Source: a virus
Lineage: Duplodnaviria; Caudoviricetes
IMG/VR virus record: IMGVR_UViG_3300046374_000002
Span: 1-60,208 of that record
Length of the DNA: 60,208 nucleotides
Direction: 5' to 3' (one strand)
This document shows positions 1 to 60,208 of the stretch, piece after piece. The notes beneath the pieces were generated by a model, which saw nothing but the letters and a program-made list of their open reading frames with translations, made no database searches and was not told where the DNA came from. Numbering within the stretch: the stretch's first letter is position 1; every line of letters begins with the position of its first letter. The position numbers were made by a program, and so were the translations under genes.

Positions 1-11
1 CCGCATCGCGG
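1..11. repeat. terminal direct repeat CCGCATCGCGG (left copy); candidate cos end
   Basis: Identical 11-mer at 1..11 and 60198..60208; GC-rich and near-palindromic; lambda GpA-type terminase present. Confidence 0.75.
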
Positions 12-408
12 CGAGCTCCCGTCAAAAATTTTGGAAGAACCTGAAAATATTTTGTTAGGGGATGCCCCTCCTAACCTAACATAATTAAATAGTGTTGCCT
101 CCCAACAGCTAACACCTAACAAATAACTAACCACTAACATACAACTAACAATCACAGCTAACATAACTAACTCCTCTCTACTAACAAACTACTAACAACA
201 CTACTAACAACCTACTAACATTCACCTAACAATTAACTAGCAACCCACACCTCACCCTGCTGCTCTCCTTCCCCTGCCCACCCTTTCCACCAGCACCTAT
301 AGTCATATCCATAATACCTATGTCTCCCTCTATAATTCCTCTTGGCCCATTCCCAATAGCCGTACCTTGCCTTATAAACTAACGGAACATCTATCGCGTG
401 ATGTGTAA

Positions 409-696
409 TCATAGGGGTGTAGGAGTAGGGGGAGGGGGAGGGGGAGGGAGGGTAGCCATGACCATACTAGGATGGCTAATAGTAGTAGCACATAGCCTAT
501 CACTATTATTCTCTGTCCATAGTTCTTGTCTAAATGTTAGCCATGCTCTATCTATTCCATCACGCCTAACACCTGCACTATATCCCTCGACAAATGCCCA
601 ATGCATCATACTATCTATCTTCTGTCTTACTAGCTCGTGCATTATTATCATCCTTCCATTCTCCTCTTCTCTTGCCATACATAAGATCATTAACAT
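409..696 (-). CDS. hypothetical protein with Pro-rich C-terminus
   Basis: ORF on the coding strand; no recognised motif. Confidence 0.4.
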   Translation of the reverse strand: MLMILCMAREEENGRMIIMHELVRQKIDSMMHWAFVEGYSAGVRRDGIDRAWLTFRQELWTENNSDRLCATTISHPSMVMATLPPPPPPPTPTPL

Positions 697-831
697 TAAC
701 CATTAGTCCTCTCTTTTTTAGCCATAGTGTACATGCCAAGTTAACCTGTGCAGCTAGTCCGTCACTACTCGATGCTCTCCTCACCCCACAGGTTCCGATT
801 CCTTTTCTGCTAACAATTCCTTTTCCCATAC

Positions 832-1095
832 TCATAAAATAGGTTCTTCATTCCTATCACGTGTACTATCTGCTTCATCATTCCAAAATGCAACTCCCTT
901 CCTAAACTTTAGATAGGTTTCTAGTCCTAACTTATATGCTAGGTCTGATATCATTTCATCTGTATAGGAAGTATTCCAAGCCTTAGTCATACATAGCCCG
1001 CATAACGCGGAACTAACAAATTGACCTAACAATTCAAAGTCTTCGAAGTTGTCAGCATCTATCAATTCTACTTTCTTTCTTTTGAATATTTTCAT
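832..1095 (-). CDS. hypothetical protein
   Basis: 87 aa ORF; its ATG lies inside the palindrome copy at 1092. Confidence 0.6.
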   Translation of the reverse strand: MKIFKRKKVELIDADNFEDFELLGQFVSSALCGLCMTKAWNTSYTDEMISDLAYKLGLETYLKFRKGVAFWNDEADSTRDRNEEPIL

Positions 1096-1105
1096 AACGT
1101 TATGA
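1092..1105. repeat. dispersed palindrome TCATAACGTTATGA, copy 1
   Basis: Exact 14-mer; contains the ATG of ORF 832..1095. Confidence 0.95.
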
Positions 1106-1130
1106 TTTCACTTGAGACAGTGTTATGATT

Positions 1131-1310
1131 TAATCTCCATGTCATGGGCATTATCCTTTCTCATCTTATACGCGCGTTAGCAAAATGTGACCTATTCTCA
1201 TCCCCATCTCTTTTATATATATATACTATATAATAACACTATATATACTCTCTAATTACAATATCAGTCTAAGGAAGGAGATAGGTCACACGTCCATAAT
1301 ATGGAGATTA
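1131..1310. other. candidate replication origin: nested inverted repeats around an AT-rich core
   Basis: TAATCTCCAT (1131) / ATGGAGATTA (1301) and TGTGACCTAT (1186) / ATAGGTCACA (1281) flank (TA)n-rich DNA just downstream of the primase and helicase genes. Confidence 0.45.
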
Positions 1311-1325
1311 TTAGTATAATCATAG

Positions 1326-2891
1326 TCAATTTCCTGAAGAATGTGTCCCTAGCCTTTCAGAATGTAACCTCCTAATCTTAGAATTTTGGGATAATAGCCA
1401 GAAGCCATAGTCAGAAAGTGTCACACCTTTATAACAATATGGCCTACCGTGCTTTCTAGTGTGAACTCTATATTCTGAAAGTGTCGGGAATGATTTCTTA
1501 ACTAACCTAAAAAACGTATCATAACTAAACCTAACTGATTCGTTTTTCTCCCTACAAAAACAGTTGAAAACCTGCCAGATTTCAGCTTTCGGCAAAGACT
1601 GATGGGTCGCATTCTCTATACACTGCTCAAAGAATAGCCCGATTATGTTATTACTAACCTTGAATGATTGCATAGCTTTTTGACTAACTAACGATCCCTT
1701 AGACAATTCAATCTTAGCACATAGCTTTTTTAACCTCCTGACTAGATAGCTAATTATTCCATCCTTTTGTTCTAATAGCTTTTCGCGCAACATTAGGTCC
1801 ATGTTGTCTTCAGTGAATTTGATAGTGAATGGTATAATCCGTACTCTCCTATCATCCGCGTCTGTTCCATACTTAAACATAGGCTGATGATTCGAACTAC
1901 TAATTAGCTTGACGTTAGTTTGCATAGTAAAACCCTCCATATACAAACGTGCGGTATCGAAAGGTTCGCCACTAACTATTGACTTGAAATTAGAGTTATC
2001 CTCTATCACTCTATTCTCTGTTTCAGTCGAAATGTTAATCAACTTACCTGCTAGTCTCCATAGATGCTTACCATTATCAGCACCACAAATCTGATGTAAT
2101 CGAAGCGCACTCCTAGTTTCCTCACCAAATGCACTAGCAATAGCTTCAGTTAACACACTCTTTCCGTTGCTACCATTTCCTATACAAAATAATGCACACT
2201 GAAATCTACTATCTGGCAGCAAAGCACTAGTACAAAAGTCTAAAAATAGTACTCTATCTTCCTTTCTAGGTAGTACTTCGCACAAGGTCTGCTTGAAATC
2301 CTCGTCATTAGTACCATCATTATTCTCTCTATCTTCATAATAGCACCCAGAAAGGCTAGTAGTGAACATATAATCCGGGCTATGTTCCAACTTTCTAACT
2401 ACTTTTCCACTCTCATTATCAATTTGTAGTACACAATTAGGGAAGTTTAGCAGGTATGACCCGGATGATTTCATAACGTTACTATTTAATGCCCACACAA
2501 ATGACTCCCCTTCCCTCAATTGACGTTGAGCTTCGATTGTTCGCAGAACATCTTCGGCTCTTCTATGATTTCTATTTTCAGGTAGTTGAACTTCCCATGC
2601 AATAGGTAGGTAATTATTTCTATCACCTAACTTCCATTTACATCCATCGAATACATACCACTTATTACCTATACATTTGATAGGTTTACCTATCTTTTTC
2701 TCTACTTCTGCGGCTAGTCTTGCAGCAGTCGATGCACCTCCTATCTCACTCACTCTCTGTTTTGCATGTTCAGTAGTTAACCTAACTTTTCGTTTGTTAG
2801 TACGTCGCTCTTGTCGCGGAGATATAAAATCTTCCGCGAATATGTTAGTATGATTAACCTTACCATTGCCGCTTACGTCTTTCATAGACAT
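1326..2891 (-). CDS. D5/P4-family primase-associated SF3 helicase
   Basis: D5_N-like LLNFPNCVL; Walker A GNGSNGKS; KSIVSGEP; SSNHQP; RRVRIIPF. Likely start is 2885 (ATGA overlap with the primase stop). Confidence 0.9.
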   Translation of the reverse strand: MSMKDVSGNGKVNHTNIFAEDFISPRQERRTNKRKVRLTTEHAKQRVSEIGGASTAARLAAEVEKKIGKPIKCIGNKWYVFDGCKWKLGDRNNYLPIAWEVQLPENRNHRRAEDVLRTIEAQRQLREGESFVWALNSNVMKSSGSYLLNFPNCVLQIDNESGKVVRKLEHSPDYMFTTSLSGCYYEDRENNDGTNDEDFKQTLCEVLPRKEDRVLFLDFCTSALLPDSRFQCALFCIGNGSNGKSVLTEAIASAFGEETRSALRLHQICGADNGKHLWRLAGKLINISTETENRVIEDNSNFKSIVSGEPFDTARLYMEGFTMQTNVKLISSSNHQPMFKYGTDADDRRVRIIPFTIKFTEDNMDLMLREKLLEQKDGIISYLVRRLKKLCAKIELSKGSLVSQKAMQSFKVSNNIIGLFFEQCIENATHQSLPKAEIWQVFNCFCREKNESVRFSYDTFFRLVKKSFPTLSEYRVHTRKHGRPYCYKGVTLSDYGFWLLSQNSKIRRLHSERLGTHSSGN

Positions 2892-3811
2892 TCACTTCTT
2901 ACATAAGCAATTTGATTAACTAACTTATCATAGTTGAAATAGACTATATCTTGTCTATTTCCATTTTTATAATTGATGCCATCGGGCATCCTAACATATT
3001 GATTTACATTATAAGCAGTTTTGTCTGCTCCGATCTCTGTTGCCCTTCTACTAAATGTAACGCATCTATGTTCGCTGTTACCATAAGCAGTGAACCAACC
3101 GTGTAGTGATTTACTACCACTCCATACTATCATTATTAGTCTAAACATAGGATTAGTCTTCTCTAAATATGCTAACATGTTCCATTGTTCATCGATGGTA
3201 CAACAATCGAATTCGACAACCATATATAATCTCTCGCCCATGTCTAGTTCGATCTTTGATCGAGGATCACAAATATAGTTAGGAACTATATATTGCATCT
3301 TCCAAATTTCATTTAACCATACACTCCCTCTCCTAATGATAGCAGGTTTTTTCATGTCAATACATGCTGCTATATAGAAGTCAATGCCAGCAAATAGGTA
3401 GCTAAATTTAAACCTATCAACTCCACTATTTTTAGCTAATAATCCTTCTCCTTTGCGTATAGCTTCTCTCTGCTTTCTAATGTTAACTGGCAATCGAGGA
3501 CATCGATTATCGCGCCTACTAGTACTATCATCTAATCCAACCCAAGACATAGGATCTATCCATTTACTAACTTTTGCGTGAGGGTGGTGGACGCTGCTAA
3601 TAAAACCTGGATTTTCAACTAGAAAATCATAGGCTCCAAAGACAGCATTAGTTATTTCTTCTTCAATGTTCTGAGTAGTTCTACCACTCACTTTGGTTAA
3701 TTCGACTAACTTAATTATCGCATCCGATGTGCTAAGTCCTTGCATGAGTAGTTCGCGACTCTCACGCAATAGCCATCTATGCAAGCCCTCTCCTTCTTTG
3801 GGAACACGCAT
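2882..3811 (-). CDS. AEP-superfamily primase (Prim-pol-like)
   Basis: YMVVEFD, SGSKSLHGWF and GAD...VRMPDG motifs; adjacent to the D5 helicase. Confidence 0.75.
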   Translation of the reverse strand: MRVPKEGEGLHRWLLRESRELLMQGLSTSDAIIKLVELTKVSGRTTQNIEEEITNAVFGAYDFLVENPGFISSVHHPHAKVSKWIDPMSWVGLDDSTSRRDNRCPRLPVNIRKQREAIRKGEGLLAKNSGVDRFKFSYLFAGIDFYIAACIDMKKPAIIRRGSVWLNEIWKMQYIVPNYICDPRSKIELDMGERLYMVVEFDCCTIDEQWNMLAYLEKTNPMFRLIMIVWSGSKSLHGWFTAYGNSEHRCVTFSRRATEIGADKTAYNVNQYVRMPDGINYKNGNRQDIVYFNYDKLVNQIAYVRSECL

Positions 3812-3828
3812 ACACTAACACTATTATT

Positions 3829-3842
3829 TCATAACGTTATGA
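3829..3842. repeat. dispersed palindrome, copy 2
   Basis: Exact 14-mer between the promoter and the primase start. Confidence 0.95.
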
Positions 3843-3888
3843 TTGTCTGGGAGTGTTAGCTAGTCACCCAACTAACTAGCACTATACT

Positions 3889-3917
3889 AATATAGCATAC
3901 TATAGGCGATTTGTCCA
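3889..3917 (-). promoter_or_regulatory. sigma70-type promoter for primase/helicase
   Basis: TGGACA-N17-TATATT with extended -10 TG. Confidence 0.6.
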
Positions 3918-3965
3918 ATTCTAAATAACGTCCACAAAAAGTGTTAGGATTATGACAATCAAAAC

Positions 3966-4013
3966 AAAAAAAAAGATCCGCAGCCAGCAGCATGTTGCTG
4001 CTAGCTACGGACC
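3966..4013 (-). terminator. rho-independent terminator ending the early operon
   Basis: GGTCCGTAGCTAGCAGCA / TGCTGCTGGCTGCGGATC stem followed by T9. Confidence 0.85.
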
Positions 4014-4021
4014 CATTATGT

Positions 4022-4177
4022 TTAGTTGATCGATTTAAGAACTTCGATATTGTTCGAAATTCTTTTCCTATAGTCATAGGAGAATAGTTTCTTTGTGTTC
4101 CCTTCTCTAATTAGAAAGAGAATATCCTCTAAAAGTGAGGAAGTAGAATGAACTATGTCTCGTTCAATTTTCTTCAT
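4022..4177 (-). CDS. small hypothetical protein (51 aa, MKKIERDIVH...), not in the ORF track
   Basis: Manually translated; AACT-rich leader; stops just before the terminator. Confidence 0.55.
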   Translation of the reverse strand: MKKIERDIVHSTSSLLEDILFLIREGNTKKLFSYDYRKRISNNIEVLKSIN

Positions 4178-4186
4178 TTGTTTTAG

Positions 4187-4384
4187 TTAGTTAAACCATC
4201 TAACATTATTCTTACTATCTCTTGTCCATTGCTTAGGATGCCATTGCCTACACTTCTTGACATAGTTATGGAATCCTACATCTCTAAATATTAGCCATTG
4301 CATTATCCGCGACTTAATAGACACAGTGTCTCTTATATAAGAGTGAAAGTTAGTACCACTTACCGGATAGACATTACTTTTCAT
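4187..4384 (-). CDS. hypothetical protein
   Basis: 65 aa ORF with AACTAACTAAAACGAA leader. Confidence 0.6.
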   Translation of the reverse strand: MKSNVYPVSGTNFHSYIRDTVSIKSRIMQWLIFRDVGFHNYVKKCRQWHPKQWTRDSKNNVRWFN

Positions 4385-4419
4385 TTCGTTTTAGTTAGTT
4401 TCAATTGACTATCATAGTC

Positions 4420-4478
4420 AACTGATTACTAGTAGGCTAGGAGGATTGAACTCCTAGCCAATTACCAGTGTATCAGTT
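4420..4478 (-). ncRNA. intergenic hairpin, class I (YUGAU-ANN-CURG...CYAG-YA-AUCAG) with UUCAAUC loop
   Basis: AACTGATACACTGGTA..GGCTAGGAG TTCAATC CTCCTAGCC TACTAGTAATCAGTT. Confidence 0.55.
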
Positions 4479-4487
4479 AGCTAAAGC

Positions 4488-5141
4488 TTAGGCTGCTTGC
4501 TTCAGAACTTGCAGCTTAGTAGCTTCAATTGCTTTCTTACCTTCCTGCTTTTGAGTGTAGGCTCGGAACCACTTGTTAGTGAAACTGTTAGTTTCGTCAA
4601 CCAACTGCTTTGCAGTCAGTTCATTGTTAGCAACTAGGTAATCTTCCGCTCTACCTTGCCATGCTGTAAGAACTTCTCTGACAAAGTTCTCAAAGCTATA
4701 GTTAATGCTTACTGCGGCAGGCTTACGATTACCATTCGGCCTAGCCTTACTCTCTTTCTTAGTATCCCGCAACTGCTTACCAGTTGGCTTGCTAGTCTTA
4801 CTCTGCTTCTTAGCAGCTTTCAACTTTTCCCTAGCTTCACCTTCTGTTTTAGGTAGTTCCTTTTCAGAAGCACCAGCTTCCTTCATAGACTTAACTACCT
4901 TGGCGGCATCCATTAATTGATAACCACGACCGCGGGTTATATTCCATTTCTCAGTACAATACGCTTCGAACGTATCATGTGTTCCACGATATAACTTATT
5001 GTCGCGAATTGTTATTAGTGCTTCACCAACTGCTAGAAAGGTTTTCAAGCCTTGCTTAATAGTTGCTTCACATTTGATTAACAATCCCTTTTCGTTAACA
5101 GTTAATTTTCCGACTACAGGTTTAACAGTAATGGTTTTCAT
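4488..5141 (-). CDS. conserved phage protein (DUF3102-like helical domain, basic C-terminal half)
   Basis: VGEALITIRDNKLYRGTHDTFEAYCTEKWNITRGRGYQLMDAA is a common phage motif. Confidence 0.7.
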   Translation of the reverse strand: MKTITVKPVVGKLTVNEKGLLIKCEATIKQGLKTFLAVGEALITIRDNKLYRGTHDTFEAYCTEKWNITRGRGYQLMDAAKVVKSMKEAGASEKELPKTEGEAREKLKAAKKQSKTSKPTGKQLRDTKKESKARPNGNRKPAAVSINYSFENFVREVLTAWQGRAEDYLVANNELTAKQLVDETNSFTNKWFRAYTQKQEGKKAIEATKLQVLKQAA

Positions 5142-5195
5142 AGTTAGTTAGTTAGCTATAGCATTATGCTATAGTCAGTAGGTTTTCAAGCTACT

Positions 5196-5230
5196 GAATC
5201 CTCTGCTAGCATTTAACTAGCAGAGACTTC
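5196..5230 (-). ncRNA. intergenic hairpin, class II (GAAGUCUCUG...CAGAGGAUUC)
   Basis: Outer 10+10 nt identical to the copy at 7551..7584; inner stem differs but still pairs. Confidence 0.55.
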
Positions 5231-5231
5231 A

Positions 5232-5579
5232 TTAGCTAAGAGATTGTATCTTCTCTTTGAGCACATTTATTTGTCCTAGCTTTGCCCTTGCTAGCTTCTT
5301 ATCCATTCCTAGTACGCCATTCTTAGTGGCAACACTCCGAAATACCCTAGCTTCCTTGTCTAAAGCTGACAGAAGCAAGCTAACATCGTCTTCAGATATG
5401 TCAGTTTGCGACCCATTGCTAGCACCATTGCTAACGTCCGCCAGTACTTCCACCTCTTCAACTGGTGCCCATACTAGCTTTTGAAACTTCGAATCATAGC
5501 TTCGAAGCATAGCTTTCACTCCCACTAGTCGATAGGTTTGGTCTTTGTATTTCGCCTTGATTTCGCCTTGTGTATTCAT
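5232..5579 (-). CDS. hypothetical protein
   Basis: 115 aa ORF with AACT leader. Confidence 0.7.
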   Translation of the reverse strand: MNTQGEIKAKYKDQTYRLVGVKAMLRSYDSKFQKLVWAPVEEVEVLADVSNGASNGSQTDISEDDVSLLLSALDKEARVFRSVATKNGVLGMDKKLARAKLGQINVLKEKIQSLS

Positions 5580-5618
5580 AGTTATTAGTTAGTTTGTTTC
5601 AAGTTAGCATTATTGCGA

Positions 5619-5672
5619 ACTGATTGCTGGCTATGAAATCATAACGTTATGATCCATAACCAGACTATCAGT
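5619..5672 (-). ncRNA. intergenic hairpin, class I, capped by the dispersed palindrome
   Basis: ACTGATAGTCTGG...CCAGCAATCAGT. Confidence 0.5.
5639..5652. repeat. dispersed palindrome, copy 3
   Basis: Exact 14-mer within atgaaaTCATAACGTTATGAt. Confidence 0.95.
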
Positions 5673-5678
5673 CAACTG

Positions 5679-5993
5679 TTAGTTCAAGCTGAGTCTAAGA
5701 TTGACTGTCACTTTAACAGCAGCAAAGATAGGTTGAACTACCTTTTCCCCTGTCTCTCTGTTCTCAGCATGAAAGCAATCATACACTAGAAATATAGTCG
5801 TGCAGTGTCCATCTACCTTTTCACTCAGTATAACCGGATCAAAGTTGATAGACGTTGCATCGACAAATGCGTCAAGAGCCAATTTCTTAGTATCTGGCTG
5901 CAATGACATAGATAGATAATCTTCCCACCTTTCGTTCCTAGCAATTACGATTCCATTTTCGAAAACTTCAGTACAGATTTGATATGTTTGCAT
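5679..5993 (-). CDS. hypothetical protein
   Basis: The track start (6020) falls inside the hammerhead CUGAUGA core; the ATG at 5993 follows the (AACT)3 leader. Confidence 0.65.
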   Translation of the reverse strand: MQTYQICTEVFENGIVIARNERWEDYLSMSLQPDTKKLALDAFVDATSINFDPVILSEKVDGHCTTIFLVYDCFHAENRETGEKVVQPIFAAVKVTVNLRLSLN

Positions 5994-6012
5994 TAGATAG
6001 TTAGTTAGTTTT

Positions 6013-6071
6013 TGAATCATCAGTTAGTGTCTTACACTAATATGCTAGGGTTTGAACCTAGCATTTCATCA
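6013..6071 (-). ncRNA. type II hammerhead ribozyme (downstream of ardC)
   Basis: TGAT-GAAA-TGCTAGG(TTCAAAC)CCTAGCA-TA-TTAGTGT(AAG)ACACTAA-CTGATGA-TTCA; full core; AUA cleavage triplet; stem II short with a U-U closing pair. Confidence 0.75.
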
Positions 6072-6947
6072 TTTGTCATCATCATCAAGCTTGCCTAAGA
6101 TATAGCTTGCAGCCTTTTCCGCACGACTAGCGCAAGTGACTACTGCTTTGGCATCACTAGCTAGGAATTGCTTCCAATGGCTAATGTAGCTTGCAGCATT
6201 CTTGATAGTAGGCTTGCTAATTCCAGCAACTTCGCAGAGAAATGCACTAGCAAACTCCGCAACTAGTTCTTCTCTAGAGTATTTCTCTTTCTCCATAGTA
6301 GTTCCTAGTTCCCTTGCTAATCTGGATTCATGTCCTGTACTATGTGCCAGCTCATGGAACAATGTTGAATAGTAAGCTTCCGAAGTCTTGAACTGCTTGA
6401 CTCCGTTTATACATACTTCATCCTTTGCAGGATAATAGTAAGCATAGGGTTTATTGCTAGGCTTAATTGCTGGCTTGTTAGGCATGTTCTTGACTATCAA
6501 GTTAGGTTTAACCATTTCTCGATTGCCATTATCCTTTTCCTCCAACCTAACATGTTCCAAGTTCTCACATTGTGTAACATTGAACACATTATAGTAACGT
6601 AGGATTGCCCTAGTAGTTTTTTCATTTGTAGCCTTGTCGATACTCTCAACTTTGCTCCAGAATGTGATCATACTAGCTTTTTCGCCTTTCCTAACATTAC
6701 CGCCAAGCTCTTTAGCTTGGTTGAATGTTAGGTAGTAAGGACTAGGGAATTTCTGCCACAGTAGCCAGCGATTAATTCCGCTGTACTCTCGATTGCTAAT
6801 CAAGTTTCTAGGCATAGCACCTTGTTCACCCTCTAAATAGGGTTGTTGCCAAGGGATAGTGCCATTATCTAACATCTCACAGATTCGATCTGTGATGATT
6901 TGGTAGACGTTTACTCGATCATTGCTATTTTGATTATATGTTGTCAT
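6069..6947 (-). CDS. ardC: ArdC-family antirestriction / ssDNA-binding protein with zincin-like domain
   Basis: PWQQP, YSGIN, YLTFNQA, VRKGEK, YNVFNVTQ, FHELAHSTGH..RL.R, YSREELVAE, ASYISHW motifs. Confidence 0.92.
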   Translation of the reverse strand: MTTYNQNSNDRVNVYQIITDRICEMLDNGTIPWQQPYLEGEQGAMPRNLISNREYSGINRWLLWQKFPSPYYLTFNQAKELGGNVRKGEKASMITFWSKVESIDKATNEKTTRAILRYYNVFNVTQCENLEHVRLEEKDNGNREMVKPNLIVKNMPNKPAIKPSNKPYAYYYPAKDEVCINGVKQFKTSEAYYSTLFHELAHSTGHESRLARELGTTMEKEKYSREELVAEFASAFLCEVAGISKPTIKNAASYISHWKQFLASDAKAVVTCASRAEKAASYILGKLDDDDK

Positions 6948-6977
6948 AGTTAGTTAGTTAGTTTGTTCTGATAAGTT

Positions 6978-7036
6978 AGGCTCATCAGTACTGCTATTAG
7001 CAGTAGATACTAGGGATAGAACCTAGTATTTCGCCT
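6978..7036 (-). ncRNA. type II hammerhead ribozyme (upstream of ardC)
   Basis: AGGC-GAAA-TACTAGG(TTCTATC)CCTAGTA-TC-TACTGC(TAATA)GCAGTA-CTGATGA-GCCT; all core nucleotides and three stems intact; AUC cleavage triplet. Confidence 0.92.
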
Positions 7037-7242
7037 TATGCTTTCAAGATGTCTGTTTCCATATTCATGGCATCGCGAATAGGCTCAAGCCTATTCATAA
7101 CATCTTTAACTTGTACAGTTGGATCATTCCAGAATTTGGAAGATTGTAGATAGGAAATAAGCTCAAGCATAGCAGCTTGCGCTTTCTCGTTATACTCTCT
7201 AGCTTCCAGTTTGATCTCTTGAAGTTTGGTAATATAGTTCAT
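7036..7242 (-). CDS. hypothetical protein
   Basis: 68 aa ORF with (AACT)n leader. Confidence 0.7.
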   Translation of the reverse strand: MNYITKLQEIKLEAREYNEKAQAAMLELISYLQSSKFWNDPTVQVKDVMNRLEPIRDAMNMETDILKA

Positions 7243-7274
7243 AGTTAGTTAGTTTCTTTTTCAGCATTTAGTAA

Positions 7275-7313
7275 GCTGATTACTAGCCTTTCGTAAAAGG
7301 CTAGGATATCAAC
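7275..7313 (-). ncRNA. intergenic hairpin, class I
   Basis: GTTGATATCCTAGCCTTT(TACG)AAAGGCTAGTAATCAGC. Confidence 0.55.
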
Positions 7314-7510
7314 TAGGAAGTATAACGAAGCTTTGCGGCATCATATACTTTCCACCAACCAGCATCTAGCCAGAAAGCTAATTCTTCCGAATCCATATCG
7401 GATAGGAAGTACATTATCAAGCCTAAGCTATAGGCTCTTTCAGCTTCCGTTGAGAAGCTTTTCTTTGTCCACGTTAGAAGATGGTTGTAAGAGAATTTAT
7501 CGAGTAGCAT
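7313..7510 (-). CDS. hypothetical protein
   Basis: 65 aa ORF with (AACT)n leader. Confidence 0.65.
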   Translation of the reverse strand: MLLDKFSYNHLLTWTKKSFSTEAERAYSLGLIMYFLSDMDSEELAFWLDAGWWKVYDAAKLRYTS

Positions 7511-7550
7511 ATAAGATAGTTAGTTAGTTAGTTTCTGTGAATCATTCACA

Positions 7551-7584
7551 GAATCCTCTGATCTATTGCTAGATCAGAGACTTC
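7551..7584 (-). ncRNA. intergenic hairpin, class II
   Basis: GAAGTCTCTGATCTA(GCAA)TAGATCAGAGGATTC; GNRA loop. Confidence 0.55.
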
Positions 7585-7606
7585 GATTAATGATCGATTG
7601 TTAGTG

Positions 7607-8011
7607 TTAGAGATTAGCTAATACTTTTGCTGCACTACCTCTAGACTCGATTAGCTTTCGAGCTTCGATTCGAAATTCGTTAAGATTCCGACCAGTACAG
7701 TTTTTAATATGTCTAACGATATCGCTAGACTTTACATTGTGGTTAACATAGCTTGCTACTGACTTCGCAAATTGTGTCACACTTCTATTTCCGCGTGAAC
7801 AATTGCACCTATGACAGCAGGTTACTAAGTTGCTAGTATCGTTGTTACCACCCTTTGATATAGGAGTGATATGGTCGATAGTTAGCTTCGCGCCATTTTC
7901 TGCGGAATCTCCGCAGTAGGCACATGATAAACCGTCTCGCAAGTAAATTGCTAGCCGCGTTGTCTGTCGCAACCAGTTCATACCTTGCCAGTTCTCTTGT
8001 CTTTTAGTCAT
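7607..8011 (-). CDS. HNH endonuclease
   Basis: RDGLSCAYCG...TIDHITPISKGG.N...NLVTCCHRCN. Confidence 0.9.
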   Translation of the reverse strand: MTKRQENWQGMNWLRQTTRLAIYLRDGLSCAYCGDSAENGAKLTIDHITPISKGGNNDTSNLVTCCHRCNCSRGNRSVTQFAKSVASYVNHNVKSSDIVRHIKNCTGRNLNEFRIEARKLIESRGSAAKVLANL

Positions 8012-8390
8012 AGTTAGTTAGTAGCGATTAGCTACTTAGAATAGACTTGCTTACCCTTGAATCTTCAATGCTTATAGCAATCGTCTGTAAAAAGATTCTT
8101 GATGGTCCGACTAGTCTACTCTAAGTAGCTAGCATCCTAAGATGCTAGCGACCAACTAAACTAAACTAAACTATTTTGTTAGGGGCGAGTAGAGCGCATC
8201 GTTTTTCTTTCGATTGTTGAACTGGCGGCGACTCACTTGCACAAGTGATGCCTATGATCGGTTGACGACCAGCAAACCTAAGATGTTACTTCGGTTCCCC
8301 TTGCAAGCTGTTGGTGAATATATCGACCCTCCTTGCCAGACCCTGATTTTTCCTTCCCTCAGGTTTGGGATTACTGATTTTTTACTACGC
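8012..8390 (-). ncRNA. long structured 5' leader / candidate ncRNA of the early operon
   Basis: About 380 nt with no plausible minus-strand ORF; 19-bp stem 8029..8047 / 8113..8131 plus further hairpins. Confidence 0.4.
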
Positions 8391-8393
8391 TTC

Positions 8394-8421
8394 AATATAC
8401 CACCATAGGGAAGATACGCAA
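8394..8421 (-). promoter_or_regulatory. sigma70-type early promoter
   Basis: TTGCGT-N16-TATATT with extended -10 TG and an A/T-rich upstream tract. Confidence 0.55.
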
Positions 8422-8447
8422 CAAAAATCGAAAAATATTTTACGTCG

Positions 8448-8471
8448 TAAGTCGTTGATAATCAGGTACTT
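8448..8471. promoter_or_regulatory. TAAGT-NN-TTGAT-N8-ACTTA dyad, copy 1
   Basis: TAAGTCGTTGATAATCAGGTACTT (last A replaced). Confidence 0.6.
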
Positions 8472-8484
8472 CATAACGTTATGA
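8471..8484. repeat. dispersed palindrome, copy 4
   Basis: Exact 14-mer. Confidence 0.95.
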
Positions 8485-8499
8485 TTTCATTCCCACAAA

Positions 8500-8518
8500 T
8501 GTATACAGTTTGTATACA
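8500..8518. repeat. TGTATACA-N2/3-TGTATACA motif, copy 1
   Basis: Also present at 12894 and 26455. Confidence 0.6.
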
Positions 8519-8552
8519 AAAAAGCCCATACCAGCATTGCCAGTATGGGCTT
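8518..8552 (-). terminator. rho-independent terminator
   Basis: AAGCCCATAC...GTATGGGCTT stem followed by a T-run. Confidence 0.8.
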
Positions 8553-8571
8553 CTAACACGTTCGAAGAACG

Positions 8572-8925
8572 TTATTTGATTATGTTTTTCAGTTCTCTTT
8601 CAGCTGTATTTCGATACAGAAATATTTTCTGTGTTATATAGTACGGTTTTACAGCATCAAATCGAAGTTGCTGTAACAGAAATTTAATTTGTATCTGATC
8701 TTTCGAAATTTCATTTTGAACAATTCGCCATTCTCCCAGATTGCCAAACATCTTTCCACCATGTTGCAACATTTTCTGTTTAGGTAACAGATCATATTGT
8801 AACGGATTTACTTTTTGTAAGTCTGGAGCCTCTGGTATTGGATACAGATTTTTTCTAGGTTGTTTCTTGTTTATTTTTATGTTCTTTTGTAGTCTTATCC
8901 AATCTGCTAGCTTCAGTTTGTTCAT
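8572..8925 (-). CDS. hypothetical protein
   Basis: 117 aa ORF; overlaps the upstream ORF by 71 nt. Confidence 0.55.
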   Translation of the reverse strand: MNKLKLADWIRLQKNIKINKKQPRKNLYPIPEAPDLQKVNPLQYDLLPKQKMLQHGGKMFGNLGEWRIVQNEISKDQIQIKFLLQQLRFDAVKPYYITQKIFLYRNTAERELKNIIK

Positions 8926-9094
8926 CTCCTTCTCTTCTCGTTCGCTCTGCTAGTAATAACTCTTGCAAGTGTTTTCTAGCTTGCTTTCGTAATACTAGTC
9001 CATCTCGTTTTCGAAGTCTAACTCCAAAACGAATTAGTTCTTCATCTGTAATAACGTGTAGTAGTTCTAATATAACTTCGTCAGGTAGTTTCAT
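8855..9094 (-). CDS. hypothetical protein
   Basis: 79 aa ORF with A-rich leader. Confidence 0.6.
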   Translation of the reverse strand: MKLPDEVILELLHVITDEELIRFGVRLRKRDGLVLRKQARKHLQELLLAERTRREGDEQTEASRLDKTTKEHKNKQETT

Positions 9095-9218
9095 TTGTTA
9101 GTTTGTTGTTCGTTTGTTAGTTGTAAAAGTTCAATGATATGTTGAGCTAGATAATGATCTTGCGCTTTAAGCAACTTTAGTAAGTAAGCTACTTCAATTT
9201 TAGTTAGTGATATGGTTT

Positions 9219-9407
9219 TCAGTTTCTTCTTTCTTTTTCATCTGCCCACTCTGCCCCACATATAGGACAGAAGCCTGTTCGATGTAACTGTCTAACAAGT
9301 TCATTGCTAATACCTTGTTCAATAGTTCCACGTAAAGCACTATCTCCTAAATTCTTAGCTAGGACTTTCTTAACTTCTTCTATTAATGGATCTGGTTTAT
9401 TAGACAT
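9219..9407 (-). CDS. hypothetical protein with CxxC
   Basis: FCPICG. Confidence 0.6.
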   Translation of the reverse strand: MSNKPDPLIEEVKKVLAKNLGDSALRGTIEQGISNELVRQLHRTGFCPICGAEWADEKERRN

Positions 9408-9413
9408 AATTTG

Positions 9414-9731
9414 TTAGTTGTTAGTCTTTTGTAAGGTAGAGATTTGCTCACTAATATAGTGTTGGAAGAATTCCAACAAATCTGCCATTGGAATTTCCAT
9501 TTCGCTAGTGATAGTACTAATAATCACCTCTCCCGAATAATCGGCATTGTAGTAGAAATCATATACGGATTCATTCCGTATAGTCTTTGAACTAGAATTA
9601 AACTTACATTTTTCTTTTTCTTCATTCATAGGAACTTTAAAATGATAAGGTTGACCTTTGTATTCATACCATTCCATTACTATATCTTTCCCATTAGTCG
9701 CCAACAGCTTTCTTTCTGAGTTTGTAACCAT
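9414..9731 (-). CDS. hypothetical protein
   Basis: 105 aa ORF. Confidence 0.55.
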   Translation of the reverse strand: MVTNSERKLLATNGKDIVMEWYEYKGQPYHFKVPMNEEKEKCKFNSSSKTIRNESVYDFYYNADYSGEVIISTITSEMEIPMADLLEFFQHYISEQISTLQKTNN

Positions 9732-9979
9732 CCAGACATCTTTTCATTGCTAGGTATAGTCACTTTACAATCACAGGATATTAGTTGACAATCACAGTTA
9801 GGACATACTTCCTTATCACAACATGGAACATGTAGTTGTCCTGGTTTAACAGCGCAATCTTTACATCTAACATTTCCTCCATGTGGAATTCGCTGATAGT
9901 TAACTTGTCCGATAGTATAGAACTTAACTGTTTGTGCCTCTGCTATCACTATATAAAATTGAGGATTAATTCCTTTCAT
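9680..9979 (-). CDS. Cys-rich (zinc-binding) hypothetical protein
   Basis: CKDCAVKPGQLHVPCCDKEVCPNCDCQLISCDC. Confidence 0.7.
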   Translation of the reverse strand: MKGINPQFYIVIAEAQTVKFYTIGQVNYQRIPHGGNVRCKDCAVKPGQLHVPCCDKEVCPNCDCQLISCDCKVTIPSNEKMSGWLQTQKESCWRLMGKI

Positions 9980-10137
9980 AGTTTATGTTTTCCCGCGTTT
10001 ATGTCACTTATTAGATAGTTTAGAAATTCCTCTAAATCTAGGTTAGGAGGAAAGATACCTTTAGCTAAGATTTCCTTTCCTCGTACTGCATAGAATTCTC
10101 CATTGTTAGGATTATAGGTAATTGTCATTAATGTTAG

Positions 10138-10383
10138 TCAGTTCTTTGTTGCTTCATGTTTTAGTTCTCCTTCGATTTGTTCTACTATTTCTTGTATACG
10201 ATGAGATTGAAGGATAGCCCATGTCATAGAAACAACCCAAGATGCTTTGAATACTGAAGCATTATCTTTACCCTTCATAGCAGTTTCTACAACTGTTGCT
10301 AGTGCAGGACTAATAGTTGTTTCTAATAAGAAAATCTTATATAATCCTTCGGCTGTTTCGAATGCTTCTTTTGCGTTAATCAT
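10138..10383 (-). CDS. hypothetical protein
   Basis: 81 aa ORF. Confidence 0.6.
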   Translation of the reverse strand: MINAKEAFETAEGLYKIFLLETTISPALATVVETAMKGKDNASVFKASWVVSMTWAILQSHRIQEIVEQIEGELKHEATKN

Positions 10384-10393
10384 TTTGTTAATT

Positions 10394-10426
10394 AGGAAAG
10401 GTTAGGAATAGAACCTTGCCTTTCCT
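10394..10426 (-). ncRNA. intergenic hairpin with T-loop-like UUCUAUU loop
   Basis: AGGAAAGGCAAGG(TTCTATT)CCTAACCTTTCCT. Confidence 0.45.
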
Positions 10427-10435
10427 GTTAATTTG

Positions 10436-10744
10436 TTAGTTGGCTAATTCTTTAAATCTCAACTCTGTTAGTCGATTAAACTTCCTTCGAAAATTCCTTA
10501 TATTATTCTCTAACATTCGAAGAGCATGTAATGATTGCTGTGCTTCCCTAGCACTAACCATTTCTGCTAGATCAGTTGCATAAGTAGCCAGACCTTTTGC
10601 ATCCGATACTAACTCACCAAAAGTTGGTATCGACTCTTCATAGTCATTATACTTACTAACTGTATCTACGAACTCACCAACAGATTTATCTACTTGTTTT
10701 TGTAGTTCTGCAAATGTCTTCTTATTGTTCTTATCATTAATCAT
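10436..10744 (-). CDS. hypothetical helical protein
   Basis: Shares QKxxDKSVGE(F/Y)VD with ORF 12055..12849. Confidence 0.7.
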   Translation of the reverse strand: MINDKNNKKTFAELQKQVDKSVGEFVDTVSKYNDYEESIPTFGELVSDAKGLATYATDLAEMVSAREAQQSLHALRMLENNIRNFRRKFNRLTELRFKELAN

Positions 10745-10767
10745 ATTAATTGTTACCTTTCTTTATC

Positions 10768-10803
10768 AAAAAGGGAGTAGAGCTAACTAGACTCTACTCC
10801 CCC
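10768..10803 (-). terminator. rho-independent terminator
   Basis: GGGAGTAGAG...CTCTACTCCC followed by a T-run. Confidence 0.75.
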
Positions 10804-10844
10804 TTGACTAACTACTAACTAACTACTACCTAACCACTAACTAC

Positions 10845-11465
10845 TTAATCTTCACTTTCCTCTGTAGTTTCCTCTTCACCATCCCCACTAGTCTCACCCT
10901 CTGCTTTCCTAGCTGCCTTTTCTACCTTAGCAAAAGCAGACTTGTAAGCCTTTCTACTAGCAGCTATGAAGTCACTAAGTTCTAACATTTCAATTTCAGT
11001 AATAGCATACCTAGCTACCCCTTCTAACTTTTTGTTAAACTTAGTTTCCGCATCATCTGTCCCTTCCTGCTTGGTAGTAATTTCCTCGCGGAATTCCCTA
11101 ACAGTCTTTTCACCTGCTAGTACTTGGTCTAGCGATTCTCGATGCTCTTCCTTAGCACCTTTGAAGATTTTGCTAACTTCGTTTTTTGCAGTCATAGGCT
11201 GCATTCCACGAAGATCTATCAAAGCCTTCTCTAACGTCTTCCTACTAACATCGTTGTCAGCAACGTATTCAACTATACGCGGCCAATAACTTTCTGTCTG
11301 TTTGAAAGACTTTTCCCATTCAAGAACTAACCTGTTAAGACCCTTATCAACTACCGGCGCCTCTTCAGGTTTAACCTTAGTTTCTGGTTCTTCAGTTTCC
11401 TCGACTCGTGATCGAACTTTAGTTCCAGTTTTTGTTAGCACTGCCATATTAGCATTTCCTTTCAA
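10845..11465 (-). CDS. hypothetical protein with acidic C-terminal tail (paralog of 11646..11969)
   Basis: Shared W..IVEY...KNE...I......H.E.L.....G...VR.FRE pattern; has its own promoter and terminator. Confidence 0.75.
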   Translation of the reverse strand: MKGNANMAVLTKTGTKVRSRVEETEEPETKVKPEEAPVVDKGLNRLVLEWEKSFKQTESYWPRIVEYVADNDVSRKTLEKALIDLRGMQPMTAKNEVSKIFKGAKEEHRESLDQVLAGEKTVREFREEITTKQEGTDDAETKFNKKLEGVARYAITEIEMLELSDFIAASRKAYKSAFAKVEKAARKAEGETSGDGEEETTEESED

Positions 11466-11489
11466 TGAACATATTACTTATTAATGATT

Positions 11490-11503
11490 TCATAACGTTA
11501 TGA
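11490..11503. repeat. dispersed palindrome, copy 5 (full 26-bp form)
   Basis: ATGATTTCAT-AACGTT-ATGATTTCAT. Confidence 0.95.
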
Positions 11504-11537
11504 TTTCATCTCCACAACGCTATTACATCGTACCTAT

Positions 11538-11566
11538 ACTATAGCATATAAGTGCTTGATAGTCAA
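11538..11566 (-). promoter_or_regulatory. sigma70-type promoter
   Basis: TTGACT-N17-TATAGT with extended -10 TG. Confidence 0.7.
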
Positions 11567-11573
11567 ATACTTA
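11549..11573. promoter_or_regulatory. TAAGT...ACTTA dyad, copy 2, overlapping the -35 box
   Basis: TAAGTGCTTGATAGTCAAATACTTA. Confidence 0.6.
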
Positions 11574-11588
11574 ATAATGCCCGGAGCC

Positions 11589-11648
11589 TAGCTCCCTTCT
11601 CCGCCCTAGCGATTAGCAGATCACCACTAAGGCGGAGTGTAGGAACTA
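11589..11648 (-). ncRNA. intergenic hairpin, class III (UAGUUCCU-AYA-CUC...GAG-NA-RGGR)
   Basis: Begins GTTAGTTCCTAYACTC, like the hairpin at 11994..12039. Confidence 0.45.
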
Positions 11649-11969
11649 ACCTACAGATCTTCTAACAGGTTTATTTGTCTCTTTTCTATACACACTTTCT
11701 CTAAATTTCCTAACACTCATCTTTCCTTGAACAGCCTTAAGTAGATCTTCACTATGTCTACCTTGTGCTGATGTATATATTCTAATAGTTTCATTCTTAA
11801 TAAATCTATCTGAAAATCCTAAATCAGAATCTAATAGAGATTCAGCTATCTCTCCTTTGCTAAGTTCAAAGTCCCTAGCATATTCGACTATAGTTAACCA
11901 AGCTCTTTCGTTCTCTATAACTTTATCATGCCAGTTTTTAATTATTTGTAGTAGTCGTTCGTTTGCCAT
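11646..11969 (-). CDS. hypothetical protein (paralog of 10845..11465)
   Basis: Aligns by eye over about 85 aa. Confidence 0.7.
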   Translation of the reverse strand: MANERLLQIIKNWHDKVIENERAWLTIVEYARDFELSKGEIAESLLDSDLGFSDRFIKNETIRIYTSAQGRHSEDLLKAVQGKMSVRKFRESVYRKETNKPVRRSVG

Positions 11970-11993
11970 ATTTGTTAGTCGGAGTTTGTTACC

Positions 11994-12039
11994 TCCTTGC
12001 TCTCCTAACTTCTGCTATCTCTGTTAGGAGAGTATAGGA
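11994..12039 (-). ncRNA. intergenic hairpin, class III
   Basis: TCCT-ATA-CTCTCCTAAC...GTTAGGAGAG-CA-AGGA. Confidence 0.45.
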
Positions 12040-12054
12040 ACTAACTACACTAAT

Positions 12055-12849
12055 TTAATACTTGTATTCTGTTTCTAATCTCTCTTTCAAGTACTCTTCA
12101 ATTACATTATACGCATCTTCATTTAGTAGTTGGTTAGGACTATCTACACATGCTCGGATCATTTTCAAGAATAGCTTAGGATCATCATGCAATATCTTTC
12201 GAGATTGCTTTACCCATTCCTTGTCTAGATCCTTTGCTGGAGCTGTCCAACCTCCCTCGCTCTTGTTAGTGCTAGGAGTCTTAGCATCAGGATTAGCAGG
12301 TAAGCCTAACTTCTTTCTAATCTCATCATCCTTACTATGATCTTTGACATCAGTTAGCTCACCCTCATCTACCATCCGCCTTTTTTCCTCCATAAACTTG
12401 TTAGCATTCTCTAGAGCTTCCTCTGTACTAACACTAGCTTTCTTAGTTTTCTTATAACTTCTATCAGCTAACTCTACCCAGATCTTAGTGAAAGACTTTC
12501 CACTATCACGAAGTACCTTAAACTCTTCCATCGATCTGTTAGCTACTAATGCTAGCTGAGATACAATCGAAACATAAGATTCCCATTTAGGATTTCCTGT
12601 CTTATTTCCTTTCCCCTTTGCTATGTTATTTTTTCTAGCAAAAGCATCTTTAAATTTCGATTTAATACTTTCTGTATTGTATCCATGTACTATCCTAATT
12701 TCATTGAAGTCAGCAGCCATCTGCCATAATTTTGGACCTGTAGCATCTACATATTCACCAACAGATTTATCTATTCTCTTTTGTACTTCCAATTCTGTCC
12801 ATGTTCTAATATCAGTAGTTCTAGTAGTTTTAACTTTGGTACTAGGCAT
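12055..12849 (-). CDS. hypothetical Lys-rich protein
   Basis: 264 aa; first gene after the promoter at 12953. Confidence 0.75.
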   Translation of the reverse strand: MPSTKVKTTRTTDIRTWTELEVQKRIDKSVGEYVDATGPKLWQMAADFNEIRIVHGYNTESIKSKFKDAFARKNNIAKGKGNKTGNPKWESYVSIVSQLALVANRSMEEFKVLRDSGKSFTKIWVELADRSYKKTKKASVSTEEALENANKFMEEKRRMVDEGELTDVKDHSKDDEIRKKLGLPANPDAKTPSTNKSEGGWTAPAKDLDKEWVKQSRKILHDDPKLFLKMIRACVDSPNQLLNEDAYNVIEEYLKERLETEYKY

Positions 12850-12893
12850 TTGTTAACCTCCATTCAATCTCTTCGCGTTTAAAAAGAACACAA

Positions 12894-12911
12894 TGTATAC
12901 AGTTGTATACA
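12894..12911. repeat. TGTATACA-GT-TGTATACA motif, copy 2
   Basis: About 40 nt downstream of the promoter -10 box. Confidence 0.6.
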
Positions 12912-12952
12912 TTTTGAAATATCTGCTAGGCATTATTCTCCTAACATAGTAT

Positions 12953-12981
12953 AATATACCACATGTTAGTCCTGTTGTCAA
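12953..12981 (-). promoter_or_regulatory. sigma70-type promoter
   Basis: TTGACA-N17-TATATT with extended -10 TG. Confidence 0.8.
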
Positions 12982-12985
12982 ATCG

Positions 12986-13010
12986 TAAGTCATTGATAAT
13001 CAGTTACTTA
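12986..13010. promoter_or_regulatory. TAAGT...ACTTA dyad, copy 3, just upstream of the -35 box
   Basis: TAAGTCATTGATAATCAGTTACTTA. Confidence 0.6.
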
Positions 13011-13028
13011 AATGGTTAGACTTTTTTT

Positions 13029-13063
13029 GTGAAAACCGGGTCCGACCCGTTTTTCACTTTTTT
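13029..13063. terminator. hairpin terminator after the replication operon (possibly bidirectional)
   Basis: GTGAAAACCGGGTC / GACCCGTTTTTCAC with flanking T-runs. Confidence 0.55.
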
Positions 13064-13079
13064 GTGAGACAGTCAATTT

Positions 13080-13703
13080 TTAGTTAGTTATATAATGCTG
13101 CCATCTAAACTTCTCTCCTTCATATAGCTGTAGCCAATACCTAGCAATCATGATAGCGTCCACCACGTCGTCGCTTAGTATTCTAACTAACTTCTCTGCT
13201 GGTTCTCCAAAGTAGTTAACAAATCTATTCTTTGTTATATTCTTTGGAACACTACCCTTCCATTGCTGTGGAGTCCATAGAGTTATGTTAGATGCTCTAA
13301 ACCTAAAGCTAGCTGCTATATAACCTACCATAGAAGAAATACCTAATGTATAGTTTTGCATCGCAGCTATCCTACCTTTTTCACTATCAAAGAAAGTAGG
13401 CCATTCACTAGCAAAATGAGTAGGTGGAAAGCAACCATAGATAGATAAGTTAGTCTTCAAATCTAGGAAAGCTTCCTTCCATCTATACTTAACTAAACTT
13501 GGATCTATCTGATTAGTGCTAGCCATCTGAATTAACCCATAGCCCCATGCTTCATCATTCTCTATATCTAGATAGTTTCCTTCTACTATCTTATTTAGGT
13601 TAACACAACACCAACCTAGATTTCTGACACTAGGATCAATTGCCAGCAAAATGGGCAACATATTGTCTCCTACCTTTCCTAATGTATTCTGTGATGATTG
13701 CAT
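13080..13703 (-). CDS. RuvC-like Holliday junction resolvase
   Basis: LLAIDPSVRNLGW, FASEWP, TPQQWKG, DAIMIA; likely start is 13661. Confidence 0.8.
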   Translation of the reverse strand: MQSSQNTLGKVGDNMLPILLAIDPSVRNLGWCCVNLNKIVEGNYLDIENDEAWGYGLIQMASTNQIDPSLVKYRWKEAFLDLKTNLSIYGCFPPTHFASEWPTFFDSEKGRIAAMQNYTLGISSMVGYIAASFRFRASNITLWTPQQWKGSVPKNITKNRFVNYFGEPAEKLVRILSDDVVDAIMIARYWLQLYEGEKFRWQHYITN

Positions 13704-15900
13704 CGAAATCTGACTTTCTATGATTAACTTCTATTTGATTGCCAGCATTATCAATACTAATATATAACTTAGCTTTCAAAGGTATTCCTACCTTATCACC
13801 TTTCCATTTGAATTTGTTTGAGAATCTTCCTTCCATATTATACATTAACTCTCGAAGCGTGTGAATGATCTTATCGATTGGTAGCCCTAACGATAGTCTA
13901 CCTGCACATTCATCATGGGTAGTTCCTGTTAATACTCCATAACTAAACATACCAGTATATGGATGTAGAATCCAAGGAGTATACATAGTCTCATGTGAAT
14001 CCATATGATGAATAGTTTTCCAATTAGCAATAGTCATTGCTTTAGGTACACTACCAGTACCACAGCCTTGGACCCAATGAGCGACTACCTTATAGGCATT
14101 AGTTAGATTGCCACTATATATGTGATGCCAAGGATCTTCTACATATCCTTTTTCTTTGATAGCTTTTTTAACTATCTGTTGTAACTTCCTAATAGCTGGA
14201 CAAGCTCTATGAACATCTTCAAAAGCTAATTCAGCTTCTCTCTTTGCTAGTCCTGTTGTCTTACAAAACTTAGCAACTCCCATTCCAAAGTTCAATGCTA
14301 ACTTAACAGTCTTAAACTGTTTATACATTGACCAGTTAGGATTAATCGGACTATCATCTTTTTCTAACTCTGCTTTATCTACCTCCTTTCCATACGCTTG
14401 ATTATATAGCCAGACATATTCATTCCAGTCTTCTTCTGTTTCATAAGCTTCTCTCCTAGTCTCATCATGACTAAAGAATATATGAGCTACATTTTCTATC
14501 TGGGTACTATCTATATACCATGCTAACCATCCAAAAGGTACTATCTGTGCTTGCTTAGATTCCTTAGTTTGATTCTGAGCATTAATGCCGAATGTCTTTT
14601 CTCTCCATTGTCCACGCAATCCAGATCTAAATCTCCTAGTCCTAGCTGCACTTATTCTATAACCTTTTGGGATGTAGAGATAGGAATTACTCTTACTATT
14701 AACTTCTGACTCTTTGTTAGGTCTATTTCCACACCTTCTCTCGTCAGAGCTGATTGCAAAATTGATAGCATGAAACCCGCTGTTAGTCCTCTCACTATTA
14801 TTTCCGTTGGTTCGCTCCCGTTCATAGAGTCCGGCTCTAAGATAACTTCTAAAGTAGCTAACGATTTTTGCATGTTTGTTTGCCTCATAACTCCAATATA
14901 GGAATGTTTCTCTTCTGTTAGTTGCCCACTTAATACTATCAGGAACTTTTAAGTTAGTTTCTACTTCCTTTCCATATTGAGACTCACTAAATGCTCTAGT
15001 TTGTTTAGGATCTGTATGTTTAAATCTAGGGGCATTATCATCTTCTTTATCGACTAACAATAACCCTTGCAACTTGTCTGCTTTTGATAGTATAGGTTTT
15101 CCTTTTTCCGATCTATCTAATGGTTTCCATTTCTTTAGTCTGAAGTATGCATCTATCTGATGGGTACTACATATATTTGGAATGTGTCCAAATGATAAGT
15201 TGTCTCCATTCTCGATGCATCTTGCTAGTTGATCCTTGTAATGTTTAAGCCTATCTCTTAACTTATCTATGCATATGTACTCTCTACCTAACAACATCAT
15301 TTCATGTAATGGCTCACCCATTCCTAATTCTAATGTTATGTAAGGTTCCCAATGATTCTTAGGACTAGTCAATTGAACCTGCTCCCAGACTGCACGAAAT
15401 ACGTTAACAGTTTCTCTAACATCATGTATACAATAATTACCTAATACTTCATCACTAACCTCCCACATTTTTCGATGCTCGTGCTGTATCTCATCATCTA
15501 ATAGCATTTGTGGAAGATGAATTGATCCAGGCTTATCCTCCCTTTCAATTATATAGTTAACAAACTTCAAACTATATCCTAACATCATAGGATGAATAGT
15601 CTTCAAAGCTAACATCATATCATGTCGATTGCTAGGATGGACATAGAATCCATAACGCCATAGCACTATATCATCAAAGTTAAGATTGTTATACCCTATC
15701 TTATAGACTGTGGGATCTCTTAGCAATTTTCGAAATTGCTTCACTTCTGCGGTATTGTTAAGATCTATTATCTTAGGCTCACCAACAATCCCGATTTGAT
15801 AGCCTATCATTTTCAAACTACAATATGGCGCATAGACTCCATCCGTTTCTAAGTCATAGAATATTATCTTATCCTCTGGTATATCACTAACCTTTATCAT
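13636..15900 (-). CDS. polA: family A DNA polymerase with 3'-5' exonuclease domain
   Basis: Exo motifs YDLET, YNNLNFD, YCIHD; motif A IDSTQIE; motif B KQFKTVKLALNFG; motif C THDE. Confidence 0.9.
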   Translation of the reverse strand: MIKVSDIPEDKIIFYDLETDGVYAPYCSLKMIGYQIGIVGEPKIIDLNNTAEVKQFRKLLRDPTVYKIGYNNLNFDDIVLWRYGFYVHPSNRHDMMLALKTIHPMMLGYSLKFVNYIIEREDKPGSIHLPQMLLDDEIQHEHRKMWEVSDEVLGNYCIHDVRETVNVFRAVWEQVQLTSPKNHWEPYITLELGMGEPLHEMMLLGREYICIDKLRDRLKHYKDQLARCIENGDNLSFGHIPNICSTHQIDAYFRLKKWKPLDRSEKGKPILSKADKLQGLLLVDKEDDNAPRFKHTDPKQTRAFSESQYGKEVETNLKVPDSIKWATNRRETFLYWSYEANKHAKIVSYFRSYLRAGLYERERTNGNNSERTNSGFHAINFAISSDERRCGNRPNKESEVNSKSNSYLYIPKGYRISAARTRRFRSGLRGQWREKTFGINAQNQTKESKQAQIVPFGWLAWYIDSTQIENVAHIFFSHDETRREAYETEEDWNEYVWLYNQAYGKEVDKAELEKDDSPINPNWSMYKQFKTVKLALNFGMGVAKFCKTTGLAKREAELAFEDVHRACPAIRKLQQIVKKAIKEKGYVEDPWHHIYSGNLTNAYKVVAHWVQGCGTGSVPKAMTIANWKTIHHMDSHETMYTPWILHPYTGMFSYGVLTGTTHDECAGRLSLGLPIDKIIHTLRELMYNMEGRFSNKFKWKGDKVGIPLKAKLYISIDNAGNQIEVNHRKSDFDAIITEYIRKGRRQYVAHFAGN
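14652..14825 (-). CDS. possible nested out-of-frame gene inside a polymerase insertion
   Basis: 57 aa MNGSEPTEIIVRGL...; resembles ORF 55091..55303; the polymerase frame here is low-complexity. Confidence 0.35.
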   Translation of the reverse strand: MNGSEPTEIIVRGLTAGFMLSILQSALTREGVEIDLTKSQKLIVRVIPISTSQKVIE

Positions 15901-16085
15901 TATATCTTAACTGGTGCTACTTTATCCAGTGCCTCATTTAGAGTATTATGAATGCTAGTCAATAACGTTAATTCAGCATTCCGTTCACATGCTAAATACT
16001 TTCCATCTTGTCTCAAGAAAACATACCATTTACATTTGTAGTCAGGAGGAAACCTCCGACTCTTAGCTACCATCTTATATTTCAT
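15900..16085 (-). CDS. hypothetical protein
   Basis: ATG supplied by palindrome copy 6. Confidence 0.6.
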   Translation of the reverse strand: MKYKMVAKSRRFPPDYKCKWYVFLRQDGKYLACERNAELTLLTSIHNTLNEALDKVAPVKI

Positions 16086-16095
16086 AACGTTATGA
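16082..16095. repeat. dispersed palindrome, copy 6 (stop and start junction)
   Basis: TAA-CGTT-ATG links ORFs 16090..16272 and 15900..16085. Confidence 0.95.
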
Positions 16096-16272
16096 TTTCA
16101 TAGCATTAGTTTGAGATTCTAAATGATCCCATACTTCCTCTCTCCATTTACGCGGAACTAACACAAAACCAGCCGATTCTATTAAATGCTTTGACTCTGG
16201 TGATAGCTTGTTCCATAGCTCATCATAAGTCATAGTTAGTCCATCTGATAATTTCATTATTATCATTCTCAT
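16090..16272 (-). CDS. hypothetical protein
   Basis: Ends MKS* within the palindrome. Confidence 0.6.
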   Translation of the reverse strand: MRMIIMKLSDGLTMTYDELWNKLSPESKHLIESAGFVLVPRKWREEVWDHLESQTNAMKS

Positions 16273-16730
16273 AAAATAACTACTAGGTAGTTACCTTTAA
16301 ACCATGGAATTCTAATCATCCGATGGACCTTATAATTACTATCCATATAGAAATGACCATGTGGATGCCGTTGGATACTAACTCTTGGAAACCAATGCTT
16401 AGGCTGTTTCATTTGTTAATTCTCCTTTCATAACTAAATTATCTCGACGTTTTTGAACTTCAAGATCGGTAATCTCACAGATTATTACCCTTCCTTCAAA
16501 GTCTCTAAACCAACAACAGAGATCTTGTCTAGCTAGAAACATACCTAACCAAAATACTTGTTCTTCATATTGAGTCATTGTTAGTCAGTCTCCTTCATGA
16601 TAGTCCTTACCACGTTCACGACGAACTGTTTCTACTACCTTGAAAACAATAGCTAGCACAATCAATGTTAGTGCTGCTGCAACTAATGCTAGCATACCTA
16701 AAACAGCAAATAATGAATAAAAGAATGCAT

Positions 16731-17297
16731 TCATGATGTTACATGATCTATCCAAAAGCTAGGTACAATTAAGTCGGCATCTATCTTTGTTGCAATGTGT
16801 GCATCGAGTGTTGCTCGATAGATAATTCCAGCTATGTTAACTGCTATGTCAGGTTGCAACAATGCGGCATCTGGCATATAGGTCAACCATACTTTCCTAA
16901 GTCCCAAGTACTTAATGAATGGTAGAAACTTAGGTTCCCAATAAGTATTAACTATAGTGGAAAAGATAGATGGTCCGACTAATATTTCACCAGCTAACTT
17001 CCCCATTCCTATTACTACACATGGTTGATTAACTCTAATGAATTCAGTTAGTTCATCTATATATGGAGCTAAGAAGTCCCTTCGAAGATACGCTTTGGTA
17101 GGAATAGTTTTCTTCTGTCCTGGATACACATAGGTATGGACCCATTTATCTATAGGTATCGACCATCTTTTAATTATCCACTTTAGGACTATCCCCGCCG
17201 GATGTACTAGCTTTCTCCTCTGTTGCATCTCTTCCCAATTCATCTCCGATAGTACTAGTAATAGTTTCAAGTCCTGCTGCGGCTGCAACATCTTCAT
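16731..17297 (-). CDS. uracil-DNA glycosylase-like fold protein (degenerate)
   Basis: PAGIVLKWII; FIRVNQPCVVIGMGKLA; TYMPDAAL in place of family-4 TYHPAA.L; lies upstream of the polymerase. Confidence 0.6.
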   Translation of the reverse strand: MKMLQPQQDLKLLLVLSEMNWEEMQQRRKLVHPAGIVLKWIIKRWSIPIDKWVHTYVYPGQKKTIPTKAYLRRDFLAPYIDELTEFIRVNQPCVVIGMGKLAGEILVGPSIFSTIVNTYWEPKFLPFIKYLGLRKVWLTYMPDAALLQPDIAVNIAGIIYRATLDAHIATKIDADLIVPSFWIDHVTS

Positions 17298-17523
17298 TTA
17301 GTTTGTTAGCTCTAATGTTCCTGATTAAAGTTATGTATTGTAGTGTTTCTTGAGTGTTAGCAATAAACTCTCTATCTTTTGGTGATCTAGGTTTATTCTG
17401 TTTTTCTTCTCTTCGGATGATCCCTACTAGTTTTCTGTTGAAATAGTAGTTCATCGCGTCTACTAGTATTTCTAGCTGTCTTAGACTTAGTGGTACTTTC
17501 TCTACTATACTTTTTAAGTCCAT
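17170..17523 (-). CDS. hypothetical protein
   Basis: 117 aa ORF with long overlaps on both sides. Confidence 0.55.
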   Translation of the reverse strand: MDLKSIVEKVPLSLRQLEILVDAMNYYFNRKLVGIIRREEKQNKPRSPKDREFIANTQETLQYITLIRNIRANKLNEDVAAAAGLETITSTIGDELGRDATEEKASTSGGDSPKVDN

Positions 17524-17731
17524 ATAATTCCTTTGTTAGTTGTTGTCTTGTTAGTTCTACTTCCTCATCATTTCTAGCAAATTTCACTCTTTCTTCTTTG
17601 TCCATCATTAGAAAATATGCTAGCCAACCTAACCATTTGACTGCTAGCTTATCGTAAGGACTAGCAGCCATATGATACTTCGCTTCAATTATCTTTGCGA
17701 AGTCAATGTACTCCTTTGATTGTTCCTGCAT
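17393..17731 (-). CDS. hypothetical protein
   Basis: 112 aa ORF. Confidence 0.55.
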   Translation of the reverse strand: MQEQSKEYIDFAKIIEAKYHMAASPYDKLAVKWLGWLAYFLMMDKEERVKFARNDEEVELTRQQLTKELYGLKKYSRESTTKSKTARNTSRRDELLFQQKTSRDHPKRRKTE

Positions 17732-17751
17732 TTACAGCCTTATAAAAGACC

Positions 17752-18054
17752 TTAGTACCTTTTACCTTTCCGTACTGCTTTCGCATAGCTCGTAGGATCT
17801 TCCTCCCTTTCGGAGTTAGTGGCATATGTATCACCTCCTTCATCAATATAACGTAAATGTCTACCTAACAAATAGTATAAATCTCCTGTCATTCCTAATG
17901 CATCGAATATCTTAGCTGGAATATTCTCTTTCTCTGATAGTATAGCATATAGCACATGCTCTACTCCTACATATCCATGTCCTCTATTAGATGATTCCTT
18001 TTCTGCTATTTCTAATATCTTGTTAAGTCTAGGTGTCATTCTCGTTCTGTTCAT
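17752..18054 (-). CDS. stand-alone Clp N-terminal (Clp repeat) domain protein
   Basis: MTPRLNKILEIAEKES...GHGYVGVEHVLYAIL matches the ClpA/B/C N-domain repeat. Confidence 0.85.
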   Translation of the reverse strand: MNRTRMTPRLNKILEIAEKESSNRGHGYVGVEHVLYAILSEKENIPAKIFDALGMTGDLYYLLGRHLRYIDEGGDTYATNSEREEDPTSYAKAVRKGKRY

Positions 18055-18074
18055 GTTAGTTAGTTAGTCCAAAC

Positions 18075-18171
18075 TTTGGGGAGTAGGAATTCCACCTACC
18101 AAGCTTGTGGGTTATCTCAATCTAAGTCGAATAGTTGAATAAAGCTAGCATGTAGACAACATGTCCCCAAA
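18075..18171 (-). ncRNA. cloverleaf-like intergenic structured RNA
   Basis: TTTGGGGA/TCCCCAAA closing stem; CATGT/ACATG hairpin; AGCTT/AAGCT arm; GTAGG(TGGAATT)CCTAC T-arm-like hairpin. Confidence 0.5.
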
Positions 18172-18188
18172 TTGTTAGATGTTAGTTA

Positions 18189-18902
18189 TTAGAACTTAAC
18201 GTTTTCTCTATACTCCTGAACAACTTCGTTGTCACATTTACCAACTATGTTAACAGTTTGGTAATCATTTCCTTCCCACTTGCGATAGGAAATCTTGACT
18301 AACACTCCGTATTGTTCGTTAGTAATATCGTCAAGGATTTCTATTAGTTCATCCTCATCAGCAGGCTTTTCATAACCTAGTTTTGCTAGGTCATTATATA
18401 GAGTCCTAACTCCACCTCCAACAGGTTCATCATTCTCATCTAGCAATTTTCTCCAAGCAGCGACATTGTTAGCTTCGCTGAATCGAGGATCACATAGATC
18501 GAAGTTAAACCTAACTGATTGTCCCCTAGCATCGGCATCTTGAAGCACACCAGCACGAAGGATAGCTTCATAGGTTGCAGGTGGTAGGTCATCAGCATTG
18601 TTAGTCATAGGTACAGCAGCAAAAGCCTGTGACAGTGCAGACTTCGATTTGCTAGCCTTAGTGCCTAATCCTTCTGTTCTTTTCTTAGTTGTTGCCCTAA
18701 CTGGTCTTCTAACTTCTTCCTCTTTTTCTTCATCAGTTTCTTCAAGGTCAGGATCTACTTCATCCTCTGCTTCATTAACATCCTCCTCATCTTCCTCTAC
18801 AGGTTTAGGATTACGTTTTTGTTGCATCTTCTTAGCTAGTCCTGCTAGCTTTGACGAAGCTGGATTTCTTTCGATTGGTTTGACTAACTTTTTCTTTATC
18901 AT
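18189..18902 (-). CDS. DUF669-like single-stranded DNA-binding protein
   Basis: DDLPPATYEAI...VRFNFDL...VLVKISYRKWEGNDYQTVNIV; directly downstream of the Sak4-like ATPase; charged N-terminal tail. Confidence 0.6.
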   Translation of the reverse strand: MIKKKLVKPIERNPASSKLAGLAKKMQQKRNPKPVEEDEEDVNEAEDEVDPDLEETDEEKEEEVRRPVRATTKKRTEGLGTKASKSKSALSQAFAAVPMTNNADDLPPATYEAILRAGVLQDADARGQSVRFNFDLCDPRFSEANNVAAWRKLLDENDEPVGGGVRTLYNDLAKLGYEKPADEDELIEILDDITNEQYGVLVKISYRKWEGNDYQTVNIVGKCDNEVVQEYRENVKF

Positions 18903-19842
18903 AACTTTGTTTTGACTGTGTTTGACTATCTGTTTCTGTTTCTGTTTCTGCTAGGTCTTCCTCGACAGTTTCATCCTGCCTACCCTTATATAACCTAACA
19001 AATTCTAATTCCGCTTCCTTACCTGCTTCTGGATTTCTACTAAAGAAGCTAGCCCATTGATTCCAAGGTGGACTATCACTAGTCCTAGTTGGAGGCGTAA
19101 CTATATATTTGTTAGGTAAATAAACCTTTCTAACCCTAGCTCCCGCCATAAGGTAGTCTGTTCCATCAAAGCTAATATATCGATCTCTATCCTTTTGTCC
19201 ATGTCGTCGCCTAGCAAAAAACCCATGCATAATAACATCACTTTGCGTATGTGCGAAATGTTGTATCTTTCCAGGTAAGCTAGTTTCACGTTTAGCTCTT
19301 TTCTTACCAAATTTATCTTCATCTTCTTTTTTCTGACTATGAGTAATAGCAGCAACACCTAATCCTAATCTTACTAGTCTACTATAAAACATCCTAACTG
19401 GACGGGTTTGTAGTACGTCCCAACCTCTACCCCAATCTCCTCCTTCAGATGGATGATCGACATGTGCTAATGCGCAATGATAGTCACTAGCCATCTTTGC
19501 ACACATATCAAGTGTATCAAGTACAACCATATTATATGGACAGTTAACTTCTAACTCATCTATTAACTCCATTGCTGAAGTATAGACAACTCCATCTTCA
19601 TCTATATCCCATCCTTCTTTCTTTTCCTTATATGATCTATCCCAACTATTTATAACTATCTTGGGACAGTCGATCTCTGAATAGCCTGCTTCAAAGGCTA
19701 TTTCACACACTCCAGGACAACCACTGAAGAATGTAGTTTTACCCCATTTAGGTGGACCTATCAATAGGTATTTCAAGTTATTTGGTTTCTTGCTAATAGG
19801 TCTACCCATAAGAGGCAAAGGACTTTCGTTGTTAGATTTCAT
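18832..19842 (-). CDS. AAA_24 / Sak4-like ATPase (recombination)
   Basis: LIGPPKWGKT; VVLDTLD; AITH. Confidence 0.8.
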   Translation of the reverse strand: MKSNNESPLPLMGRPISKKPNNLKYLLIGPPKWGKTTFFSGCPGVCEIAFEAGYSEIDCPKIVINSWDRSYKEKKEGWDIDEDGVVYTSAMELIDELEVNCPYNMVVLDTLDMCAKMASDYHCALAHVDHPSEGGDWGRGWDVLQTRPVRMFYSRLVRLGLGVAAITHSQKKEDEDKFGKKRAKRETSLPGKIQHFAHTQSDVIMHGFFARRRHGQKDRDRYISFDGTDYLMAGARVRKVYLPNKYIVTPPTRTSDSPPWNQWASFFSRNPEAGKEAELEFVRLYKGRQDETVEEDLAETETETDSQTQSKQSYDKEKVSQTNRKKSSFVKASRTS

Positions 19843-19852
19843 AACGTTATGA
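19839..19852. repeat. dispersed palindrome, copy 7 (stop and start junction)
   Basis: Upstream ORF ends KKS*; downstream ORF begins MKS. Confidence 0.95.
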
Positions 19853-20041
19853 TTTCTTTCCTATCTTCTTTCTTTTATCTTGTATTGAGATCTTACCTTT
19901 AATTCTACAAATCCTAACTATACATCCCCTAGTATCATTAATCCATAATACCTTTCCATCTTGTCTTATTAGTATCACTACTAACTCTGCTCCAGTTATG
20001 TCTACAGGATTTCTAATTTCTACTTCAACTAGATTAGTCAT
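19847..20041 (-). CDS. hypothetical protein
   Basis: 64 aa ORF, translationally coupled to neighbours. Confidence 0.6.
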   Translation of the reverse strand: MTNLVEVEIRNPVDITGAELVVILIRQDGKVLWINDTRGCIVRICRIKGKISIQDKRKKIGKKS

Positions 20042-20403
20042 GGTACTAGTCCTTCCCTAACCATTTTAACTACTGCTTCATGTCCTTTGCTAGCTTCATC
20101 CCATGTAGCATAACGCCAACAATAACCTTCTACAGCTTTTTCTCCTTCCTCTTTAAAGATCATAGTTTCAAACCATTGTGGTTCTCCTTTATTAATCCAA
20201 GCATGATTCATTGTTAGGAATACAGTACTAACAAGAAAGTTATTAATTTCAGTTCTACCTACTCTTCTATATTTATCTGGATCTTTGAAAGATAGTTCTA
20301 TCCATTCCGCCCATTCTATCATGTTAGCAGTTCTAATCTCATGGGTTACTTCATCTAGTATTCCATGATAACCTCTGATCTTATAGAGATCTAACATGTT
20401 CAT
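20038..20403 (-). CDS. conserved phage hypothetical protein
   Basis: VSTVFL..NH...P.WFETMIF...RYATWDEA..GH is a common phage motif. Confidence 0.75.
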   Translation of the reverse strand: MNMLDLYKIRGYHGILDEVTHEIRTANMIEWAEWIELSFKDPDKYRRVGRTEINNFLVSTVFLTMNHAWINKGEPQWFETMIFKEEGEKAVEGYCWRYATWDEASKGHEAVVKMVREGLVP

Positions 20404-20413
20404 AACGTTATGA
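20400..20413. repeat. dispersed palindrome, copy 8 (stop and start junction)
   Basis: Upstream ORF ends KKS*; downstream ORF begins MNM. Confidence 0.95.
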
Positions 20414-20647
20414 TTTCTTTTCCATCCTTTCTTTCAGATCCATATATGTTAGGCAACAACTAGTTACCATTAACGAAGAATATCCTTTCTCTTCTAACCA
20501 AATTTTAAAACGTTTTACTCCCATGTCAGAAACAGCAGCTAACTCCATTGCTTTTCTTAGATTCATAGGTTCCTTTTCTTCATTGTTAGTGTTAGTCTTT
20601 CTCATGTTGTCTGCTAGTAATATAGCATAATTACTAGCAATAGTCAA
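20408..20647 (-). CDS. hypothetical protein
   Basis: ORF ending in the palindrome; start uncertain. Confidence 0.5.
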   Translation of the reverse strand: MTIASNYAILLADNMRKTNTNNEEKEPMNLRKAMELAAVSDMGVKRFKIWLEEKGYSSLMVTSCCLTYMDLKERMEKKS

Positions 20648-20682
20648 TTTCTAAATAATCCCCATAGGTTTTTCGGGAGTTA

Positions 20683-20925
20683 TTAACTATCTCCTATATT
20701 AGTAGGTGGTTCTTCGATTGTTAGCTTGGGAGCATTCTGTAACACTAACAATACTGTCTCTAACATTCGTATAACTTCCTTTTGATCTCCTCTAAAAGTA
20801 CAATAGTATCCTTTATCTGGCCAGCCTCCAATGCTACAACGAAGGCATAGAGGATCATCTTGATATCTAGATAAGCTAACATTAATCATTTTCTTTTTCC
20901 TTTTCTTCTTCATGTGTTGCAACAA
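20683..20925 (-). CDS. hypothetical protein
   Basis: ORF; probable start at MINVS. Confidence 0.55.
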   Translation of the reverse strand: MLQHMKKKRKKKMINVSLSRYQDDPLCLRCSIGGWPDKGYYCTFRGDQKEVIRMLETVLLVLQNAPKLTIEEPPTNIGDS

Positions 20926-21067
20926 AATCCATTAACCTCATCAAATCTGATGTATCCAATATTAGGAGAGGTTCTATCATTTCAGCAGGTAATTCGAGAT
21001 ATACTGCACCTAAGTATTTTCCTTCTCTATATATTTTATACAGTTCCATTGTTAGTACTTTCTCCAT
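20882..21067 (-). CDS. hypothetical protein
   Basis: 61 aa ORF. Confidence 0.5.
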   Translation of the reverse strand: MEKVLTMELYKIYREGKYLGAVYLELPAEMIEPLLILDTSDLMRLMDFVATHEEEKEKEND

Positions 21068-22655
21068 GCCATTTAGTATTATAAGACTCTACCCATATTA
21101 ACTTTCTAAGTTCACGCTTTGGACCATAGGCTTGACGCTTAGGATGTCCACAAACCCAATGTGGACTAGTATGTATACCAGTAGGAAGTGTTAGTCCTTT
21201 CAACTTAGCTATACTCTCGCGAAATTGAGTTACACAATCACCTACAAATTTAGCTTTATATAGTCCAGCTATTAGACGCTGACCTTCCATTCTAGGTTTA
21301 CGGATTACATCATCTTCCTTCGGTTTCAATACATCAGGTATAATTTCATAGCTACTCATAATCATAAGTACACGCAAAGCTAGTGTTAGCATTTTGTTAG
21401 TAAACTCTGTATCTAGATCATCTGATTTTAGAGTAGTAATCAATGGTTTAAATCCTACTCTATCTAACATTTGCTTGATAGTTATTTGATTTAATGGAGT
21501 AGTTCCTGCATATGCTAGTGGTCCTTCTGCACATTCAAAATCAAGATTACCACTAACACCCATTCCTGTCATATGACTAGTTTGTGCAATTACTTTATAG
21601 TCTCCCCATTCATCTAAAATTTCCTCTATGAAATCTTGATGCAATTGATACTTAACTCCTTGTTCTGCTTTAACTATGTCTAGATACATTAACGAACATT
21701 CTTCACCTTGCCGTTTAATAGTTAGGAATCCTTTAGGTAGATAGACTCTAATACTAGGAAAAGTCCATTGAATCATGTCTATCTCTAAGTCTAATGGTAA
21801 CTTACCCTTGGTTATCTTTTCTGCTACTTCTCTTTCTAAGTATAATGTAGGACGTTCGTAATCGAGTGCTCGCAATAGAGCTATCCATTGGGTATTTAGT
21901 ACTTCATCTCTTCCTCTATTAGATGCTTGTTGGGTATACTCCATTATGAAATCTAACATTAGATAATCACAAGCTTCCTGTGAAACATAATCTTCCTGTC
22001 TCCATTGTGGTAGTATATACCTCTTATTCATAATAGCTCGCCATAGTGCAGGCATATGTTTCTGTGCATGTTTCAAACTCTCCTGACACTTTCTCATGTA
22101 GTCTTTAGTCTTAACTCTCCTAACAGGTTCTAATTTACCTATCGCTTTCTCTACTTCACTCCACGGACTACCTTTTGGGATAGTTACTCCTAATGATTCT
22201 GGTTTAGGTAAGTCTCCATAGCCTGCTTCCTTTAATGTACCTGTTAGGTCTAATTTACCTTCTAAGTAAGCGTCCTTCATTCTCTCGATACGTTCTGGAT
22301 CTATAGGATTATCCCATTCTATACCTTTGCTCTTATACTCTAAACGCTTAGGTATTACTAGCTTCCTATCACAATCAGTACAACACCTACCTTCTTTAAT
22401 AGGTCTAGCATTATGTCCATAGTCATTATATGTATTGTAACATAGACAACATGTTCCATTTTTGTTAACTATAAAATCACCTAGAAATTTAGTTTTCTTT
22501 ATAGCTTCTATTTCCTCTGGTGTAGCCTTAGCAATCCATATAGAAGGATTCTCTATGTCCTTAGATAGTTCTTCCCATAGTTCCTTAGCTCTATCTTCAC
22601 CTACTGCTTCTCTTAAATCTCGAAGGAGATTTTCATCTTTATCTTTATTAGTCAT
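21036..22655 (-). CDS. large hypothetical protein with Zn-finger and a C-terminal PHW..GH...Q.YG motif
   Basis: CCLC...GHNARP...GRCCTDCD; SPHWVCGHPKRQAYGPKRELRKLIWV. Confidence 0.75.
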   Translation of the reverse strand: MTNKDKDENLLRDLREAVGEDRAKELWEELSKDIENPSIWIAKATPEEIEAIKKTKFLGDFIVNKNGTCCLCYNTYNDYGHNARPIKEGRCCTDCDRKLVIPKRLEYKSKGIEWDNPIDPERIERMKDAYLEGKLDLTGTLKEAGYGDLPKPESLGVTIPKGSPWSEVEKAIGKLEPVRRVKTKDYMRKCQESLKHAQKHMPALWRAIMNKRYILPQWRQEDYVSQEACDYLMLDFIMEYTQQASNRGRDEVLNTQWIALLRALDYERPTLYLEREVAEKITKGKLPLDLEIDMIQWTFPSIRVYLPKGFLTIKRQGEECSLMYLDIVKAEQGVKYQLHQDFIEEILDEWGDYKVIAQTSHMTGMGVSGNLDFECAEGPLAYAGTTPLNQITIKQMLDRVGFKPLITTLKSDDLDTEFTNKMLTLALRVLMIMSSYEIIPDVLKPKEDDVIRKPRMEGQRLIAGLYKAKFVGDCVTQFRESIAKLKGLTLPTGIHTSPHWVCGHPKRQAYGPKRELRKLIWVESYNTKWHGESTNNGTV

Positions 22656-22758
22656 GTTAGTTTCTTATTATTTTCTAGTCATTAATGCTATTAAATTTCC
22701 GGCTAGACTTCTTGCTAGTGCTTTCTTTCGAGGTTTTCTATTCCTCTTTCGACTAGCT

Positions 22759-23016
22759 TTAGCTATTATTCGTTTCGCTTTTTTCGTTGTCATGTAGTGG
22801 ATAGATTTGATATTCTGCTTTTGGTAATTCCTTTCTTCTAACTAATTCTCGCTCGACTAACAATCCTTGAATTTCGGCAGCTATTGTCATCCTATATACT
22901 TCCTCATCATGTCCTAATCCTTTCATCTGATAAAATTCGTTAGCAAGACCTATCGATCCTCGAATGATGATGGCTAGTTGTTCTGTAGTAAACATGAAAA
23001 TATTATCTTCATCCAT
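22759..23016 (-). CDS. hypothetical protein
   Basis: 85 aa ORF overlapping the nuclease stop. Confidence 0.6.
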   Translation of the reverse strand: MDEDNIFMFTTEQLAIIIRGSIGLANEFYQMKGLGHDEEVYRMTIAAEIQGLLVERELVRRKELPKAEYQIYPLHDNEKSETNNS

Positions 23017-24067
23017 TTCCTACCTCTGGTTCAACTTCTACTAATTCCTGATGCTTAACATTCCTCTTGTAATATTCTCCTAACATTATAGTCCCATCTT
23101 TGCACAAAGGCAAATACTCACAGAATGAGTTATAGATATGACAATGTGCTGTATTCATTGCTAGAGTTAACGAACCTAACACATTAGTATTAATATCTAT
23201 TCCCTTCTTCTGCATTAGAATGAATACATCCAAATGAGGCTCTAACATTTCTGTTTCAAACCTATTTAATATTCCTTGTACTAAAGGCATTCGTTGTCGA
23301 TAGAAATACTTCGCCTGATTATCTCTAAACTCATGCCTTACTCTTGTTAGGTATTCCTTAACACTCTCTTTTTCTTTAGTCTTTCTATTTGTTATCCTAG
23401 GTCTTAGCAAGGTCTTAGCTAGTCCATTAACCATTATTCCCGCCGGATTAATACCAGTTGCTCGCCAGTATAACCAACAATAATATAGAAACTGAAATCG
23501 AAAACTCCAAGCATCTAACATAGTTGCATCAAATCTACCACTAGTTTTCCAATCCCAGATGAACTGTCCATCTCGATTGTTAGGATTAGCTACTAGATCT
23601 ATTCTACCAGATAATTTGATTCCTTTCCAACTAACTTCATAATCAGTCTCGACAGATCTAACAAATAGAAAGCTATCCTCTTTGTAATAGTACCATCGAT
23701 AAGCATCAAAAGCATACTGAACCTTAGCTTTTACTAGTTCTAATTCATAAGTATCATCAGGAGTTAATACTATATCTTCATCTAATTCCAATGGTGGAAT
23801 TTGTAAGTACTCTTCCTTTGGAGATAAACCATAGTGTCCACTCTTATATAACTTTGCTAATGCACTATGCATTAAAGTTCCATATACTAAATGGTAGCTA
23901 ACTGCTGCCATTCGATTCAGTTTTAGAGCATACCTATAGAACCATTTGCGAGGACATGCTGCTCTAGTCATTATCTCACTCTGAGTAACTACATCTTGCG
24001 AAGCAGCTTGTATAGCCAATCGCGAGTTTGTATCTAACCAAAAACTCTTAGGTCGTATCTTTTTCAT
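23009..24067 (-). CDS. PD-(D/E)XK nuclease (Cas4/RecB-like exonuclease)
   Basis: CPRKW, GTLMH, GRIDL, WDWKT and C-terminal C...C.Y...C. Confidence 0.88.
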   Translation of the reverse strand: MKKIRPKSFWLDTNSRLAIQAASQDVVTQSEIMTRAACPRKWFYRYALKLNRMAAVSYHLVYGTLMHSALAKLYKSGHYGLSPKEEYLQIPPLELDEDIVLTPDDTYELELVKAKVQYAFDAYRWYYYKEDSFLFVRSVETDYEVSWKGIKLSGRIDLVANPNNRDGQFIWDWKTSGRFDATMLDAWSFRFQFLYYCWLYWRATGINPAGIMVNGLAKTLLRPRITNRKTKEKESVKEYLTRVRHEFRDNQAKYFYRQRMPLVQGILNRFETEMLEPHLDVFILMQKKGIDINTNVLGSLTLAMNTAHCHIYNSFCEYLPLCKDGTIMLGEYYKRNVKHQELVEVEPEVGNG

Positions 24068-24243
24068 GGTAGTTCTATGTTCATTGCCTTTAGATATTTA
24101 GCTAATGCCGCATTAGCAATCCTAAGCTTTTCTTCAGCTTCCTCGATTCTCCATTTGACCATTAATAGATAGACATTAGGATCTTCTAAATCTGGTATTT
24201 CCATTTGTGTTAGTTTGTTAGTCATTTCTTTTCTTTCTTTCTT

Positions 24244-25578
24244 TTATTCTGGATCCCATGTTTGTGAATTTATTTTTGTTTCTTTCTCTTTCTTTACTTC
24301 ATTTAATATATTTCTAACTATCTGTTCTTTCGTTCTATTCTCTTCAATTCCCATGTAGACTGTTCCATCAGGAAATTTATTAGTCGATAGAAAATAGTAG
24401 TAAGCACATTTGTGGAGAGAGGACTTTCTGTTAGTTCTACCCCTAGCCTGTTGCACATTAAGTGCAGAGAAACTGGACGAATAGAATATACTATATCTAA
24501 TGTTAGTGAAGTCATTAAGACTAGCACCACTTCCAACAGTAGCAATAGTAATCTTGATTTTCCCATCTCTCCAACCGAAGACATCAAATCTACCATCACC
24601 AGTGAGTAACGTAGTTTTCCAAGGCAATGCTTCAGATAGAATATTAGCTGTTTTCCTGAATCCAACCCATATAAGTAGTTGTTGTTCTCCCGCATCAAAC
24701 AACTCGGTACATAGCTCTTTGAGTCTGCTAATCTTGCTAGATTTGATAGGTAGATAATCTCCTTCGCTAACTCGGAGGAAACCATCCGATACTTGTAATA
24801 GTTTAATGATAAGACTAACAGCAGCCTTAATTTCAAGCGTATCATAACTCCATGTCTTTAATAATTGTTTCCTAACTTCTAATTGTTGTTTAGTAGGTTC
24901 TATATGTATAGGTATATCTCGAATCGCTCTTCTCTCTTTCGGAAAGTAAACACTAACATTCTCATATAATCTCTGTTGAATAGCTTCTACTGCACCTTTC
25001 TTTGGATACCTATCGATGAATCCTGCCCAATTCTTAGCCTCAACCATAAACTGAGTTCGAAAGCTAGTCATGCTTCTAGCTATCTTTTCCTCAATATTCA
25101 TAGCTTTAGCTTGACCATATAAGTCCTCCAGATTTCCAGCAGTCATTAATGATCCTGACAATCCTATGCTAGGCACTCGTCTAGTTAGTTCTTTTGCTCG
25201 TTTAGATCTGGTAGACTTAGGATTCTTATACATCCATAGTTCATCTAATATAAGACAGTTAAACCTCTCTCTATCTAACTCTAATGATCCACTATAGCTA
25301 AGTGTAGCAAAGCTTTGAAATACTGGTTTAATATATTTGTCTAATCCTAACAAATCTATTTCATCTAACCATTGTCGAAATGCACTTGGACTACATATCA
25401 CTAATGGTCGTGGATCATGATCTAATACTAGCAAACTCCAAGCTAATGCTATCCTAGTCTTACCTTCACCAACCTTCCACCAAACTATACCATTCTCTCC
25501 ATTAGTCTTAGATAACTTATAGGCTGCTGCTAGTTGTTCATCTGTTAATTCGATTTCAATTTCCATATATACACACAA
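24244..25578 (-). CDS. SF2 (SNF2-like) helicase
   Basis: VGEGKT, LILDE, LSGS, GASLN, QARGRTNR. Confidence 0.85.
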   Translation of the reverse strand: MCVYMEIEIELTDEQLAAAYKLSKTNGENGIVWWKVGEGKTRIALAWSLLVLDHDPRPLVICSPSAFRQWLDEIDLLGLDKYIKPVFQSFATLSYSGSLELDRERFNCLILDELWMYKNPKSTRSKRAKELTRRVPSIGLSGSLMTAGNLEDLYGQAKAMNIEEKIARSMTSFRTQFMVEAKNWAGFIDRYPKKGAVEAIQQRLYENVSVYFPKERRAIRDIPIHIEPTKQQLEVRKQLLKTWSYDTLEIKAAVSLIIKLLQVSDGFLRVSEGDYLPIKSSKISRLKELCTELFDAGEQQLLIWVGFRKTANILSEALPWKTTLLTGDGRFDVFGWRDGKIKITIATVGSGASLNDFTNIRYSIFYSSSFSALNVQQARGRTNRKSSLHKCAYYYFLSTNKFPDGTVYMGIEENRTKEQIVRNILNEVKKEKETKINSQTWDPE

Positions 25579-25615
25579 TTAGCCATTGATAGCAAGCTAT
25601 CGCATGGCCATGATT

Positions 25616-25629
25616 TCATAACGTTATGA
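25616..25629. repeat. dispersed palindrome, copy 9
   Basis: Exact 14-mer; intergenic. Confidence 0.95.
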
Positions 25630-25635
25630 TTTTAT

Positions 25636-26409
25636 TTAGCTTTGGAAGTAGTCAGTCCAATCCTCTCCTATGAATTTTATTAGATCGCTAGTCATAGCGA
25701 CTCTTCTTTCTCTCATTACCCTACCAGACCATAGCAGAAATATATTCTCTATTTGTGCGCCTGTTAGATCAAACTCTGCTAGTTGATCTAAGTCTCCATT
25801 GTTAGGTTGACAAGGAAACTTATCTGGCCATTTCTCTTTCCATATTTTTCTCCGTAATTCTTCTGTTGGTCTATCAAAGCGGATCTTAGCTATTAGGCGA
25901 CGCTCCAAAGCATCATCTAATATTGCCGCCATGTTAGTTGCTAGTACTACCAAGCCCGGATATTTCGAGATCTGTGCTAGTAATTCGTTAATTGGTTCTA
26001 GCATCCAGATCATTTCCGCACCTAACTTCTTACGCGAAACAAGCATAGCATCCGCTTCATCCAAAAGGATAAGCGGAGGTTGTCTCTTCTCTTGGCGAGC
26101 TAATATTAACTCACCATTGAAGATTTTCTTAATAGTTCTAGCTAGTTCACCAGGAACATGTGATCCATAATCAGCCATGCTAACTTCAGCTACTCTTAAG
26201 TGTAGCTTCTTAGCAATATAATAAGCAGTTATAGTTTTACCTAATCCTGGTGCACCATGTAGCAGTATAGCTGCACCTTGTTCTCTAATCTTATCTAATC
26301 CCCATTCTCTCCATAACCCTCTATTTAGAAAATGCTGTATAGCATCTCCTATCCTATCCTCTAATTCCTTTGAGAGAATAGGTGTCGAATACTGTTGTAG
26401 TAAACTCAT
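25636..26409 (-). CDS. AAA+ ATPase (classic AAA clade)
   Basis: HGAPGLGKT, LLDEAD, LATN, LDDALERR, LTGAQIEN. Confidence 0.9.
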   Translation of the reverse strand: MSLLQQYSTPILSKELEDRIGDAIQHFLNRGLWREWGLDKIREQGAAILLHGAPGLGKTITAYYIAKKLHLRVAEVSMADYGSHVPGELARTIKKIFNGELILARQEKRQPPLILLDEADAMLVSRKKLGAEMIWMLEPINELLAQISKYPGLVVLATNMAAILDDALERRLIAKIRFDRPTEELRRKIWKEKWPDKFPCQPNNGDLDQLAEFDLTGAQIENIFLLWSGRVMRERRVAMTSDLIKFIGEDWTDYFQS

Positions 26410-26454
26410 CTTTCTTTTGTACTATATTAATTGTTAGTGTTAGTTTTTTAAAAA

Positions 26455-26472
26455 TGTATACAGTTGTATACA
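26455..26472. repeat. TGTATACA-GT-TGTATACA motif, copy 3
   Basis: Immediately 3' of the tRNA-like RNA and followed by a T-run on the minus strand. Confidence 0.6.
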
Positions 26473-26483
26473 TTTGCTAAGTT

Positions 26484-26579
26484 CGGGAAGGGCAGGAATT
26501 GAACCTACTAGTTTAGCGGATGAGGCTTTACTAATGCGCCACTAACAAACTAACTGTTCTGCTAGTCGCTAACCTTCCC
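26484..26579 (-). ncRNA. tRNA-like RNA (acceptor stem and T-arm, non-canonical interior)
   Basis: GGGAAGG...GTAGG(TTCAATT)CCTGC-CCTTCCC-G; starts about 15 nt downstream of a -10 box; no canonical D or anticodon arm; no CCA. Confidence 0.65.
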
Positions 26580-26593
26580 CAACGTAACACTAT

Positions 26594-26622
26594 AATATAG
26601 CACAAAAGCTATCTGTTGTCAA
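26594..26622 (-). promoter_or_regulatory. sigma70-type promoter of the replication operon
   Basis: TTGACA-N17-TATATT with extended -10 TG. Confidence 0.8.
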
Positions 26623-26655
26623 ATAGCTAAATAATCTCCACAGACTAACAACTAA

Positions 26656-26856
26656 CTAGAAATCAGTCATAGTAACTGTTACTTTAACTACCGGACCAAC
26701 GTTAGGATCTGGTGGAAGATCATCAAATTGCTGGATTTTCTTAACTGTCCAGACTCTCTTTCCATCTGATGCCGTTACTTGCTTTCCTACCTTATTATCT
26801 TCTAGGTAGTCTCTTAACTCTTGCGAGTCTCGTTTGAACAATGAATTAACTTGCAT
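26656..26856 (-). CDS. hypothetical protein (paralog of 27680..27955)
   Basis: Shared F...S.EL..YLE...G...W.V....QF...PPD.N.....KV pattern. Confidence 0.7.
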   Translation of the reverse strand: MQVNSLFKRDSQELRDYLEDNKVGKQVTASDGKRVWTVKKIQQFDDLPPDPNVGPVVKVTVTMTDF

Positions 26857-26874
26857 TTTAACTAACCTTTCCTT

Positions 26875-27423
26875 CTATTTAATTGGCGTTTCAGTTATAC
26901 TTCTCAAATACTTTGCTAGTCCATTAACAATGGAATTAGCAATAGCATGTTTATAGTCATCTGTTTTTAGTTTAGCTTCGGTAGCTGGATGACTAATAAA
27001 TCCTACCTCTGCTAGTACCGCAGGCATCGAAGTTCCATTTAAAACATAGAGATTAGTTCTATGTTTCAATCCTCGATCTACGTCTCCTGTAGCTGCTAAC
27101 ATTTCAAATTGTATAGGATCAGCTAGTTTCTTACCACTATTACTAGCATATAAAGTCTCTATTCCGACAGCAGTTGGACCATTTGAATTACAGTGAATAC
27201 TAACAAAATAGTCAGCTTCCCAATCATTAGCTATTTCACATCTATCATGTAACTCTACATAGTCATCTGTTCTCCTAGTCATCCTAGTATGTATACCTAA
27301 TTTCTTTAACCCTTGCTCTACTAGGTCACTTAGTTCTAATACTACCTTCGCCTCTGAAAGTCCAGTAGGACCATCAGCACCACTATCATTTCCGCCATGT
27401 CCAGCATCTATACATATCTTCAT
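26875..27423 (-). CDS. endolysin, N-acetylmuramoyl-L-alanine amidase (Amidase_3)
   Basis: IDAGHGG, FVSIHCN, GIETLY, MPAVLAEVGFIS. Confidence 0.95.
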   Translation of the reverse strand: MKICIDAGHGGNDSGADGPTGLSEAKVVLELSDLVEQGLKKLGIHTRMTRRTDDYVELHDRCEIANDWEADYFVSIHCNSNGPTAVGIETLYASNSGKKLADPIQFEMLAATGDVDRGLKHRTNLYVLNGTSMPAVLAEVGFISHPATEAKLKTDDYKHAIANSIVNGLAKYLRSITETPIK

Positions 27424-27683
27424 TGTTCTTTTTCTTTCTCTTTCTTAATAACTCCATTTCTTTTATCCCATGTATTCAAACCTGCTAGTCCAAATACTAA
27501 CGTTGCTAAGGTAGCTTCAAAAGGAACAAACTCCCTAAAGAATGCTAGTTCTTTTGGATCTAAAAATCCAACTGAACCTATGGTAGTACTATAAACCACT
27601 ATACTAAAAGCAGTTAAAGGAAATAAAAAGAAACAGATAACTGCTCCCCAACATAATACTTCCCTCCATAAAGGTTCTTTCAA
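27420..27683 (-). CDS. putative holin
   Basis: Two hydrophobic segments and a charged C-terminus; overlaps the amidase start. Confidence 0.65.
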   Translation of the reverse strand: MKEPLWREVLCWGAVICFFLFPLTAFSIVVYSTTIGSVGFLDPKELAFFREFVPFEATLATLVFGLAGLNTWDKRNGVIKKEKEKEQ

Positions 27684-27955
27684 TTTCCTCCATGCTTAGG
27701 TGGTTTAAATGTTAGTACTACCTTAGTTTGTCCTTCTTCATTTTCATCGGGTGGAATATTATGAAACTGTTCTTGAGTATCGACTACCCATTTAACACCA
27801 CCAGGACTAACAAAGTCTGTTCCAGGTACAGTTTCCTCCAAATAATATTTTAACTCTAACGAACCTGTTCTGAAAATGTTAGTCATAGTTGGAGCAAGTG
27901 GACTAATCTCTCTAGTAGCAACTCCAGGTGGAAGAGGTGGTTCTGGATCTGGCAT
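27680..27955 (-). CDS. hypothetical protein (paralog of 26656..26856)
   Basis: Aligns by eye with 26656..26856. Confidence 0.7.
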   Translation of the reverse strand: MPDPEPPLPPGVATREISPLAPTMTNIFRTGSLELKYYLEETVPGTDFVSPGGVKWVVDTQEQFHNIPPDENEEGQTKVVLTFKPPKHGGN

Positions 27956-27958
27956 AAA

Positions 27959-28198
27959 CTATACCTCCTCTGTTACAGGAAAACCTTTCCATTTTCCTCC
28001 ATTAAATTCATATACTATCCCATCTTCTGCTAATGCATACATAATAATAATAGGTCTAGATCTAGTTCTACCATCTTTATCAGGTACATCATCTACAAAG
28101 TTAATTACCTGAAAATCAACTACTTTTATCACTCCTTTATGGTTAGTAGATATTTGTTTAGGTATAGCCATTCGTGCTTGTCGTATTGGTTTATTCAT
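27959..28198 (-). CDS. hypothetical protein
   Basis: 79 aa ORF coupled to the tail fibre gene. Confidence 0.65.
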   Translation of the reverse strand: MNKPIRQARMAIPKQISTNHKGVIKVVDFQVINFVDDVPDKDGRTRSRPIIIMYALAEDGIVYEFNGGKWKGFPVTEEV

Positions 28199-29598
28199 GT
28201 TTTTATAATTTTGTTAAGTACTGCAAATGGTTGCATATTGTTATGAGCTTGACTACCTCCAGTATTAGCAATTGAAATTGTTACTGCTTCTCCTCCTGCC
28301 CAATCTAAATATTGTCCGGTATAACTAGGATTATTCCAACATCTAGTACCAGTCCAATTTGCAACTACTCCAGTATAACTACCTGTACTCCATGTACCCA
28401 CACCAGAACCATATATGCCTATATCTGCTCTTGCATAGTAAGTATGTGTATAAGGGTAATCTAATTCAAGGATACTTCTAAAACCTGTTCCAGCCTGTCC
28501 TTGTGCAGGATAGGAATTCATAGGATGAACATGTGATGGATCATAAACTCCATGTCCATGTCCTGGATCAGCATGACTATGAGTATGAGTAGGATCATAG
28601 GTAGGATGCTGGTGTAAAGGATCTGAGAATACATGATTATGGGTAGGATCATAAAGATAGTGAGTATGGGCAGGTTGACTACCATTAGCACCATGACTAT
28701 GATAGGGCATTTCTGCTACAGTTACATAATGAACTTCCTCTCCACCATATTGACCTAACAATCTATTAGATAGTCCACCACCCTGCCCTGCTCCTATAGT
28801 TACTCTACTTCTTAAATCTGGAATGTTAAATGTAGTACTACCATCACCTACTCCCCATTTAGTTCCTAATTCAGCAAACAGATTAGCATATGTATTTCTC
28901 GATACTGCACTTCCATCACATAGTAGAAATCCGGCTGGAATAGTACTTCCACCAAAATCTATTATACCTCCTATAGGTAGAAAAATAGGAAATACTACAT
29001 TAGCTTCTACTGTATCTTCTGTCTCTGTTATCCTAACATTTGTGGTACTAACAAATCTTTTGAAGTATAGAATACTTCCTTGTTTGTCTCTGAACCATCC
29101 TGCTCCTACTGTTACTGGTCCTATATTCTGTGCAGTTACATTAGCATCAGCAGCAATGACAATAGTTATATTCTCCATCGCTTCGCGATCTATCTTAATC
29201 ACGACTTCGATAGTATCAACTATTATAGCAGTTTCATCTCTACTAGGAATATAGTCTGCTTGATCTCCTGAATTAGCTACACTATATAATATCTCTGCAC
29301 CACCATCTAACGTACACTTAACACCTAACTCTCTAAAATAGAATGCAGTGACTACATTTTTACTACTAAGTGTTCCTATTAATGTTAGCTGACCTTCTCC
29401 ATCATCAGACCAACTAGTAATAGTTATATCCATTACTTTATTAACTAATGCAGTCATACCTTCCATTTCGGCATCACCATTAGTAATAGTTCCATCACCA
29501 GCTTCCATGTGAACGAAAGCTAGCTTCTGTCCTGCGAGACAAGATGCCATAGCATCCCATCCCACATCTGTTAATACACTATGATCGAACGCTGGCAT
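28195..29598 (-). CDS. tail fibre protein (P2 gpH-like N-terminus, tail-collar domain, HxH needle)
   Basis: FYFRELGV; PIGGII...PAGFLLCDGSAVSR..Y..LF...TTFNIPDLR; repeated DPxHxH; AHNNMQPF. Confidence 0.9.
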   Translation of the reverse strand: MPAFDHSVLTDVGWDAMASCLAGQKLAFVHMEAGDGTITNGDAEMEGMTALVNKVMDITITSWSDDGEGQLTLIGTLSSKNVVTAFYFRELGVKCTLDGGAEILYSVANSGDQADYIPSRDETAIIVDTIEVVIKIDREAMENITIVIAADANVTAQNIGPVTVGAGWFRDKQGSILYFKRFVSTTNVRITETEDTVEANVVFPIFLPIGGIIDFGGSTIPAGFLLCDGSAVSRNTYANLFAELGTKWGVGDGSTTFNIPDLRSRVTIGAGQGGGLSNRLLGQYGGEEVHYVTVAEMPYHSHGANGSQPAHTHYLYDPTHNHVFSDPLHQHPTYDPTHTHSHADPGHGHGVYDPSHVHPMNSYPAQGQAGTGFRSILELDYPYTHTYYARADIGIYGSGVGTWSTGSYTGVVANWTGTRCWNNPSYTGQYLDWAGGEAVTISIANTGGSQAHNNMQPFAVLNKIIKT

Positions 29599-29603
29599 AT
29601 CTT

Positions 29604-30170
29604 CTATTTATTGGTACTAACTGGAATTCTGACTATCTTAGTGATAACTACTACTATTGATATCCTTAAACTAGTAGGTATCGGCTGTTGGATAATATCG
29701 ACGCTTTCTATCCAACTCCTAACATTCTTAACGTTCATTACAGCGTCGATTAACCTTAGTATCTTAGGTAGATCAGTAACCTGTTCTTTTAATATAATTT
29801 TAAAGAAGAATGGATTGCCTCCATATTCAAACCATTCTGTAACATAACATTTAGCAAAGATAGTTTGTACTAACGTTTCAACTGCCCACTTAGTACCTTT
29901 CTTTTGATGCCATGCTATCGATTGATTTATTAACTCTATCTTCTTTTCATCTGTTAGTGTTCCTTCCCATCCTTGCCAGACATCAACATGCATTTCCCAT
30001 CCTAAGATATCTAGCATAGTACCCGTTTGCTGTTCTATAAAAGGCCAAAATAGAATACTAGGTATCTCTTCATAGATAGCTTCTAGTTCAATGTCAATAG
30101 CTTTACATGCAGCTATAACCTGTGGATCATTTCTAATACTAGGAGCAACTAACTCAAGGGATGAAATCAT
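29604..30170 (-). CDS. baseplate/tail protein I (P2 gpI-like)
   Basis: LDILGWEMHVD..W; SIAWHQKKGTKWAV; EWFEYGG.PF.F; KNVRSW. Confidence 0.9.
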   Translation of the reverse strand: MISSLELVAPSIRNDPQVIAACKAIDIELEAIYEEIPSILFWPFIEQQTGTMLDILGWEMHVDVWQGWEGTLTDEKKIELINQSIAWHQKKGTKWAVETLVQTIFAKCYVTEWFEYGGNPFFFKIILKEQVTDLPKILRLIDAVMNVKNVRSWIESVDIIQQPIPTSLRISIVVVITKIVRIPVSTNK

Positions 30171-30180
30171 AACGTTATGA
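30167..30180. repeat. dispersed palindrome, copy 10
   Basis: Contains the ATG of gpI (MIS...). Confidence 0.95.
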
Positions 30181-30191
30181 TATTATCTATT

Positions 30192-31391
30192 CTATTCTAT
30201 CTCTATTCCTACATAAGTACATTTAGAACTAGCATCTTCTCTGGCTACACTTTGCTCATCTATCTTAACAAATTTAAAACCTGATGTTCCTTCCGGTATA
30301 TCTGTTCTCTTAGCTCCAGCATTAACTATCATTTCATCACATTTTGAAGGATTAATATCCCTACCTATTTTTGACCTTTGCCAAATTAGATAGTTCATAT
30401 ATGCTGCATCTACCTTTTTTCTAATATCATCTGCAAAATGTTCATCACTAGATTTAATCCAATATTGAACCATAGGAGAATAACTAACTACAGTCGGAAG
30501 TTCGACAAACACCCAATCTGTTAGAGGTCTAACATCATCAGCACTACATGTCTTATATACTTGATCTAATACTTCCTGTGTAGGTAATTCTCCATTAGCC
30601 ATTAAAGGATAGATAAAAACTTTTCCTGCATTCTCTGCATTACTCCATACACTAACATCTGCTATATCAGGATTGGCACTACCAGCAAACCATTCATATG
30701 CTCCATATGGTCCTGCTACACTAAAACTTTCTGGAGCAAACCATGTTCTAGCTCTAAGATGTTCGTCTCCTTCTTTGTTAGCACCTCCACTAGATGTAGT
30801 TAAATTAGTAACACTAACTAAATATGGTTCATTCCATTCAACTAGATAGTTAATCTGACCGGGAACCAATCCATTAGCTTCTGAACCTGGAGTTTCTGCC
30901 TCTGCTTCACAATCGACAAATAACAAACCAGCAGGTATAATACCTTCTTCTATAGTTTTGAATCTAATACCTCCTGCTGTCTGTGCTACTTGTCCTAACT
31001 TAATAACTACTTCATTATTTGGTTGTACCGCAGATACTGTGAATCTTAATAATGTTTCTGCTGATGTAGGCTTTAACCTTCCTCCTCTTACTCCCCATTT
31101 AGCAGCTACATTATCAAGATTAGCTCCCTTACTATATTTCAAAAGATTCTGTTTACCCGTAGAATCGACAATTGACCTTTGGGTTACTAACTGATAGATG
31201 TTAGTTAATAGGAATAACCTAACTGGATCAGCTCTTCCTAGTGTCTTGTTAATTCTAGTAACTGCTGTGAAGAACTTTTCATAGTTAGTAATAACATCAG
31301 ATTCAATAACACTAGAATCCTTCTGACAAAAATCTATGTCAGGTACTATGCTAGGATCAAATCCAAATAGAGGTAATTCTGCTGTTGCCAT
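30192..31391 (-). CDS. baseplate J-like protein
   Basis: QNLLKYSKGANLD; GGANKEGDE.LR.R...APESFSVAGP.GAY; VRPLTD. Confidence 0.93.
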   Translation of the reverse strand: MATAELPLFGFDPSIVPDIDFCQKDSSVIESDVITNYEKFFTAVTRINKTLGRADPVRLFLLTNIYQLVTQRSIVDSTGKQNLLKYSKGANLDNVAAKWGVRGGRLKPTSAETLLRFTVSAVQPNNEVVIKLGQVAQTAGGIRFKTIEEGIIPAGLLFVDCEAEAETPGSEANGLVPGQINYLVEWNEPYLVSVTNLTTSSGGANKEGDEHLRARTWFAPESFSVAGPYGAYEWFAGSANPDIADVSVWSNAENAGKVFIYPLMANGELPTQEVLDQVYKTCSADDVRPLTDWVFVELPTVVSYSPMVQYWIKSSDEHFADDIRKKVDAAYMNYLIWQRSKIGRDINPSKCDEMIVNAGAKRTDIPEGTSGFKFVKIDEQSVAREDASSKCTYVGIEIE

Positions 31392-31400
31392 ATTTCTTAC

Positions 31401-31766
31401 TTACATTGGAGGAGTAGGAGTAGTTGGACTAAATGGAGGATGTGCTATAAAATCAGCTATCACACTTGGTAGTACACTATTAACTACAAACTGTACATCG
31501 TTATCTGTAATTGTAGCTCCAGTAGGATCAGCTTGGATAGCTGCTTGAATAGTAGCATTCATAGCTACTGACCATGCAAAACTAACCCATCCTGTCTGAC
31601 TATTCTTACTATACCACATAGCCCATTCTGCTCTATTAACATGATCGGGTGTAGCTGGATCTTCATTCTTAATATCTTCGCAAGCTTTAACTCCTGCGAC
31701 TTCTACCTGTTGCTGCAAGCTAGGAATATTATACCTAACTTGGAAACTAGCAATATATGGTGTCAT
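31401..31766 (-). CDS. hypothetical protein (tail region)
   Basis: 121 aa ORF. Confidence 0.7.
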   Translation of the reverse strand: MTPYIASFQVRYNIPSLQQQVEVAGVKACEDIKNEDPATPDHVNRAEWAMWYSKNSQTGWVSFAWSVAMNATIQAAIQADPTGATITDNDVQFVVNSVLPSVIADFIAHPPFSPTTPTPPM

Positions 31767-31781
31767 AATTATAATCTCTTT

Positions 31782-32183
31782 TCATTCGGGGGATACTAGA
31801 ACTTGTATATTTATAGTATTACTTATCTGTCCATCTATTGATCTAATATAAACAGGAATAATCCTACCCATAGGTTGGTCAACTATAGCAGTTGAAGAAG
31901 AGTGAATATTAGTATCATTAACAAAGACAATTGGATGGTCTATTCCCTCTATTACAAGTGTGTCAGTATCTCTAAAGTTAGAACCATAAAACTGAACTGT
32001 ATTCCAAGGTACGTAATAGTATATATACGCATGTGAAGTAGAACTAATAACTGGAGGCGGAGGAGGTAGAACTTCCTTAATATATACTATCTTTCCTTGT
32101 ATAGCTATACCTATAGGTAGCTTTCCTTGGATAGCTATACTATCTCCATCCTTAATTAACTTTCCTGCAATTGCTATTCCCAT
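31782..32183 (-). CDS. hypothetical protein with IAIQGK repeats and an IPT/Ig-like C-terminus
   Basis: Three IAI(A/Q)GK repeats; PPPPPVI..., GSNF, FVNDT, SN pattern like the C-terminus of the large fibre. Confidence 0.6.
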   Translation of the reverse strand: MGIAIAGKLIKDGDSIAIQGKLPIGIAIQGKIVYIKEVLPPPPPVISSTSHAYIYYYVPWNTVQFYGSNFRDTDTLVIEGIDHPIVFVNDTNIHSSSTAIVDQPMGRIIPVYIRSIDGQISNTINIQVLVSPE

Positions 32184-32193
32184 ATCCTATCTC

Positions 32194-35100
32194 CTATGGT
32201 GGTCCACTCCACCAATCTATTTCATTTGATCTTTGTCCATGCTCATCTTGAACAGAGATATAAGAATGAGAGTTCCCTGTAAAAGTTAAACTCACACTTA
32301 GCTCAGTCTCACTAACAAAGGTAGTTGGTCTTTCAGTAAAAGCAAGTCCACTTGTAGTACCTCCCTTACAGTTAGCAGTAAAACCCGATCCGATAACTTG
32401 CAATGTAACTGGACTTGTTATCATAGATCCATCTCCTTGAGCAGGATTCAAAGATGTTAGTACAGGCGGAGGAGGTAGCACAATCCAAAAGTAGATATTA
32501 TTAGGATTAACTATACTATCTGCTATAGCTGTAGCTTCATCTACCGATTGAAGAATCTCTACACTCTTACCCGGTACTCCTTGTAAGTTAGTTTCTACCC
32601 ATTCTGCATCTTGCCTAGCATAAGCTAAACCATCTATAGGTGCTTCCTCGATAGGTGGACCTTGTTCCTCCTCTACTTCTATCACTAAATCTAATCCATA
32701 ATGAACTTCACTATCCGGCCAAGGGCAACCACTACCTGCTATCTTACCTCCTCTTTCTGCTGACAAAGGACCATCTTGATAGGGAAGATGAGGAGGAGTA
32801 GTATTAGCAATAAATTCACTACTACAATGGACAGTTAACATGTAGGTAGTTCCTTGCACTAGTGGGAGAGGAGCTACTAACACATGGGTAATCCATCCTT
32901 CAACTGCTGTCTCTCCATCTGGAGGATGATTCCATAATGGAATTTGCATAGCAGCATCATAGAGAATAAAAGAATGGTTAACATTAGGTGCTTCTAATGC
33001 TGTCTTATAAAAGCTAACTTGCTTCAACTTAGGATTAATAGCACTTGTAACTGTAAAGCAAACTCCTACTGTATAGTCTCCTGTACCTAATTCAGTAGTA
33101 GGTGCATAGTGTCCTAAATCATAGTTAACTTTAACTATCCCTCCTCCTCCTCCTTCTCCACCACCAGCAGGTATAACTTCCCATTCACCATTTTTCCTAC
33201 CATATAACTGATCGTCTATAGGTGCATCTTCAACTACATCTATGATAGCTTCTATTTCTTTAGCCTTAATAATATAGTCAACTGCTAGATATGGTTGTAT
33301 ATTGTTATGGGTTAGTCCTCCTCCAGCATTCTGATTAGTAGCAACTGAATTTTGGTTAGTAGCAACCGCAGTAAAAGTACTAGTACCCTGATTCTCAAAA
33401 CCTATATATGCACCCCAAGGTGATGTACCCGAAGGGAATACAGCTGTATATTGTCCAATGATATGACTATGAGCATCTTGTGCATGGGTATGTGCATCTT
33501 GTATATGAGTATGCGAGGGCATTTCTTCGATTGTTAGTACATGAGTCTCTTCACCTCCTATACTTCCTAATATCCTAGTACTACTAACACCCAATGCTAT
33601 CCTATCTCGAAAATCTGGCAAGTTAAATACAGTTCCATCTCCTCCATAGGTAGTTCCTATGGCAGCAAACAATTCAAAATATATAGCAGGATCTTGTTCG
33701 CTACCATCACAAACTAACCATCCATCAGATAGTATAGCACTAGCATTGCTAACAATAGTTCCTATAGGTAATGTCCTAACTACATAGGTTTCTCCACTTC
33801 CATTACCACCACCACTAACTTCATCCTTAATAGCTTTAATTACATAAGTTAATACTATATATGGAGGCATAGTATTATGAGCTAGTCCTCCTCCGGTATT
33901 CTGGTTAGTAGCAGTAGCACCATGTAAGTTACTACCAGTATAATCATAAACACCCGTTGTTACATAAGATAAAATATTGGCACCAATAGTTCCCCCTCCA
34001 GTAGCTACCCCGTGATTATGTAAATCTTGTATATGTGTATGTATAGGCATCTCTGCTATACTTAACACATGAGTTTCCTCACCTCCTATACTTCCTAGTA
34101 ATCGATCTGTTAATCCAGATCCGGCTCCACTACCTACAATTACCTTTCCTTGAATGTCTGGAAGATTAAATGTAGTACTACCATCACCCGCACCATAAGT
34201 GTCTCCTACTGTGACATATAGATCTGGATAGATAGTTCTCGATGCTTCGCTTCCATCACATACTAACCATCCTTCCTCTACTATACTTCCAGCAAAGCTA
34301 ACAACAGAACCTACTGGCAAAGCAGCAACTACTGTAGTACCTCCACTAGGAGGAGTACCACCTCCACTAACAGGAACATTCTCTGCATTAATTATATAAC
34401 CTAACGTCAGAAATGGTTGTATATTGTTATGTGCTAGTCCTCCTCCGGTATTAGAAATAGCAACACTAGAAGTAGTATTACCAACAGTAATAGCAGGTTG
34501 AGCCGCATCTATAGCTACTCCTACTGAAGTAGTATTAGCATAAGGATCACCAGTTGGAGTACCTATCCAAAGACCCGGACCTGTTCCAGCATTACTTTGT
34601 ACTGTACCTAAAACACTATGAACATGTGCAGGACTAGTATGACTATGAGCAGGTTGACTAGCAGTATGACTATGTGCATCTTGTATAGTACTATGACTAT
34701 GAGCAGGGAGTTCTTCGACAGTTAATAAATGAGTTTCCTCACCTCCTATACTTCCTAATAATCTGTCAGTTAATGGAGGTAACCCAAATTGTAAGTTAAC
34801 TGGCACATATATATGTAAACCTACTTTTGCATCAATAGGAGGTCCAGAATCAGTAGGAGAACCCGATGTATAAACCGAACCTAGAATTGTAGCATCAGTA
34901 GTAGTTGTTGGTATAGAATCGTCATCGTACCAAAGATCACCACTACTAGCAGCCTCGTAAGATAATAAATAATAAATACTTCCTGCTGTTAAAGTGACTG
35001 GACTAGCTAAGGCTACATAAGCAAAGCTTCCAGTTGGTCTGCCAGTAGTATCTATTGATACTTGTCCAACTATATTTGGAGTAGAAGGATCTTGACGAAG

Positions 35101-36723
35101 TTGTAATGTATGAATTGCACTGTTAGTCCGTTCTGGCGAAACATAACGTCCTAATGTACTAACAATTAAATCCTCAGATCCAACCTGAAATTTAATTCCA
35201 ACCCAACCACTAAAATCATCTCGAATTAGGCCAGTTGTAAATGATGTTACAAAATCTGATAGCTCACCAGTTCCTTGTTTTCCTTGTCCAGATCCCATCG
35301 GAATCCTACCACGTATATCTGGTAAGTTAAATGTGGTACTATCATCTCCTATTCCATAGATAGTTCCTATAGCTTCAAACAATAAATCATAGGTAGTTCT
35401 ATTGACTTCACTACCATCACAAGCTAACCAACCTTGTGGAATAGTAGCACTACCATTAAGAACTATAGAACCTATCGAAACATTTAATCCACTAACACTA
35501 CCATTTCCACCATCTGTAGGAGGTGGAGCAACTACCTCTGTCCAGGCTGCATCTTGCCTAGCATATTGTCTACCATCGATAGGTGCTTCTTCAATACCGG
35601 ATGGAGGAATATCAGGAATGATAACTTCTGCCCATGCTGCATTCTTCCTAGCATATTGCTTGTCATCTATAGGTGCTTCTGGAAATGGAGTAGCTATTGC
35701 TAATACTTCAGTAGCCAGATCTCGACAATTGTTAGTGCCATCTACAAAATCTGTAGTCTCACCACTAACCATTCTCATCAAACCATCTGTCGTACTATCA
35801 GCTAATGGTATATTAAGTTCATCAAGAGGTATAGCAGAATAGATAGCTCGAATAATATAGTTAAGAGCTAGATAAGGCTGCATATTATTATGCGCCCCAT
35901 TCCCACCAAACATACTAGCAACTATACCTGTTCCACTAGCATTACTAGAAGTTCCTACTCCACTAGGATTATCATAGGTTCCAGTATAGGCTCCATATAC
36001 TCCCATTCCTGTTCCTACCCAATTTGCAACTACTCCTGTATATGCTCCATATACACCAACACCTATTCCAACATGAGAAGTATTAGCAGCTTGTTCACCA
36101 ACTAACACACCTCCACCCATCGGCATCAATTGATAACCTGATATACCAAAAGTAGGATCACTTTCAACATGTGAATGACCCGGATCTGATAAACTATGTG
36201 CATGGGTAGGATCATAGGTAGGATGTTGATGGGAAGGATCTGATAAACTATGTGCATGGGTAGGATCTGCATGAGTATGAGCATGGGTAGGATCAACATG
36301 AGAATGTATATGGGTAGGATCACTAATACTATGATTATGTGCTGGAATTTCAGCAGCTATTAATGTATGAGTTTTTTCTCCACCTATCGATGCTAACGTA
36401 TACTCTGTATCAATTCCTATAATAACCTTACCTCTAAGATCTGGAAGGTTAAATGTAGTTCCACTACCACTGCCAGCACCAAATCTAGTACTTACTATCT
36501 CATATAGTTCTGGATAGGCTGCTTTTTCTACTTCTGCTCCATCACAAGTTAACCAACCTGTAGGTACATTTGGACTAGGCCAAGCAAGTATAGTTCCTAC
36601 ATAACATCCATCATAGCCTTGTCCAGTATTTCCTTTAATCCCTTGTATACCCTGTTCTCCACCAGGAGTTATTAAACTACCAGTTCTAACTACAGTTCCA
36701 GGAATTGCTAATTTGTTAGCCAT
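32194..36723 (-). CDS. large tail fibre / receptor-binding protein with four tail-collar modules
   Basis: Four GWLxCDG...FNLPD modules, each ending HN(N/T)(M/I)xP; four (E/D)APID..xY(A/G)R repeats; two DUF4082-like beta domains; C-terminal IPT-like domain. Confidence 0.88.
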   Translation of the reverse strand: MANKLAIPGTVVRTGSLITPGGEQGIQGIKGNTGQGYDGCYVGTILAWPSPNVPTGWLTCDGAEVEKAAYPELYEIVSTRFGAGSGSGTTFNLPDLRGKVIIGIDTEYTLASIGGEKTHTLIAAEIPAHNHSISDPTHIHSHVDPTHAHTHADPTHAHSLSDPSHQHPTYDPTHAHSLSDPGHSHVESDPTFGISGYQLMPMGGGVLVGEQAANTSHVGIGVGVYGAYTGVVANWVGTGMGVYGAYTGTYDNPSGVGTSSNASGTGIVASMFGGNGAHNNMQPYLALNYIIRAIYSAIPLDELNIPLADSTTDGLMRMVSGETTDFVDGTNNCRDLATEVLAIATPFPEAPIDDKQYARKNAAWAEVIIPDIPPSGIEEAPIDGRQYARQDAAWTEVVAPPPTDGGNGSVSGLNVSIGSIVLNGSATIPQGWLACDGSEVNRTTYDLLFEAIGTIYGIGDDSTTFNLPDIRGRIPMGSGQGKQGTGELSDFVTSFTTGLIRDDFSGWVGIKFQVGSEDLIVSTLGRYVSPERTNSAIHTLQLRQDPSTPNIVGQVSIDTTGRPTGSFAYVALASPVTLTAGSIYYLLSYEAASSGDLWYDDDSIPTTTTDATILGSVYTSGSPTDSGPPIDAKVGLHIYVPVNLQFGLPPLTDRLLGSIGGEETHLLTVEELPAHSHSTIQDAHSHTASQPAHSHTSPAHVHSVLGTVQSNAGTGPGLWIGTPTGDPYANTTSVGVAIDAAQPAITVGNTTSSVAISNTGGGLAHNNIQPFLTLGYIINAENVPVSGGGTPPSGGTTVVAALPVGSVVSFAGSIVEEGWLVCDGSEASRTIYPDLYVTVGDTYGAGDGSTTFNLPDIQGKVIVGSGAGSGLTDRLLGSIGGEETHVLSIAEMPIHTHIQDLHNHGVATGGGTIGANILSYVTTGVYDYTGSNLHGATATNQNTGGGLAHNTMPPYIVLTYVIKAIKDEVSGGGNGSGETYVVRTLPIGTIVSNASAILSDGWLVCDGSEQDPAIYFELFAAIGTTYGGDGTVFNLPDFRDRIALGVSSTRILGSIGGEETHVLTIEEMPSHTHIQDAHTHAQDAHSHIIGQYTAVFPSGTSPWGAYIGFENQGTSTFTAVATNQNSVATNQNAGGGLTHNNIQPYLAVDYIIKAKEIEAIIDVVEDAPIDDQLYGRKNGEWEVIPAGGGEGGGGGIVKVNYDLGHYAPTTELGTGDYTVGVCFTVTSAINPKLKQVSFYKTALEAPNVNHSFILYDAAMQIPLWNHPPDGETAVEGWITHVLVAPLPLVQGTTYMLTVHCSSEFIANTTPPHLPYQDGPLSAERGGKIAGSGCPWPDSEVHYGLDLVIEVEEEQGPPIEEAPIDGLAYARQDAEWVETNLQGVPGKSVEILQSVDEATAIADSIVNPNNIYFWIVLPPPPVLTSLNPAQGDGSMITSPVTLQVIGSGFTANCKGGTTSGLAFTERPTTFVSETELSVSLTFTGNSHSYISVQDEHGQRSNEIDWWSGPP

Positions 36724-36729
36724 AACTAA

Positions 36730-37614
36730 CTAACTACTAGGAGGATTTAATAATGTTAACACATTTCCTATCTTCTCTACTACTTTTAAGGCTCCAGCTT
36801 GTCCCTCTCCAGCAGCACCATCTATATATAGAAACTCTCCAACTGCTACCCATCTAATCTCTTCACAATCTACCTCTACTGTCTCACCAACTGCTGGAAC
36901 TACAAAATCTTGAACACAGAATGTATAAGCAGGTATTCCATCTATACCTTGTGTTCCTTCTTCTCCCTTATCTCCACGAGGAATATAGAAATCAAATATA
37001 GCATCTGTAGTATCTCCTACATTAACTACATCAGCATCTGTTCCAGGTTCAGTAGTAGTGGTAGTTCCTACTTGTATAGTAGCTGATTTTCCAGGTGGAC
37101 CTTCCTTTCCTTCTGTTCCAGATAATGTTCCCCTAAACTCTATTTCTTGTATAGGACTAACAAACGGCATCGGCTGAATAATACCTTCCGCAGTTGGATA
37201 CATCGAAGGTAATTCATTTTTACTAGTGATAATTATAGTAACATCTGGTTTCAGCCAACCATTAATATTATCCTCTATATATTCTATATTCTGAAAATAA
37301 CATCTAGGTTCATAGGCAGTTATCTTTAAACTTACCTCTTGTGACAACATTAACTCAGCTATTGGAATGGGTTTATCTACCATTATAAAGTCCATTCCGA
37401 ATTCTCGATCTAGCACGACTGAACGGATAGGAGTTAATACTATAAACTTAACATTCTGATATACTTCTTTTTCTCCGGTTGCTCCAAAATCTATCCAATC
37501 AAATGAATACTTAGTAATAGGAATTTCTAATCCCTTATTCTCTATATCTATAGTAGTAGTACCTACTATTTCTACTGCTAATGGATTTAGAACTGCTGGA
37601 AGTGTTGCACTCAT
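36730..37614 (-). CDS. baseplate wedge protein (gpW/gp25-like) fused to a collagen-like C-terminal region
   Basis: EVYQNV...SVVLDREFG...ITAYEPR; GKEGPPGKSATIQVGTTTT...FDFYIPRGDKG. Confidence 0.8.
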   Translation of the reverse strand: MSATLPAVLNPLAVEIVGTTTIDIENKGLEIPITKYSFDWIDFGATGEKEVYQNVKFIVLTPIRSVVLDREFGMDFIMVDKPIPIAELMLSQEVSLKITAYEPRCYFQNIEYIEDNINGWLKPDVTIIITSKNELPSMYPTAEGIIQPMPFVSPIQEIEFRGTLSGTEGKEGPPGKSATIQVGTTTTTEPGTDADVVNVGDTTDAIFDFYIPRGDKGEEGTQGIDGIPAYTFCVQDFVVPAVGETVEVDCEEIRWVAVGEFLYIDGAAGEGQAGALKVVEKIGNVLTLLNPPSS

Positions 37615-37624
37615 GGACAAGAAA

Positions 37625-37638
37625 TCATAACGTTATGA
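37625..37638. repeat. dispersed palindrome, copy 11
   Basis: Contains the stop codon of gpU (IVS*). Confidence 0.95.
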
Positions 37639-38046
37639 TACTATTAATCTATATTCCTTTAAACTAACATCTGCTGCTGCTCCAAATAAGGTTCCGCTTC
37701 GAGTAAAGAACTTATGCTCTTCTCCTACATTAGTCACTACCCATAAATTAAACCCCATAGTGATAGGTCTATTACCTACTAACAATGGTGCTACCCTTCC
37801 CATCTTGCAATACATTCGTAGAAGCATAAGACTAGCAAAAGGATCTGCATTCCATTCCATATTAAAATTCATCTTAAATGAAACTTCTGATAGTCCTGGT
37901 CCACAGAATTCTAATATAGGCATCTCCATGTGCACAGCATGTTGAGCAAATCTATTAGTATTAGTAACATGCAATTCATCAAATGTATGTACTCGTCTTC
38001 GACTACATTCAAATACTAACATTCCAAAGCATCCGACTAGTGCCAT
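37633..38046 (-). CDS. P2 gpU-like tail protein
   Basis: GCFGMLVFE; FAQH; LEFCGPGL..VSF; VSLKEY. Confidence 0.85.
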   Translation of the reverse strand: MALVGCFGMLVFECSRRRVHTFDELHVTNTNRFAQHAVHMEMPILEFCGPGLSEVSFKMNFNMEWNADPFASLMLLRMYCKMGRVAPLLVGNRPITMGFNLWVVTNVGEEHKFFTRSGTLFGAAADVSLKEYRLIVS

Positions 38047-38056
38047 ACTATCCTAT

Positions 38057-38698
38057 CTATGCATCATGTCTACCTATACTATCTGTATGCACTCCGGTTG
38101 TATGCATATCTCCACCATTATCAATATTCCCACTAACATTTAGATCGCCATTAACCTTAACTGGTCCAGTAAGAGTTATGGTACTTGCTGTAATATTAAC
38201 TGTTCCTGCTACAATGTTAACTGGTCCGCCAGTATTAACTACAATTGTCATTGTCTTAATACCAGATCTTCCAACATTCTGACCAGCAGTTACATGTAAA
38301 GTACTATCTCTAGGTCTATATTCGACTATTGTTCCATCTCCAAATGTAACATGCTTATGTGCAGCATCTTCCAATTTAGTTATAGGAGGACGATTGCCAG
38401 TATTATAAAAACTTCCATCGACAAATCCTTCTCCACCTTCGGAGTTAGGAAGCATAGTAATAGCTACATCATCTCCTATATTAGGGCACCAAAAGGACTG
38501 ATTAGATCTACTACCAAATTGTTTAACAGGTAATGGTCTACTAATTAATCCATCCTTGTCTAACTGTTGAACTCTAACAAACACTCCAGTATCATTTATT
38601 ATTTGTTCTATTACCTTCCCATTTCGAAACATGTTTCTAACTTGAGCATCTCTACCTGTATTATCCCTAGGAAATATACTATCACTAGTGAAGTCCAT
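38057..38698 (-). CDS. baseplate assembly protein V / spike
   Basis: OB-fold S..LPV...PNIGDDV...GEGFVDGSFY; beta-helix-like repeats; C-terminal His cluster. Confidence 0.88.
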   Translation of the reverse strand: MDFTSDSIFPRDNTGRDAQVRNMFRNGKVIEQIINDTGVFVRVQQLDKDGLISRPLPVKQFGSRSNQSFWCPNIGDDVAITMLPNSEGGEGFVDGSFYNTGNRPPITKLEDAAHKHVTFGDGTIVEYRPRDSTLHVTAGQNVGRSGIKTMTIVVNTGGPVNIVAGTVNITASTITLTGPVKVNGDLNVSGNIDNGGDMHTTGVHTDSIGRHDA

Positions 38699-38706
38699 AT
38701 CTTCTA

Positions 38707-39897
38707 TCAGTATCCTTTTAATGCTCCTCTAAATTTTAGGGAAGTTATATAACCTCCTCCACCTATACTATGTTGACTACTCTCTATAAACCACTTCTTA
38801 TCAAATATTCCATATCCTATTGTTGCACAGGTTAATCCTGACAAATATTCTATATTACCAAATACAGTAAAACTACATTGATGTTCTTTCTTATTCTTCT
38901 CTCGAAGTTTAGCTTTACATTTACCTTTTCCTTTTTCTTTACCTCCTTTTCCTTTCCCACTATTAGCTGCTGGATCATCATTAAAATTATCTACATCATG
39001 AAGTTCTAATGTACTTGGACTTTTTCCACTTGTTCCTATTCCATCTGGATCATAACCTATACCTTCATTACTAACATGTTTTGCATAGGTTCCTTCTGGA
39101 ATAGTTATATCTCCTTTATCAACTGCTGCTTGATCTTCCTTATCTGGAAACTCTGTCTTTGTTACCTTTCCTGTTTCTGGATTAACAAAACTATTCTTAG
39201 CACTCTTATAGGTATCATCTGTTTTCGAATTAAACTCATATGTTAGTATTTGTTTTGATCCATATACTAACTGAAAAGCGGGAGGTCTAGCTTCATACTC
39301 TTGCTCTGAATAAATGATTAACTGTTTCTTATGAATTTTAAGTGATAGTTCTGCTTCCTTACAACGCTCTCGCAAGTACTCTATATCTGATTTATCATTC
39401 TGTTCTGTCCGTTTAACTTTCGGATTCTTCCCTGTATCATAAAATAATGTTAGTCCGTTCTCTGTTGCTATCTGTCCTGCTATTGTCTTTAAATCACTAT
39501 TCTCCCATGATCGATGTTTGTTAGTTGATTTCGCTCCATTCGGAGGAATGCTACCAGCCTTGATTGAGACAATATTAGGTGGACCTTTTAATCCTACATG
39601 ATTAATCCAAAAGGTTCCACATTCTAATACTCTATTATCAAATGGTCTTAACCAATGAAACAAGCTAATAGTAGCTTGACATTCCATACCTTTCTTTGGC
39701 ATCTTTTGCTGCATCCAAGTTCTATCAGGATCAGCTATCTCTACACATAAATCATCTGCTTTATCGCTAGTATTATCTGTATATTTAAAACTAATATCTA
39801 AGGTAGACAATCCAGATAGTACATCTTGTCCTCCTACTATTAACGAGGTTTCTGCTCGTCTAGCAGACAATATAGGCATTATTAATCCTAACGCCAC
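38707..39897 (-). CDS. late control D / baseplate hub protein
   Basis: SFKYTDN...ADDL; CGTFWI; LKTIAGQIA; EQ..KSDIEYL; G.FD.KWFI. Confidence 0.88.
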   Translation of the reverse strand: MALGLIMPILSARRAETSLIVGGQDVLSGLSTLDISFKYTDNTSDKADDLCVEIADPDRTWMQQKMPKKGMECQATISLFHWLRPFDNRVLECGTFWINHVGLKGPPNIVSIKAGSIPPNGAKSTNKHRSWENSDLKTIAGQIATENGLTLFYDTGKNPKVKRTEQNDKSDIEYLRERCKEAELSLKIHKKQLIIYSEQEYEARPPAFQLVYGSKQILTYEFNSKTDDTYKSAKNSFVNPETGKVTKTEFPDKEDQAAVDKGDITIPEGTYAKHVSNEGIGYDPDGIGTSGKSPSTLELHDVDNFNDDPAANSGKGKGGKEKGKGKCKAKLREKNKKEHQCSFTVFGNIEYLSGLTCATIGYGIFDKKWFIESSQHSIGGGGYITSLKFRGALKGY

Positions 39898-40139
39898 GGC
39901 AGCAACTCCTTCAGATTAGGTATTTTAACAGGATGTTTAAGATCATTATTAAGTTGAACTACTGGTGGAACTATTAACAATACATCAGCTAAAAAGAATC
40001 CTACCTCTCTATATTCATAGTTAGCATCTTGCATAAAATGCATAGCATGTTCATCACCATAACATGCTAATGCTATCAAATCCCATATATCTCCTTGCTC
40101 TGTTCTATACTCTCTAACTTTTGCCTTCAATGTTATCAT
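39888..40139 (-). CDS. tail protein X (LysM-like)
   Basis: YRTEQGDIWDLIA...YGDE...AN; C-terminal LPWR. Confidence 0.85.
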   Translation of the reverse strand: MITLKAKVREYRTEQGDIWDLIALACYGDEHAMHFMQDANYEYREVGFFLADVLLIVPPVVQLNNDLKHPVKIPNLKELLPWR

Positions 40140-40149
40140 AACGTTATGA
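40136..40149. repeat. dispersed palindrome, copy 12
   Basis: Contains the ATG of tail protein X. Confidence 0.95.
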
Positions 40150-40158
40150 TATCATCCA

Positions 40159-42672
40159 CTATACATAGGATAACCTCTGTTCTTCATCTTTAGCCTTTCT
40201 AAGCTGCTCTAGAAGTTGTCTAACAGGATCTTGCAAAGCAGCTTCTATCTCTCTACCTATAGCACCTTCCTGTCCAACAGGTACATTACTAATAGTAATA
40301 GGAACAGACATACTAAGACTAATAGGTCCACCACCACCACCTAACCCTCCTCGCATACCTAACAAATTAGCAGCCTGACTTAACAATCCTCTACTTCTAC
40401 CTTCTCCTCCTCCTTGTAATGGTACTACCATTTCGGCTCCACGTTCTGCTAGATTATACATTCCCCTAGCAGCTACTATACCTCCTGCTTGCATACCTGG
40501 AGCGGGTCTAGGTGCTAATGCTGCTGACACTCCTCCTTGTGTCGCATCAATAGCTGCCTTTAATTCATTTAACTTTCTAATTGAATCTTCTACTCCTAAC
40601 AAACTAATTTGAATAGCTTTATCAGCAGGTGTCTGCTCAAGATTAGTATTAAGAGTAGTTATATCTTGGTTAGCTTGTTCTGCTCCTGTAGTAGCTATTG
40701 CAACTTTTTTCTCATCTGGTAGTTTCTCAGTAGCCTTAACTAACTTTTCTGCTCCTTCAACTGCTTCTGGTGTAGTAGTAGGGAAACCTTTCGTTTCTCC
40801 TCCCTTAACTGCTACTCCTCCCTTAACTCTTTCTGTTCCTATAGCAGTCGTTTCTACATGTGCTTCCATAGCTGCTTTCCTAGCTTCAGGCCCGCCTGTC
40901 ATTTTATCTATCCTATCAAAAAATTCACCTAATGGACCCATAGCAAATTTGATAGCAAGTTCAAATGCTCTCTTTAATGCAATACCTATCTTCTGTCCAA
41001 GCTTACTAAAATCTATTACAGTTTGATCCCATTCCTTTTGTAGTAACTCTCCCCAATTTATCTTAGATAACGATTTCTCTATTCCCTTACCTAATCCTTC
41101 AACTATCTTTGTGGCAGCTTCATCAAATCCCTTTATAATATCAAAAGCTTTGCTAAGATCAAATTCAGGAAACTCTCCCTCTTGGGCACCAGTTAACATA
41201 CCGATTATTCCATCGGTTATAGTCTCACCTACTACATCCCAATTAATCTTAGCTATCTGTTCATTAAACCAATCACCTACATTTCCTAACCAAGTCCATG
41301 CATTATCCCAACTTAATTTTGCTGTATTACCTGCCGCAGTAAATATACCTCCCCAATCTATCTTATCAAAACCTGCCTTAACATCATCATACATCTTTTG
41401 AAAATCTATCTTTCCTAACCCCATCCACATTAGCTGCCAGTTAGTTTTAAGGATAGCTTTCAAATCATCAAATGTAATTTGTCCTTTTATATAGGCTTTA
41501 ATACCTTTCATTGATCCTTCTAATGGACCTTGCACCTTACTCCATATTTCATTAGCACCAGCAACTAACGGTTCCCAGACTGGTGCTAATGCTTTCTTCA
41601 CAGGTTCTATTAATATTGCATTTAACTTTCCTGCTCCCTCTGCCATCGAATCCATTACATCTTCCCATGCCATTCCTGCCCAATCTCCTAGCACAGCAAA
41701 AGCTCCCTTAGCAGCTACAAATCCTTCCTCCAAATTCTTTCCCCATGCTCGAATGATAGGAGTTTGTTCAACTAACCAATTAGAAAAACTTTTAATAGCA
41801 GGAGTTAATGTATTAGCAATCCTCTCTGCAATTGGTTCAATTGCTAATGCAGTAGCATTTAATACTTGCTTCCATGCTAACTGTGATTCTAGTAATGGTT
41901 TACCTATAGTTTCCTGTAATCGTCGATAGGCTTGTTCAGCTACAAATACCTTACCAGCATGGGTTGTTAGTGCTTGATCTACCCTACCTTCTTGTCTTCT
42001 AATTACATCATATGCGAGAGCAGCTCTAGCAGTCTCGCTCTTCATCTTCTTAACTTTTGCTAACTCTTCTGCAGAAAATAGTTTAGCTAGAGGACTTTTC
42101 TTTGATAGCATCCCCGACTTAATAAAACCTCTTAACTGACCAGTAACATTTTCAACTTCATCAGCACTAGCACCTACTCCTTTTAAAGCAATTACAGTTC
42201 CTTCAAAACCCTTCGACATTTCAGCTATCTTTTTTGGACCAAAACCTGCTTGTCCTAATCCAGCAAAACCAGTTTTCATAGAAGTAGCTGCAACTACTCC
42301 TGTCTTTTCTAGATCATTTGCTAGTGCATTTAACTCCTCTTGTTGTCCTTTGATAGTTCCTGGTTTAATAGCTTCTATCTTCTGTAACTTAGCATTTCTT
42401 TGTAAAGCTAAACTTAACTTATCTTCTGCTTTCTGTGCCGCCTTAGCTTCTGCTACTGCTCCTGCCATGAATTTACCAACCCCTTCGAAAGCCTTAAAAC
42501 CTAATGCCAGAGCGGCTCCAGCACCTACCATCTTTCCAAAACCTAGCGTCAAAGATTTGGCTTGTCTAGCTACTCCTCCCATTAAACCTGTTAACTTATT
42601 AAAAGCACCTTCTACCCCTTTCAGATGTGCTATTATATTTAAGTTTAAATCAACTGATTTAGCTTCAGCCAT
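40159..42672 (-). CDS. tail tape measure protein
   Basis: 837 aa, Ala/Gly/Lys-rich and helical, with periodic Trp; follows the chaperones; AGGIV...AERGAEMVVPL near the C-terminus. Confidence 0.9.
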   Translation of the reverse strand: MAEAKSVDLNLNIIAHLKGVEGAFNKLTGLMGGVARQAKSLTLGFGKMVGAGAALALGFKAFEGVGKFMAGAVAEAKAAQKAEDKLSLALQRNAKLQKIEAIKPGTIKGQQEELNALANDLEKTGVVAATSMKTGFAGLGQAGFGPKKIAEMSKGFEGTVIALKGVGASADEVENVTGQLRGFIKSGMLSKKSPLAKLFSAEELAKVKKMKSETARAALAYDVIRRQEGRVDQALTTHAGKVFVAEQAYRRLQETIGKPLLESQLAWKQVLNATALAIEPIAERIANTLTPAIKSFSNWLVEQTPIIRAWGKNLEEGFVAAKGAFAVLGDWAGMAWEDVMDSMAEGAGKLNAILIEPVKKALAPVWEPLVAGANEIWSKVQGPLEGSMKGIKAYIKGQITFDDLKAILKTNWQLMWMGLGKIDFQKMYDDVKAGFDKIDWGGIFTAAGNTAKLSWDNAWTWLGNVGDWFNEQIAKINWDVVGETITDGIIGMLTGAQEGEFPEFDLSKAFDIIKGFDEAATKIVEGLGKGIEKSLSKINWGELLQKEWDQTVIDFSKLGQKIGIALKRAFELAIKFAMGPLGEFFDRIDKMTGGPEARKAAMEAHVETTAIGTERVKGGVAVKGGETKGFPTTTPEAVEGAEKLVKATEKLPDEKKVAIATTGAEQANQDITTLNTNLEQTPADKAIQISLLGVEDSIRKLNELKAAIDATQGGVSAALAPRPAPGMQAGGIVAARGMYNLAERGAEMVVPLQGGGEGRSRGLLSQAANLLGMRGGLGGGGGPISLSMSVPITISNVPVGQEGAIGREIEAALQDPVRQLLEQLRKAKDEEQRLSYV

Positions 42673-42680
42673 AAACTAAC

Positions 42681-42887
42681 CTAACCTTGTCTTTGTTGCT
42701 GTCGTCTATTTTGTTCCTCTATCATCTGTATAGCTACTTTAGCCCACCCTTCCAATTTTGCTAATGGCATTTTTAACCAATAGTCAGGCGAGCTATGATA
42801 GTGACTACTCATTGCTAGGCAAAATCGCATCAACTCATCAGCACTAGCTATACCCTCTCTAATAAAAAATTTCTTACATTCGTACAA
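42681..42887 (-). CDS. tail assembly chaperone, -1 frameshift extension (gpE'/gpGT-like)
   Basis: Lies in the -1 frame after slippery T TTT TTA at 42863..42869; YWLKMPL..L..W motif. Confidence 0.75.
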   Translation of the reverse strand: MYECKKFFIREGIASADELMRFCLAMSSHYHSSPDYWLKMPLAKLEGWAKVAIQMIEEQNRRQQQRQG

Positions 42888-43138
42888 AGAGCTTTAAAGT
42901 CTTGTGCTCCTAACTGTCCTAAGTCCTTTGGATTAATCTTAGCACATCTTCCAGCTACCATAACTAGATATCTAGAATCCATATCTGGAATCATAGATGC
43001 ACCATCACCTCTATACAAAGTTCTAAAACCAGCTTCTAACTCACAGATATCATCTCCAATTAGAGATTCTATATCCATGTCAATTTCAGTATATTCCTTA
43101 CCATTTAACTGTGTCGGCTTTGATAGTATATATTTCAC
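42848..43138 (-). CDS. tail assembly chaperone (gpE/gp41-like)
   Basis: LSKP...GKEYTEI...L.G.D...L.A.DF...VRNFL; between tube and tape measure genes. Confidence 0.85.
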   Translation of the reverse strand: MKYILSKPTQLNGKEYTEIDMDIESLIGDDICELEAGFRTLYRGDGASMIPDMDSRYLVMVAGRCAKINPKDLGQLGAQDFKALCTNVRNFLLERV

Positions 43139-43188
43139 CTAACCTCCTTTGTCGTTTAGGAGAGAGCAACTTACTCTCTCCCTAATAA

Positions 43189-43713
43189 TTACATTCCTAT
43201 TGCTGTTCTAATCGGCTGCCCATAGTCAGTATGTAGAACATCATCAACTAGATTAACCTTATCTTTCTCAAATACTGTCTCTCCGTTATATACTCCTTTG
43301 ATATAAGTACATCCACAAAGAATAGCAACTGCTTGTTTAGTTCCTACCTCAAAATTAGCTAGATCAAAACCTTTTGGTAGTATTATCATAGCTAAACGCC
43401 ATTGACCTATACTAACCATATGTGATCCAGGATCTTGATATTCGATTCCTCCTATGCATTCAACATGCATTGCTTGCTGTCTCATTAATTCTAAAGACTG
43501 TCTAGTAATAGAATTAAAGTTAAAGGTAACTTCCCAATCTTGATAGTGCGCTTGTACAGGATAGTTAGTCTCACCTCCATAACCACTACCCTTTAGAGCA
43601 TCTGTTAGATTCTGTATATTAGGCAATGTCAAAGTTGACATTCCTATAAATCTCCATCCATCTTTCCAGACAGAGTAATTGTTAACTTGTAATGGCAACA
43701 ATGGTCCGGGCAT
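43189..43713 (-). CDS. tail tube protein (P2 FII-like)
   Basis: Follows the sheath; IGMSTLTLPNI...GSGYGGE; C-terminal IRTAIGM. Confidence 0.85.
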   Translation of the reverse strand: MPGPLLPLQVNNYSVWKDGWRFIGMSTLTLPNIQNLTDALKGSGYGGETNYPVQAHYQDWEVTFNFNSITRQSLELMRQQAMHVECIGGIEYQDPGSHMVSIGQWRLAMIILPKGFDLANFEVGTKQAVAILCGCTYIKGVYNGETVFEKDKVNLVDDVLHTDYGQPIRTAIGM

Positions 43714-43739
43714 ATCTTTCTATTTTAACTCCTATGAAA

Positions 43740-43753
43740 TCATAACGTTATTA
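43740..43753. repeat. dispersed palindrome, copy 13 (one mismatch)
   Basis: atgaaaTCATAACGTTATtA. Confidence 0.85.
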
Positions 43754-43800
43754 TATTAACTAGGAGAAGATCGTTAGTCCTCTCCTAGTTGTTTAGTTTA

Positions 43801-45327
43801 TTAGGCTGCTTGCAATTCCTCAAACAAAACTGACAAATAGCTAAGATCTAGTTCTAGTTTGAACTCTATCCATTCTGCGGGCAATGGGAAAAACTCATAC
43901 ACATGAAACAGATAATGACCATTAATCATCTCTGTATCAGGATTCTCATCATGTCTAAATTCTACCCTAGCTCCCATAGCATTCCCACTACTAACCAAAC
44001 TGTTTAACCAGATGTTAGTTGTATCAACTATAGTATCAATCAATCTCCTATTAGTTGGTTTATCTACCTTCTGAAAGACTGTTAGGACTAAACTATTTCC
44101 TACAAAGTCTGTCATTCTCCTAGCAGGCATCCATCGATCTTTTGGATCTGTAATAAATGGATAGCAAGCCATGTTAGATCCCCATGCTTTCCATCCTCCT
44201 ATCCAATTGATAGCAGTTAGGATACCTTGTCCATTTAACATATCTCCGTAATCCTTCGAAAATATAATTTCTTTAGGTGGACCAACACTAACATCAAATG
44301 GTCCTACTAAAGTTTTATTCATCTCCAGAACCTTATTACTAGGAGTTTCGACAGGAACGTTACCATTATCATTATCTGTCTTTAATATCCTAGCTCCAAA
44401 TTCAGTAGATAGCCATATATCCTTATCCATCAACCCTACTCTAGGCCATAATGCACCTTGCCTACCATGTACATAGTTATTCTTCTGTTTCCATTCATAG
44501 ACATCCATAGGTTTCTTAACCACAGTACTATCTATGTCTGTCAATGTTATACATCGGAAACAACCATTTATTTCATCTACCTTATTTGAACATACTGCCG
44601 CAACTTCAGGATCTTGTGTCCAGAAAGGTACTAGCAATACTCCAGGCACAATACTATGTCTCGGAAATACATCTTCAATAACTTCTATTCCAGTTGATTG
44701 ACCAGTCTCAATATCCATTCCACCTATGATTTGACTCTTAGTTACATTCATAGGAGACACTTGTTCATAGCTAAGTGTAACAGGATAATCTTGATCGCTA
44801 GGTATAGCACCTCCCGGAATAGCGGAGATAGTATACATTAATATTCCCTTACCTGAATCTTGCCATGCTCCAGTATAGTCAATCTCTGGTTGTAGAATAT
44901 TTTGACCAACCGAATCCTTAACAACTAACGTTTCTGGAATTATACTCTTACTAATATAACTAACAACACCTTTTCTAAAAGTAAAAGCATCATCTTCTAC
45001 TGCTGGTCCTCTAAGAGTCATGTCATCAACATCATTAACATAACTAAGAATAATAGGACCAATGTTAAACAAAGCGAAATAAGTATAGACAGCTTGACAA
45101 AGAGTATAACTTCTCCAATCACTGCTATATCCCATTTCACTAACAGCATCCTCATAGCTATAATAAACCCTTGGAGTATTAGGCTTAGGTCTATTCTCCG
45201 GCTTTATTTGATGCACTGGTGTGCTACCAACTATGAATGGAATGCCACTATCTGCTACTACTGGTGCAACTATTGAAGTAGGTACATCTCTCCATGTTAC
45301 ACCATGTTTATATGAACTGACAGCCAT
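43801..45327 (-). CDS. contractile tail sheath protein
   Basis: YKHGV...IVGSTPV; LNGQGI...GWKAWG; QKVDKP; PAEWIEF. Confidence 0.93.
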   Translation of the reverse strand: MAVSSYKHGVTWRDVPTSIVAPVVADSGIPFIVGSTPVHQIKPENRPKPNTPRVYYSYEDAVSEMGYSSDWRSYTLCQAVYTYFALFNIGPIILSYVNDVDDMTLRGPAVEDDAFTFRKGVVSYISKSIIPETLVVKDSVGQNILQPEIDYTGAWQDSGKGILMYTISAIPGGAIPSDQDYPVTLSYEQVSPMNVTKSQIIGGMDIETGQSTGIEVIEDVFPRHSIVPGVLLVPFWTQDPEVAAVCSNKVDEINGCFRCITLTDIDSTVVKKPMDVYEWKQKNNYVHGRQGALWPRVGLMDKDIWLSTEFGARILKTDNDNGNVPVETPSNKVLEMNKTLVGPFDVSVGPPKEIIFSKDYGDMLNGQGILTAINWIGGWKAWGSNMACYPFITDPKDRWMPARRMTDFVGNSLVLTVFQKVDKPTNRRLIDTIVDTTNIWLNSLVSSGNAMGARVEFRHDENPDTEMINGHYLFHVYEFFPLPAEWIEFKLELDLSYLSVLFEELQAA

Positions 45328-45330
45328 AGG

Positions 45331-45651
45331 CTATAACTTCCTCTCTTCTGGTTTACTAACTTTCTTCTCTCTTTCCCTTCTCTCACTATTAAATTTCCTA
45401 ACTTCCCCCGCAGCTATATTCTCTAATGTTCCTTTAATCTTAACTCTTTCGGCTGCTTCGAATACTTTACTAGTAGGAACAAACAAACTACCAATCACAG
45501 GCTTAGTTTGAATCAATGATTTAAGCTGTGGAGGTGGTTCACTTCCTAGTATTATCATCTTTCCTCTTAATCCTATGATAGGAATGCTAGGTCCAATGTA
45601 CATACTATTTTTAACTTTTTCTTCCTCTGCCATATTATACAAACCTCCCAC
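45331..45651 (-). CDS. hypothetical tail-region protein
   Basis: MYIGPSIP...LFVP motif, typical of genes upstream of a sheath; probable start at MAEEE. Confidence 0.7.
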   Translation of the reverse strand: MGGLYNMAEEEKVKNSMYIGPSIPIIGLRGKMIILGSEPPPQLKSLIQTKPVIGSLFVPTSKVFEAAERVKIKGTLENIAAGEVRKFNSERREREKKVSKPEERKL

Positions 45652-46237
45652 TAACTAACTGTGCCTTCTGCCATCTATTAACTAATCCTTTCCACAAAGA
45701 AGAAGATTCATTACGCTTTGTAGACTTCCAAGGATAGCTACCTCTTTCATATTCTTCACGAGCATCAGTTATCATTAGAGCTAAATCTAATGGTTTCTTT
45801 AACCATAGAGCAAATGCTTCCTTAGACTCATCACCTATAACTCCATCTATATCCTTCCCTACCATTCCTATTGCTATCTGGAGAATAGTTGCTACTCCTT
45901 TCAATCCTCGATTAAATGCGCAATCTCGAAGAAGAAATTCTATGTTAGGATTATCATCAGCCAATTGTATACTAGGAAAGAATTTCCTAACTGGTTCGGT
46001 ATAGCTAATAATATGCCTAGCAGCTTCTAACTCTGCTTTAGTATGCTCTCCTCTGTTTATCAATTCTCGAAGTTCATGCGCCTTTGTATAATGGTACTTA
46101 TCATTAACTCCGGCAACTTCAAACGTTCCTCCCTTATCTTCGGAAGGTAGTTTATAAACAGTTAACTTACCATCCTTATATCTACCCTCGAATTCTTGGA
46201 CTATTGCTAGTCCCATTTGTTCTTGTTGCTCTGTCAT
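45635..46237 (-). CDS. GH108-like muramidase
   Basis: FEG...DKGG..EVAGV; DCAFNRG...LQ.A.G...DGVIG; KGLVNRW. Confidence 0.7.
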   Translation of the reverse strand: MTEQQEQMGLAIVQEFEGRYKDGKLTVYKLPSEDKGGTFEVAGVNDKYHYTKAHELRELINRGEHTKAELEAARHIISYTEPVRKFFPSIQLADDNPNIEFLLRDCAFNRGLKGVATILQIAIGMVGKDIDGVIGDESKEAFALWLKKPLDLALMITDAREEYERGSYPWKSTKRNESSSLWKGLVNRWQKAQLVSGRFV

Positions 46238-46239
46238 GA

Positions 46240-46821
46240 CTAACCGTTCTCGTAATGCTCTACTTGTTCTAACATAGGAACATCATATCTACCTACTCCT
46301 GAATCTGTAGATAAACTATTAGCATCATACTGTGTAGCAGGAATAGGTAGTTGAAAGTCTACTTGTATTTCACCAAACCAATAAGGATATTCATTATAAC
46401 TACTAGGTCCGCCTGCTGATGAACTTCTCTTGTTAACTTGCCAATTGAGTGGCAGCCTAACAGGAAACTTCTGTCTAATAACTGATTGCTCGCGAATCCT
46501 TTGTTTAAGCCGCTCGACAAGCTGCATCACATCTCGATACCCTTGCTGATCTTTAGTATCATCAAAACAACCTACTAACATCTCAACAGTTACCTTCTCA
46601 TACTCTTGAGATTGTACACCTTGTTTAGCTCTAATTACTATCGCTGGATAGGTAGTTATATCTCCTGGTATAATTTCACCTACTTGATTCCTAGCTATAA
46701 ATCCACTATATACTCTTGGAGCTATTACTCCTGCTGTCATCTCATTTGACCTATATCTAAGTTCACTAGTATTCATAGCTACAAATTCTACTAGTGCATC
46801 TTCAAGCTCTGGAACTGTCAT
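46240..46821 (-). CDS. putative tail terminator / neck protein
   Basis: Position; YPAIVIR, GYRDVMQ, YPYWFG. Confidence 0.65.
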   Translation of the reverse strand: MTVPELEDALVEFVAMNTSELRYRSNEMTAGVIAPRVYSGFIARNQVGEIIPGDITTYPAIVIRAKQGVQSQEYEKVTVEMLVGCFDDTKDQQGYRDVMQLVERLKQRIREQSVIRQKFPVRLPLNWQVNKRSSSAGGPSSYNEYPYWFGEIQVDFQLPIPATQYDANSLSTDSGVGRYDVPMLEQVEHYENG

Positions 46822-47006
46822 TAGTAATCTCCCTTTTCTCTAATTCTTCTACCACCTACCGCTTCTCGAATTATCTCTGCTGCATACTCCCAAGCTATCT
46901 TAATATTAGCACTAGCATCGTCCCATACTGGTAATGGTTCTCCACTAGCTGATTTCCAGTCTAGTGAGCTACAATGTGCTTCATAACCTACTTGTCCTAA
47001 TGTCAT
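46821..47006 (-). CDS. conserved small phage protein
   Basis: GQVGYEA...GEPLPVWD...AWE.AA. Confidence 0.65.
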   Translation of the reverse strand: MTLGQVGYEAHCSSLDWKSASGEPLPVWDDASANIKIAWEYAAEIIREAVGGRRIREKGDY

Positions 47007-47012
47007 AAACTA

Positions 47013-47555
47013 TCATTTAAATTTGATTCTCTTTCTTAATTCCTCGATTGCTATCCTCCCCATTAAATCTCTAACCGGATTCGAAACTGCTTTACTTCCT
47101 AACATTTGAGGATAACCAATAGTATAAACAGGATTAATAGGATAATGACTCTCTGATCTCCTTTCCATAACCCTTCCATCTGGTAGCATAAACGCTCCAC
47201 TAATTCCTGGTCCTCTACTACCTTTAACAATAGGTCTACGACTACCTCTTTTAATTTCTACACTAACAATCTGATGCTGTCCTCCAGAACTACTAGGACC
47301 AAATTCTGTTGCTGGTTTCATTCCTCCACTAGCTTCTAGATCTCCTTTTAAACTACCAGCACTAGCCCGATGGATAGTAATAGGACATTCTCCAACATTA
47401 TATATAGCAGTTACTCTTGCCGCACCATCTGGCTTTCCTTTATCTAAGCCTTTGTTAATACTAGCTGCTGTATGCTTAGGAAAGTCTCTTCCTAACTGAG
47501 CAGCCTTTTTAGCTCCCCTAATAAAGTCTCGGGCATCGAACTTCAATGAAATCAT
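47013..47555 (-). CDS. putative tail completion protein (gpZ-like)
   Basis: Basic protein; AF...GRVMERR...PI...PQML; position. Confidence 0.65.
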   Translation of the reverse strand: MISLKFDARDFIRGAKKAAQLGRDFPKHTAASINKGLDKGKPDGAARVTAIYNVGECPITIHRASAGSLKGDLEASGGMKPATEFGPSSSGGQHQIVSVEIKRGSRRPIVKGSRGPGISGAFMLPDGRVMERRSESHYPINPVYTIGYPQMLGSKAVSNPVRDLMGRIAIEELRKRIKFK

Positions 47556-47565
47556 AACGTTACGA
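47552..47565. repeat. dispersed palindrome, copy 14 (one mismatch; stop and start junction)
   Basis: TCATAACGTTACGA; upstream ORF ends TIS*, downstream begins MIS. Confidence 0.85.
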
Positions 47566-47955
47566 AATAGTTGTAAGCCTACTTAAACTAACTTCATATA
47601 CTTTCTCCACATCTACTATATCTAATATTCTCCATCCTACCTTAACTTCTCTATGTGCTAGCTGTCTAATTTCGTATATAACCTCTTCTGGTTGTGGTTC
47701 ACTACTAAACCATCGTTTAGCTATGAATAGCAGAACATCTCCTAAGTAAACACCCATTTGCTGAACTACTGCTCGCTCTTTTAGAATTTCTGTATCCCAG
47801 ACAACATTGGTAGTAAATTGTTTAACTCCTACCTTTCCATCTGCTATTTCGAAAGTCATAGTACGAGCAAACTCTGTTATCTCAGCAAATACTTCTATGA
47901 AGTCAGATTCGAACTGACTCTTAAGAGTTCCTTCTAGCTCTGCTATATCATCCAT
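47560..47955 (-). CDS. putative head-tail joining protein (FII-like)
   Basis: LKSQFESD...VF....EFA; position. Confidence 0.6.
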   Translation of the reverse strand: MDDIAELEGTLKSQFESDFIEVFAEITEFARTMTFEIADGKVGVKQFTTNVVWDTEILKERAVVQQMGVYLGDVLLFIAKRWFSSEPQPEEVIYEIRQLAHREVKVGWRILDIVDVEKVYEVSLSRLTTIS

Positions 47956-47961
47956 TATTGC

Positions 47962-48222
47962 TTATCGTCTACCAAACTTAGGTCTAGTTTTAGGAAAGAC
48001 TAACTCTTTCATAGGTGAGCCTTCTCCTTCCTCTATATCTAATTCCTCTCCTATCTCTACTTCATCATAAGGAGAAATTATCTTATCCATCTTAACAACA
48101 CCTGCTACAATATGTCGATTAGTTCGTAAACGGGAGGGTAGTTCCTCCCTATCAATTACACTTCCACGAGGAATGAACGTACCATCCCTAGCAATCACGT
48201 TAGTTTTTAATGTACACTGCAT
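47962..48222 (-). CDS. hypothetical protein downstream of capsid (gpFI position)
   Basis: 86 aa ORF; synteny only. Confidence 0.6.
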   Translation of the reverse strand: MQCTLKTNVIARDGTFIPRGSVIDREELPSRLRTNRHIVAGVVKMDKIISPYDEVEIGEELDIEEGEGSPMKELVFPKTRPKFGRR

Positions 48223-48246
48223 ATGTTAGTTAGCTTAATAGTTAGT

Positions 48247-49332
48247 TTATACTGCACCAGTTACAACTGCCCAACTCAACAAGTCAATAGGAATAGGAAC
48301 AGGACGACTAGTAATAGTCTGCATGAATAGATTCTTATTAACATTACATTCAAGTTTAGGAACTCTATCCAAGTTGTAATAATGGAATTGTCCATCTTCC
48401 TGTTCAATCTGGATAACCATTCCATAAGCTATTCTATTCCTAACATCACTACTACCAACTAGCACACATCCCGATGGAACATAAGGTTTAGCTATTTCCC
48501 TACCAACATTAGCAGTATCTTCTTTGCTATAGGTAGCATAGTAGATCCAATTTTCCATAGGAGGAACTACAAATGATGGTCCTCTCATAGCTCCATTCCA
48601 AGGTAATTCTGTTTGTCCTGGAATCGCTTGAAATGGAACAAATTGTGGAAATACATTCTTCATAGCATCCTTAACATTAGGATTCTTCCACAAAGCTTCC
48701 CATGCATCAGGAGCATAAACTGCTATATTTCCACCATAGCCACTACTGTTAAGATTACCTTGCACTTGTCGAAGATCGTCTAATGGACTAGCAGTCGGAT
48801 CTGTCCAAGGTTTACTAAGTGCAGTTTCATTAACAAATCCATAGTCAATGACTGCATTAGTCTTGTTTCGATAATTGATAGGTATCCTACCCGCAAACAT
48901 GCACTGACAGCACATCCACTCTTCAGTCCTACCAATCTCCTCCTCCATATCTGTACTATCTTCTGTTAGGATAGTTGCAAACCTCTCTTCAGGAGTTTTA
49001 TAATTATATGGAGTCTCTCCCATCGTCGGACCACGCAACTCTCTAGGTGTAATAACCCTGGCAGGTGCTAGGACAGGAGCAGGTAGAAACTGTTGCTTAA
49101 AAGGTCGTCTCCTACCAACTACCTGATTCTCTAATGGTAAGATAAATGGAGCTAACCCTCTACCTCCTATCTTACTATCAATTTGAACTAACTCGGAATC
49201 CATAGTATCCCTAGTTCCGAAGAATGTATCCCTAATAAAGGAGGGTACTGGAATTCTCCTACTATAACTCTCTATTAGAGCAATAGTAGTGAATTGCCCA
49301 TAATCAACACTATTAACAATTGGTCCTGCCAT
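48247..49332 (-). CDS. major capsid protein (lambda gpE family)
   Basis: FIRDTFF; LAPF; RTEEWMC.Q....G; IDYG; PLDDL; SRPVP. Confidence 0.93.
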   Translation of the reverse strand: MAGPIVNSVDYGQFTTIALIESYSRRIPVPSFIRDTFFGTRDTMDSELVQIDSKIGGRGLAPFILPLENQVVGRRRPFKQQFLPAPVLAPARVITPRELRGPTMGETPYNYKTPEERFATILTEDSTDMEEEIGRTEEWMCCQCMFAGRIPINYRNKTNAVIDYGFVNETALSKPWTDPTASPLDDLRQVQGNLNSSGYGGNIAVYAPDAWEALWKNPNVKDAMKNVFPQFVPFQAIPGQTELPWNGAMRGPSFVVPPMENWIYYATYSKEDTANVGREIAKPYVPSGCVLVGSSDVRNRIAYGMVIQIEQEDGQFHYYNLDRVPKLECNVNKNLFMQTITSRPVPIPIDLLSWAVVTGAV

Positions 49333-49335
49333 ACA

Positions 49336-49863
49336 CTATTTCTTTCCGTGTTTATTAGATTGTTCGTGACTAGGATTCGGAGCAGTAGCTTTCGAAGCTT
49401 CTGTCTTAGCCTTAGCAGGAGTTACACCTTCTGCTATTGATTCTGCGCCAGATGGTACAGGATCTACTCCAATATAACCTTCATAGCTATATTCAAGGAA
49501 TATGCTCTTACCATTTAATGCTAGGTCTAATGGACCACCAGGAGGAATGTGTGCATTGTTAGCAGCTTCCAATTCCTGTCGCAAGAATGTTCCCGCCCTA
49601 TAAACCATAACAGGTTCAGTATTAACTAGATCTGTATTAAGATCATCTGCTAATACTCCAAATATACTACCACCCGCAGCATCAGCTAACCCATCCCAAG
49701 GTGATAGTGTTTTGCTAGCAGGATCATAGGACATAAACCTTCCTGCTCTTTGCTTACCAGCAGCAGGGTTAACGTCCGCATTGAAAGTTGCTCCTACATC
49801 TAAGTCCTTACCAACAATGGTAAGTGGAGCACCTACATTAGTTTGACTAGTTGTGAATCTCAT
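49336..49863 (-). CDS. head decoration protein (gpD-like)
   Basis: GVLADD...VMVYRAGTF; between protease and capsid genes. Confidence 0.8.
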   Translation of the reverse strand: MRFTTSQTNVGAPLTIVGKDLDVGATFNADVNPAAGKQRAGRFMSYDPASKTLSPWDGLADAAGGSIFGVLADDLNTDLVNTEPVMVYRAGTFLRQELEAANNAHIPPGGPLDLALNGKSIFLEYSYEGYIGVDPVPSGAESIAEGVTPAKAKTEASKATAPNPSHEQSNKHGKK

Positions 49864-49884
49864 AGGCTTGTACCTACTTTCCTA

Positions 49885-49898
49885 TCATAACGTTATGA
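49885..49898. repeat. dispersed palindrome, copy 15
   Basis: Exact 14-mer right after the protease stop. Confidence 0.95.
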
Positions 49899-49899
49899 T

Positions 49900-51141
49900 T
49901 TAATTCCTTTGTGGATTTTGAACTTGTACTCTACTAACTCTAACTCTTTTATTGTTATTGTTAGCAATAGCAGCATCTAACAAAGCTACTGCCTTTGTCT
50001 TCTTATCAGTAGAAGCTGGAGGTTTAGTAGTCGGAGCATCGCCGGCACTAACAGAACCAGCAGCTTGACTATCTCGTTTCAGAGCAGCTAACTGTCCTCC
50101 ATTAGTTAACTGTTGTTTAGTTATATTAAGAGCTTCCATAGCTATTTTATCTGGAGTTCTCCCATCAGCTTTAGCAGCAGTTATTAACTCCTCTAAACCT
50201 GGACCATTCATAGCATCTAGACTAGCTATCCTAGCTTGTTCACTTTGTCTAGCTTCAGTTTGAATACTAGCATATACTTCAGGAAACCTATCTCTAATAA
50301 TTTCCTGAGTTAACGTTTCGGTACTATCTGCCATTTTTATTTTCCTTTCTGATTCTTTTTCAACCTTCTTAAATGGATAGTTAGGAACATTCATATAATG
50401 ATACTTTCCAAAATTCATTAACTGCCCACTACACATTATATGACTCTTATTAACCCTAGCAATAGCGTTAATCTTTCCTCTAACCTTATCAACAAAACCA
50501 TAGTCTAAAGCTTCATTAGCAGTCATCCATGTTTCTTCCTCCATTAACTGTCTAATCTTGCTCTCATCTATCTTCCCCTTCACTTGCTCTTTATAGACAC
50601 TAACAATTGGAACAGTTAACTTCTCAAGATCTTCCGCAGCTTTGCTCATATCGTTAGCATTACCAACACATACAGACCAAGGGTAATGGACCATGTAATT
50701 AGTGTTATGTCTAGCGATAACTTCGTCAGCAGCACTAGCGATAATTGTAGCAGCACTAGCACACACACCATCAATATAACTAGTTTTCTTCCCACAACTA
50801 TAATCTGCTATAATTGAATGTATAGCTTGCGCAGTATGACAATCTCCTCCTAGACAGTTAATATGAATGTTTAACCTCTTTATATTTCCTAATTCATCTA
50901 ACTGATTAGAAAACGACTTAGCAGTTATACCTTCGCCAGTCCACCAGTCTAATCCTATACTCTCGTAGATACGCATGATAGCTGTAGTACTAACATCACT
51001 ATCTTCAACTTCTTCAGCTTCACTATCTGTTAACTCTACATCTTCATCTGTAACAGTATCTAGTCGAAAGACTTCTAGCCCTACTCCCATCTTGCCTTTA
51101 CCACCAGTCCTAACAATCGCTTTCAAATATGCTTTTATCAT
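49900..51141 (-). CDS. ClpP-like (S14) prohead protease with C-terminal scaffold region
   Basis: IHINCLGGD; IDGVCASAAT; MVHYP; ETWMTANEALDYGFVD; probable internal scaffold start at MADST. Confidence 0.92.
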   Translation of the reverse strand: MIKAYLKAIVRTGGKGKMGVGLEVFRLDTVTDEDVELTDSEAEEVEDSDVSTTAIMRIYESIGLDWWTGEGITAKSFSNQLDELGNIKRLNIHINCLGGDCHTAQAIHSIIADYSCGKKTSYIDGVCASAATIIASAADEVIARHNTNYMVHYPWSVCVGNANDMSKAAEDLEKLTVPIVSVYKEQVKGKIDESKIRQLMEEETWMTANEALDYGFVDKVRGKINAIARVNKSHIMCSGQLMNFGKYHYMNVPNYPFKKVEKESERKIKMADSTETLTQEIIRDRFPEVYASIQTEARQSEQARIASLDAMNGPGLEELITAAKADGRTPDKIAMEALNITKQQLTNGGQLAALKRDSQAAGSVSAGDAPTTKPPASTDKKTKAVALLDAAIANNNNKRVRVSRVQVQNPQRN

Positions 51142-51145
51142 AATA

Positions 51146-52057
51146 TTAAATAGCTAACAATTCACGTAGAACTTCTCTAACTAACTCCTTAACTGTAGCT
51201 CGGGATACTGCTACTGAAGCACCAGCCAAATCTGTTAGCTGTATAACTTTACCTGTTGCTTGGTCCTGAAAGTATAGGTTTCCTCCTTCACCTGCTCTAA
51301 GAAAAAATGCAGCATTAAATTCCGGCCGTTTAAAGAAAATGTTAGCTGGTGAAATCATAACTTGCTCACCAGTAGATGGATTCTCACAAAGCAAATACTG
51401 TTCTGGACCTAACACAGTCAAAGTGCCAGTCATAGTATCGCCGGATTTCTGAACACAATTACTAAGATCAACAGCCAAACGACCATTAACAAAATCAGTT
51501 AGGTAGATCTGTGTTGCACCCCTTGCAAGTGCAAGTTCTCCATTTGATTGTTGAAGCAAACTAATTATTTGACTACCTTCTAGATAGCTCTTATTAGCAA
51601 TGCCAATATAGTTAAGTCCAAGATCAGTTTTATTACCACCCTCTCCTGATGAACCTCGCGCACTATAACCATAAGTAGTCATAGTTAAACCAGTAGCATC
51701 CGCAGTCCTGCTAAACTTTAGTTCACCAGAAGAGAGATCTAAACTAAAATCTCCCGCAACACTGGTAATATGTAGTTCAGGTAAGGTATCCATAGCAATA
51801 GCTAATGGTCCTGACATAGTGTCGCCAGTCTTAGCTACATAGTCTCCGCTAGGAGGAGCACCATCTCCACCTCCACCTCCAACAGATATAATACTAGCAT
51901 CACCTAAACTATCATAACTCATTGTCCCTTCTTTGCTATGAAGCATAGAGACTGTTACCTTCTTATGGGTAGTATCATTAAACAATACTTGAAGGATACC
52001 TTGAGGATCAGATATAGTATCACCCGCTACTAATGCTGCACATTCTGTTTCATTCAT
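51146..52057 (-). CDS. putative head fibre / fibre-like protein
   Basis: YVAKTGDTMSG and CVQKSGDTMTG fibre repeats; lies between portal and protease. Confidence 0.6.
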   Translation of the reverse strand: MNETECAALVAGDTISDPQGILQVLFNDTTHKKVTVSMLHSKEGTMSYDSLGDASIISVGGGGGDGAPPSGDYVAKTGDTMSGPLAIAMDTLPELHITSVAGDFSLDLSSGELKFSRTADATGLTMTTYGYSARGSSGEGGNKTDLGLNYIGIANKSYLEGSQIISLLQQSNGELALARGATQIYLTDFVNGRLAVDLSNCVQKSGDTMTGTLTVLGPEQYLLCENPSTGEQVMISPANIFFKRPEFNAAFFLRAGEGGNLYFQDQATGKVIQLTDLAGASVAVSRATVKELVREVLRELLAI

Positions 52058-52230
52058 AGCTTAGTTGCATCTTGTAAACTGTTATACTTCATTACTCCTT
52101 CTAGCTCAGATAAAACAGATATGCCTATCATTCTACTATTAGGGTCATTACTAACAACCATATAAGTTCCCTCTTTTGGTTTAACAATAATTGTTCCAGG
52201 AACTAAAGCTGCACATTCACTTTCAGTCAT
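52054..52230 (-). CDS. small protein (58 aa) paralogous to the N-terminus of 51146..52057; not in the ORF track
   Basis: MTESECAALVPG...EGVMKYNSLQDA versus MNETECAALVAG...EGTMSYDSLGDA; ATGA overlap. Confidence 0.7.
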   Translation of the reverse strand: MTESECAALVPGTIIVKPKEGTYMVVSNDPNSRMIGISVLSELEGVMKYNSLQDATKL

Positions 52231-52232
52231 AG

Positions 52233-53948
52233 TTAGTTTCCTAACGCTAACGTTAATGTTTTACTATCATCTGTTGTACCACCATCTCCGGTATCCGATT
52301 CACTAACACCAAGACTAAGTATAGGTTGACCCTTCATGTCTAGATTCCTGATATAAGTTAATGATGCGGCTGTAGCTGCCTTACATTCTATTCCTTGCTG
52401 TACAGTAACGGCTCGCCAATCACTACCATTATGTTCTAGACATTCCATTTCAAGAGTACTAACTCCCATTCTAACTTTACGTTCGCTAGCCATTATCTCT
52501 TTTAATGGATCTATACTACCTTGCGAACTACCAGACCATGCACACCTAACCCATGCTTGAAATATGCGAGGATCTTCGAAGAATCCTGGAGCTTTCCAAA
52601 CTCCCTTACTAATAGCTTCAAACATCCAAGCTATATAGGATGGTTGACAGAACTGATTAATAATCATTCTTCGAAGCACCTTCACTCTCTTCCAAAATGC
52701 TAGCAATGCTGCTCTCGATGCTGAATAACTAGCCGAGAAATGTTGAAGCAGTACTTCAAATGGAATACCTAAACAACCTCCGATAAACTTACATAGAGCT
52801 ACTACAAATGGTTCGAATTGTGGATCTGCACCAGAATTAATAGGAAAGCTAATCTCTTCTCCAGGCCGCATCCAATTAACTATCCCTGGAGCTAACCTAA
52901 TGTTATAAGGATCTCTTTGTACTAATCCTTCCAATTCTTCATCTGTTATTAACATCCTATCAAACATATCAGTCGAAGGCATCTCCGACTTAATAAAGGA
53001 GCAAAAGTAACTCTTAATAACATTCTGAATTGTAGTCGATTCTATATACCTCTGTATCTGCTTCAATTCAGTTAAACATTTACTAGCAAGGGGAACACTA
53101 CGTCTTTGCTCTGGTCTTTCTGACTCACCAATTAACATAGCAACTGGTCTGCCAGTTTCTTCACCAAACGCGGGAATCCGCGTGAATGCAGCATCCGAAG
53201 GTGTGATAAAATTAGAAAAACCTGGATGCCTATTACAAATCCAATAAGCATCAACTTCACCATCATCTGTTAACTCTACTCCACCAAAGATCTTAGGTAC
53301 TCCATCATTAGTATACTTACCTATCAAGTTCTGACCAATAGGATTAGCAACTCTATCAGCTTCTATTAACCTAATCTTAGTATCATAGATGCTACCTTTC
53401 CTCTCCTTCATCGGTAGCAAACCTAACACATCTCCACTTATACATGCATTACAAAATGCGAGATCTGTTAACTCTGCAAACGTATTTCGTCGATTCCAAT
53501 CACACTCTACCGTATCACCAAATAACTTAAATTCATTCTTAATCAAAAGATTAGTCTTAGCTGTCTCATCTGAAGTCATTCCCAAATACTCACCATCTAT
53601 CTGTGGAAGGGGAACTAATCCTTCTCCTATTACATTAGTTCTTAATGTTAGAACAGCCCCACCTAAGACTGGACTGCCCATATAAAGATCTCTACTTCTA
53701 ACTCGTAATAGAGGAAGATTATAGATAATATCTTCATCGGCACTACCACTAATAGCCTGCCACTCCGCATTAGCTATCTTTCTTCGACTAGCACCATAGT
53801 TGCCATAACCATATCGATTGCTAGGATAAGTACCAGACATTCTCTGCCAGTCTACTGATGTCAGGTTCAACGCTTTTCGAATCGCTGCTTTCCTTCGATG
53901 CCCGTTGCTAGCAACTAACTTTCCGTAATCTGATACTCTACTAACCAT
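52233..53948 (-). CDS. portal protein, lambda family
   Basis: LRVRSRDLY; NVIGEGL; LIEADRV; GVE....GEV.AYW; ERPEQ.R..P; SYSASRAAL; IDPLKE. Confidence 0.95.
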   Translation of the reverse strand: MVSRVSDYGKLVASNGHRRKAAIRKALNLTSVDWQRMSGTYPSNRYGYGNYGASRRKIANAEWQAISGSADEDIIYNLPLLRVRSRDLYMGSPVLGGAVLTLRTNVIGEGLVPLPQIDGEYLGMTSDETAKTNLLIKNEFKLFGDTVECDWNRRNTFAELTDLAFCNACISGDVLGLLPMKERKGSIYDTKIRLIEADRVANPIGQNLIGKYTNDGVPKIFGGVELTDDGEVDAYWICNRHPGFSNFITPSDAAFTRIPAFGEETGRPVAMLIGESERPEQRRSVPLASKCLTELKQIQRYIESTTIQNVIKSYFCSFIKSEMPSTDMFDRMLITDEELEGLVQRDPYNIRLAPGIVNWMRPGEEISFPINSGADPQFEPFVVALCKFIGGCLGIPFEVLLQHFSASYSASRAALLAFWKRVKVLRRMIINQFCQPSYIAWMFEAISKGVWKAPGFFEDPRIFQAWVRCAWSGSSQGSIDPLKEIMASERKVRMGVSTLEMECLEHNGSDWRAVTVQQGIECKAATAASLTYIRNLDMKGQPILSLGVSESDTGDGGTTDDSKTLTLALGN

Positions 53949-53949
53949 A

Positions 53950-54243
53950 TTAATAATCTGTTGGATATGCTCTCTTAGCTACCATTCCCCAACCTGCGCC
54001 AGTAATAGCTATGGCATCTTGTGACTGCCAGAACTTAAGGAAATCTGTTAGTTCCTTTAAAGACATTCTTCGAAGACTTCGACTACCTATATGATACTCT
54101 ACTACTCCACTTTCGATAGCTTTCTTCATTCCCTTAAGTATAGCTTTAATCATCTCAGCTATTAACGACCTAGGGAATCCACCAGCAGGCATAACTTCTA
54201 TATCCCAGAAAGGCTGATCTATCTCTATTATAGGTATTGCCAT
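53950..54243 (-). CDS. gpW-like head-to-tail joining protein
   Basis: EYHIGSRSLRRMSLKEL; directly upstream of the portal. Confidence 0.75.
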   Translation of the reverse strand: MAIPIIEIDQPFWDIEVMPAGGFPRSLIAEMIKAILKGMKKAIESGVVEYHIGSRSLRRMSLKELTDFLKFWQSQDAIAITGAGWGMVAKRAYPTDY

Positions 54244-54255
54244 ATGGCTATGATT

Positions 54256-54269
54256 TCATAACGTTATGA
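54256..54269. repeat. dispersed palindrome, copy 16
   Basis: Exact 14-mer, 12 nt upstream of the gpW start. Confidence 0.95.
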
Positions 54270-54478
54270 TTCAAAGAAAAAATCCCGTCCACTATTAGAA
54301 AAGAAAGGAAACTAATAATGGACGGGTGACTAACATGACTACTAACTAACTCACTAACTAACACTAACTCGAAACCAACAAACAAACATAAACGTAGCTC
54401 TACCAAAGCTAACTTTTTGGTTAACTTATCACATCTCTTGGTCCTCCATAGGTAATTGCTAATGTACACTACACTAAC

Positions 54479-54507
54479 AATATACCTGCCTCACGCGGGT
54501 CTGTCAA
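54479..54507 (-). promoter_or_regulatory. sigma70-type promoter of the head/tail operon
   Basis: TTGACA-N17-TATATT, followed by a ~230-nt (GTTA)n-rich leader. Confidence 0.75.
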
Positions 54508-54598
54508 GAGCGGGTTATTTTACCCTGGAGATTATAGCCCTATAATCCCCGAAGAATCCCTGGAGAAACAATCATAACATCTTTTTTGGGCGTTATTG

Positions 54599-54916
54599 TT
54601 AGTCAATTATTTGGGTGTCAAACCTAAATAATACGCCCTTGTCATGGATAGCCAGATTAACTATCCGATAGTCGAATTTATCCCCATTAATAAACCAGAC
54701 TTTTCTAGCATCATCTAACAACCCTAATAGTTCCCTATAGAATAAAATCTTATGTTTATTTCCTATTCTATAGATATTGCCTATAGAAAAACTAAACTTC
54801 CACTTGTCTTTATACTTAAGATAGAGCGCATAACTATATCTATCAACTAGTACTGCTCTATCTGCTACTACTAATCCTGTACCTACTAGATCATCCTTAT
54901 CTAGAGTATAAATCAC
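54599..54916 (-). CDS. degenerate HNH_3-like protein
   Basis: VLVD...KW...LFYRELLG...VWFINGDKFDYRIVNL, compared with the usual VDHINGDKLDNRRxNL. Confidence 0.6.
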   Translation of the reverse strand: MIYTLDKDDLVGTGLVVADRAVLVDRYSYALYLKYKDKWKFSFSIGNIYRIGNKHKILFYRELLGLLDDARKVWFINGDKFDYRIVNLAIHDKGVLFRFDTQIID

Positions 54917-54926
54917 AACGTTATGA
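54913..54926. repeat. dispersed palindrome, copy 17 (one mismatch; stop and GTG start junction)
   Basis: TCACAACGTTATGA. Confidence 0.85.
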
Positions 54927-55094
54927 TATCTCTGTAATAGAGGACTTAGTTAGTAAGTTACATATCTCTACTGTTCCTTCATCTAATTCTTCTGCACACT
55001 CTCGACAACTCCACTCAGCAGGAACCATACCTATTTCATTAGTTCGATATAGGACTAGCGTTTGTTTGCCACACTTCTCACATGTTAGTTTCAT
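54921..55094 (-). CDS. small zinc-finger protein (57 aa); not in the ORF track
   Basis: MKLTCEKCGK...WSCRECAEE...EIS*. Confidence 0.6.
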   Translation of the reverse strand: MKLTCEKCGKQTLVLYRTNEIGMVPAEWSCRECAEELDEGTVEICNLLTKSSITEIS

Positions 55095-55303
55095 ATAAAC
55101 TTAACTGTTACTATCTCTATCAAAGATCTTACTTCTGGTCTATTTAATGCCTTAACTATCATTTCTCTATTAACTTCAGAAGGAAGTCCACAGATACTAA
55201 CAATTATCTCTCCTGGTTGTTCACCCAAATAGACATCTACAGTTATACCCATTGCACCTAGAATAGCTCCCATAGCCGTATATAAATAGATATTCTCACT
55301 CAT
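55091..55303 (-). CDS. hypothetical protein
   Basis: 70 aa ORF directly after terL. Confidence 0.6.
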   Translation of the reverse strand: MSENIYLYTAMGAILGAMGITVDVYLGEQPGEIIVSICGLPSEVNREMIVKALNRPEVRSLIEIVTVKFI

Positions 55304-55305
55304 AT

Positions 55306-57513
55306 TTAAAAACTAGTATTATTTCCTGCTCCATAGAAACCATATCCCCTAACCTTTCCCAATTCTCGATGCTCACGTCTAGCTTCTTGTTCTATTTCTC
55401 CTATCTCCATTATAGCCTGATTAGTTGGTTGTCCATATTGGTTAATAGCTTTCCTAACCTTTTGCTTGGTCCTATCTATACATATTAACTTACCTAATCC
55501 TATTTCTACTTCCTCTATATCTGAAGGTTGTAATTGAATCTTAGTACTTCCCTTCTCTATTTTATCTAACTTAACTTTCAAATACTCAAGTGCGGCTCTA
55601 GCATAAATCTGACATGACAAAGCTTCGTCTTGATCGGTTCTATTCTTAGTCCATTTAAACTTAGCAAATCCACTCTTATCAAATGTAACCTCACGTTGAT
55701 TGCTAGTTAGTTCTTCAAAGTATTCTATAGTATAACCACAAGTATCCATGTTATTAGGAAGCTTAGGCCAATGACAGTAACCTGGACCTGGCTTCTCGAT
55801 TGCAATCCTACTCTGTATTTCATCCTTTAGATAGTTACTACCTACCTTTACTAACCTTATCCCTTCTGCTATCCTAGCTTTCCTACTAGTTCTATCACTG
55901 ACAATTATCGATGTACCTTCCGACTCTACTCCTTTAATAGCAAATACTCTAGGATGTCTAGATTTACAGTACTTATATACATCATTTGTACAGTGACCAC
56001 CCGAATCAATAAAGGTAATTCTAGTTCTGATATAGCTACCATCCCTATATCTCCATAGTCTTCGATAGACAAAGTTATCTAGTTGCTGCCAGACTTCACT
56101 GTTAGGAATTCGAGGATCACCTTGAAAACTACCAGTCTCCAGACTAAATGATTCTCTATCTCTGGCCCATCCTACCACATCATAGACTATAAAACTATCT
56201 TGCACATCTACTCCAGCAGTTATAATTACCACATCATCAGGCACTTCCATTCCTAATGAATGACAGCTATAAACCTCTCTCCTATCACTATACAAATCTA
56301 TATCTATCTTCTTCCCTCTACGTTTGTAGTACTTTGTTAACTTTGTATTAACAAATACTCTCATTAGACTATCATCACCACCAGCATCTAATACCTTCTT
56401 ACATGATAGATAGTCATCTACCATATCTACTTTCCAATCTAACCACGGACTATCAAGTCCTGATATCCAATAGCTAGCAGTAGTCGAATGATCTCGGGCA
56501 TGTACCCATCGATAGAATCCTATACCTCTCTGCCACTTCCATTGAGGAAAGTATTGTCCACACTTCTCACATGCTAGCATAGCACTATCTAAATCCATCC
56601 TATCAAAGTCTAGTACTTGATAATGCCGGCAGCTAATATTAGGGCATTCGCGTTCCAACTTACCTTGTGTTCCATCTTCCCAGAAAGGAATAATTCCAGA
56701 TTCCCCTTCATCGTTACTAGGCGAAGAGAGAAGAATCTCCTTCCTATCGAAAAATGTAGTTGTCCTACTAAGGGCAAGTTTAACAGGGTTTCCTTGACGA
56801 TTAGCATTCTTTATACAAAGGTCTACTTCATCTACTATAACTATAGGTACTGGACGGCTAGATAAACCTGTAGCTGAGTTAGCACCAACAAAGTTAGCAA
56901 ATCCTCCTGGATATTTCTTTTTCTTAACTGTCGATGCTGCGCCTCCCTTAGAACTACTAGTATCTACTACCTTATCCTTTAAGGTACTAGTATTAGCTAT
57001 CATAGGCTCTATTCGTTCTTTACTAAATGACTCACAAGCATCTAAGGTAGGAAAGACTACTAACATACTACGAGGATTAATATCGATAGTATAACCAATA
57101 GGATTCAACACACAAGCCTCTGACCCTCCAGATTGTACAGGCTTAACTAATACTACTCTCCTATGTTTCGAATGTGGACTACACTCATCCATAACTTCAC
57201 GCATAGGATCAAACTTGTCAGTATGCCACTTTCCAGGTTCAGCAGCAAACTCAGTAGCTATCTGTCGAAACATATCCGCCCATTGACTAACAGTTATCAT
57301 AGGCGGAGGTGCTAACAATCGAAAGGCTTTCTTATACCATAGGAAACCCGCAGGATCAGACCAATCATCCCAATCTGTAACTATATTAACACATTGCCTA
57401 ACCTTATCTATCTGTCGAAGATTAGCCTTGCTAAACTTCTTGACATAGATAGCTTTACGTTCCTCTACTAGTCTCCTAATAGCTATTGAATTGGTTATCC
57501 TACCTACTGCCAT
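55306..57513 (-). CDS. terL: terminase large subunit, lambda GpA family
   Basis: VSQWAD; EPGKW; KPVQSGGSE; FSKERIEPMI; VIVDEVD; GNPV.LA..RTTTF; TAGVDVQ; IDSGG. Confidence 0.95.
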   Translation of the reverse strand: MAVGRITNSIAIRRLVEERKAIYVKKFSKANLRQIDKVRQCVNIVTDWDDWSDPAGFLWYKKAFRLLAPPPMITVSQWADMFRQIATEFAAEPGKWHTDKFDPMREVMDECSPHSKHRRVVLVKPVQSGGSEACVLNPIGYTIDINPRSMLVVFPTLDACESFSKERIEPMIANTSTLKDKVVDTSSSKGGAASTVKKKKYPGGFANFVGANSATGLSSRPVPIVIVDEVDLCIKNANRQGNPVKLALSRTTTFFDRKEILLSSPSNDEGESGIIPFWEDGTQGKLERECPNISCRHYQVLDFDRMDLDSAMLACEKCGQYFPQWKWQRGIGFYRWVHARDHSTTASYWISGLDSPWLDWKVDMVDDYLSCKKVLDAGGDDSLMRVFVNTKLTKYYKRRGKKIDIDLYSDRREVYSCHSLGMEVPDDVVIITAGVDVQDSFIVYDVVGWARDRESFSLETGSFQGDPRIPNSEVWQQLDNFVYRRLWRYRDGSYIRTRITFIDSGGHCTNDVYKYCKSRHPRVFAIKGVESEGTSIIVSDRTSRKARIAEGIRLVKVGSNYLKDEIQSRIAIEKPGPGYCHWPKLPNNMDTCGYTIEYFEELTSNQREVTFDKSGFAKFKWTKNRTDQDEALSCQIYARAALEYLKVKLDKIEKGSTKIQLQPSDIEEVEIGLGKLICIDRTKQKVRKAINQYGQPTNQAIMEIGEIEQEARREHRELGKVRGYGFYGAGNNTSF

Positions 57514-57626
57514 AAGCCTTGTCCAATATAATAAATAGATATATAGCTAATAATGATATAAATCAACAATGCTAGTATTATCACTAGCAATATTAACCTA
57601 TCCTCATCTTTCACTATATTGTCCAT
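57504..57626 (-). CDS. tiny membrane peptide (40 aa); not in the ORF track
   Basis: MDNIVKDEDRLILLVIILALLIYIIISYISIYYIGQGLWQ. Confidence 0.45.
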   Translation of the reverse strand: MDNIVKDEDRLILLVIILALLIYIIISYISIYYIGQGLWQ

Positions 57627-57694
57627 CTTATCCAATATATCAATACTACTATTCCAAATATCCAAATTGCAAATTGCCAATTGAAATCATTCAT
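57614..57694 (-). CDS. tiny membrane peptide (26 aa); not in the ORF track
   Basis: MNDFNWQFAIWIFGIVVLIYWIRWTI; ATG supplied by the palindrome. Confidence 0.45.
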   Translation of the reverse strand: MNDFNWQFAIWIFGIVVLIYWIRWTI

Positions 57695-57704
57695 AACGTT
57701 ATGA
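57691..57704. repeat. dispersed palindrome, copy 18 (stop and start junction)
   Basis: TerS ends MKS* here. Confidence 0.95.
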
Positions 57705-58223
57705 TTTCATAGGAGGTGAAAGTTCCCCTTCCTCTTCTAACTTCTCCAGCCAATTAGCATCTACAGCTTTTTGTGGAAGATGTTGCAACTCTTTTGCTAG
57801 TTCAAATGCTAGCTGCTGAAGTATAGCATTAACCTCGCGCATATCCTCCTTATGTAATAGCTTGCGAGCATAGGTGCTAGGTATAGCTAATATCTTCTGC
57901 CGCATAGCTACTAACAGAAAGGATAGCTGCTTAATAACTAACTCCTTCTCTATCAGCGATTCTCGAATCCGTGCTAGATCCATTTCAAAAGCCATAGTCC
58001 TAACTTCTGTCTGTCTAATCCTACGCTTTACAAATTCCTTGTCTAAATCCCATTTGTCCATTCCGTCTAAAGGATTATCATTAGGGGAAGGGGGAGGCAA
58101 AACCTTAGGCTTAGGAAACGTCTTAGGTAGATTTTTATTAACAATCTTCTTCTTCCTTTGAATATAGTCTAACATTCGCTTCATGTGCTCTGTTAGATTC
58201 TGATTGGACTCGGACCCTTCCAT
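57699..58223 (-). CDS. terS: putative terminase small subunit (Nu1-like C-terminal helices)
   Basis: EMDLARIRESLIEKELV...MRQKILAIPS.YA; upstream of terL; no clear N-terminal HTH. Confidence 0.7.
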   Translation of the reverse strand: MEGSESNQNLTEHMKRMLDYIQRKKKIVNKNLPKTFPKPKVLPPPSPNDNPLDGMDKWDLDKEFVKRRIRQTEVRTMAFEMDLARIRESLIEKELVIKQLSFLLVAMRQKILAIPSTYARKLLHKEDMREVNAILQQLAFELAKELQHLPQKAVDANWLEKLEEEGELSPPMKS

Positions 58224-58304
58224 ATAACTTTAACCTTTCTTTTTCTTGATATAATAGGTCTATTAGGATCTATCTTATGACTAACAAATCTTTTATAGTG
58301 AGGA

Positions 58305-58550
58305 TCACAATATCCTTTTGCTTTGTGCATACGGCCGCAATTCTCGATCATGCACAGCCTCCAACGGCTCAACGTCTACTCCTCTTTTAGTTAGCTCTTT
58401 AGTTAGTAATTTAACTATCTCTTCCGAAATGTTAGTTCCTCGATATGGATTGTTAATCACATGTACTCTCCATATAACTATCTCTGGAGACAGTAGCTTA
58501 GATAATGATAACTTTATATCCTCTAGGTTCTTAGCTTCGAACTGGTTCAT
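58305..58550 (-). CDS. hypothetical protein
   Basis: 81 aa ORF. Confidence 0.55.
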   Translation of the reverse strand: MNQFEAKNLEDIKLSLSKLLSPEIVIWRVHVINNPYRGTNISEEIVKLLTKELTKRGVDVEPLEAVHDRELRPYAQSKRIL

Positions 58551-58845
58551 CTGGTTCCTTTCTTAGATCTAACTCTGAGTTAAGCTCTGTTAGTAAAGGT
58601 CTAATCTCAGGAAAGTCTTCCTTTCCTACTGTTGCTATAGCTACTCCTAACAAAGCTAACTCCTCTACATTAAATAATTCAAATCTTCTCATAATGTTAA
58701 CCTGCTCGTATTGCTATCTGATTTATATCTGGTTCATAAAATACATCTCGACTTTCATTAGGAGTAGTCCCATAGAAGAAGCTAATCTCTAAGTCTCCAT
58801 GCTTACTAACTTCATCCTGTACTAGTTTAATCAATTCACTAGCTT

Positions 58846-59094
58846 TCATATTGAATCATCACTATGTGTCATCCAAGCAGCCGGATTAGCTTCACTCCGT
58901 TCAATGAAATTTTTCATCATAGTTAGTACTTCCTTACGACTCGACTTAGATATATAGTTAGCTCTACCTTCCTTGTCTCCATGAGGAAATACTAACAGAA
59001 AGAATCCCCAATCTACTGGTATTTCATCTTCGATAAACTTACCAATAACCTGTATACGTTCACGGGTATATTCATCAGGAGTTAGTTTTGCCAT
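58846..59094 (-). CDS. conserved phage hypothetical protein
   Basis: GFFLLVFP.G...GRANYIS...R.EV...MK.FI.R. Confidence 0.7.
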   Translation of the reverse strand: MAKLTPDEYTRERIQVIGKFIEDEIPVDWGFFLLVFPHGDKEGRANYISKSSRKEVLTMMKNFIERSEANPAAWMTHSDDSI

Positions 59095-59102
59095 ATGTTA
59101 CC

Positions 59103-59393
59103 TCATTGTTCATAGTGTGCTTGCCATTTGTTAGAACCAACAACAGATAGAGTTATACGCTTAACATCTGTAACGAATCCACCCTGATTGAATGTCTCTG
59201 TTTTCTTATTATCATAACCTATCTTCAAATCAAACAGTTCCCATTTACTATCATTGCTATCATAAGTGACTTGGTTAGTTTTGTAAGTAACTCGAAACCA
59301 AGCATTTGTACCATGCTTTGCTAACCAAACACTAGTAATAGGAAAGTTAGTCTGGTTAACAAGTAGAAACATTATTAGACTATATACCTTCAT
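59103..59393 (-). CDS. hypothetical protein, possible signal peptide
   Basis: Hydrophobic N-terminus; beta-rich. Confidence 0.55.
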   Translation of the reverse strand: MKVYSLIMFLLVNQTNFPITSVWLAKHGTNAWFRVTYKTNQVTYDSNDSKWELFDLKIGYDNKKTETFNQGGFVTDVKRITLSVVGSNKWQAHYEQ

Positions 59394-59602
59394 TTCTTCT
59401 TCTGTATTGAATGAGCTATCTTTGCTGCCTTAGCTTTCGAATATCCTCGCGAACGCATAGCAGCATAGGCTCGCTTAGCTTTGGATTTATTAACTCCTCT
59501 TGGAGCTATGAAGTAACCTTTACCTGTTCCCTTCACTACATGTGATACAGGTATACTCACTCTCTTGGCTCTAGCTCTAGCTCGTGCTTTAGTCTCTGGC
59601 AT
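59390..59602 (-). CDS. small, highly basic protein
   Basis: ARARARAKR; KRAYAAMRSRGYSKAKAAKIA. Confidence 0.65.
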   Translation of the reverse strand: MPETKARARARAKRVSIPVSHVVKGTGKGYFIAPRGVNKSKAKRAYAAMRSRGYSKAKAAKIAHSIQKKK

Positions 59603-59604
59603 TG

Positions 59605-59832
59605 TTAGTTCCTTTCCTTTTCTACTACCCTATACCTATATATCCCCTTGATTATATTCTCGATGGAATTATCTTCCTCTAAGAATACAAGTTTTACTTC
59701 ACCTAACTTTTTGTTAGTTGCTAACCCTTTGTTAGCACTCTCTAATATCTCTAGCATTATCTGGCTAGACGCTTTTAGTATTGTTGTCATAGTTGTGGTT
59801 GTCCTCCGAATAAAGACATACACATCTGCCAA
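59605..59832 (-). CDS. hypothetical protein
   Basis: 75 aa ORF. Confidence 0.5.
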   Translation of the reverse strand: MADVYVFIRRTTTTMTTILKASSQIMLEILESANKGLATNKKLGEVKLVFLEEDNSIENIIKGIYRYRVVEKERN

Positions 59833-59972
59833 GCTTTTTCGTTCATAGCAGGTAGTCCCTCGCTAAGTCGCTTTTCTAAACCATCATCTTTGTGGTCTAT
59901 ATTAACAACTGTTCCAGTCATAGTTGACCAGAAGTAACCAGATTGAGTTTGTATTTTATCTTCCTCGCTCAT
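59787..59972 (-). CDS. hypothetical protein
   Basis: 61 aa; first ORF from the right end. Confidence 0.5.
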   Translation of the reverse strand: MSEEDKIQTQSGYFWSTMTGTVVNIDHKDDGLEKRLSEGLPAMNEKAWQMCMSLFGGQPQL

Positions 59973-59978
59973 ATGAAA

Positions 59979-59992
59979 TCATAACGTTATGA
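59979..59992. repeat. dispersed palindrome, copy 19
   Basis: Exact 14-mer, 6 nt upstream of the first ORF. Confidence 0.95.
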
Positions 59993-60067
59993 AGTAATAT
60001 AACCATATACTAACAATCAAGAATATTAGCCCTAATACTAACAAAAGATTGTTAATACTAACTTTCA

Positions 60068-60133
60068 TAAGTCGTTGATTCTGAAATACTTACAAAGCTA
60101 ACAATTCATAAGTCGTTGATACTGAGGTACTTA
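60068..60133. repeat. tandem pair of TAAGT...ACTTA dyads (copies 4 and 5; 41-bp period)
   Basis: TAAGTCGTTGATTCTGAAATACTTA (60068) and TAAGTCGTTGATACTGAGGTACTTA (60109). Confidence 0.7.
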
Positions 60134-60197
60134 CGAGCTAACTATAACAGGCAAAAAATCTGTTAGGGGGTTTTGTAGATCTCTGCTAAGGATTCTA

Positions 60198-60208
60198 CCG
60201 CATCGCGG
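60198..60208. repeat. terminal direct repeat CCGCATCGCGG (right copy)
   Basis: Identical to 1..11. Confidence 0.75.

What the first reader, a model, noticed from the sequence alone, without database searches (positions are those of the whole stretch)
4385..7606. Early operon organised as cassettes, each gap holding a conserved RNA structure and an (AACT)n leader
Seen: each of the seven consecutive gaps between 4385 and 7606 holds a structure right after the stop codon. Class I hairpins (YUGAU-ANN-CURG...CYAG-YA-AUCAG) lie at 4420, 5619 and 7275. Class II hairpins (GAAGUCUCUG...CAGAGGAUUC) lie at 5196 and 7551. The two hammerheads fill the remaining gaps. Outer sequence and internal loops are conserved, while inner stems vary but stay paired. 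Established: T7 early mRNA is cut at intergenic RNase III hairpins, and some RNA motifs (RAGATH) occur in the same gene contexts as hammerhead and twister ribozymes. Inference: class I and II hairpins occupy the same slot as the ribozymes, so they may be nuclease processing signals or uncharacterised RNA motifs. The repeats could also promote cassette exchange.
Basis: partly seen in the sequence, partly recalled or inferred. Interest (0 to 1): 0.72.

Follow-up and report, generated by a model that had tools for sequence, protein, structure and literature searches.

The report
Phage early operon punctuated by RNA modules
In an uncultured soil phage, every gap between the genes of one early operon holds a hammerhead-type self-cutting RNA or one of two unnamed conserved hairpins, followed by the same G-free leader, and this probably serves to cut the long message into single-gene pieces.

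Summary
On the minus strand, all seven gaps between 7606 and 4385 carry a structured element 0-22 nt after the stop codon and an (AACU)n tract before the AUG.

- **Hammerhead-like gaps (two).** HH1 (7036-6975) has a complete type II core but scores 25.3 bits against Rfam RF02276, below the cut-off of 37. HH2 has the core but a U.U mispair beside it, and gets no Rfam hit.
- **Class I (three copies) and class II (two copies).** Neither matches any Rfam 15 family, and neither looks like a terminator.
- **A distant relative.** Metagenome contig L027 (primase 36% identical) has the same three module types in the syntenic operon: 2 hammerheads, 1 class I and 3 class II. They sit at different junctions, and the types are swapped on either side of an orthologous gene.
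- **Covariation.** It is strong for the hammerheads (13 of 21 pairs changed on both sides) and for class II (6 of 13), and weak for class I (2 of 11). There are 12 G.U pairs and no A.C, which points to the transcribed strand.

Best reading: interchangeable RNA punctuation of a polycistronic early message. The hammerheads would cut themselves. Class I and II are most likely nuclease sites or end-protecting hairpins. Cleavage is untested.

Ribozyme-punctuated phage operons have been in print since 2011, and this scan has noted them before on other DNA. What is new is the two unnamed hairpin classes in the ribozyme slot.

The parts
7607..8011 (-). First gene of the operon: small HNH endonuclease (134 aa), preceded by an ACUAACUAACU leader (8019-8012)
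   Evidence: Pfam HNH_5 E 3.7e-14; PHROG HNH endonuclease; leader
7551..7584 (-). Class II hairpin, copy a. Its lower stem AAGUC/GGAUU contains an R.A mismatch and a U.G pair. A plain hairpin follows at 7553-7533
   Evidence: Exact pattern match; model R1 51.1 bits; fold
7518..7533 (-). (AACU)n leader before the 65-aa gene 7510-7313
7276..7312 (-). Class I hairpin, copy a. It has a lower stem, a 3x2 internal loop, and a 9-bp upper stem with a UACG loop
   Evidence: model R3 44 bits; fold
6975..7036 (-). HH1, a type II hammerhead-like element. GAAA at 7032-7029; stem III 7028-7008 with a T-loop-like loop; predicted cut between 7006 and 7005; stem I 7005-6989; CUGAUGA at 6988-6982; stem II 6981-6978 pairs with 7036-7033
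   Evidence: Rfam RF02276 25.3 bits, E 0.0015, model positions 1-66 of 66, cut-off 37; model R2 88.4 bits; covariation
6968..6988 (-). Alternative 8-bp hairpin that pairs the HH1 core CUGAUGAG with a downstream stretch. It would hide the core, or cap the 5' end of the downstream product after the cut
   Evidence: It is the minimum-energy fold of 7045-6948
6069..6947 (-). ArdC-N plus zincin anti-restriction-like gene (292 aa), flanked by HH1 and HH2
   Evidence: Pfam ArdcN E 3e-30 and MPTase-PolyVal E 2e-32; PHROG anti-restriction E 3e-69
6013..6071 (-). HH2, a hammerhead-like element. GAAA at 6067-6064; stem III 6063-6043; predicted cut between 6041 and 6040; stem I 6040-6024; CUGAUGA at 6023-6017; stem II is weak, with U.U next to the core
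   Evidence: Model R2 90 bits (it was a training sequence); no Rfam hammerhead hit at E up to 10; stem I changed on both sides in a natural variant (read by hand)
5620..5671 (-). Class I hairpin, copy b. Its apex is the genome-wide palindrome at 5639-5652
   Evidence: palindrome noted in e1-6270604
5196..5230 (-). Class II hairpin, copy b, followed by two plain hairpins (5197-5175 and 5174-5156)
4422..4476 (-). Class I hairpin, copy c. It has a second internal loop and a T-arm-like apex. A plain hairpin follows at 4425-4401
4385..4400 (-). Leader (ACUAACUAAAACGAA) before the 65-aa gene 4384-4187
3974..4014 (-). Canonical intrinsic terminator (19-bp stem plus a T run), the likely end of the early transcription unit

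Best explanation
The roughly 4.4-kb leftward early transcription unit runs from a leader upstream of 8011 to the terminator at 4014-3974. It is a punctuated polycistronic mRNA.

After each stop codon comes one of three interchangeable RNA modules. Usually a plain hairpin follows, then a G-free (AACU)n leader that keeps the start codon unstructured.

Two modules are type II hammerhead-type ribozymes. They would cut themselves after position 17 (7006/7005 and 6041/6040). The upstream cistron would then end in a stable hairpin. The downstream cistron would begin with a hairpin and the leader.

Class I has a lower stem, a 3x2 internal loop and a CU..AG stem. Class II has an AAGUC/GGAUU stem with R.A and U.G. 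Both do the same job at the other junctions. Most likely they are sites for a protein endoribonuclease of the RNase III kind and/or caps that protect the ends.

Shown here: the structures, their conservation and covariation, their strand bias, and that the slots are interchangeable. Inferred: all cleavage, and what it does to stability and translation.
For: - **Slots filled.** 7 of 7 consecutive gaps hold a module plus leader.
- **Hammerhead core.** GAAA, U-H and CUGANGA are intact in 4 of 4 copies, 2 in the window and 2 in L027.
- **Independent copy.** L027 2636-2708 was not in the training set and scores 63.3 bits, E 5e-14.
- **Rfam.** RF02276 aligns end to end with HH1 at 25.3 bits, E 0.0015.
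- **Hammerhead covariation.** 98.7% of cells are paired. 13 of 21 pairs changed on both sides. 0 of 500 shuffles reach this, and slid controls give 27-46% paired.
- **Class II covariation.** 93.7% paired, 6 of 13 pairs changed on both sides.
- **Strand bias.** 12 G.U pairs and no A.C in the three sets. Reverse-strand model scores are far lower.
- **Specificity.** A generic descriptor scan of 432 other loci (4.3 Mb, both strands) finds such hammerheads only in L027. It finds class II only in L027 plus 3 probable chance hits.
- **Interchangeable slots.** Around the orthologous gene (41% identity, E 1e-36) the window has class II upstream and class I downstream. L027 has the reverse.
- **Not terminators.** None of the seven is terminator-like, while real terminators with U runs exist nearby.
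- **Precedent.** Clustered hammerheads flank single genes, including the anti-restriction gene ardA, in prophages, and they cleave in vitro and in vivo (PMC3088659, passages read).
Against: - No RNA data exist. All 14 listed holder runs are on record as DNA(?).
- HH1 is below the Rfam cut-off (25.3 against 37).
- HH2 gets no Rfam hammerhead hit and has U.U next to the core.
- L027 5103-5179 gets only an 18.6-bit type III hit, not a type II hit.
- The loop I to 3' tail pseudoknot typical of type II hammerheads is not seen consistently.
- The minimum-energy fold of HH1 hides the core in another hairpin.
- Class I covariation is weak: 2 of 11 pairs, and 59 of 500 shuffles do as well.
- Only two phage lineages carry the modules. 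Scans of viral and genome contigs found no others.
- Pfam finds no RNase among the 30 phage proteins scanned.
- Why three module types should be kept for one job is not explained.
Confidence: 0.5

Rival explanations
1. Class I and II are not cut at all. They are passive hairpins, in the manner of REP elements. They block exonucleases and keep the folding of one cistron from disturbing the next. Only the hammerheads process the RNA.
For: They are stable hairpins (z -4.4 to -6.2) directly behind stop codons. Extra plain hairpins sit in the same gaps. No RNase was found in the phage.
Against: A passive block needs no conserved sequence. Yet the AAGUC/GGAUU stem with R.A and U.G is the same in 5 of 5 copies. 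The class I loop and its flanking pairs are kept in 4 of 4 copies across phages with 36% primase identity.
Confidence: 0.2
2. The repeats act on DNA. They are boundary sequences where recombination swaps gene cassettes, as the PeSL motifs of T4-type phages do, and the RNA structure is a by-product.
For: The module type differs at orthologous junctions. Gene content between the conserved ends of the two operons differs. Variant contigs lose likeness near gene borders at 4193, 7614 and 7998. One short contig piece covers about 5995-6069, essentially HH2 plus its leader; I inferred that span from the from_end values.
Against: Identical stretches between copies are 10 bp or less, which is short for homologous exchange. 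The hammerhead core makes sense only in RNA. G.U without A.C (12 against 0) points to one strand. No promoter is part of the modules: 16 promoter-like sites against 13 expected in the region.
Confidence: 0.1
3. Class I and II are operators for a phage or host RNA-binding protein (translational repressor, antiterminator or chaperone) that sets the timing of each cistron.
For: They have conserved internal-loop or mismatch motifs on a variable hairpin, which is how protein-binding RNA operators commonly look (from general knowledge). Many operon proteins have no known family.
Against: The elements sit 25-70 nt upstream of the AUG and do not overlap the start region. They share the slot with self-cleaving motifs, which a repressor site would not replace. 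No candidate protein was found.
Confidence: 0.1
4. Class I and/or class II are new small self-cleaving ribozymes, functionally equal to the hammerheads they alternate with.
For: They occupy the same slot as hammerheads in two phages and are swapped between junctions. Motifs found beside hammerhead and twister genes (RAGATH) have turned out to be ribozymes before (PMC11061315, passages read). There is no Rfam match.
Against: Very few unpaired conserved nucleotides exist: two in class I and one mismatch in class II. No second conserved loop or pseudoknot was seen. Known ribozymes have richer cores.
Confidence: 0.07

Closest known systems
Clustered hammerhead ribozymes that flank single genes in prophages and phages (Perreault et al. 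2011, PMC3088659; Rfam RF02276 Hammerhead_II)
   Same: Hammerhead cores lie between genes of one phage operon. They are of type II, with stems I and III capped. They flank an anti-restriction gene, ArdC-like here and ardA in Agrobacterium. Stem II is short.
   Different: Scores fall below the Rfam cut-off. No loop I to tail pseudoknot was found. The stem III loop is T-loop-like in all four copies. Only 2 of 7 slots hold a hammerhead, and the others hold two unnamed hairpin classes.
RNase III processing hairpins between the early genes of phage T7 (and, as I recall, of Bacillus phage SP82)
   Same: These are irregular hairpins with an internal loop between the cistrons of an early polycistronic mRNA, repeated with a shared design. 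Cutting would leave a 3' hairpin on the upstream message.
   Different: No cleavage has been shown here. The helices are shorter, about 15-19 bp in three of the five copies. The conserved parts differ. The host and its RNase III are unknown. The comparison rests on my own knowledge of T7, not on a call.
[quoted passage not shown]
   Same: They are structured RNAs of unknown function found in the gene contexts of hammerheads.
   Different: Neither class I nor class II matches any RAGATH or other family of Rfam 15 at E up to 10.
PeSL promoter/stem-loop cassettes of T4-type phages (PMC2839356 and PMC4122927; search listing and start of abstracts only)
   Same: They are repeated short motifs at the borders of small early genes in a variable region, and a possible role in shuffling genes.
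   Different: PeSLs combine a terminator-like stem-loop with an early promoter. Here there is no promoter excess and the elements lie inside one transcription unit.
RiboJ-type synthetic insulators (hammerhead plus hairpin before the ribosome site; recalled, papers only listed)
   Same: The order is ribozyme, then hairpin, then an open ribosome-loading stretch ahead of each gene.
   Different: RiboJ is an engineered part. Here the arrangement is natural, and the ribosome-loading stretch is an (AACU)n tract without a Shine-Dalgarno sequence.

Membership tests
Hammerhead ribozyme, type II (Rfam RF02276) | Catalytic core: CUGANGA, GAAA, the A15.1-U16.1 pair, and H (not G) at position 17 | tested here: met
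   Present in 4 of 4 copies: window 7040-6968 and 6075-6003, L027 2636-2708 and 5103-5179
Hammerhead ribozyme, type II (Rfam RF02276) | Three helices around the core, each with a standard pair next to the core. Perreault et al. rejected candidates that broke this rule | tested here: inconclusive
   Met in 3 of 4 copies. HH2 has U.U at the stem II pair next to the core (pair 8-64: CG 3, other 1)
Hammerhead ribozyme, type II (Rfam RF02276) | Type II permutation: stems I and III closed by loops, stem II open | tested here: met
Hammerhead ribozyme, type II (Rfam RF02276) | Score at or above Rfam's gathering cut-off (37 bits) | tested here: not met
   HH1 scores 25.3 bits. HH2 has no hammerhead hit. 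L027 5103-5179 has only a type III hit of 18.6 bits. The whole window gives 0 hits at gathering
Hammerhead ribozyme, type II (Rfam RF02276) | [quoted passage not shown] | tested here: inconclusive
   Only scattered 4-5 nt matches, not at a shared place. A loop-to-bulge contact cannot be judged with these tools
Hammerhead ribozyme, type II (Rfam RF02276) | Self-cleavage | not testable with these tools
   No listed holder run is on record as RNA
RNase III processing site of the T7 early-mRNA kind | Irregular hairpin of about two helical turns, with an internal loop, between the cistrons of an early operon | tested here: inconclusive
   The position is met. Class I has a 7-8 bp lower stem, a 3x2 loop and 9 or more bp above it. 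Class II has 15-16 bp with two non-standard pairs. The lengths are at or below the recalled norm
RNase III processing site of the T7 early-mRNA kind | Cleavage by RNase III | not testable with these tools
   Needs an enzyme assay or end mapping
Intrinsic terminator | G+C-rich stem followed by a U run | tested here: not met
   None of the seven elements is listed. 4014-3974 is listed
Any Rfam 15 family (RAGATH motifs, pistol, twister, hatchet and CRISPR repeats included) | Covariance-model match for class I or class II | tested here: not met
   Only chance-level microRNA or IS hits with E above 2. 0 hits in L027 2940-3565. Class II copy b and class I copy b were not searched as short stretches
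PeSL cassettes of T4-type phages | Stem-loop joined to an early promoter | tested here: not met
   16 promoter-like sites against 13.0 +/- 3.3 in shuffles. Only weak 9-of-12 matches fall in two gaps

The most novel reading that the evidence does not exclude
Class I and/or class II is a new small self-cleaving RNA, or the dedicated target of a so far unknown processing nuclease. It is interchangeable with type II hammerheads in a natural system that insulates each gene of a phage operon.
Probability: 0.1. Interest if true: 0.9.

Novelty: new variant of a known kind. Interest (0 to 1): 0.6.

Why it matters
Why phages put self-cleaving RNAs between genes has been an open question since 2011. In this operon the same slot is filled by a hammerhead or by one of two other conserved hairpins, and a distant relative has them at different junctions.

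That gives a direct test. If all three module types produce the same RNA ends and the same expression, the function of the hammerheads is processing. Class I and II would then be either new ribozymes or nuclease sites.

The two hairpin classes are also fresh candidates for RNA-family curation. The module-hairpin-(AACU)n unit is a natural counterpart of engineered operon insulators.

Tried and rejected
**Searches for relatives that found nothing useful**
- Single-protein scans of viral contigs with the ArdC-like protein and the primase found no relative.
- A primase-profile scan of viral contigs gave 28% identity at best.
- blastn and tblastn against GenBank phages found no match for the region, the DNA polymerase or the 217-aa protein. 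For the portal and primase they found only distant hits.
- DNA pattern scans gave chance matches only:
  - the exact class II pattern gave 1 chance hit in coding DNA;
  - the 19-nt leader gave 21 loci, mostly single microsatellites;
  - the hammerhead plus T-loop pattern in viral contigs gave 10 matches, none with stems;
  - class I plus leader gave 7 matches, none convincing;
- The two closer primase relatives, L025 and L026, are 3-3.6 kb contigs with almost no upstream DNA. They hold no module.

**RNA evidence**
- No RNA holder is listed for the region.

**Readings considered and rejected**
- Simple terminators.
- CRISPR-repeat mimics. The inner stems differ in every copy and there is no CRISPR-DR hit.
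- Half-hammerheads completed in trans, a lead from note e1-6200246. By eye, class I has A where G8 is needed and lacks GAAA, and class II lacks CUGANGA.
- Integron attC-like sites. This was by reasoning only; I did not look for an integrase.
- A phage-encoded RNase. Pfam on 30 proteins found none. PHROGs was run on only 10 of these.

**Limits of the literature check**
- Supplementary files of papers were closed. Dataset S1 and the figures of PMC3088659 may hold type II variants like these.
- The original RAGATH paper is not in the library. Its motif list could only be checked through Rfam.
- My literature searches were by keyword and cannot show that class I and II are unpublished.

Full report
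**What is there.** The window is a virus record of 60,208 bases, judged 91% complete. Nearly all its genes lie on the minus strand. The region of the finding is one leftward early operon:
- HNH endonuclease, 8011-7607
- two small genes, 7510-7313 and 7242-7036
- an ArdC-N/zincin anti-restriction-like gene, 6947-6069
- four more genes, 5993-5679, 5579-5232, 5141-4488 and 4384-4187

A canonical terminator (19-bp stem plus a T run) lies at 4014-3974. The D5-type primase gene follows at 2891-1326. The start of the unit, upstream of a leader of about 380 nt, is taken by eye and from note e1-6270609. The promoter scan did not list it.

**The seven gaps.** Read on the minus strand, each gap has the same order: stop codon, structured module, usually a plain hairpin, an (AACU)n tract, then AUG.
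- Class II: 7584-7551 and 5230-5196
- Class I: 7312-7276, 5671-5620 and 4476-4422
- Hammerhead-like: 7036-6975 (HH1) and 6071-6013 (HH2)

AACTAACT occurs 48 times against 4.75 expected, and 16 of these lie on the minus strand in 4185-8019. All ten spacers folded, seven from the window and three from L027, beat their shuffles (z -3.0 to -6.2).

**The hammerhead-like elements.**
- HH1 has GAAA, an 8-bp stem III, U-C at the cut site, a 7-bp stem I, CUGAUGA, and a 4-bp stem II that includes the stop codon.
- Rfam at gathering thresholds finds nothing in the window. A 5-kb search at E up to 10 also missed HH1.
- A 121-nt search aligns RF02276 (type II) end to end at 25.3 bits, E 0.0015, below the cut-off of 37.
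- HH2 has the same core and stems I and III. Its stem II starts with U.U, and Rfam gives no hammerhead hit.
- A model built from the two window copies and one L027 copy found a fourth copy, L027 2636-2708, at 63.3 bits, E 5e-14. This copy was not used in training.
- On the four copies, 98.7% of cells pair and 13 of 21 pairs changed on both sides. No shuffle of 500 reaches this, and slid controls give 27-46% paired.
- The minimum-energy folds of both L027 copies are exactly the three-way junction. The fold of HH1 prefers a hairpin that pairs CUGAUGAG with a downstream stretch.
- In one soil run, a variant contig piece spans about 5995-6069; I inferred that span from the from_end values. When I apply the listed changes by hand, it has three stem I pairs changed on both sides. 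It is a single contig at depth about 3.4.
- I found no consistent loop I to tail pseudoknot.
- The stem III loop is a 7-nt UUCNANN closed by G-C in all four copies. That is the T-loop pattern as I recall it.

**Class I and class II.**
- *Class II.* It keeps AAGUC/GGAUU(C), with an R.A mismatch and a U.G pair, in 5 of 5 copies. The inner 8-10 bp differ in every copy. 93.7% of cells are paired and 6 of 13 pairs changed on both sides.
- *Class I.* It keeps a lower stem (GAU/AUC invariant), a 3x2 internal loop (A-N-N opposite Y-A) and a CU.G/C.AG stem in 4 of 4 copies. The apex is free: a UACG loop, the genome-wide palindrome, or a T-arm-like hairpin. Covariation is weak: 2 of 11 pairs, and 59 of 500 shuffles reach the pair count.
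- *Strand bias.* Over the three sets there are 12 G.U pairs and no A.C. Reverse-strand scores are much lower. Selection therefore acts on the transcribed strand.
- *Not known families.* Short-stretch Rfam searches give only chance-level hits.
- *Not terminators.* None is terminator-like.
- *Not elsewhere in the phage.* Outside the operon, the window has no sense-strand hit of any of the three models with E below 0.01.

**The relative.**
I therefore aligned the primase with eight homologues and scanned the metagenome contigs.
- L027 is 10.7 kb and its primase is 36% identical. It is syntenic at both ends of the operon. Its 214-, 152-, 197- and 329-aa proteins and its primase match window proteins at 36-41% identity.
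- Between those ends the gene content differs. Even so, the gaps hold 2 hammerheads, 1 class I and 3 class II elements. Each is followed by a leader ending in ACUAACU, here preceded by AAGGA.
- Around the clear orthologue (217 aa against 197 aa, 41% identity, E 1e-36), the window has class II upstream and class I downstream. L027 has class I upstream and class II downstream.
- The module type therefore does not go with a gene, and the three types can stand in for one another.
- No other carrier was found in viral contigs, genome contigs or GenBank phages.
- A generic descriptor scan of 432 other loci (4.3 Mb) found hammerheads of this build only in L027.

**How it most likely works.**
- By their chemistry, hammerheads cut the RNA. 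Perreault et al. 2011 showed clustered hammerheads that flank single genes in prophages, among them three around ardA in Agrobacterium, and showed that they cleave in vitro and in vivo. They proposed processing of long phage transcripts into single-gene mRNAs (PMC3088659, passages read).
- Here the cut would leave the upstream cistron with the stem III hairpin at its 3' end. The downstream cistron would begin with stem I, for HH1 also the second hairpin, then a G-free leader that cannot fold back on the start codon.
- Class I and II fill the same slot, so I infer that they give the same result by another route. The most likely route is an RNase III-type cut at an irregular hairpin, as in T7 early mRNA (my own knowledge). 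Less likely, they act as uncut protective hairpins.
- The window's leader has no Shine-Dalgarno sequence, while L027's has AAGGA. The shared ACUAACU may be a ribosome-loading tract. This is inference.
- Three different modules with different inner stems would also avoid long direct repeats inside one operon. This too is inference.

**Rivals.** These are passive hairpins, DNA-level cassette borders of the PeSL kind, protein operators, and new ribozymes. The fields above give the evidence for and against each.

For the DNA-level reading, the data are only suggestive:
- Loose ends fall near 4193, 7614, 7998 and 5633, the last inside the palindrome of class I copy b.
- One joint skips 327 nt inside the HNH gene, with only 26 letters on its shorter side.

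**Limits.**
- The modules are known from only two lineages.
- Class I rests on four copies.
- There is no RNA evidence of any kind.
- The host is unknown. The holder runs are labelled soil metagenomes.
- Paper supplements were closed.

This scan has noted ribozyme-punctuated early operons in other phages before. The arrangement as such is therefore not new. The two unnamed hairpin classes in the ribozyme slot are.

Noticed in passing
window 7021-7015, 6056-6050, about 4460-4440, 10435-10384; L027 2659-2665 and 5127-5133 (approximate): A 7-nt loop UUCNANN closed by G-C, the T-loop pattern of tRNA as I recall it, caps stem III of all four hammerhead-like elements. It also caps the apex of class I copy c and another intergenic hairpin. 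Stem III loops of hammerheads are not normally conserved.
   Followed up: partly
window 12040-11992 and 11645-11591; L027 313-377: A third hairpin type sits directly behind stop codons. It has a UUCCU/AGGNG lower stem and the same 3x2 loop plus CU..AG geometry as class I. The class I model does not score it at E up to 10.
   Followed up: partly
window 5639-5652: The genome-wide palindrome TCATAACGTTATGA forms the apex of class I copy b. In run X11 one contig leaves the window sequence exactly here and continues with the inverted copy of the 8490 region.
   Followed up: no
window 4193, 7614, 7787, 7998, 8172; joint 7645 to 7973: Variant contigs in run X12 lose likeness near gene borders. One joint skips 327 nt inside the HNH gene (short side 26 letters, weak). 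The 65-aa gene has a divergent allele at 4232-4346.
   Followed up: no
window 6988-6968: The HH1 core CUGAUGAG can pair with CUUAUCAG downstream (8 bp), and this is the minimum-energy fold. The same CUGAU/AUCAG words form the lower stem of class I.
   Followed up: partly
L027 2515-2640: A 41-aa, very hydrophobic ORF with the standard leader is the first cistron of the L027 operon. A hammerhead-like element follows it directly.
   Followed up: no
L027 2448-2488: A perfect 16-bp hairpin lies in the long leader ahead of the L027 operon. It is a weak hit of the class II model (16.3 bits). The window also has a long structured leader at 8390-8012, noted in e1-6270609.
   Followed up: no
window 3917-3889: A promoter-like site (10 of 12 matches, with TG before the second hexamer) lies just after the operon terminator. 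It is the likely start of the unit that holds the 309-aa gene and the primase.
   Followed up: no

What the first reader, a model, noticed from the sequence alone, without database searches (positions are those of the whole stretch)
6013..7036. ardC is bracketed by two type II hammerhead ribozymes
Seen (minus strand): 6978..7036 reads AGGC-GAAA-[7-bp stem III]-UC-[6-bp stem I]-CUGAUGA-GCCU. 6013..6071 reads UGAU-GAAA-[7-bp stem III]-UA-[7-bp stem I]-CUGAUGA-UUCA. The stems differ in sequence but both pair, and each ribozyme begins at the stop codon of the preceding gene. Established: this is the conserved hammerhead core (CUGANGA, GAAA, NUH). Cleavage is predicted between 7006/7005 and between 6041/6040, giving 5'-OH and 2',3'-cyclic phosphate ends. 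Inference: double cleavage would excise a ~965-nt monocistronic ardC mRNA from the early transcript. Those ends could be joined by an RtcB-type ligase, so the antirestriction mRNA may be stabilised or circularised. The downstream copy has U-U instead of the usual R-Y pair closing stem II and may be slower or regulated.
Basis: partly seen in the sequence, partly recalled or inferred. Interest (0 to 1): 0.85.

Follow-up and report, generated by a model that had tools for sequence, protein, structure and literature searches.

The report
Two hammerhead ribozymes bracket phage ardC
Two small self-cutting RNA motifs (hammerhead ribozymes) sit immediately before and after the anti-restriction gene ardC of an uncultured soil phage and probably cut its message out of a longer transcript, a layout described for phage anti-restriction genes in 2011, so this is a good new example and not a new kind of system.

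Summary
On the minus strand, 7036..6978 and 6071..6013 each carry the full type II hammerhead core (GAAA, A15.1-U16.1, non-G at 17, CUGAUGA), an 8-bp stem III and a 7-bp stem I. They are the only two such motifs in the 60-kb phage record. Only 1 of 300 shuffles gave a comparably stemmed hit. The two copies differ by compensated changes in 8 of 19 pairs. Soil-metagenome contigs hold variant copies next to other genes that keep the core and the pairing. The upstream copy matches Rfam Hammerhead_II end to end but below threshold (25.3 vs 37 bits). The downstream copy has no Rfam hit and a U10.1-U11.1 mismatch, a natural variant already reported as active (PMC3088659). The most likely role is cutting the early transcript into a hairpin-capped, single-gene ardC mRNA of 965 nt. 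Circularisation is not supported: the ends do not pair. Hammerheads flanking single prophage genes, including ardA, were published in 2011, and this scan has found similar phage hammerheads on other DNA. Verdict: new member of a known kind. No cleavage or RNA data were available.

The parts
6978..7036 (-). HH-1, a type II hammerhead motif upstream of ardC. It has a canonical core, G10.1-C11.1, stem II 4 bp, stem III 8 bp with a T-loop-like loop (UUCUAUC), and stem I 7 bp. The predicted cut is between 7006 and 7005.
   Evidence: Read. Descriptor hit. Rfam RF02276 at 25.3 bits over the full model, below the gathering score of 37. The 59-nt minimum-energy fold is exactly the three-way junction. 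A variant copy in other contigs changes only N7 and turns one stem I pair from U-A to U.G.
6013..6071 (-). HH-2, a type II hammerhead motif downstream of ardC. The core is complete, but stem II starts with a U10.1-U11.1 mismatch followed by 3 bp. Stem III is 8 bp (loop UUCAAAC) and stem I is 7 bp. The predicted cut is between 6041 and 6040.
   Evidence: Read. Descriptor hit with stem II scored 0. No Rfam hammerhead hit. Stems III and I fold, but stem II is not predicted. U10.1-U11.1 has a natural, active precedent. A variant copy keeps a 7-bp stem I through 3 substitutions and 4 indels (my hand reconstruction).
6069..6947 (-). ardC, 292 aa, the anti-restriction protein. It has the ssDNA-binding N-terminal domain and the zincin-like metallopeptidase domain, and the HExxH motif is kept.
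   Evidence: Pfam ArdcN and MPTase-PolyVal. PHROG 7245. 6719 homologues at E<=1e-10 among 8000 scored candidates. H198, E199 and H202 are invariant in alignment A1.
6968..6988 (-). Alternative 8-bp hairpin (CUGAUGAG with CUUAUCAG, 5-nt loop). It sequesters the catalytic box of HH-1 and excludes stem II.
   Evidence: It is the minimum-energy structure of the 86-nt and 965-nt folds. In the variant copy, the N7 U-to-A change and the 1-nt deletion at 6972 together keep 6 bp of this hairpin (hand reconstruction).
6948..6967 (-). Unstructured (ACUA)n leader ahead of the ardC start codon (6947..6945). There is no Shine-Dalgarno-like purine run.
   Evidence: unpaired in the 965-nt fold.
5994..6012 (-). 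(ACUA)n leader ahead of the likely start (5993..5991) of the next gene.
   Evidence: the ORF listing starts this ORF at the in-frame AUG inside CUGAUGA (6020). By analogy with the other leaders, I take 5993 as the start; this is inference.
7036..7242 (-). 68-aa ORF of unknown function. Its UAA stop overlaps the first base of HH-1.
   Evidence: no family.
5679..6020 (-). Downstream ORF of unknown function: 113 aa as listed, or 104 aa if it starts at 5993.
   Evidence: no family.
3974..4014 (-). Terminator-like hairpin (19-bp stem followed by a run of U). It probably ends the gene block that contains ardC.

Best explanation
Both elements are cis-acting type II hammerhead ribozymes in one minus-strand early gene block of an uncultured soil phage. 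The block runs from the HNH gene through two small ORFs, ardC and several small ORFs, to the terminator at 4014..3974.

As the polycistronic RNA is made, each ribozyme folds and cuts itself after position 17 (C7006 and A6041). Because the type II layout closes stems III and I with loops, each cut has two effects:
- The upstream RNA ends in the 8-bp stem III hairpin with a 2',3'-cyclic phosphate.
- The downstream RNA begins with a 5'-hydroxyl inside the 7-bp stem I hairpin, followed by an open (ACUA)n leader and the start codon.

Two cuts would release a 965-nt, single-gene ardC mRNA with a hairpin at each end. Its stability and translation would then be uncoupled from the neighbouring genes, without any need for a host nuclease.

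What is shown: motif anatomy, uniqueness in the genome, compensated stem changes, and conservation of core and pairing in variant copies.

What is inferred: that the RNA is made as one transcript, that both copies cleave (HH-1 about 0.85, HH-2 about 0.6), and that the hairpin and 5'-OH ends protect the mRNA. The last point rests on general knowledge of 5'-end-dependent RNase E and RNase J and of 3' exonucleases, recalled and not tested here.
For: 1. Anatomy. Both copies have the GAAA and CUGAUGA core boxes, the A15.1-U16.1 pair, a non-G at position 17 and three helices in type II order.
2. Chance. Only 2 hits occur in the window, against 1 of 300 shuffles with stems >=6/>=6. There is no third copy with filters off.
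3. Covariation between the copies. 37 of 38 cells pair. 8 of 19 pairs changed on both sides, including 5 of the 7 stem I pairs. Sliding the partner strand by 1-3 columns drops pairing to 26-44%.
4. Natural variants.
   - Contigs in 2 of the 4 runs laid align only to the HH-1 region (6949/6977..7037), with unlike flanks. Of their 3-4 substitutions, the table lists two: N7 U-to-A, the one free core position, and a stem I pair from U-A to U.G.
   - A contig in 1 of the 4 runs aligns only to 5997..6067. It rebuilds stem I to another 7-bp helix and, by the listed differences, leaves GAAA, stem III and CUGAUGA unchanged (only 3 of its 9 substitutions are listed).
5. Rfam. HH-1 matches RF02276 end to end, and its 59 nt fold into the hammerhead junction as the minimum-energy structure.
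6. The U10.1-U11.1 start of stem II is a reported natural, active variant (PMC3088659 section 8).
7. Precedent. Clustered hammerheads flank single genes in prophages. Three such arrangements cleaved in vitro, and the A. tumefaciens set flanking ardA also cleaved in vivo in E. coli (PMC3088659).
8. An unrelated high-GC viral lineage (records G030 and G031, ArdC 39% identical) has an RF02276 hit of 46.7 bits. It starts right after a stop codon and ends 24 nt before ardC. A second hit (35 bits) lies 3.2 kb further on.
9. The fold of the excised RNA has terminal hairpins and an open leader.
10. No terminator-like site with a long stem lies between the two motifs. The scan did list consensus promoter-like matches (minus strand at 6947..6918) and a weak 5-bp terminator-like site at 7179..7164, at numbers near the shuffle expectation.
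Against: - There is no experimental or RNA evidence. No RNA run holds this DNA (not informative either way).
- Both copies fail Rfam's curated threshold: HH-1 scores 25.3 against 37 bits, and HH-2 has no hit.
- I found no loop I / 3'-tail pseudoknot of 4 or more pairs by eye in either copy. Most type II hammerheads have one, so cleavage at cellular Mg2+ could be slow.
- HH-2's stem II is a mismatch plus 3 bp and is not predicted to form.
- With its natural 3' flank, the best fold of HH-1 buries CUGAUGAG in a competing 8-bp hairpin.
- A single transcript across both sites is assumed. No promoter for the block was identified by the scan.
- The pairing of ardC with catalogued ribozymes is rare. 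Of 80 ArdC-bearing viral records, 2 (one lineage) have RF02276 at E<=0.01. Of 40 loci scanned against all of Rfam, 2 have any ribozyme. These searches also miss the window's own copies, so the counts are lower bounds.
Confidence: 0.65

Rival explanations
1. Only the upstream hammerhead is active. The downstream copy is a decaying or very slow duplicate that now serves mainly as a pair of structural hairpins. In that case ardC mRNA gets a defined 5' end but stays joined to the downstream genes.
For: HH-2 has U10.1-U11.1 followed by a 3-bp stem II that is not predicted to form. It has no Rfam hammerhead hit, even in a 111-nt search, and I saw no pseudoknot by eye. Perreault et al. initially rejected hits with a mispair next to the core (methods passage). 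In the G030 lineage a hammerhead precedes ardC but none follows it directly.
Against: All core bases of HH-2 are intact. The variant copy of HH-2 in another context keeps GAAA, stem III and CUGAUGA and rebuilds a 7-bp stem I; that is not expected of a decaying relic. U10.1-U11.1 is a reported natural variant and the best tolerated mispair.
Confidence: 0.2
2. The two elements are mainly module boundaries. They would be repeated structured spacers (protective hairpins, sites for a host or phage RNase, or recombination substrates for swapping gene cassettes), and ribozyme catalysis would be incidental or absent.
For: Other gaps of the same gene block also hold two adjacent hairpins followed by an (ACUA)n leader, but with no hammerhead core (7606..7511, 7312..7243, 5231..5142, 4487..4385). 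The best such hit to my model scores 12.5 bits. In the closest viral relative (L082, ArdC 55% identical), ardC is bracketed by exactly two copies of a different repeated structured element. Its flanking genes are unrelated to those of the window. Variant hammerhead copies sit next to other genes in other contigs.
Against: A hairpin-only or DNA-level role does not explain why both copies and both variants keep the single-stranded core boxes, with the only listed core change at the free position N7. Nor does it explain why stem I changes are compensated while the sequence drifts. A cassette role and catalysis are not mutually exclusive.
Confidence: 0.08
3. One reading: after double cleavage, the 5'-OH and 2',3'-cyclic-phosphate ends of the ardC RNA are joined, by an RtcB-type ligase or by hammerhead reversal, into a circular and more stable mRNA.
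For: The end chemistry would be right for RtcB (established biochemistry, recalled). Perreault et al. name circular or spliced products as a formal possibility for clustered hammerheads.
Against: The ends cannot rebuild a hammerhead. The stem II strands of the excised RNA (GCCU and UGAU) give one Watson-Crick pair and one wobble out of 4 positions (hand reading). The 965-nt fold shows no end-to-end helix, and each end sits in its own hairpin. Perreault et al. did not detect circular or spliced products. No RNA data were available here.
Confidence: 0.04

Closest known systems
Clustered hammerhead ribozymes flanking single genes or short gene blocks in prophages, including the Agrobacterium tumefaciens triple arrangement around ardA (Perreault et al. 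2011, PMC3088659; passages and section 8 read)
   Same: Cis hammerheads lie in intergenic gaps of a phage transcription unit and bracket an anti-restriction gene. The inferred role is processing a long transcript into single-gene mRNAs. The U10.1-U11.1 start of stem II is also described there.
   Different: The gene here is ardC (ssDNA-binding metallopeptidase type), not the DNA mimic ardA. My library searches found no paper that treats hammerheads together with ArdC: of the 3 hits, none looked relevant by title and abstract start, and I did not open them. There are two ribozymes, not three. I saw no loop I / tail pseudoknot. Stem III carries a conserved T-loop-like hairpin. Cleavage is untested here.
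Rfam RF02276, Hammerhead_II
   Same: Same core, same circular permutation (stems I and III capped, stem II open), and a full-length alignment of HH-1 to the model.
   Different: HH-1 scores 25.3 bits against a gathering score of 37. HH-2 is not detected. The conserved 3' tail of the model is deleted in the alignment. The stems are AU-rich.
RNase III processing of phage T7 early mRNA, which releases the 0.3 (Ocr, anti-restriction) message with terminal hairpins (recalled knowledge; no call, no paper read)
   Same: It works alike: an early polycistronic RNA is cut between genes, and the anti-restriction message becomes a separate, hairpin-ended mRNA.
   Different: The cut there is made by a host protein enzyme in a double-stranded site. 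Here it is made by the RNA itself, leaving 5'-OH and 2',3'-cyclic-phosphate ends. This is not a family relationship.
Hammerhead-bounded circular RNAs (viroids, retrozymes; PMC5680766 and PMC7229834 seen as listing and abstract start only)
   Same: Two hammerheads delimit an RNA of about 1 kb.
   Different: In those systems the two ribozyme copies are the same, so the ends rebuild one hammerhead and are ligated. Here the two copies have incompatible stem II strands and no terminal pairing.

Membership tests
Hammerhead ribozyme, type II | Core box C3-U4-G5-A6-N7-G8-A9 (CUGANGA) | tested here: met
   CUGAUGA is present at 6988..6982 and 6023..6017. The variant copy has CUGAAGA, a change at the free position N7 only.
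Hammerhead ribozyme, type II | G12-A13-A14 followed by the A15.1-U16.1 pair, and a non-G at the cleavage position 17 | tested here: met
   GAAA is present at 7032..7029 and 6067..6064. U16.1 and H17 are U7007/C7006 and U6042/A6041.
Hammerhead ribozyme, type II | Three helices around the core, with stems I and III closed by loops and stem II open | tested here: met
   Stem III is 8 bp and stem I is 7 bp in both copies. Stem II is 4 bp in HH-1. 37 of 38 cells pair, and 8 of 19 pairs are compensated.
Hammerhead ribozyme, type II | Standard pair at 10.1-11.1 (usually G-C) | tested here: inconclusive
   HH-1 has G-C, so the feature is met. HH-2 has U-U, so it is not met, but this exact mismatch is a reported natural, active variant.
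Hammerhead ribozyme, type II | Tertiary contact aligning stems I and II, in most type II members a pseudoknot of at least 4 bp between loop I and the 3' tail | tested here: not met
   I saw no 4-bp pseudoknot by eye in either copy without opening stem I (reading). Perreault et al. describe it for a majority of members, not all. Loop I keeps U-A-A-N-A in both copies, which may mark another kind of contact; this is untested.
Hammerhead ribozyme, type II | Score at or above Rfam RF02276 gathering threshold (37 bits) | tested here: not met
   HH-1 scores 25.3 bits. HH-2 has no hit. There were no hits in the whole-window scans or the genome search.
Hammerhead ribozyme, type II | Site-specific self-cleavage giving 5'-OH and 2',3'-cyclic phosphate | not testable with these tools
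   No RNA run holds the sequence. A bench assay is needed.
ArdC anti-restriction protein | N-terminal ArdC ssDNA-binding domain plus C-terminal zincin-like metallopeptidase domain with HExxH | tested here: met
   PF08401 (3.1e-30) and PF18818 (2.3e-32). PHROG 7245. H198, E199 and H202 are invariant in A1.

The most novel reading that the evidence does not exclude
Anti-restriction genes of this ArdC clade may travel as self-contained expression cassettes, bounded by interchangeable RNA-processing elements.

In the window the bounds are two hammerheads. In the closest viral relative (L082) they are exactly two copies of an uncatalogued structured RNA at equivalent positions. That RNA would then be a new self-cleaving or nuclease-directing element.

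In addition, the sequence-conserved T-loop-like hairpin of stem III becomes the 3' end of the upstream mRNA after cleavage. It could act as a tRNA-like 3' cap, read by host tRNA enzymes or protected from exonucleases.
Probability: 0.1. Interest if true: 0.7.

Novelty: new member of a known kind. Interest (0 to 1): 0.3.

Why it matters
If both ribozymes cut, this phage makes the message for its anti-restriction protein independently of any host RNase. That suits a gene that must work in the first minutes in whatever host the DNA enters.

It extends the published link between hammerheads and ardA to a second, unrelated anti-restriction family, ardC. The same link occurs in a high-GC phage lineage.

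It also supplies a compact, AU-rich hammerhead pair without a pseudoknot, one copy of which has the rare U10.1-U11.1 start of stem II. This would be useful for testing how much tertiary support a natural type II hammerhead needs.

It does not open a new class of system.

Tried and rejected
**Searches for more copies or relatives**
- Pattern scans for this hammerhead type in viral contigs found no true copy. One search gave 0 hits. One search gave 1 hit, L001, which is the T-arm of a tRNA followed by coding sequence, so a false positive.
- The pattern scan of genome contigs gave 0 hits.
- Two blastn searches of the phage collection gave none: the 2-kb region and HH-1 alone.
- ArdC peptide patterns from the single protein found no relative in viral contigs. 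The alignment A1 then gave 80 viral and 80 metagenome loci.
- The closest ArdC proteins (P0002-P0012, 55-70% identity) lie on contigs that I could not fetch.

**My covariance model R1**
- R1 is too specific. It gave 1 weak hit (17.8 bits, E=0.082, L081; not a hammerhead core) in the 80 metagenome loci and 0 in the 80 viral loci.
- It misses the Rfam-grade hammerhead of L111, so these blanks say little.

**Scans not done or incomplete**
- A planned descriptor scan of all 160 loci was lost with the script machine.
- The 80 metagenome loci were never scanned with Rfam, and only 40 of the 80 viral loci were.

**Expression**
- No RNA holder is listed for this DNA. This is not evidence either way.
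- Stretches without contig cover are not evidence.

**Readings considered and rejected**
- Stem III as part of a true tRNA: ARAGORN finds none at default settings, and no acceptor partner is present.
- Splicing out of ardC by joining the HH-1 5' product to the HH-2 3' product: the stem II strands UUCA and AGGC give one pair and one wobble out of 4, read by hand.
- The L082 element as a known ribozyme: no Rfam family matches it at E<=10 in a 1.2-kb search, and by eye it does not fit any hammerhead permutation.

**Papers**
- Supplements are closed. Figures S2, S3 and S6 and Dataset S1 of PMC3088659 (the ardA arrangement, core variants and alignments) were not seen. They may already hold ardC-adjacent or T-loop-bearing examples.
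Full report
**What the window is.**
The window is a complete IMG/VR virus record of 60,208 bases, with an estimated completeness of 91%. It has 37% G+C, and nearly all long ORFs lie on the minus strand. Near-identical DNA occurs in contigs of 12 soil-metagenome runs holding half or more of the sampled words. None of these runs is on record as RNA.

**The observation.**
On the minus strand, 7036..6978 reads as follows.
- AGGC, then GAAA.
- An 8-bp stem III, counting the A15.1-U16.1 pair, with the loop UUCUAUC.
- UC, then a 7-bp stem I with a 3-nt loop.
- CUGAUGA, then GCCU.

Position 6071..6013 has the same layout.
- UGAU, then GAAA.
- An 8-bp stem III with the loop UUCAAAC.
- UA, then a 7-bp stem I with the loop AAG.
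- CUGAUGA, then UUCA.

This is the type II permutation of the hammerhead.

The UAA of the upstream 68-aa ORF (7038..7036) overlaps HH-1 by one base. The UGA of ardC (6071..6069) is itself the stem II strand of HH-2.

The gene between the motifs is a typical ArdC. It has the ArdcN and MPTase-PolyVal domains, matches PHROG 7245, and keeps the HExxH residues.

**Is it more than chance?**
- A strict-core descriptor found only these two sites on both strands.
- In 300 dinucleotide shuffles, loose hits were common: 83 in all, in 70 of the shuffles. Only 1 shuffle gave stems of 6 bp or more on both arms, against 8 and 7 bp twice here.
- A covariance model of the two copies, run over the whole window with filters off, found no third copy. 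The best other hit scored 13.9 bits.
- The two copies align without gaps. 37 of 38 cells pair, and 8 of 19 pairs differ on both sides, 5 of them in stem I. Pairing falls to 26-44% when the partner strand is slid by 1-3 columns.

**Rfam.**
Rfam is less kind than the descriptor.
- Nothing reaches the gathering score.
- No hammerhead family appears at E<=10 over the whole window.
- The genome search with RF02276 finds nothing at E<=10 on the record.
- In a 111-nt search, HH-1 aligns to the whole Hammerhead_II model at 25.3 bits, below the cut-off of 37. The model's conserved 3' tail is deleted in this alignment.
- HH-2 gets no hammerhead hit in its own 111-nt search.

**Natural variants.**
I laid the contigs of four soil runs on 5600..7600. 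This showed contigs that match only the ribozymes and have unrelated sequence on both sides.
- Records 5 (run X10) and 19 (run X12) cover 6949/6977..7037.
  - Their listed differences are N7 U-to-A, which is the one free position of CUGANGA, and a stem I pair changed from U-A to U.G.
  - There is also a 1-nt and a 4-nt deletion in the 3' flank. The two records carry 4 and 3 substitutions, so one or two are not listed.
  - The different upstream gene again ends in a UAA that overlaps the first base of the motif.
- Record 14 (run X12) covers 5997..6067.
  - By my hand reconstruction from the difference tables, 3 substitutions and 4 indels turn stem I into a different 7-bp helix with the same AAG loop.
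  - By the listed differences, GAAA, stem III and CUGAUGA are unchanged. Only 3 of its 9 substitutions are listed, so its stem II cannot be judged.

These copies show selection for the hammerhead fold. They also show that this ribozyme subtype is not tied to ardC.

**How good are the two ribozymes?**
- HH-1 meets every sequence criterion, and on its own it folds into the three-way junction.
- With its natural 3' flank, however, the best fold pairs CUGAUGAG with CUUAUCAG (6988..6981 with 6975..6968) and loses stem II.
- In the variant copy, the N7 change and the deletion at 6972 together keep 6 pairs of this competing hairpin (hand reconstruction). It may therefore be a selected feature: a switch, or a lock on the cleaved 5' end. 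This rests on one event.
- HH-2 starts stem II with U10.1-U11.1 followed by 3 bp, and the helix is not predicted to form.
- Perreault et al. 2011 report exactly this mismatch in natural hammerheads and call it the best tolerated mispair (section 8). In their search they at first rejected hits with mispairs next to the core (methods passage).
- I saw no loop I / 3'-tail pseudoknot of 4 or more pairs in either copy. Most type II members have one.
- Loop I keeps U-A-A-N-A in both copies although the stem differs.

**Context and mechanism.**
- The gaps of this gene block each hold two adjacent hairpins followed by an (ACUA)n leader and the start codon. Only the two gaps around ardC embed those hairpins in a hammerhead core.
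- A 19-bp terminator-like hairpin at 4014..3974 probably ends the block. The scan identified no promoter for the block, so a single transcript is an assumption.
- The predicted fold of the excised 965-nt RNA starts with the stem I hairpin at its first base. A second hairpin and an unpaired leader follow, and the RNA ends in the stem III hairpin.
- The best-supported reading is therefore self-processing of a polycistronic RNA into hairpin-ended units, with ardC as its own unit.
- This works like RNase III processing of T7 early RNA around the 0.3 gene (recalled, not checked here), but without a host enzyme.

**Circularisation.**
- The excised RNA would have to bring the 3' part of HH-1 and the 5' part of HH-2 together.
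- Their stem II strands give one Watson-Crick pair and one wobble out of four (hand reading), and no terminal helix is predicted.
- Perreault et al. did not detect circular or spliced products from clustered prophage hammerheads.
- I rate this reading at about 0.04.

**Relatives.**
- ArdC has thousands of homologues.
- Of 80 ArdC-bearing viral records, 2 have RF02276 at E<=0.01. These are G030 and G031, one high-GC lineage with ArdC 39% identical.
- In that lineage a 46.7-bit hammerhead begins just after a stop codon and ends 24 nt before ardC. A 35-bit one lies 3.2 kb downstream, and none follows ardC directly.
- Of 40 viral loci scanned against all of Rfam, the same 2 are the only ones with any ribozyme.
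- These searches miss the window's own copies, so the counts are lower bounds.
- In the closest viral relative (L082, ArdC 55% identical), ardC is bracketed by the only two copies in that 25-kb record of a different structured repeat, at about 1243..1310 and 2218..2275.
  - It has no Rfam match and no other carrier in viral contigs by pattern.
  - It folds as a long imperfect hairpin.
  - Its flanking genes are unrelated to those of the window.
- This suggests that ardC is kept as a bounded unit, but it rests on a single relative.

**What is known.**
- Perreault et al. 2011 (PMC3088659; passages and section 8 read) describe multiple hammerheads flanking individual genes in prophages.
- They show cleavage of three such arrangements in vitro. 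The A. tumefaciens set that flanks ardA also cleaves in vivo in E. coli.
- They note ardA directly downstream of a hammerhead in three Legionella strains.
- My library searches found no paper that treats hammerheads together with ArdC. One search gave 3 hits, none relevant by title and abstract start, and I did not open them. Among the 15 papers listed of 318, only Perreault et al. contains the word hammerhead.
- Earlier agents of this scan reached the same verdict for similar phage hammerheads on other DNA.

**Verdict.**
This is a real and tidy pair of type II hammerhead motifs, and a new member of a known kind. Its minor novelties are:
- ardC as the bracketed gene;
- a conserved T-loop-like stem III;
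- a possibly selected competing hairpin;
- no pseudoknot.

Interest is 0.3. Nothing here demonstrates cleavage.

Noticed in passing
L082 1243-1310 and 2218-2275 (+): In the closest viral relative (ArdC 55% identical), ardC is bracketed by the only two copies in that 25-kb record of a conserved structured repeat. The repeat is not a hammerhead. It has no Rfam match at E<=10 and folds as a long imperfect hairpin followed by a variable second hairpin.
   Followed up: partly
window 7606-7511, 7312-7243, 5231-5142, 4487-4385 (-): Other gaps of the same gene block each hold two or three adjacent hairpins followed by an (ACUA)n leader and the start codon, with no hammerhead core. Two of them share a GUCUCUG...CAGAGGAUUC hairpin.
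   Followed up: no
window 7023, 6058, 10415, 26505 (-): T-loop-like hairpin loops (GGUUC, four bases, then CC) recur in intergenic RNA on the coding strand. They occur in both hammerhead stems III, in a hairpin at 10435..10384, and in the T-arm of a tRNA-like element. The T-loop label is a sequence resemblance recalled from memory and was not tested.
   Followed up: partly
window 26484-26579 (-): A 96-nt tRNA-like element with a 7-bp acceptor stem and a T-arm. ARAGORN calls it only at a lowered threshold (tRNA-Thr, anticodon agt) and not at default settings.
   Followed up: partly
window about 18075-18171 (-): A second element with a closing stem and a T-arm-like hairpin (GUAGG UGGAAUU CCUAC) in the 385-nt gap before the gene that starts at 18054.
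   Followed up: no
window, many gaps (for example 49899-49864, 25635-25579, 5678-5580, 3855-3812): The 14-bp palindrome TCATAACGTTATGA recurs in intergenic regions across the genome.
   Followed up: no
window 6020-5991 (-): The AUG inside the CUGAUGA box of HH-2 is in frame with the next gene, so the ORF listing starts that ORF at 6020. The leader pattern points to 5993 as the real start.
   Followed up: no
L111 2911-2977 (+), same in L112: The Rfam-grade type II hammerhead before ardC in the high-GC lineage has an extra U between A9 and the first stem II pair (CUGACGA-U-GCC pairing with GGC).
   Followed up: no
L001 about 4427-4548 (+): A tRNA-like gene with a long internal insertion, ending in CCA, lies in a 173-kb viral contig. 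It is not called by Rfam at gathering score.
   Followed up: no
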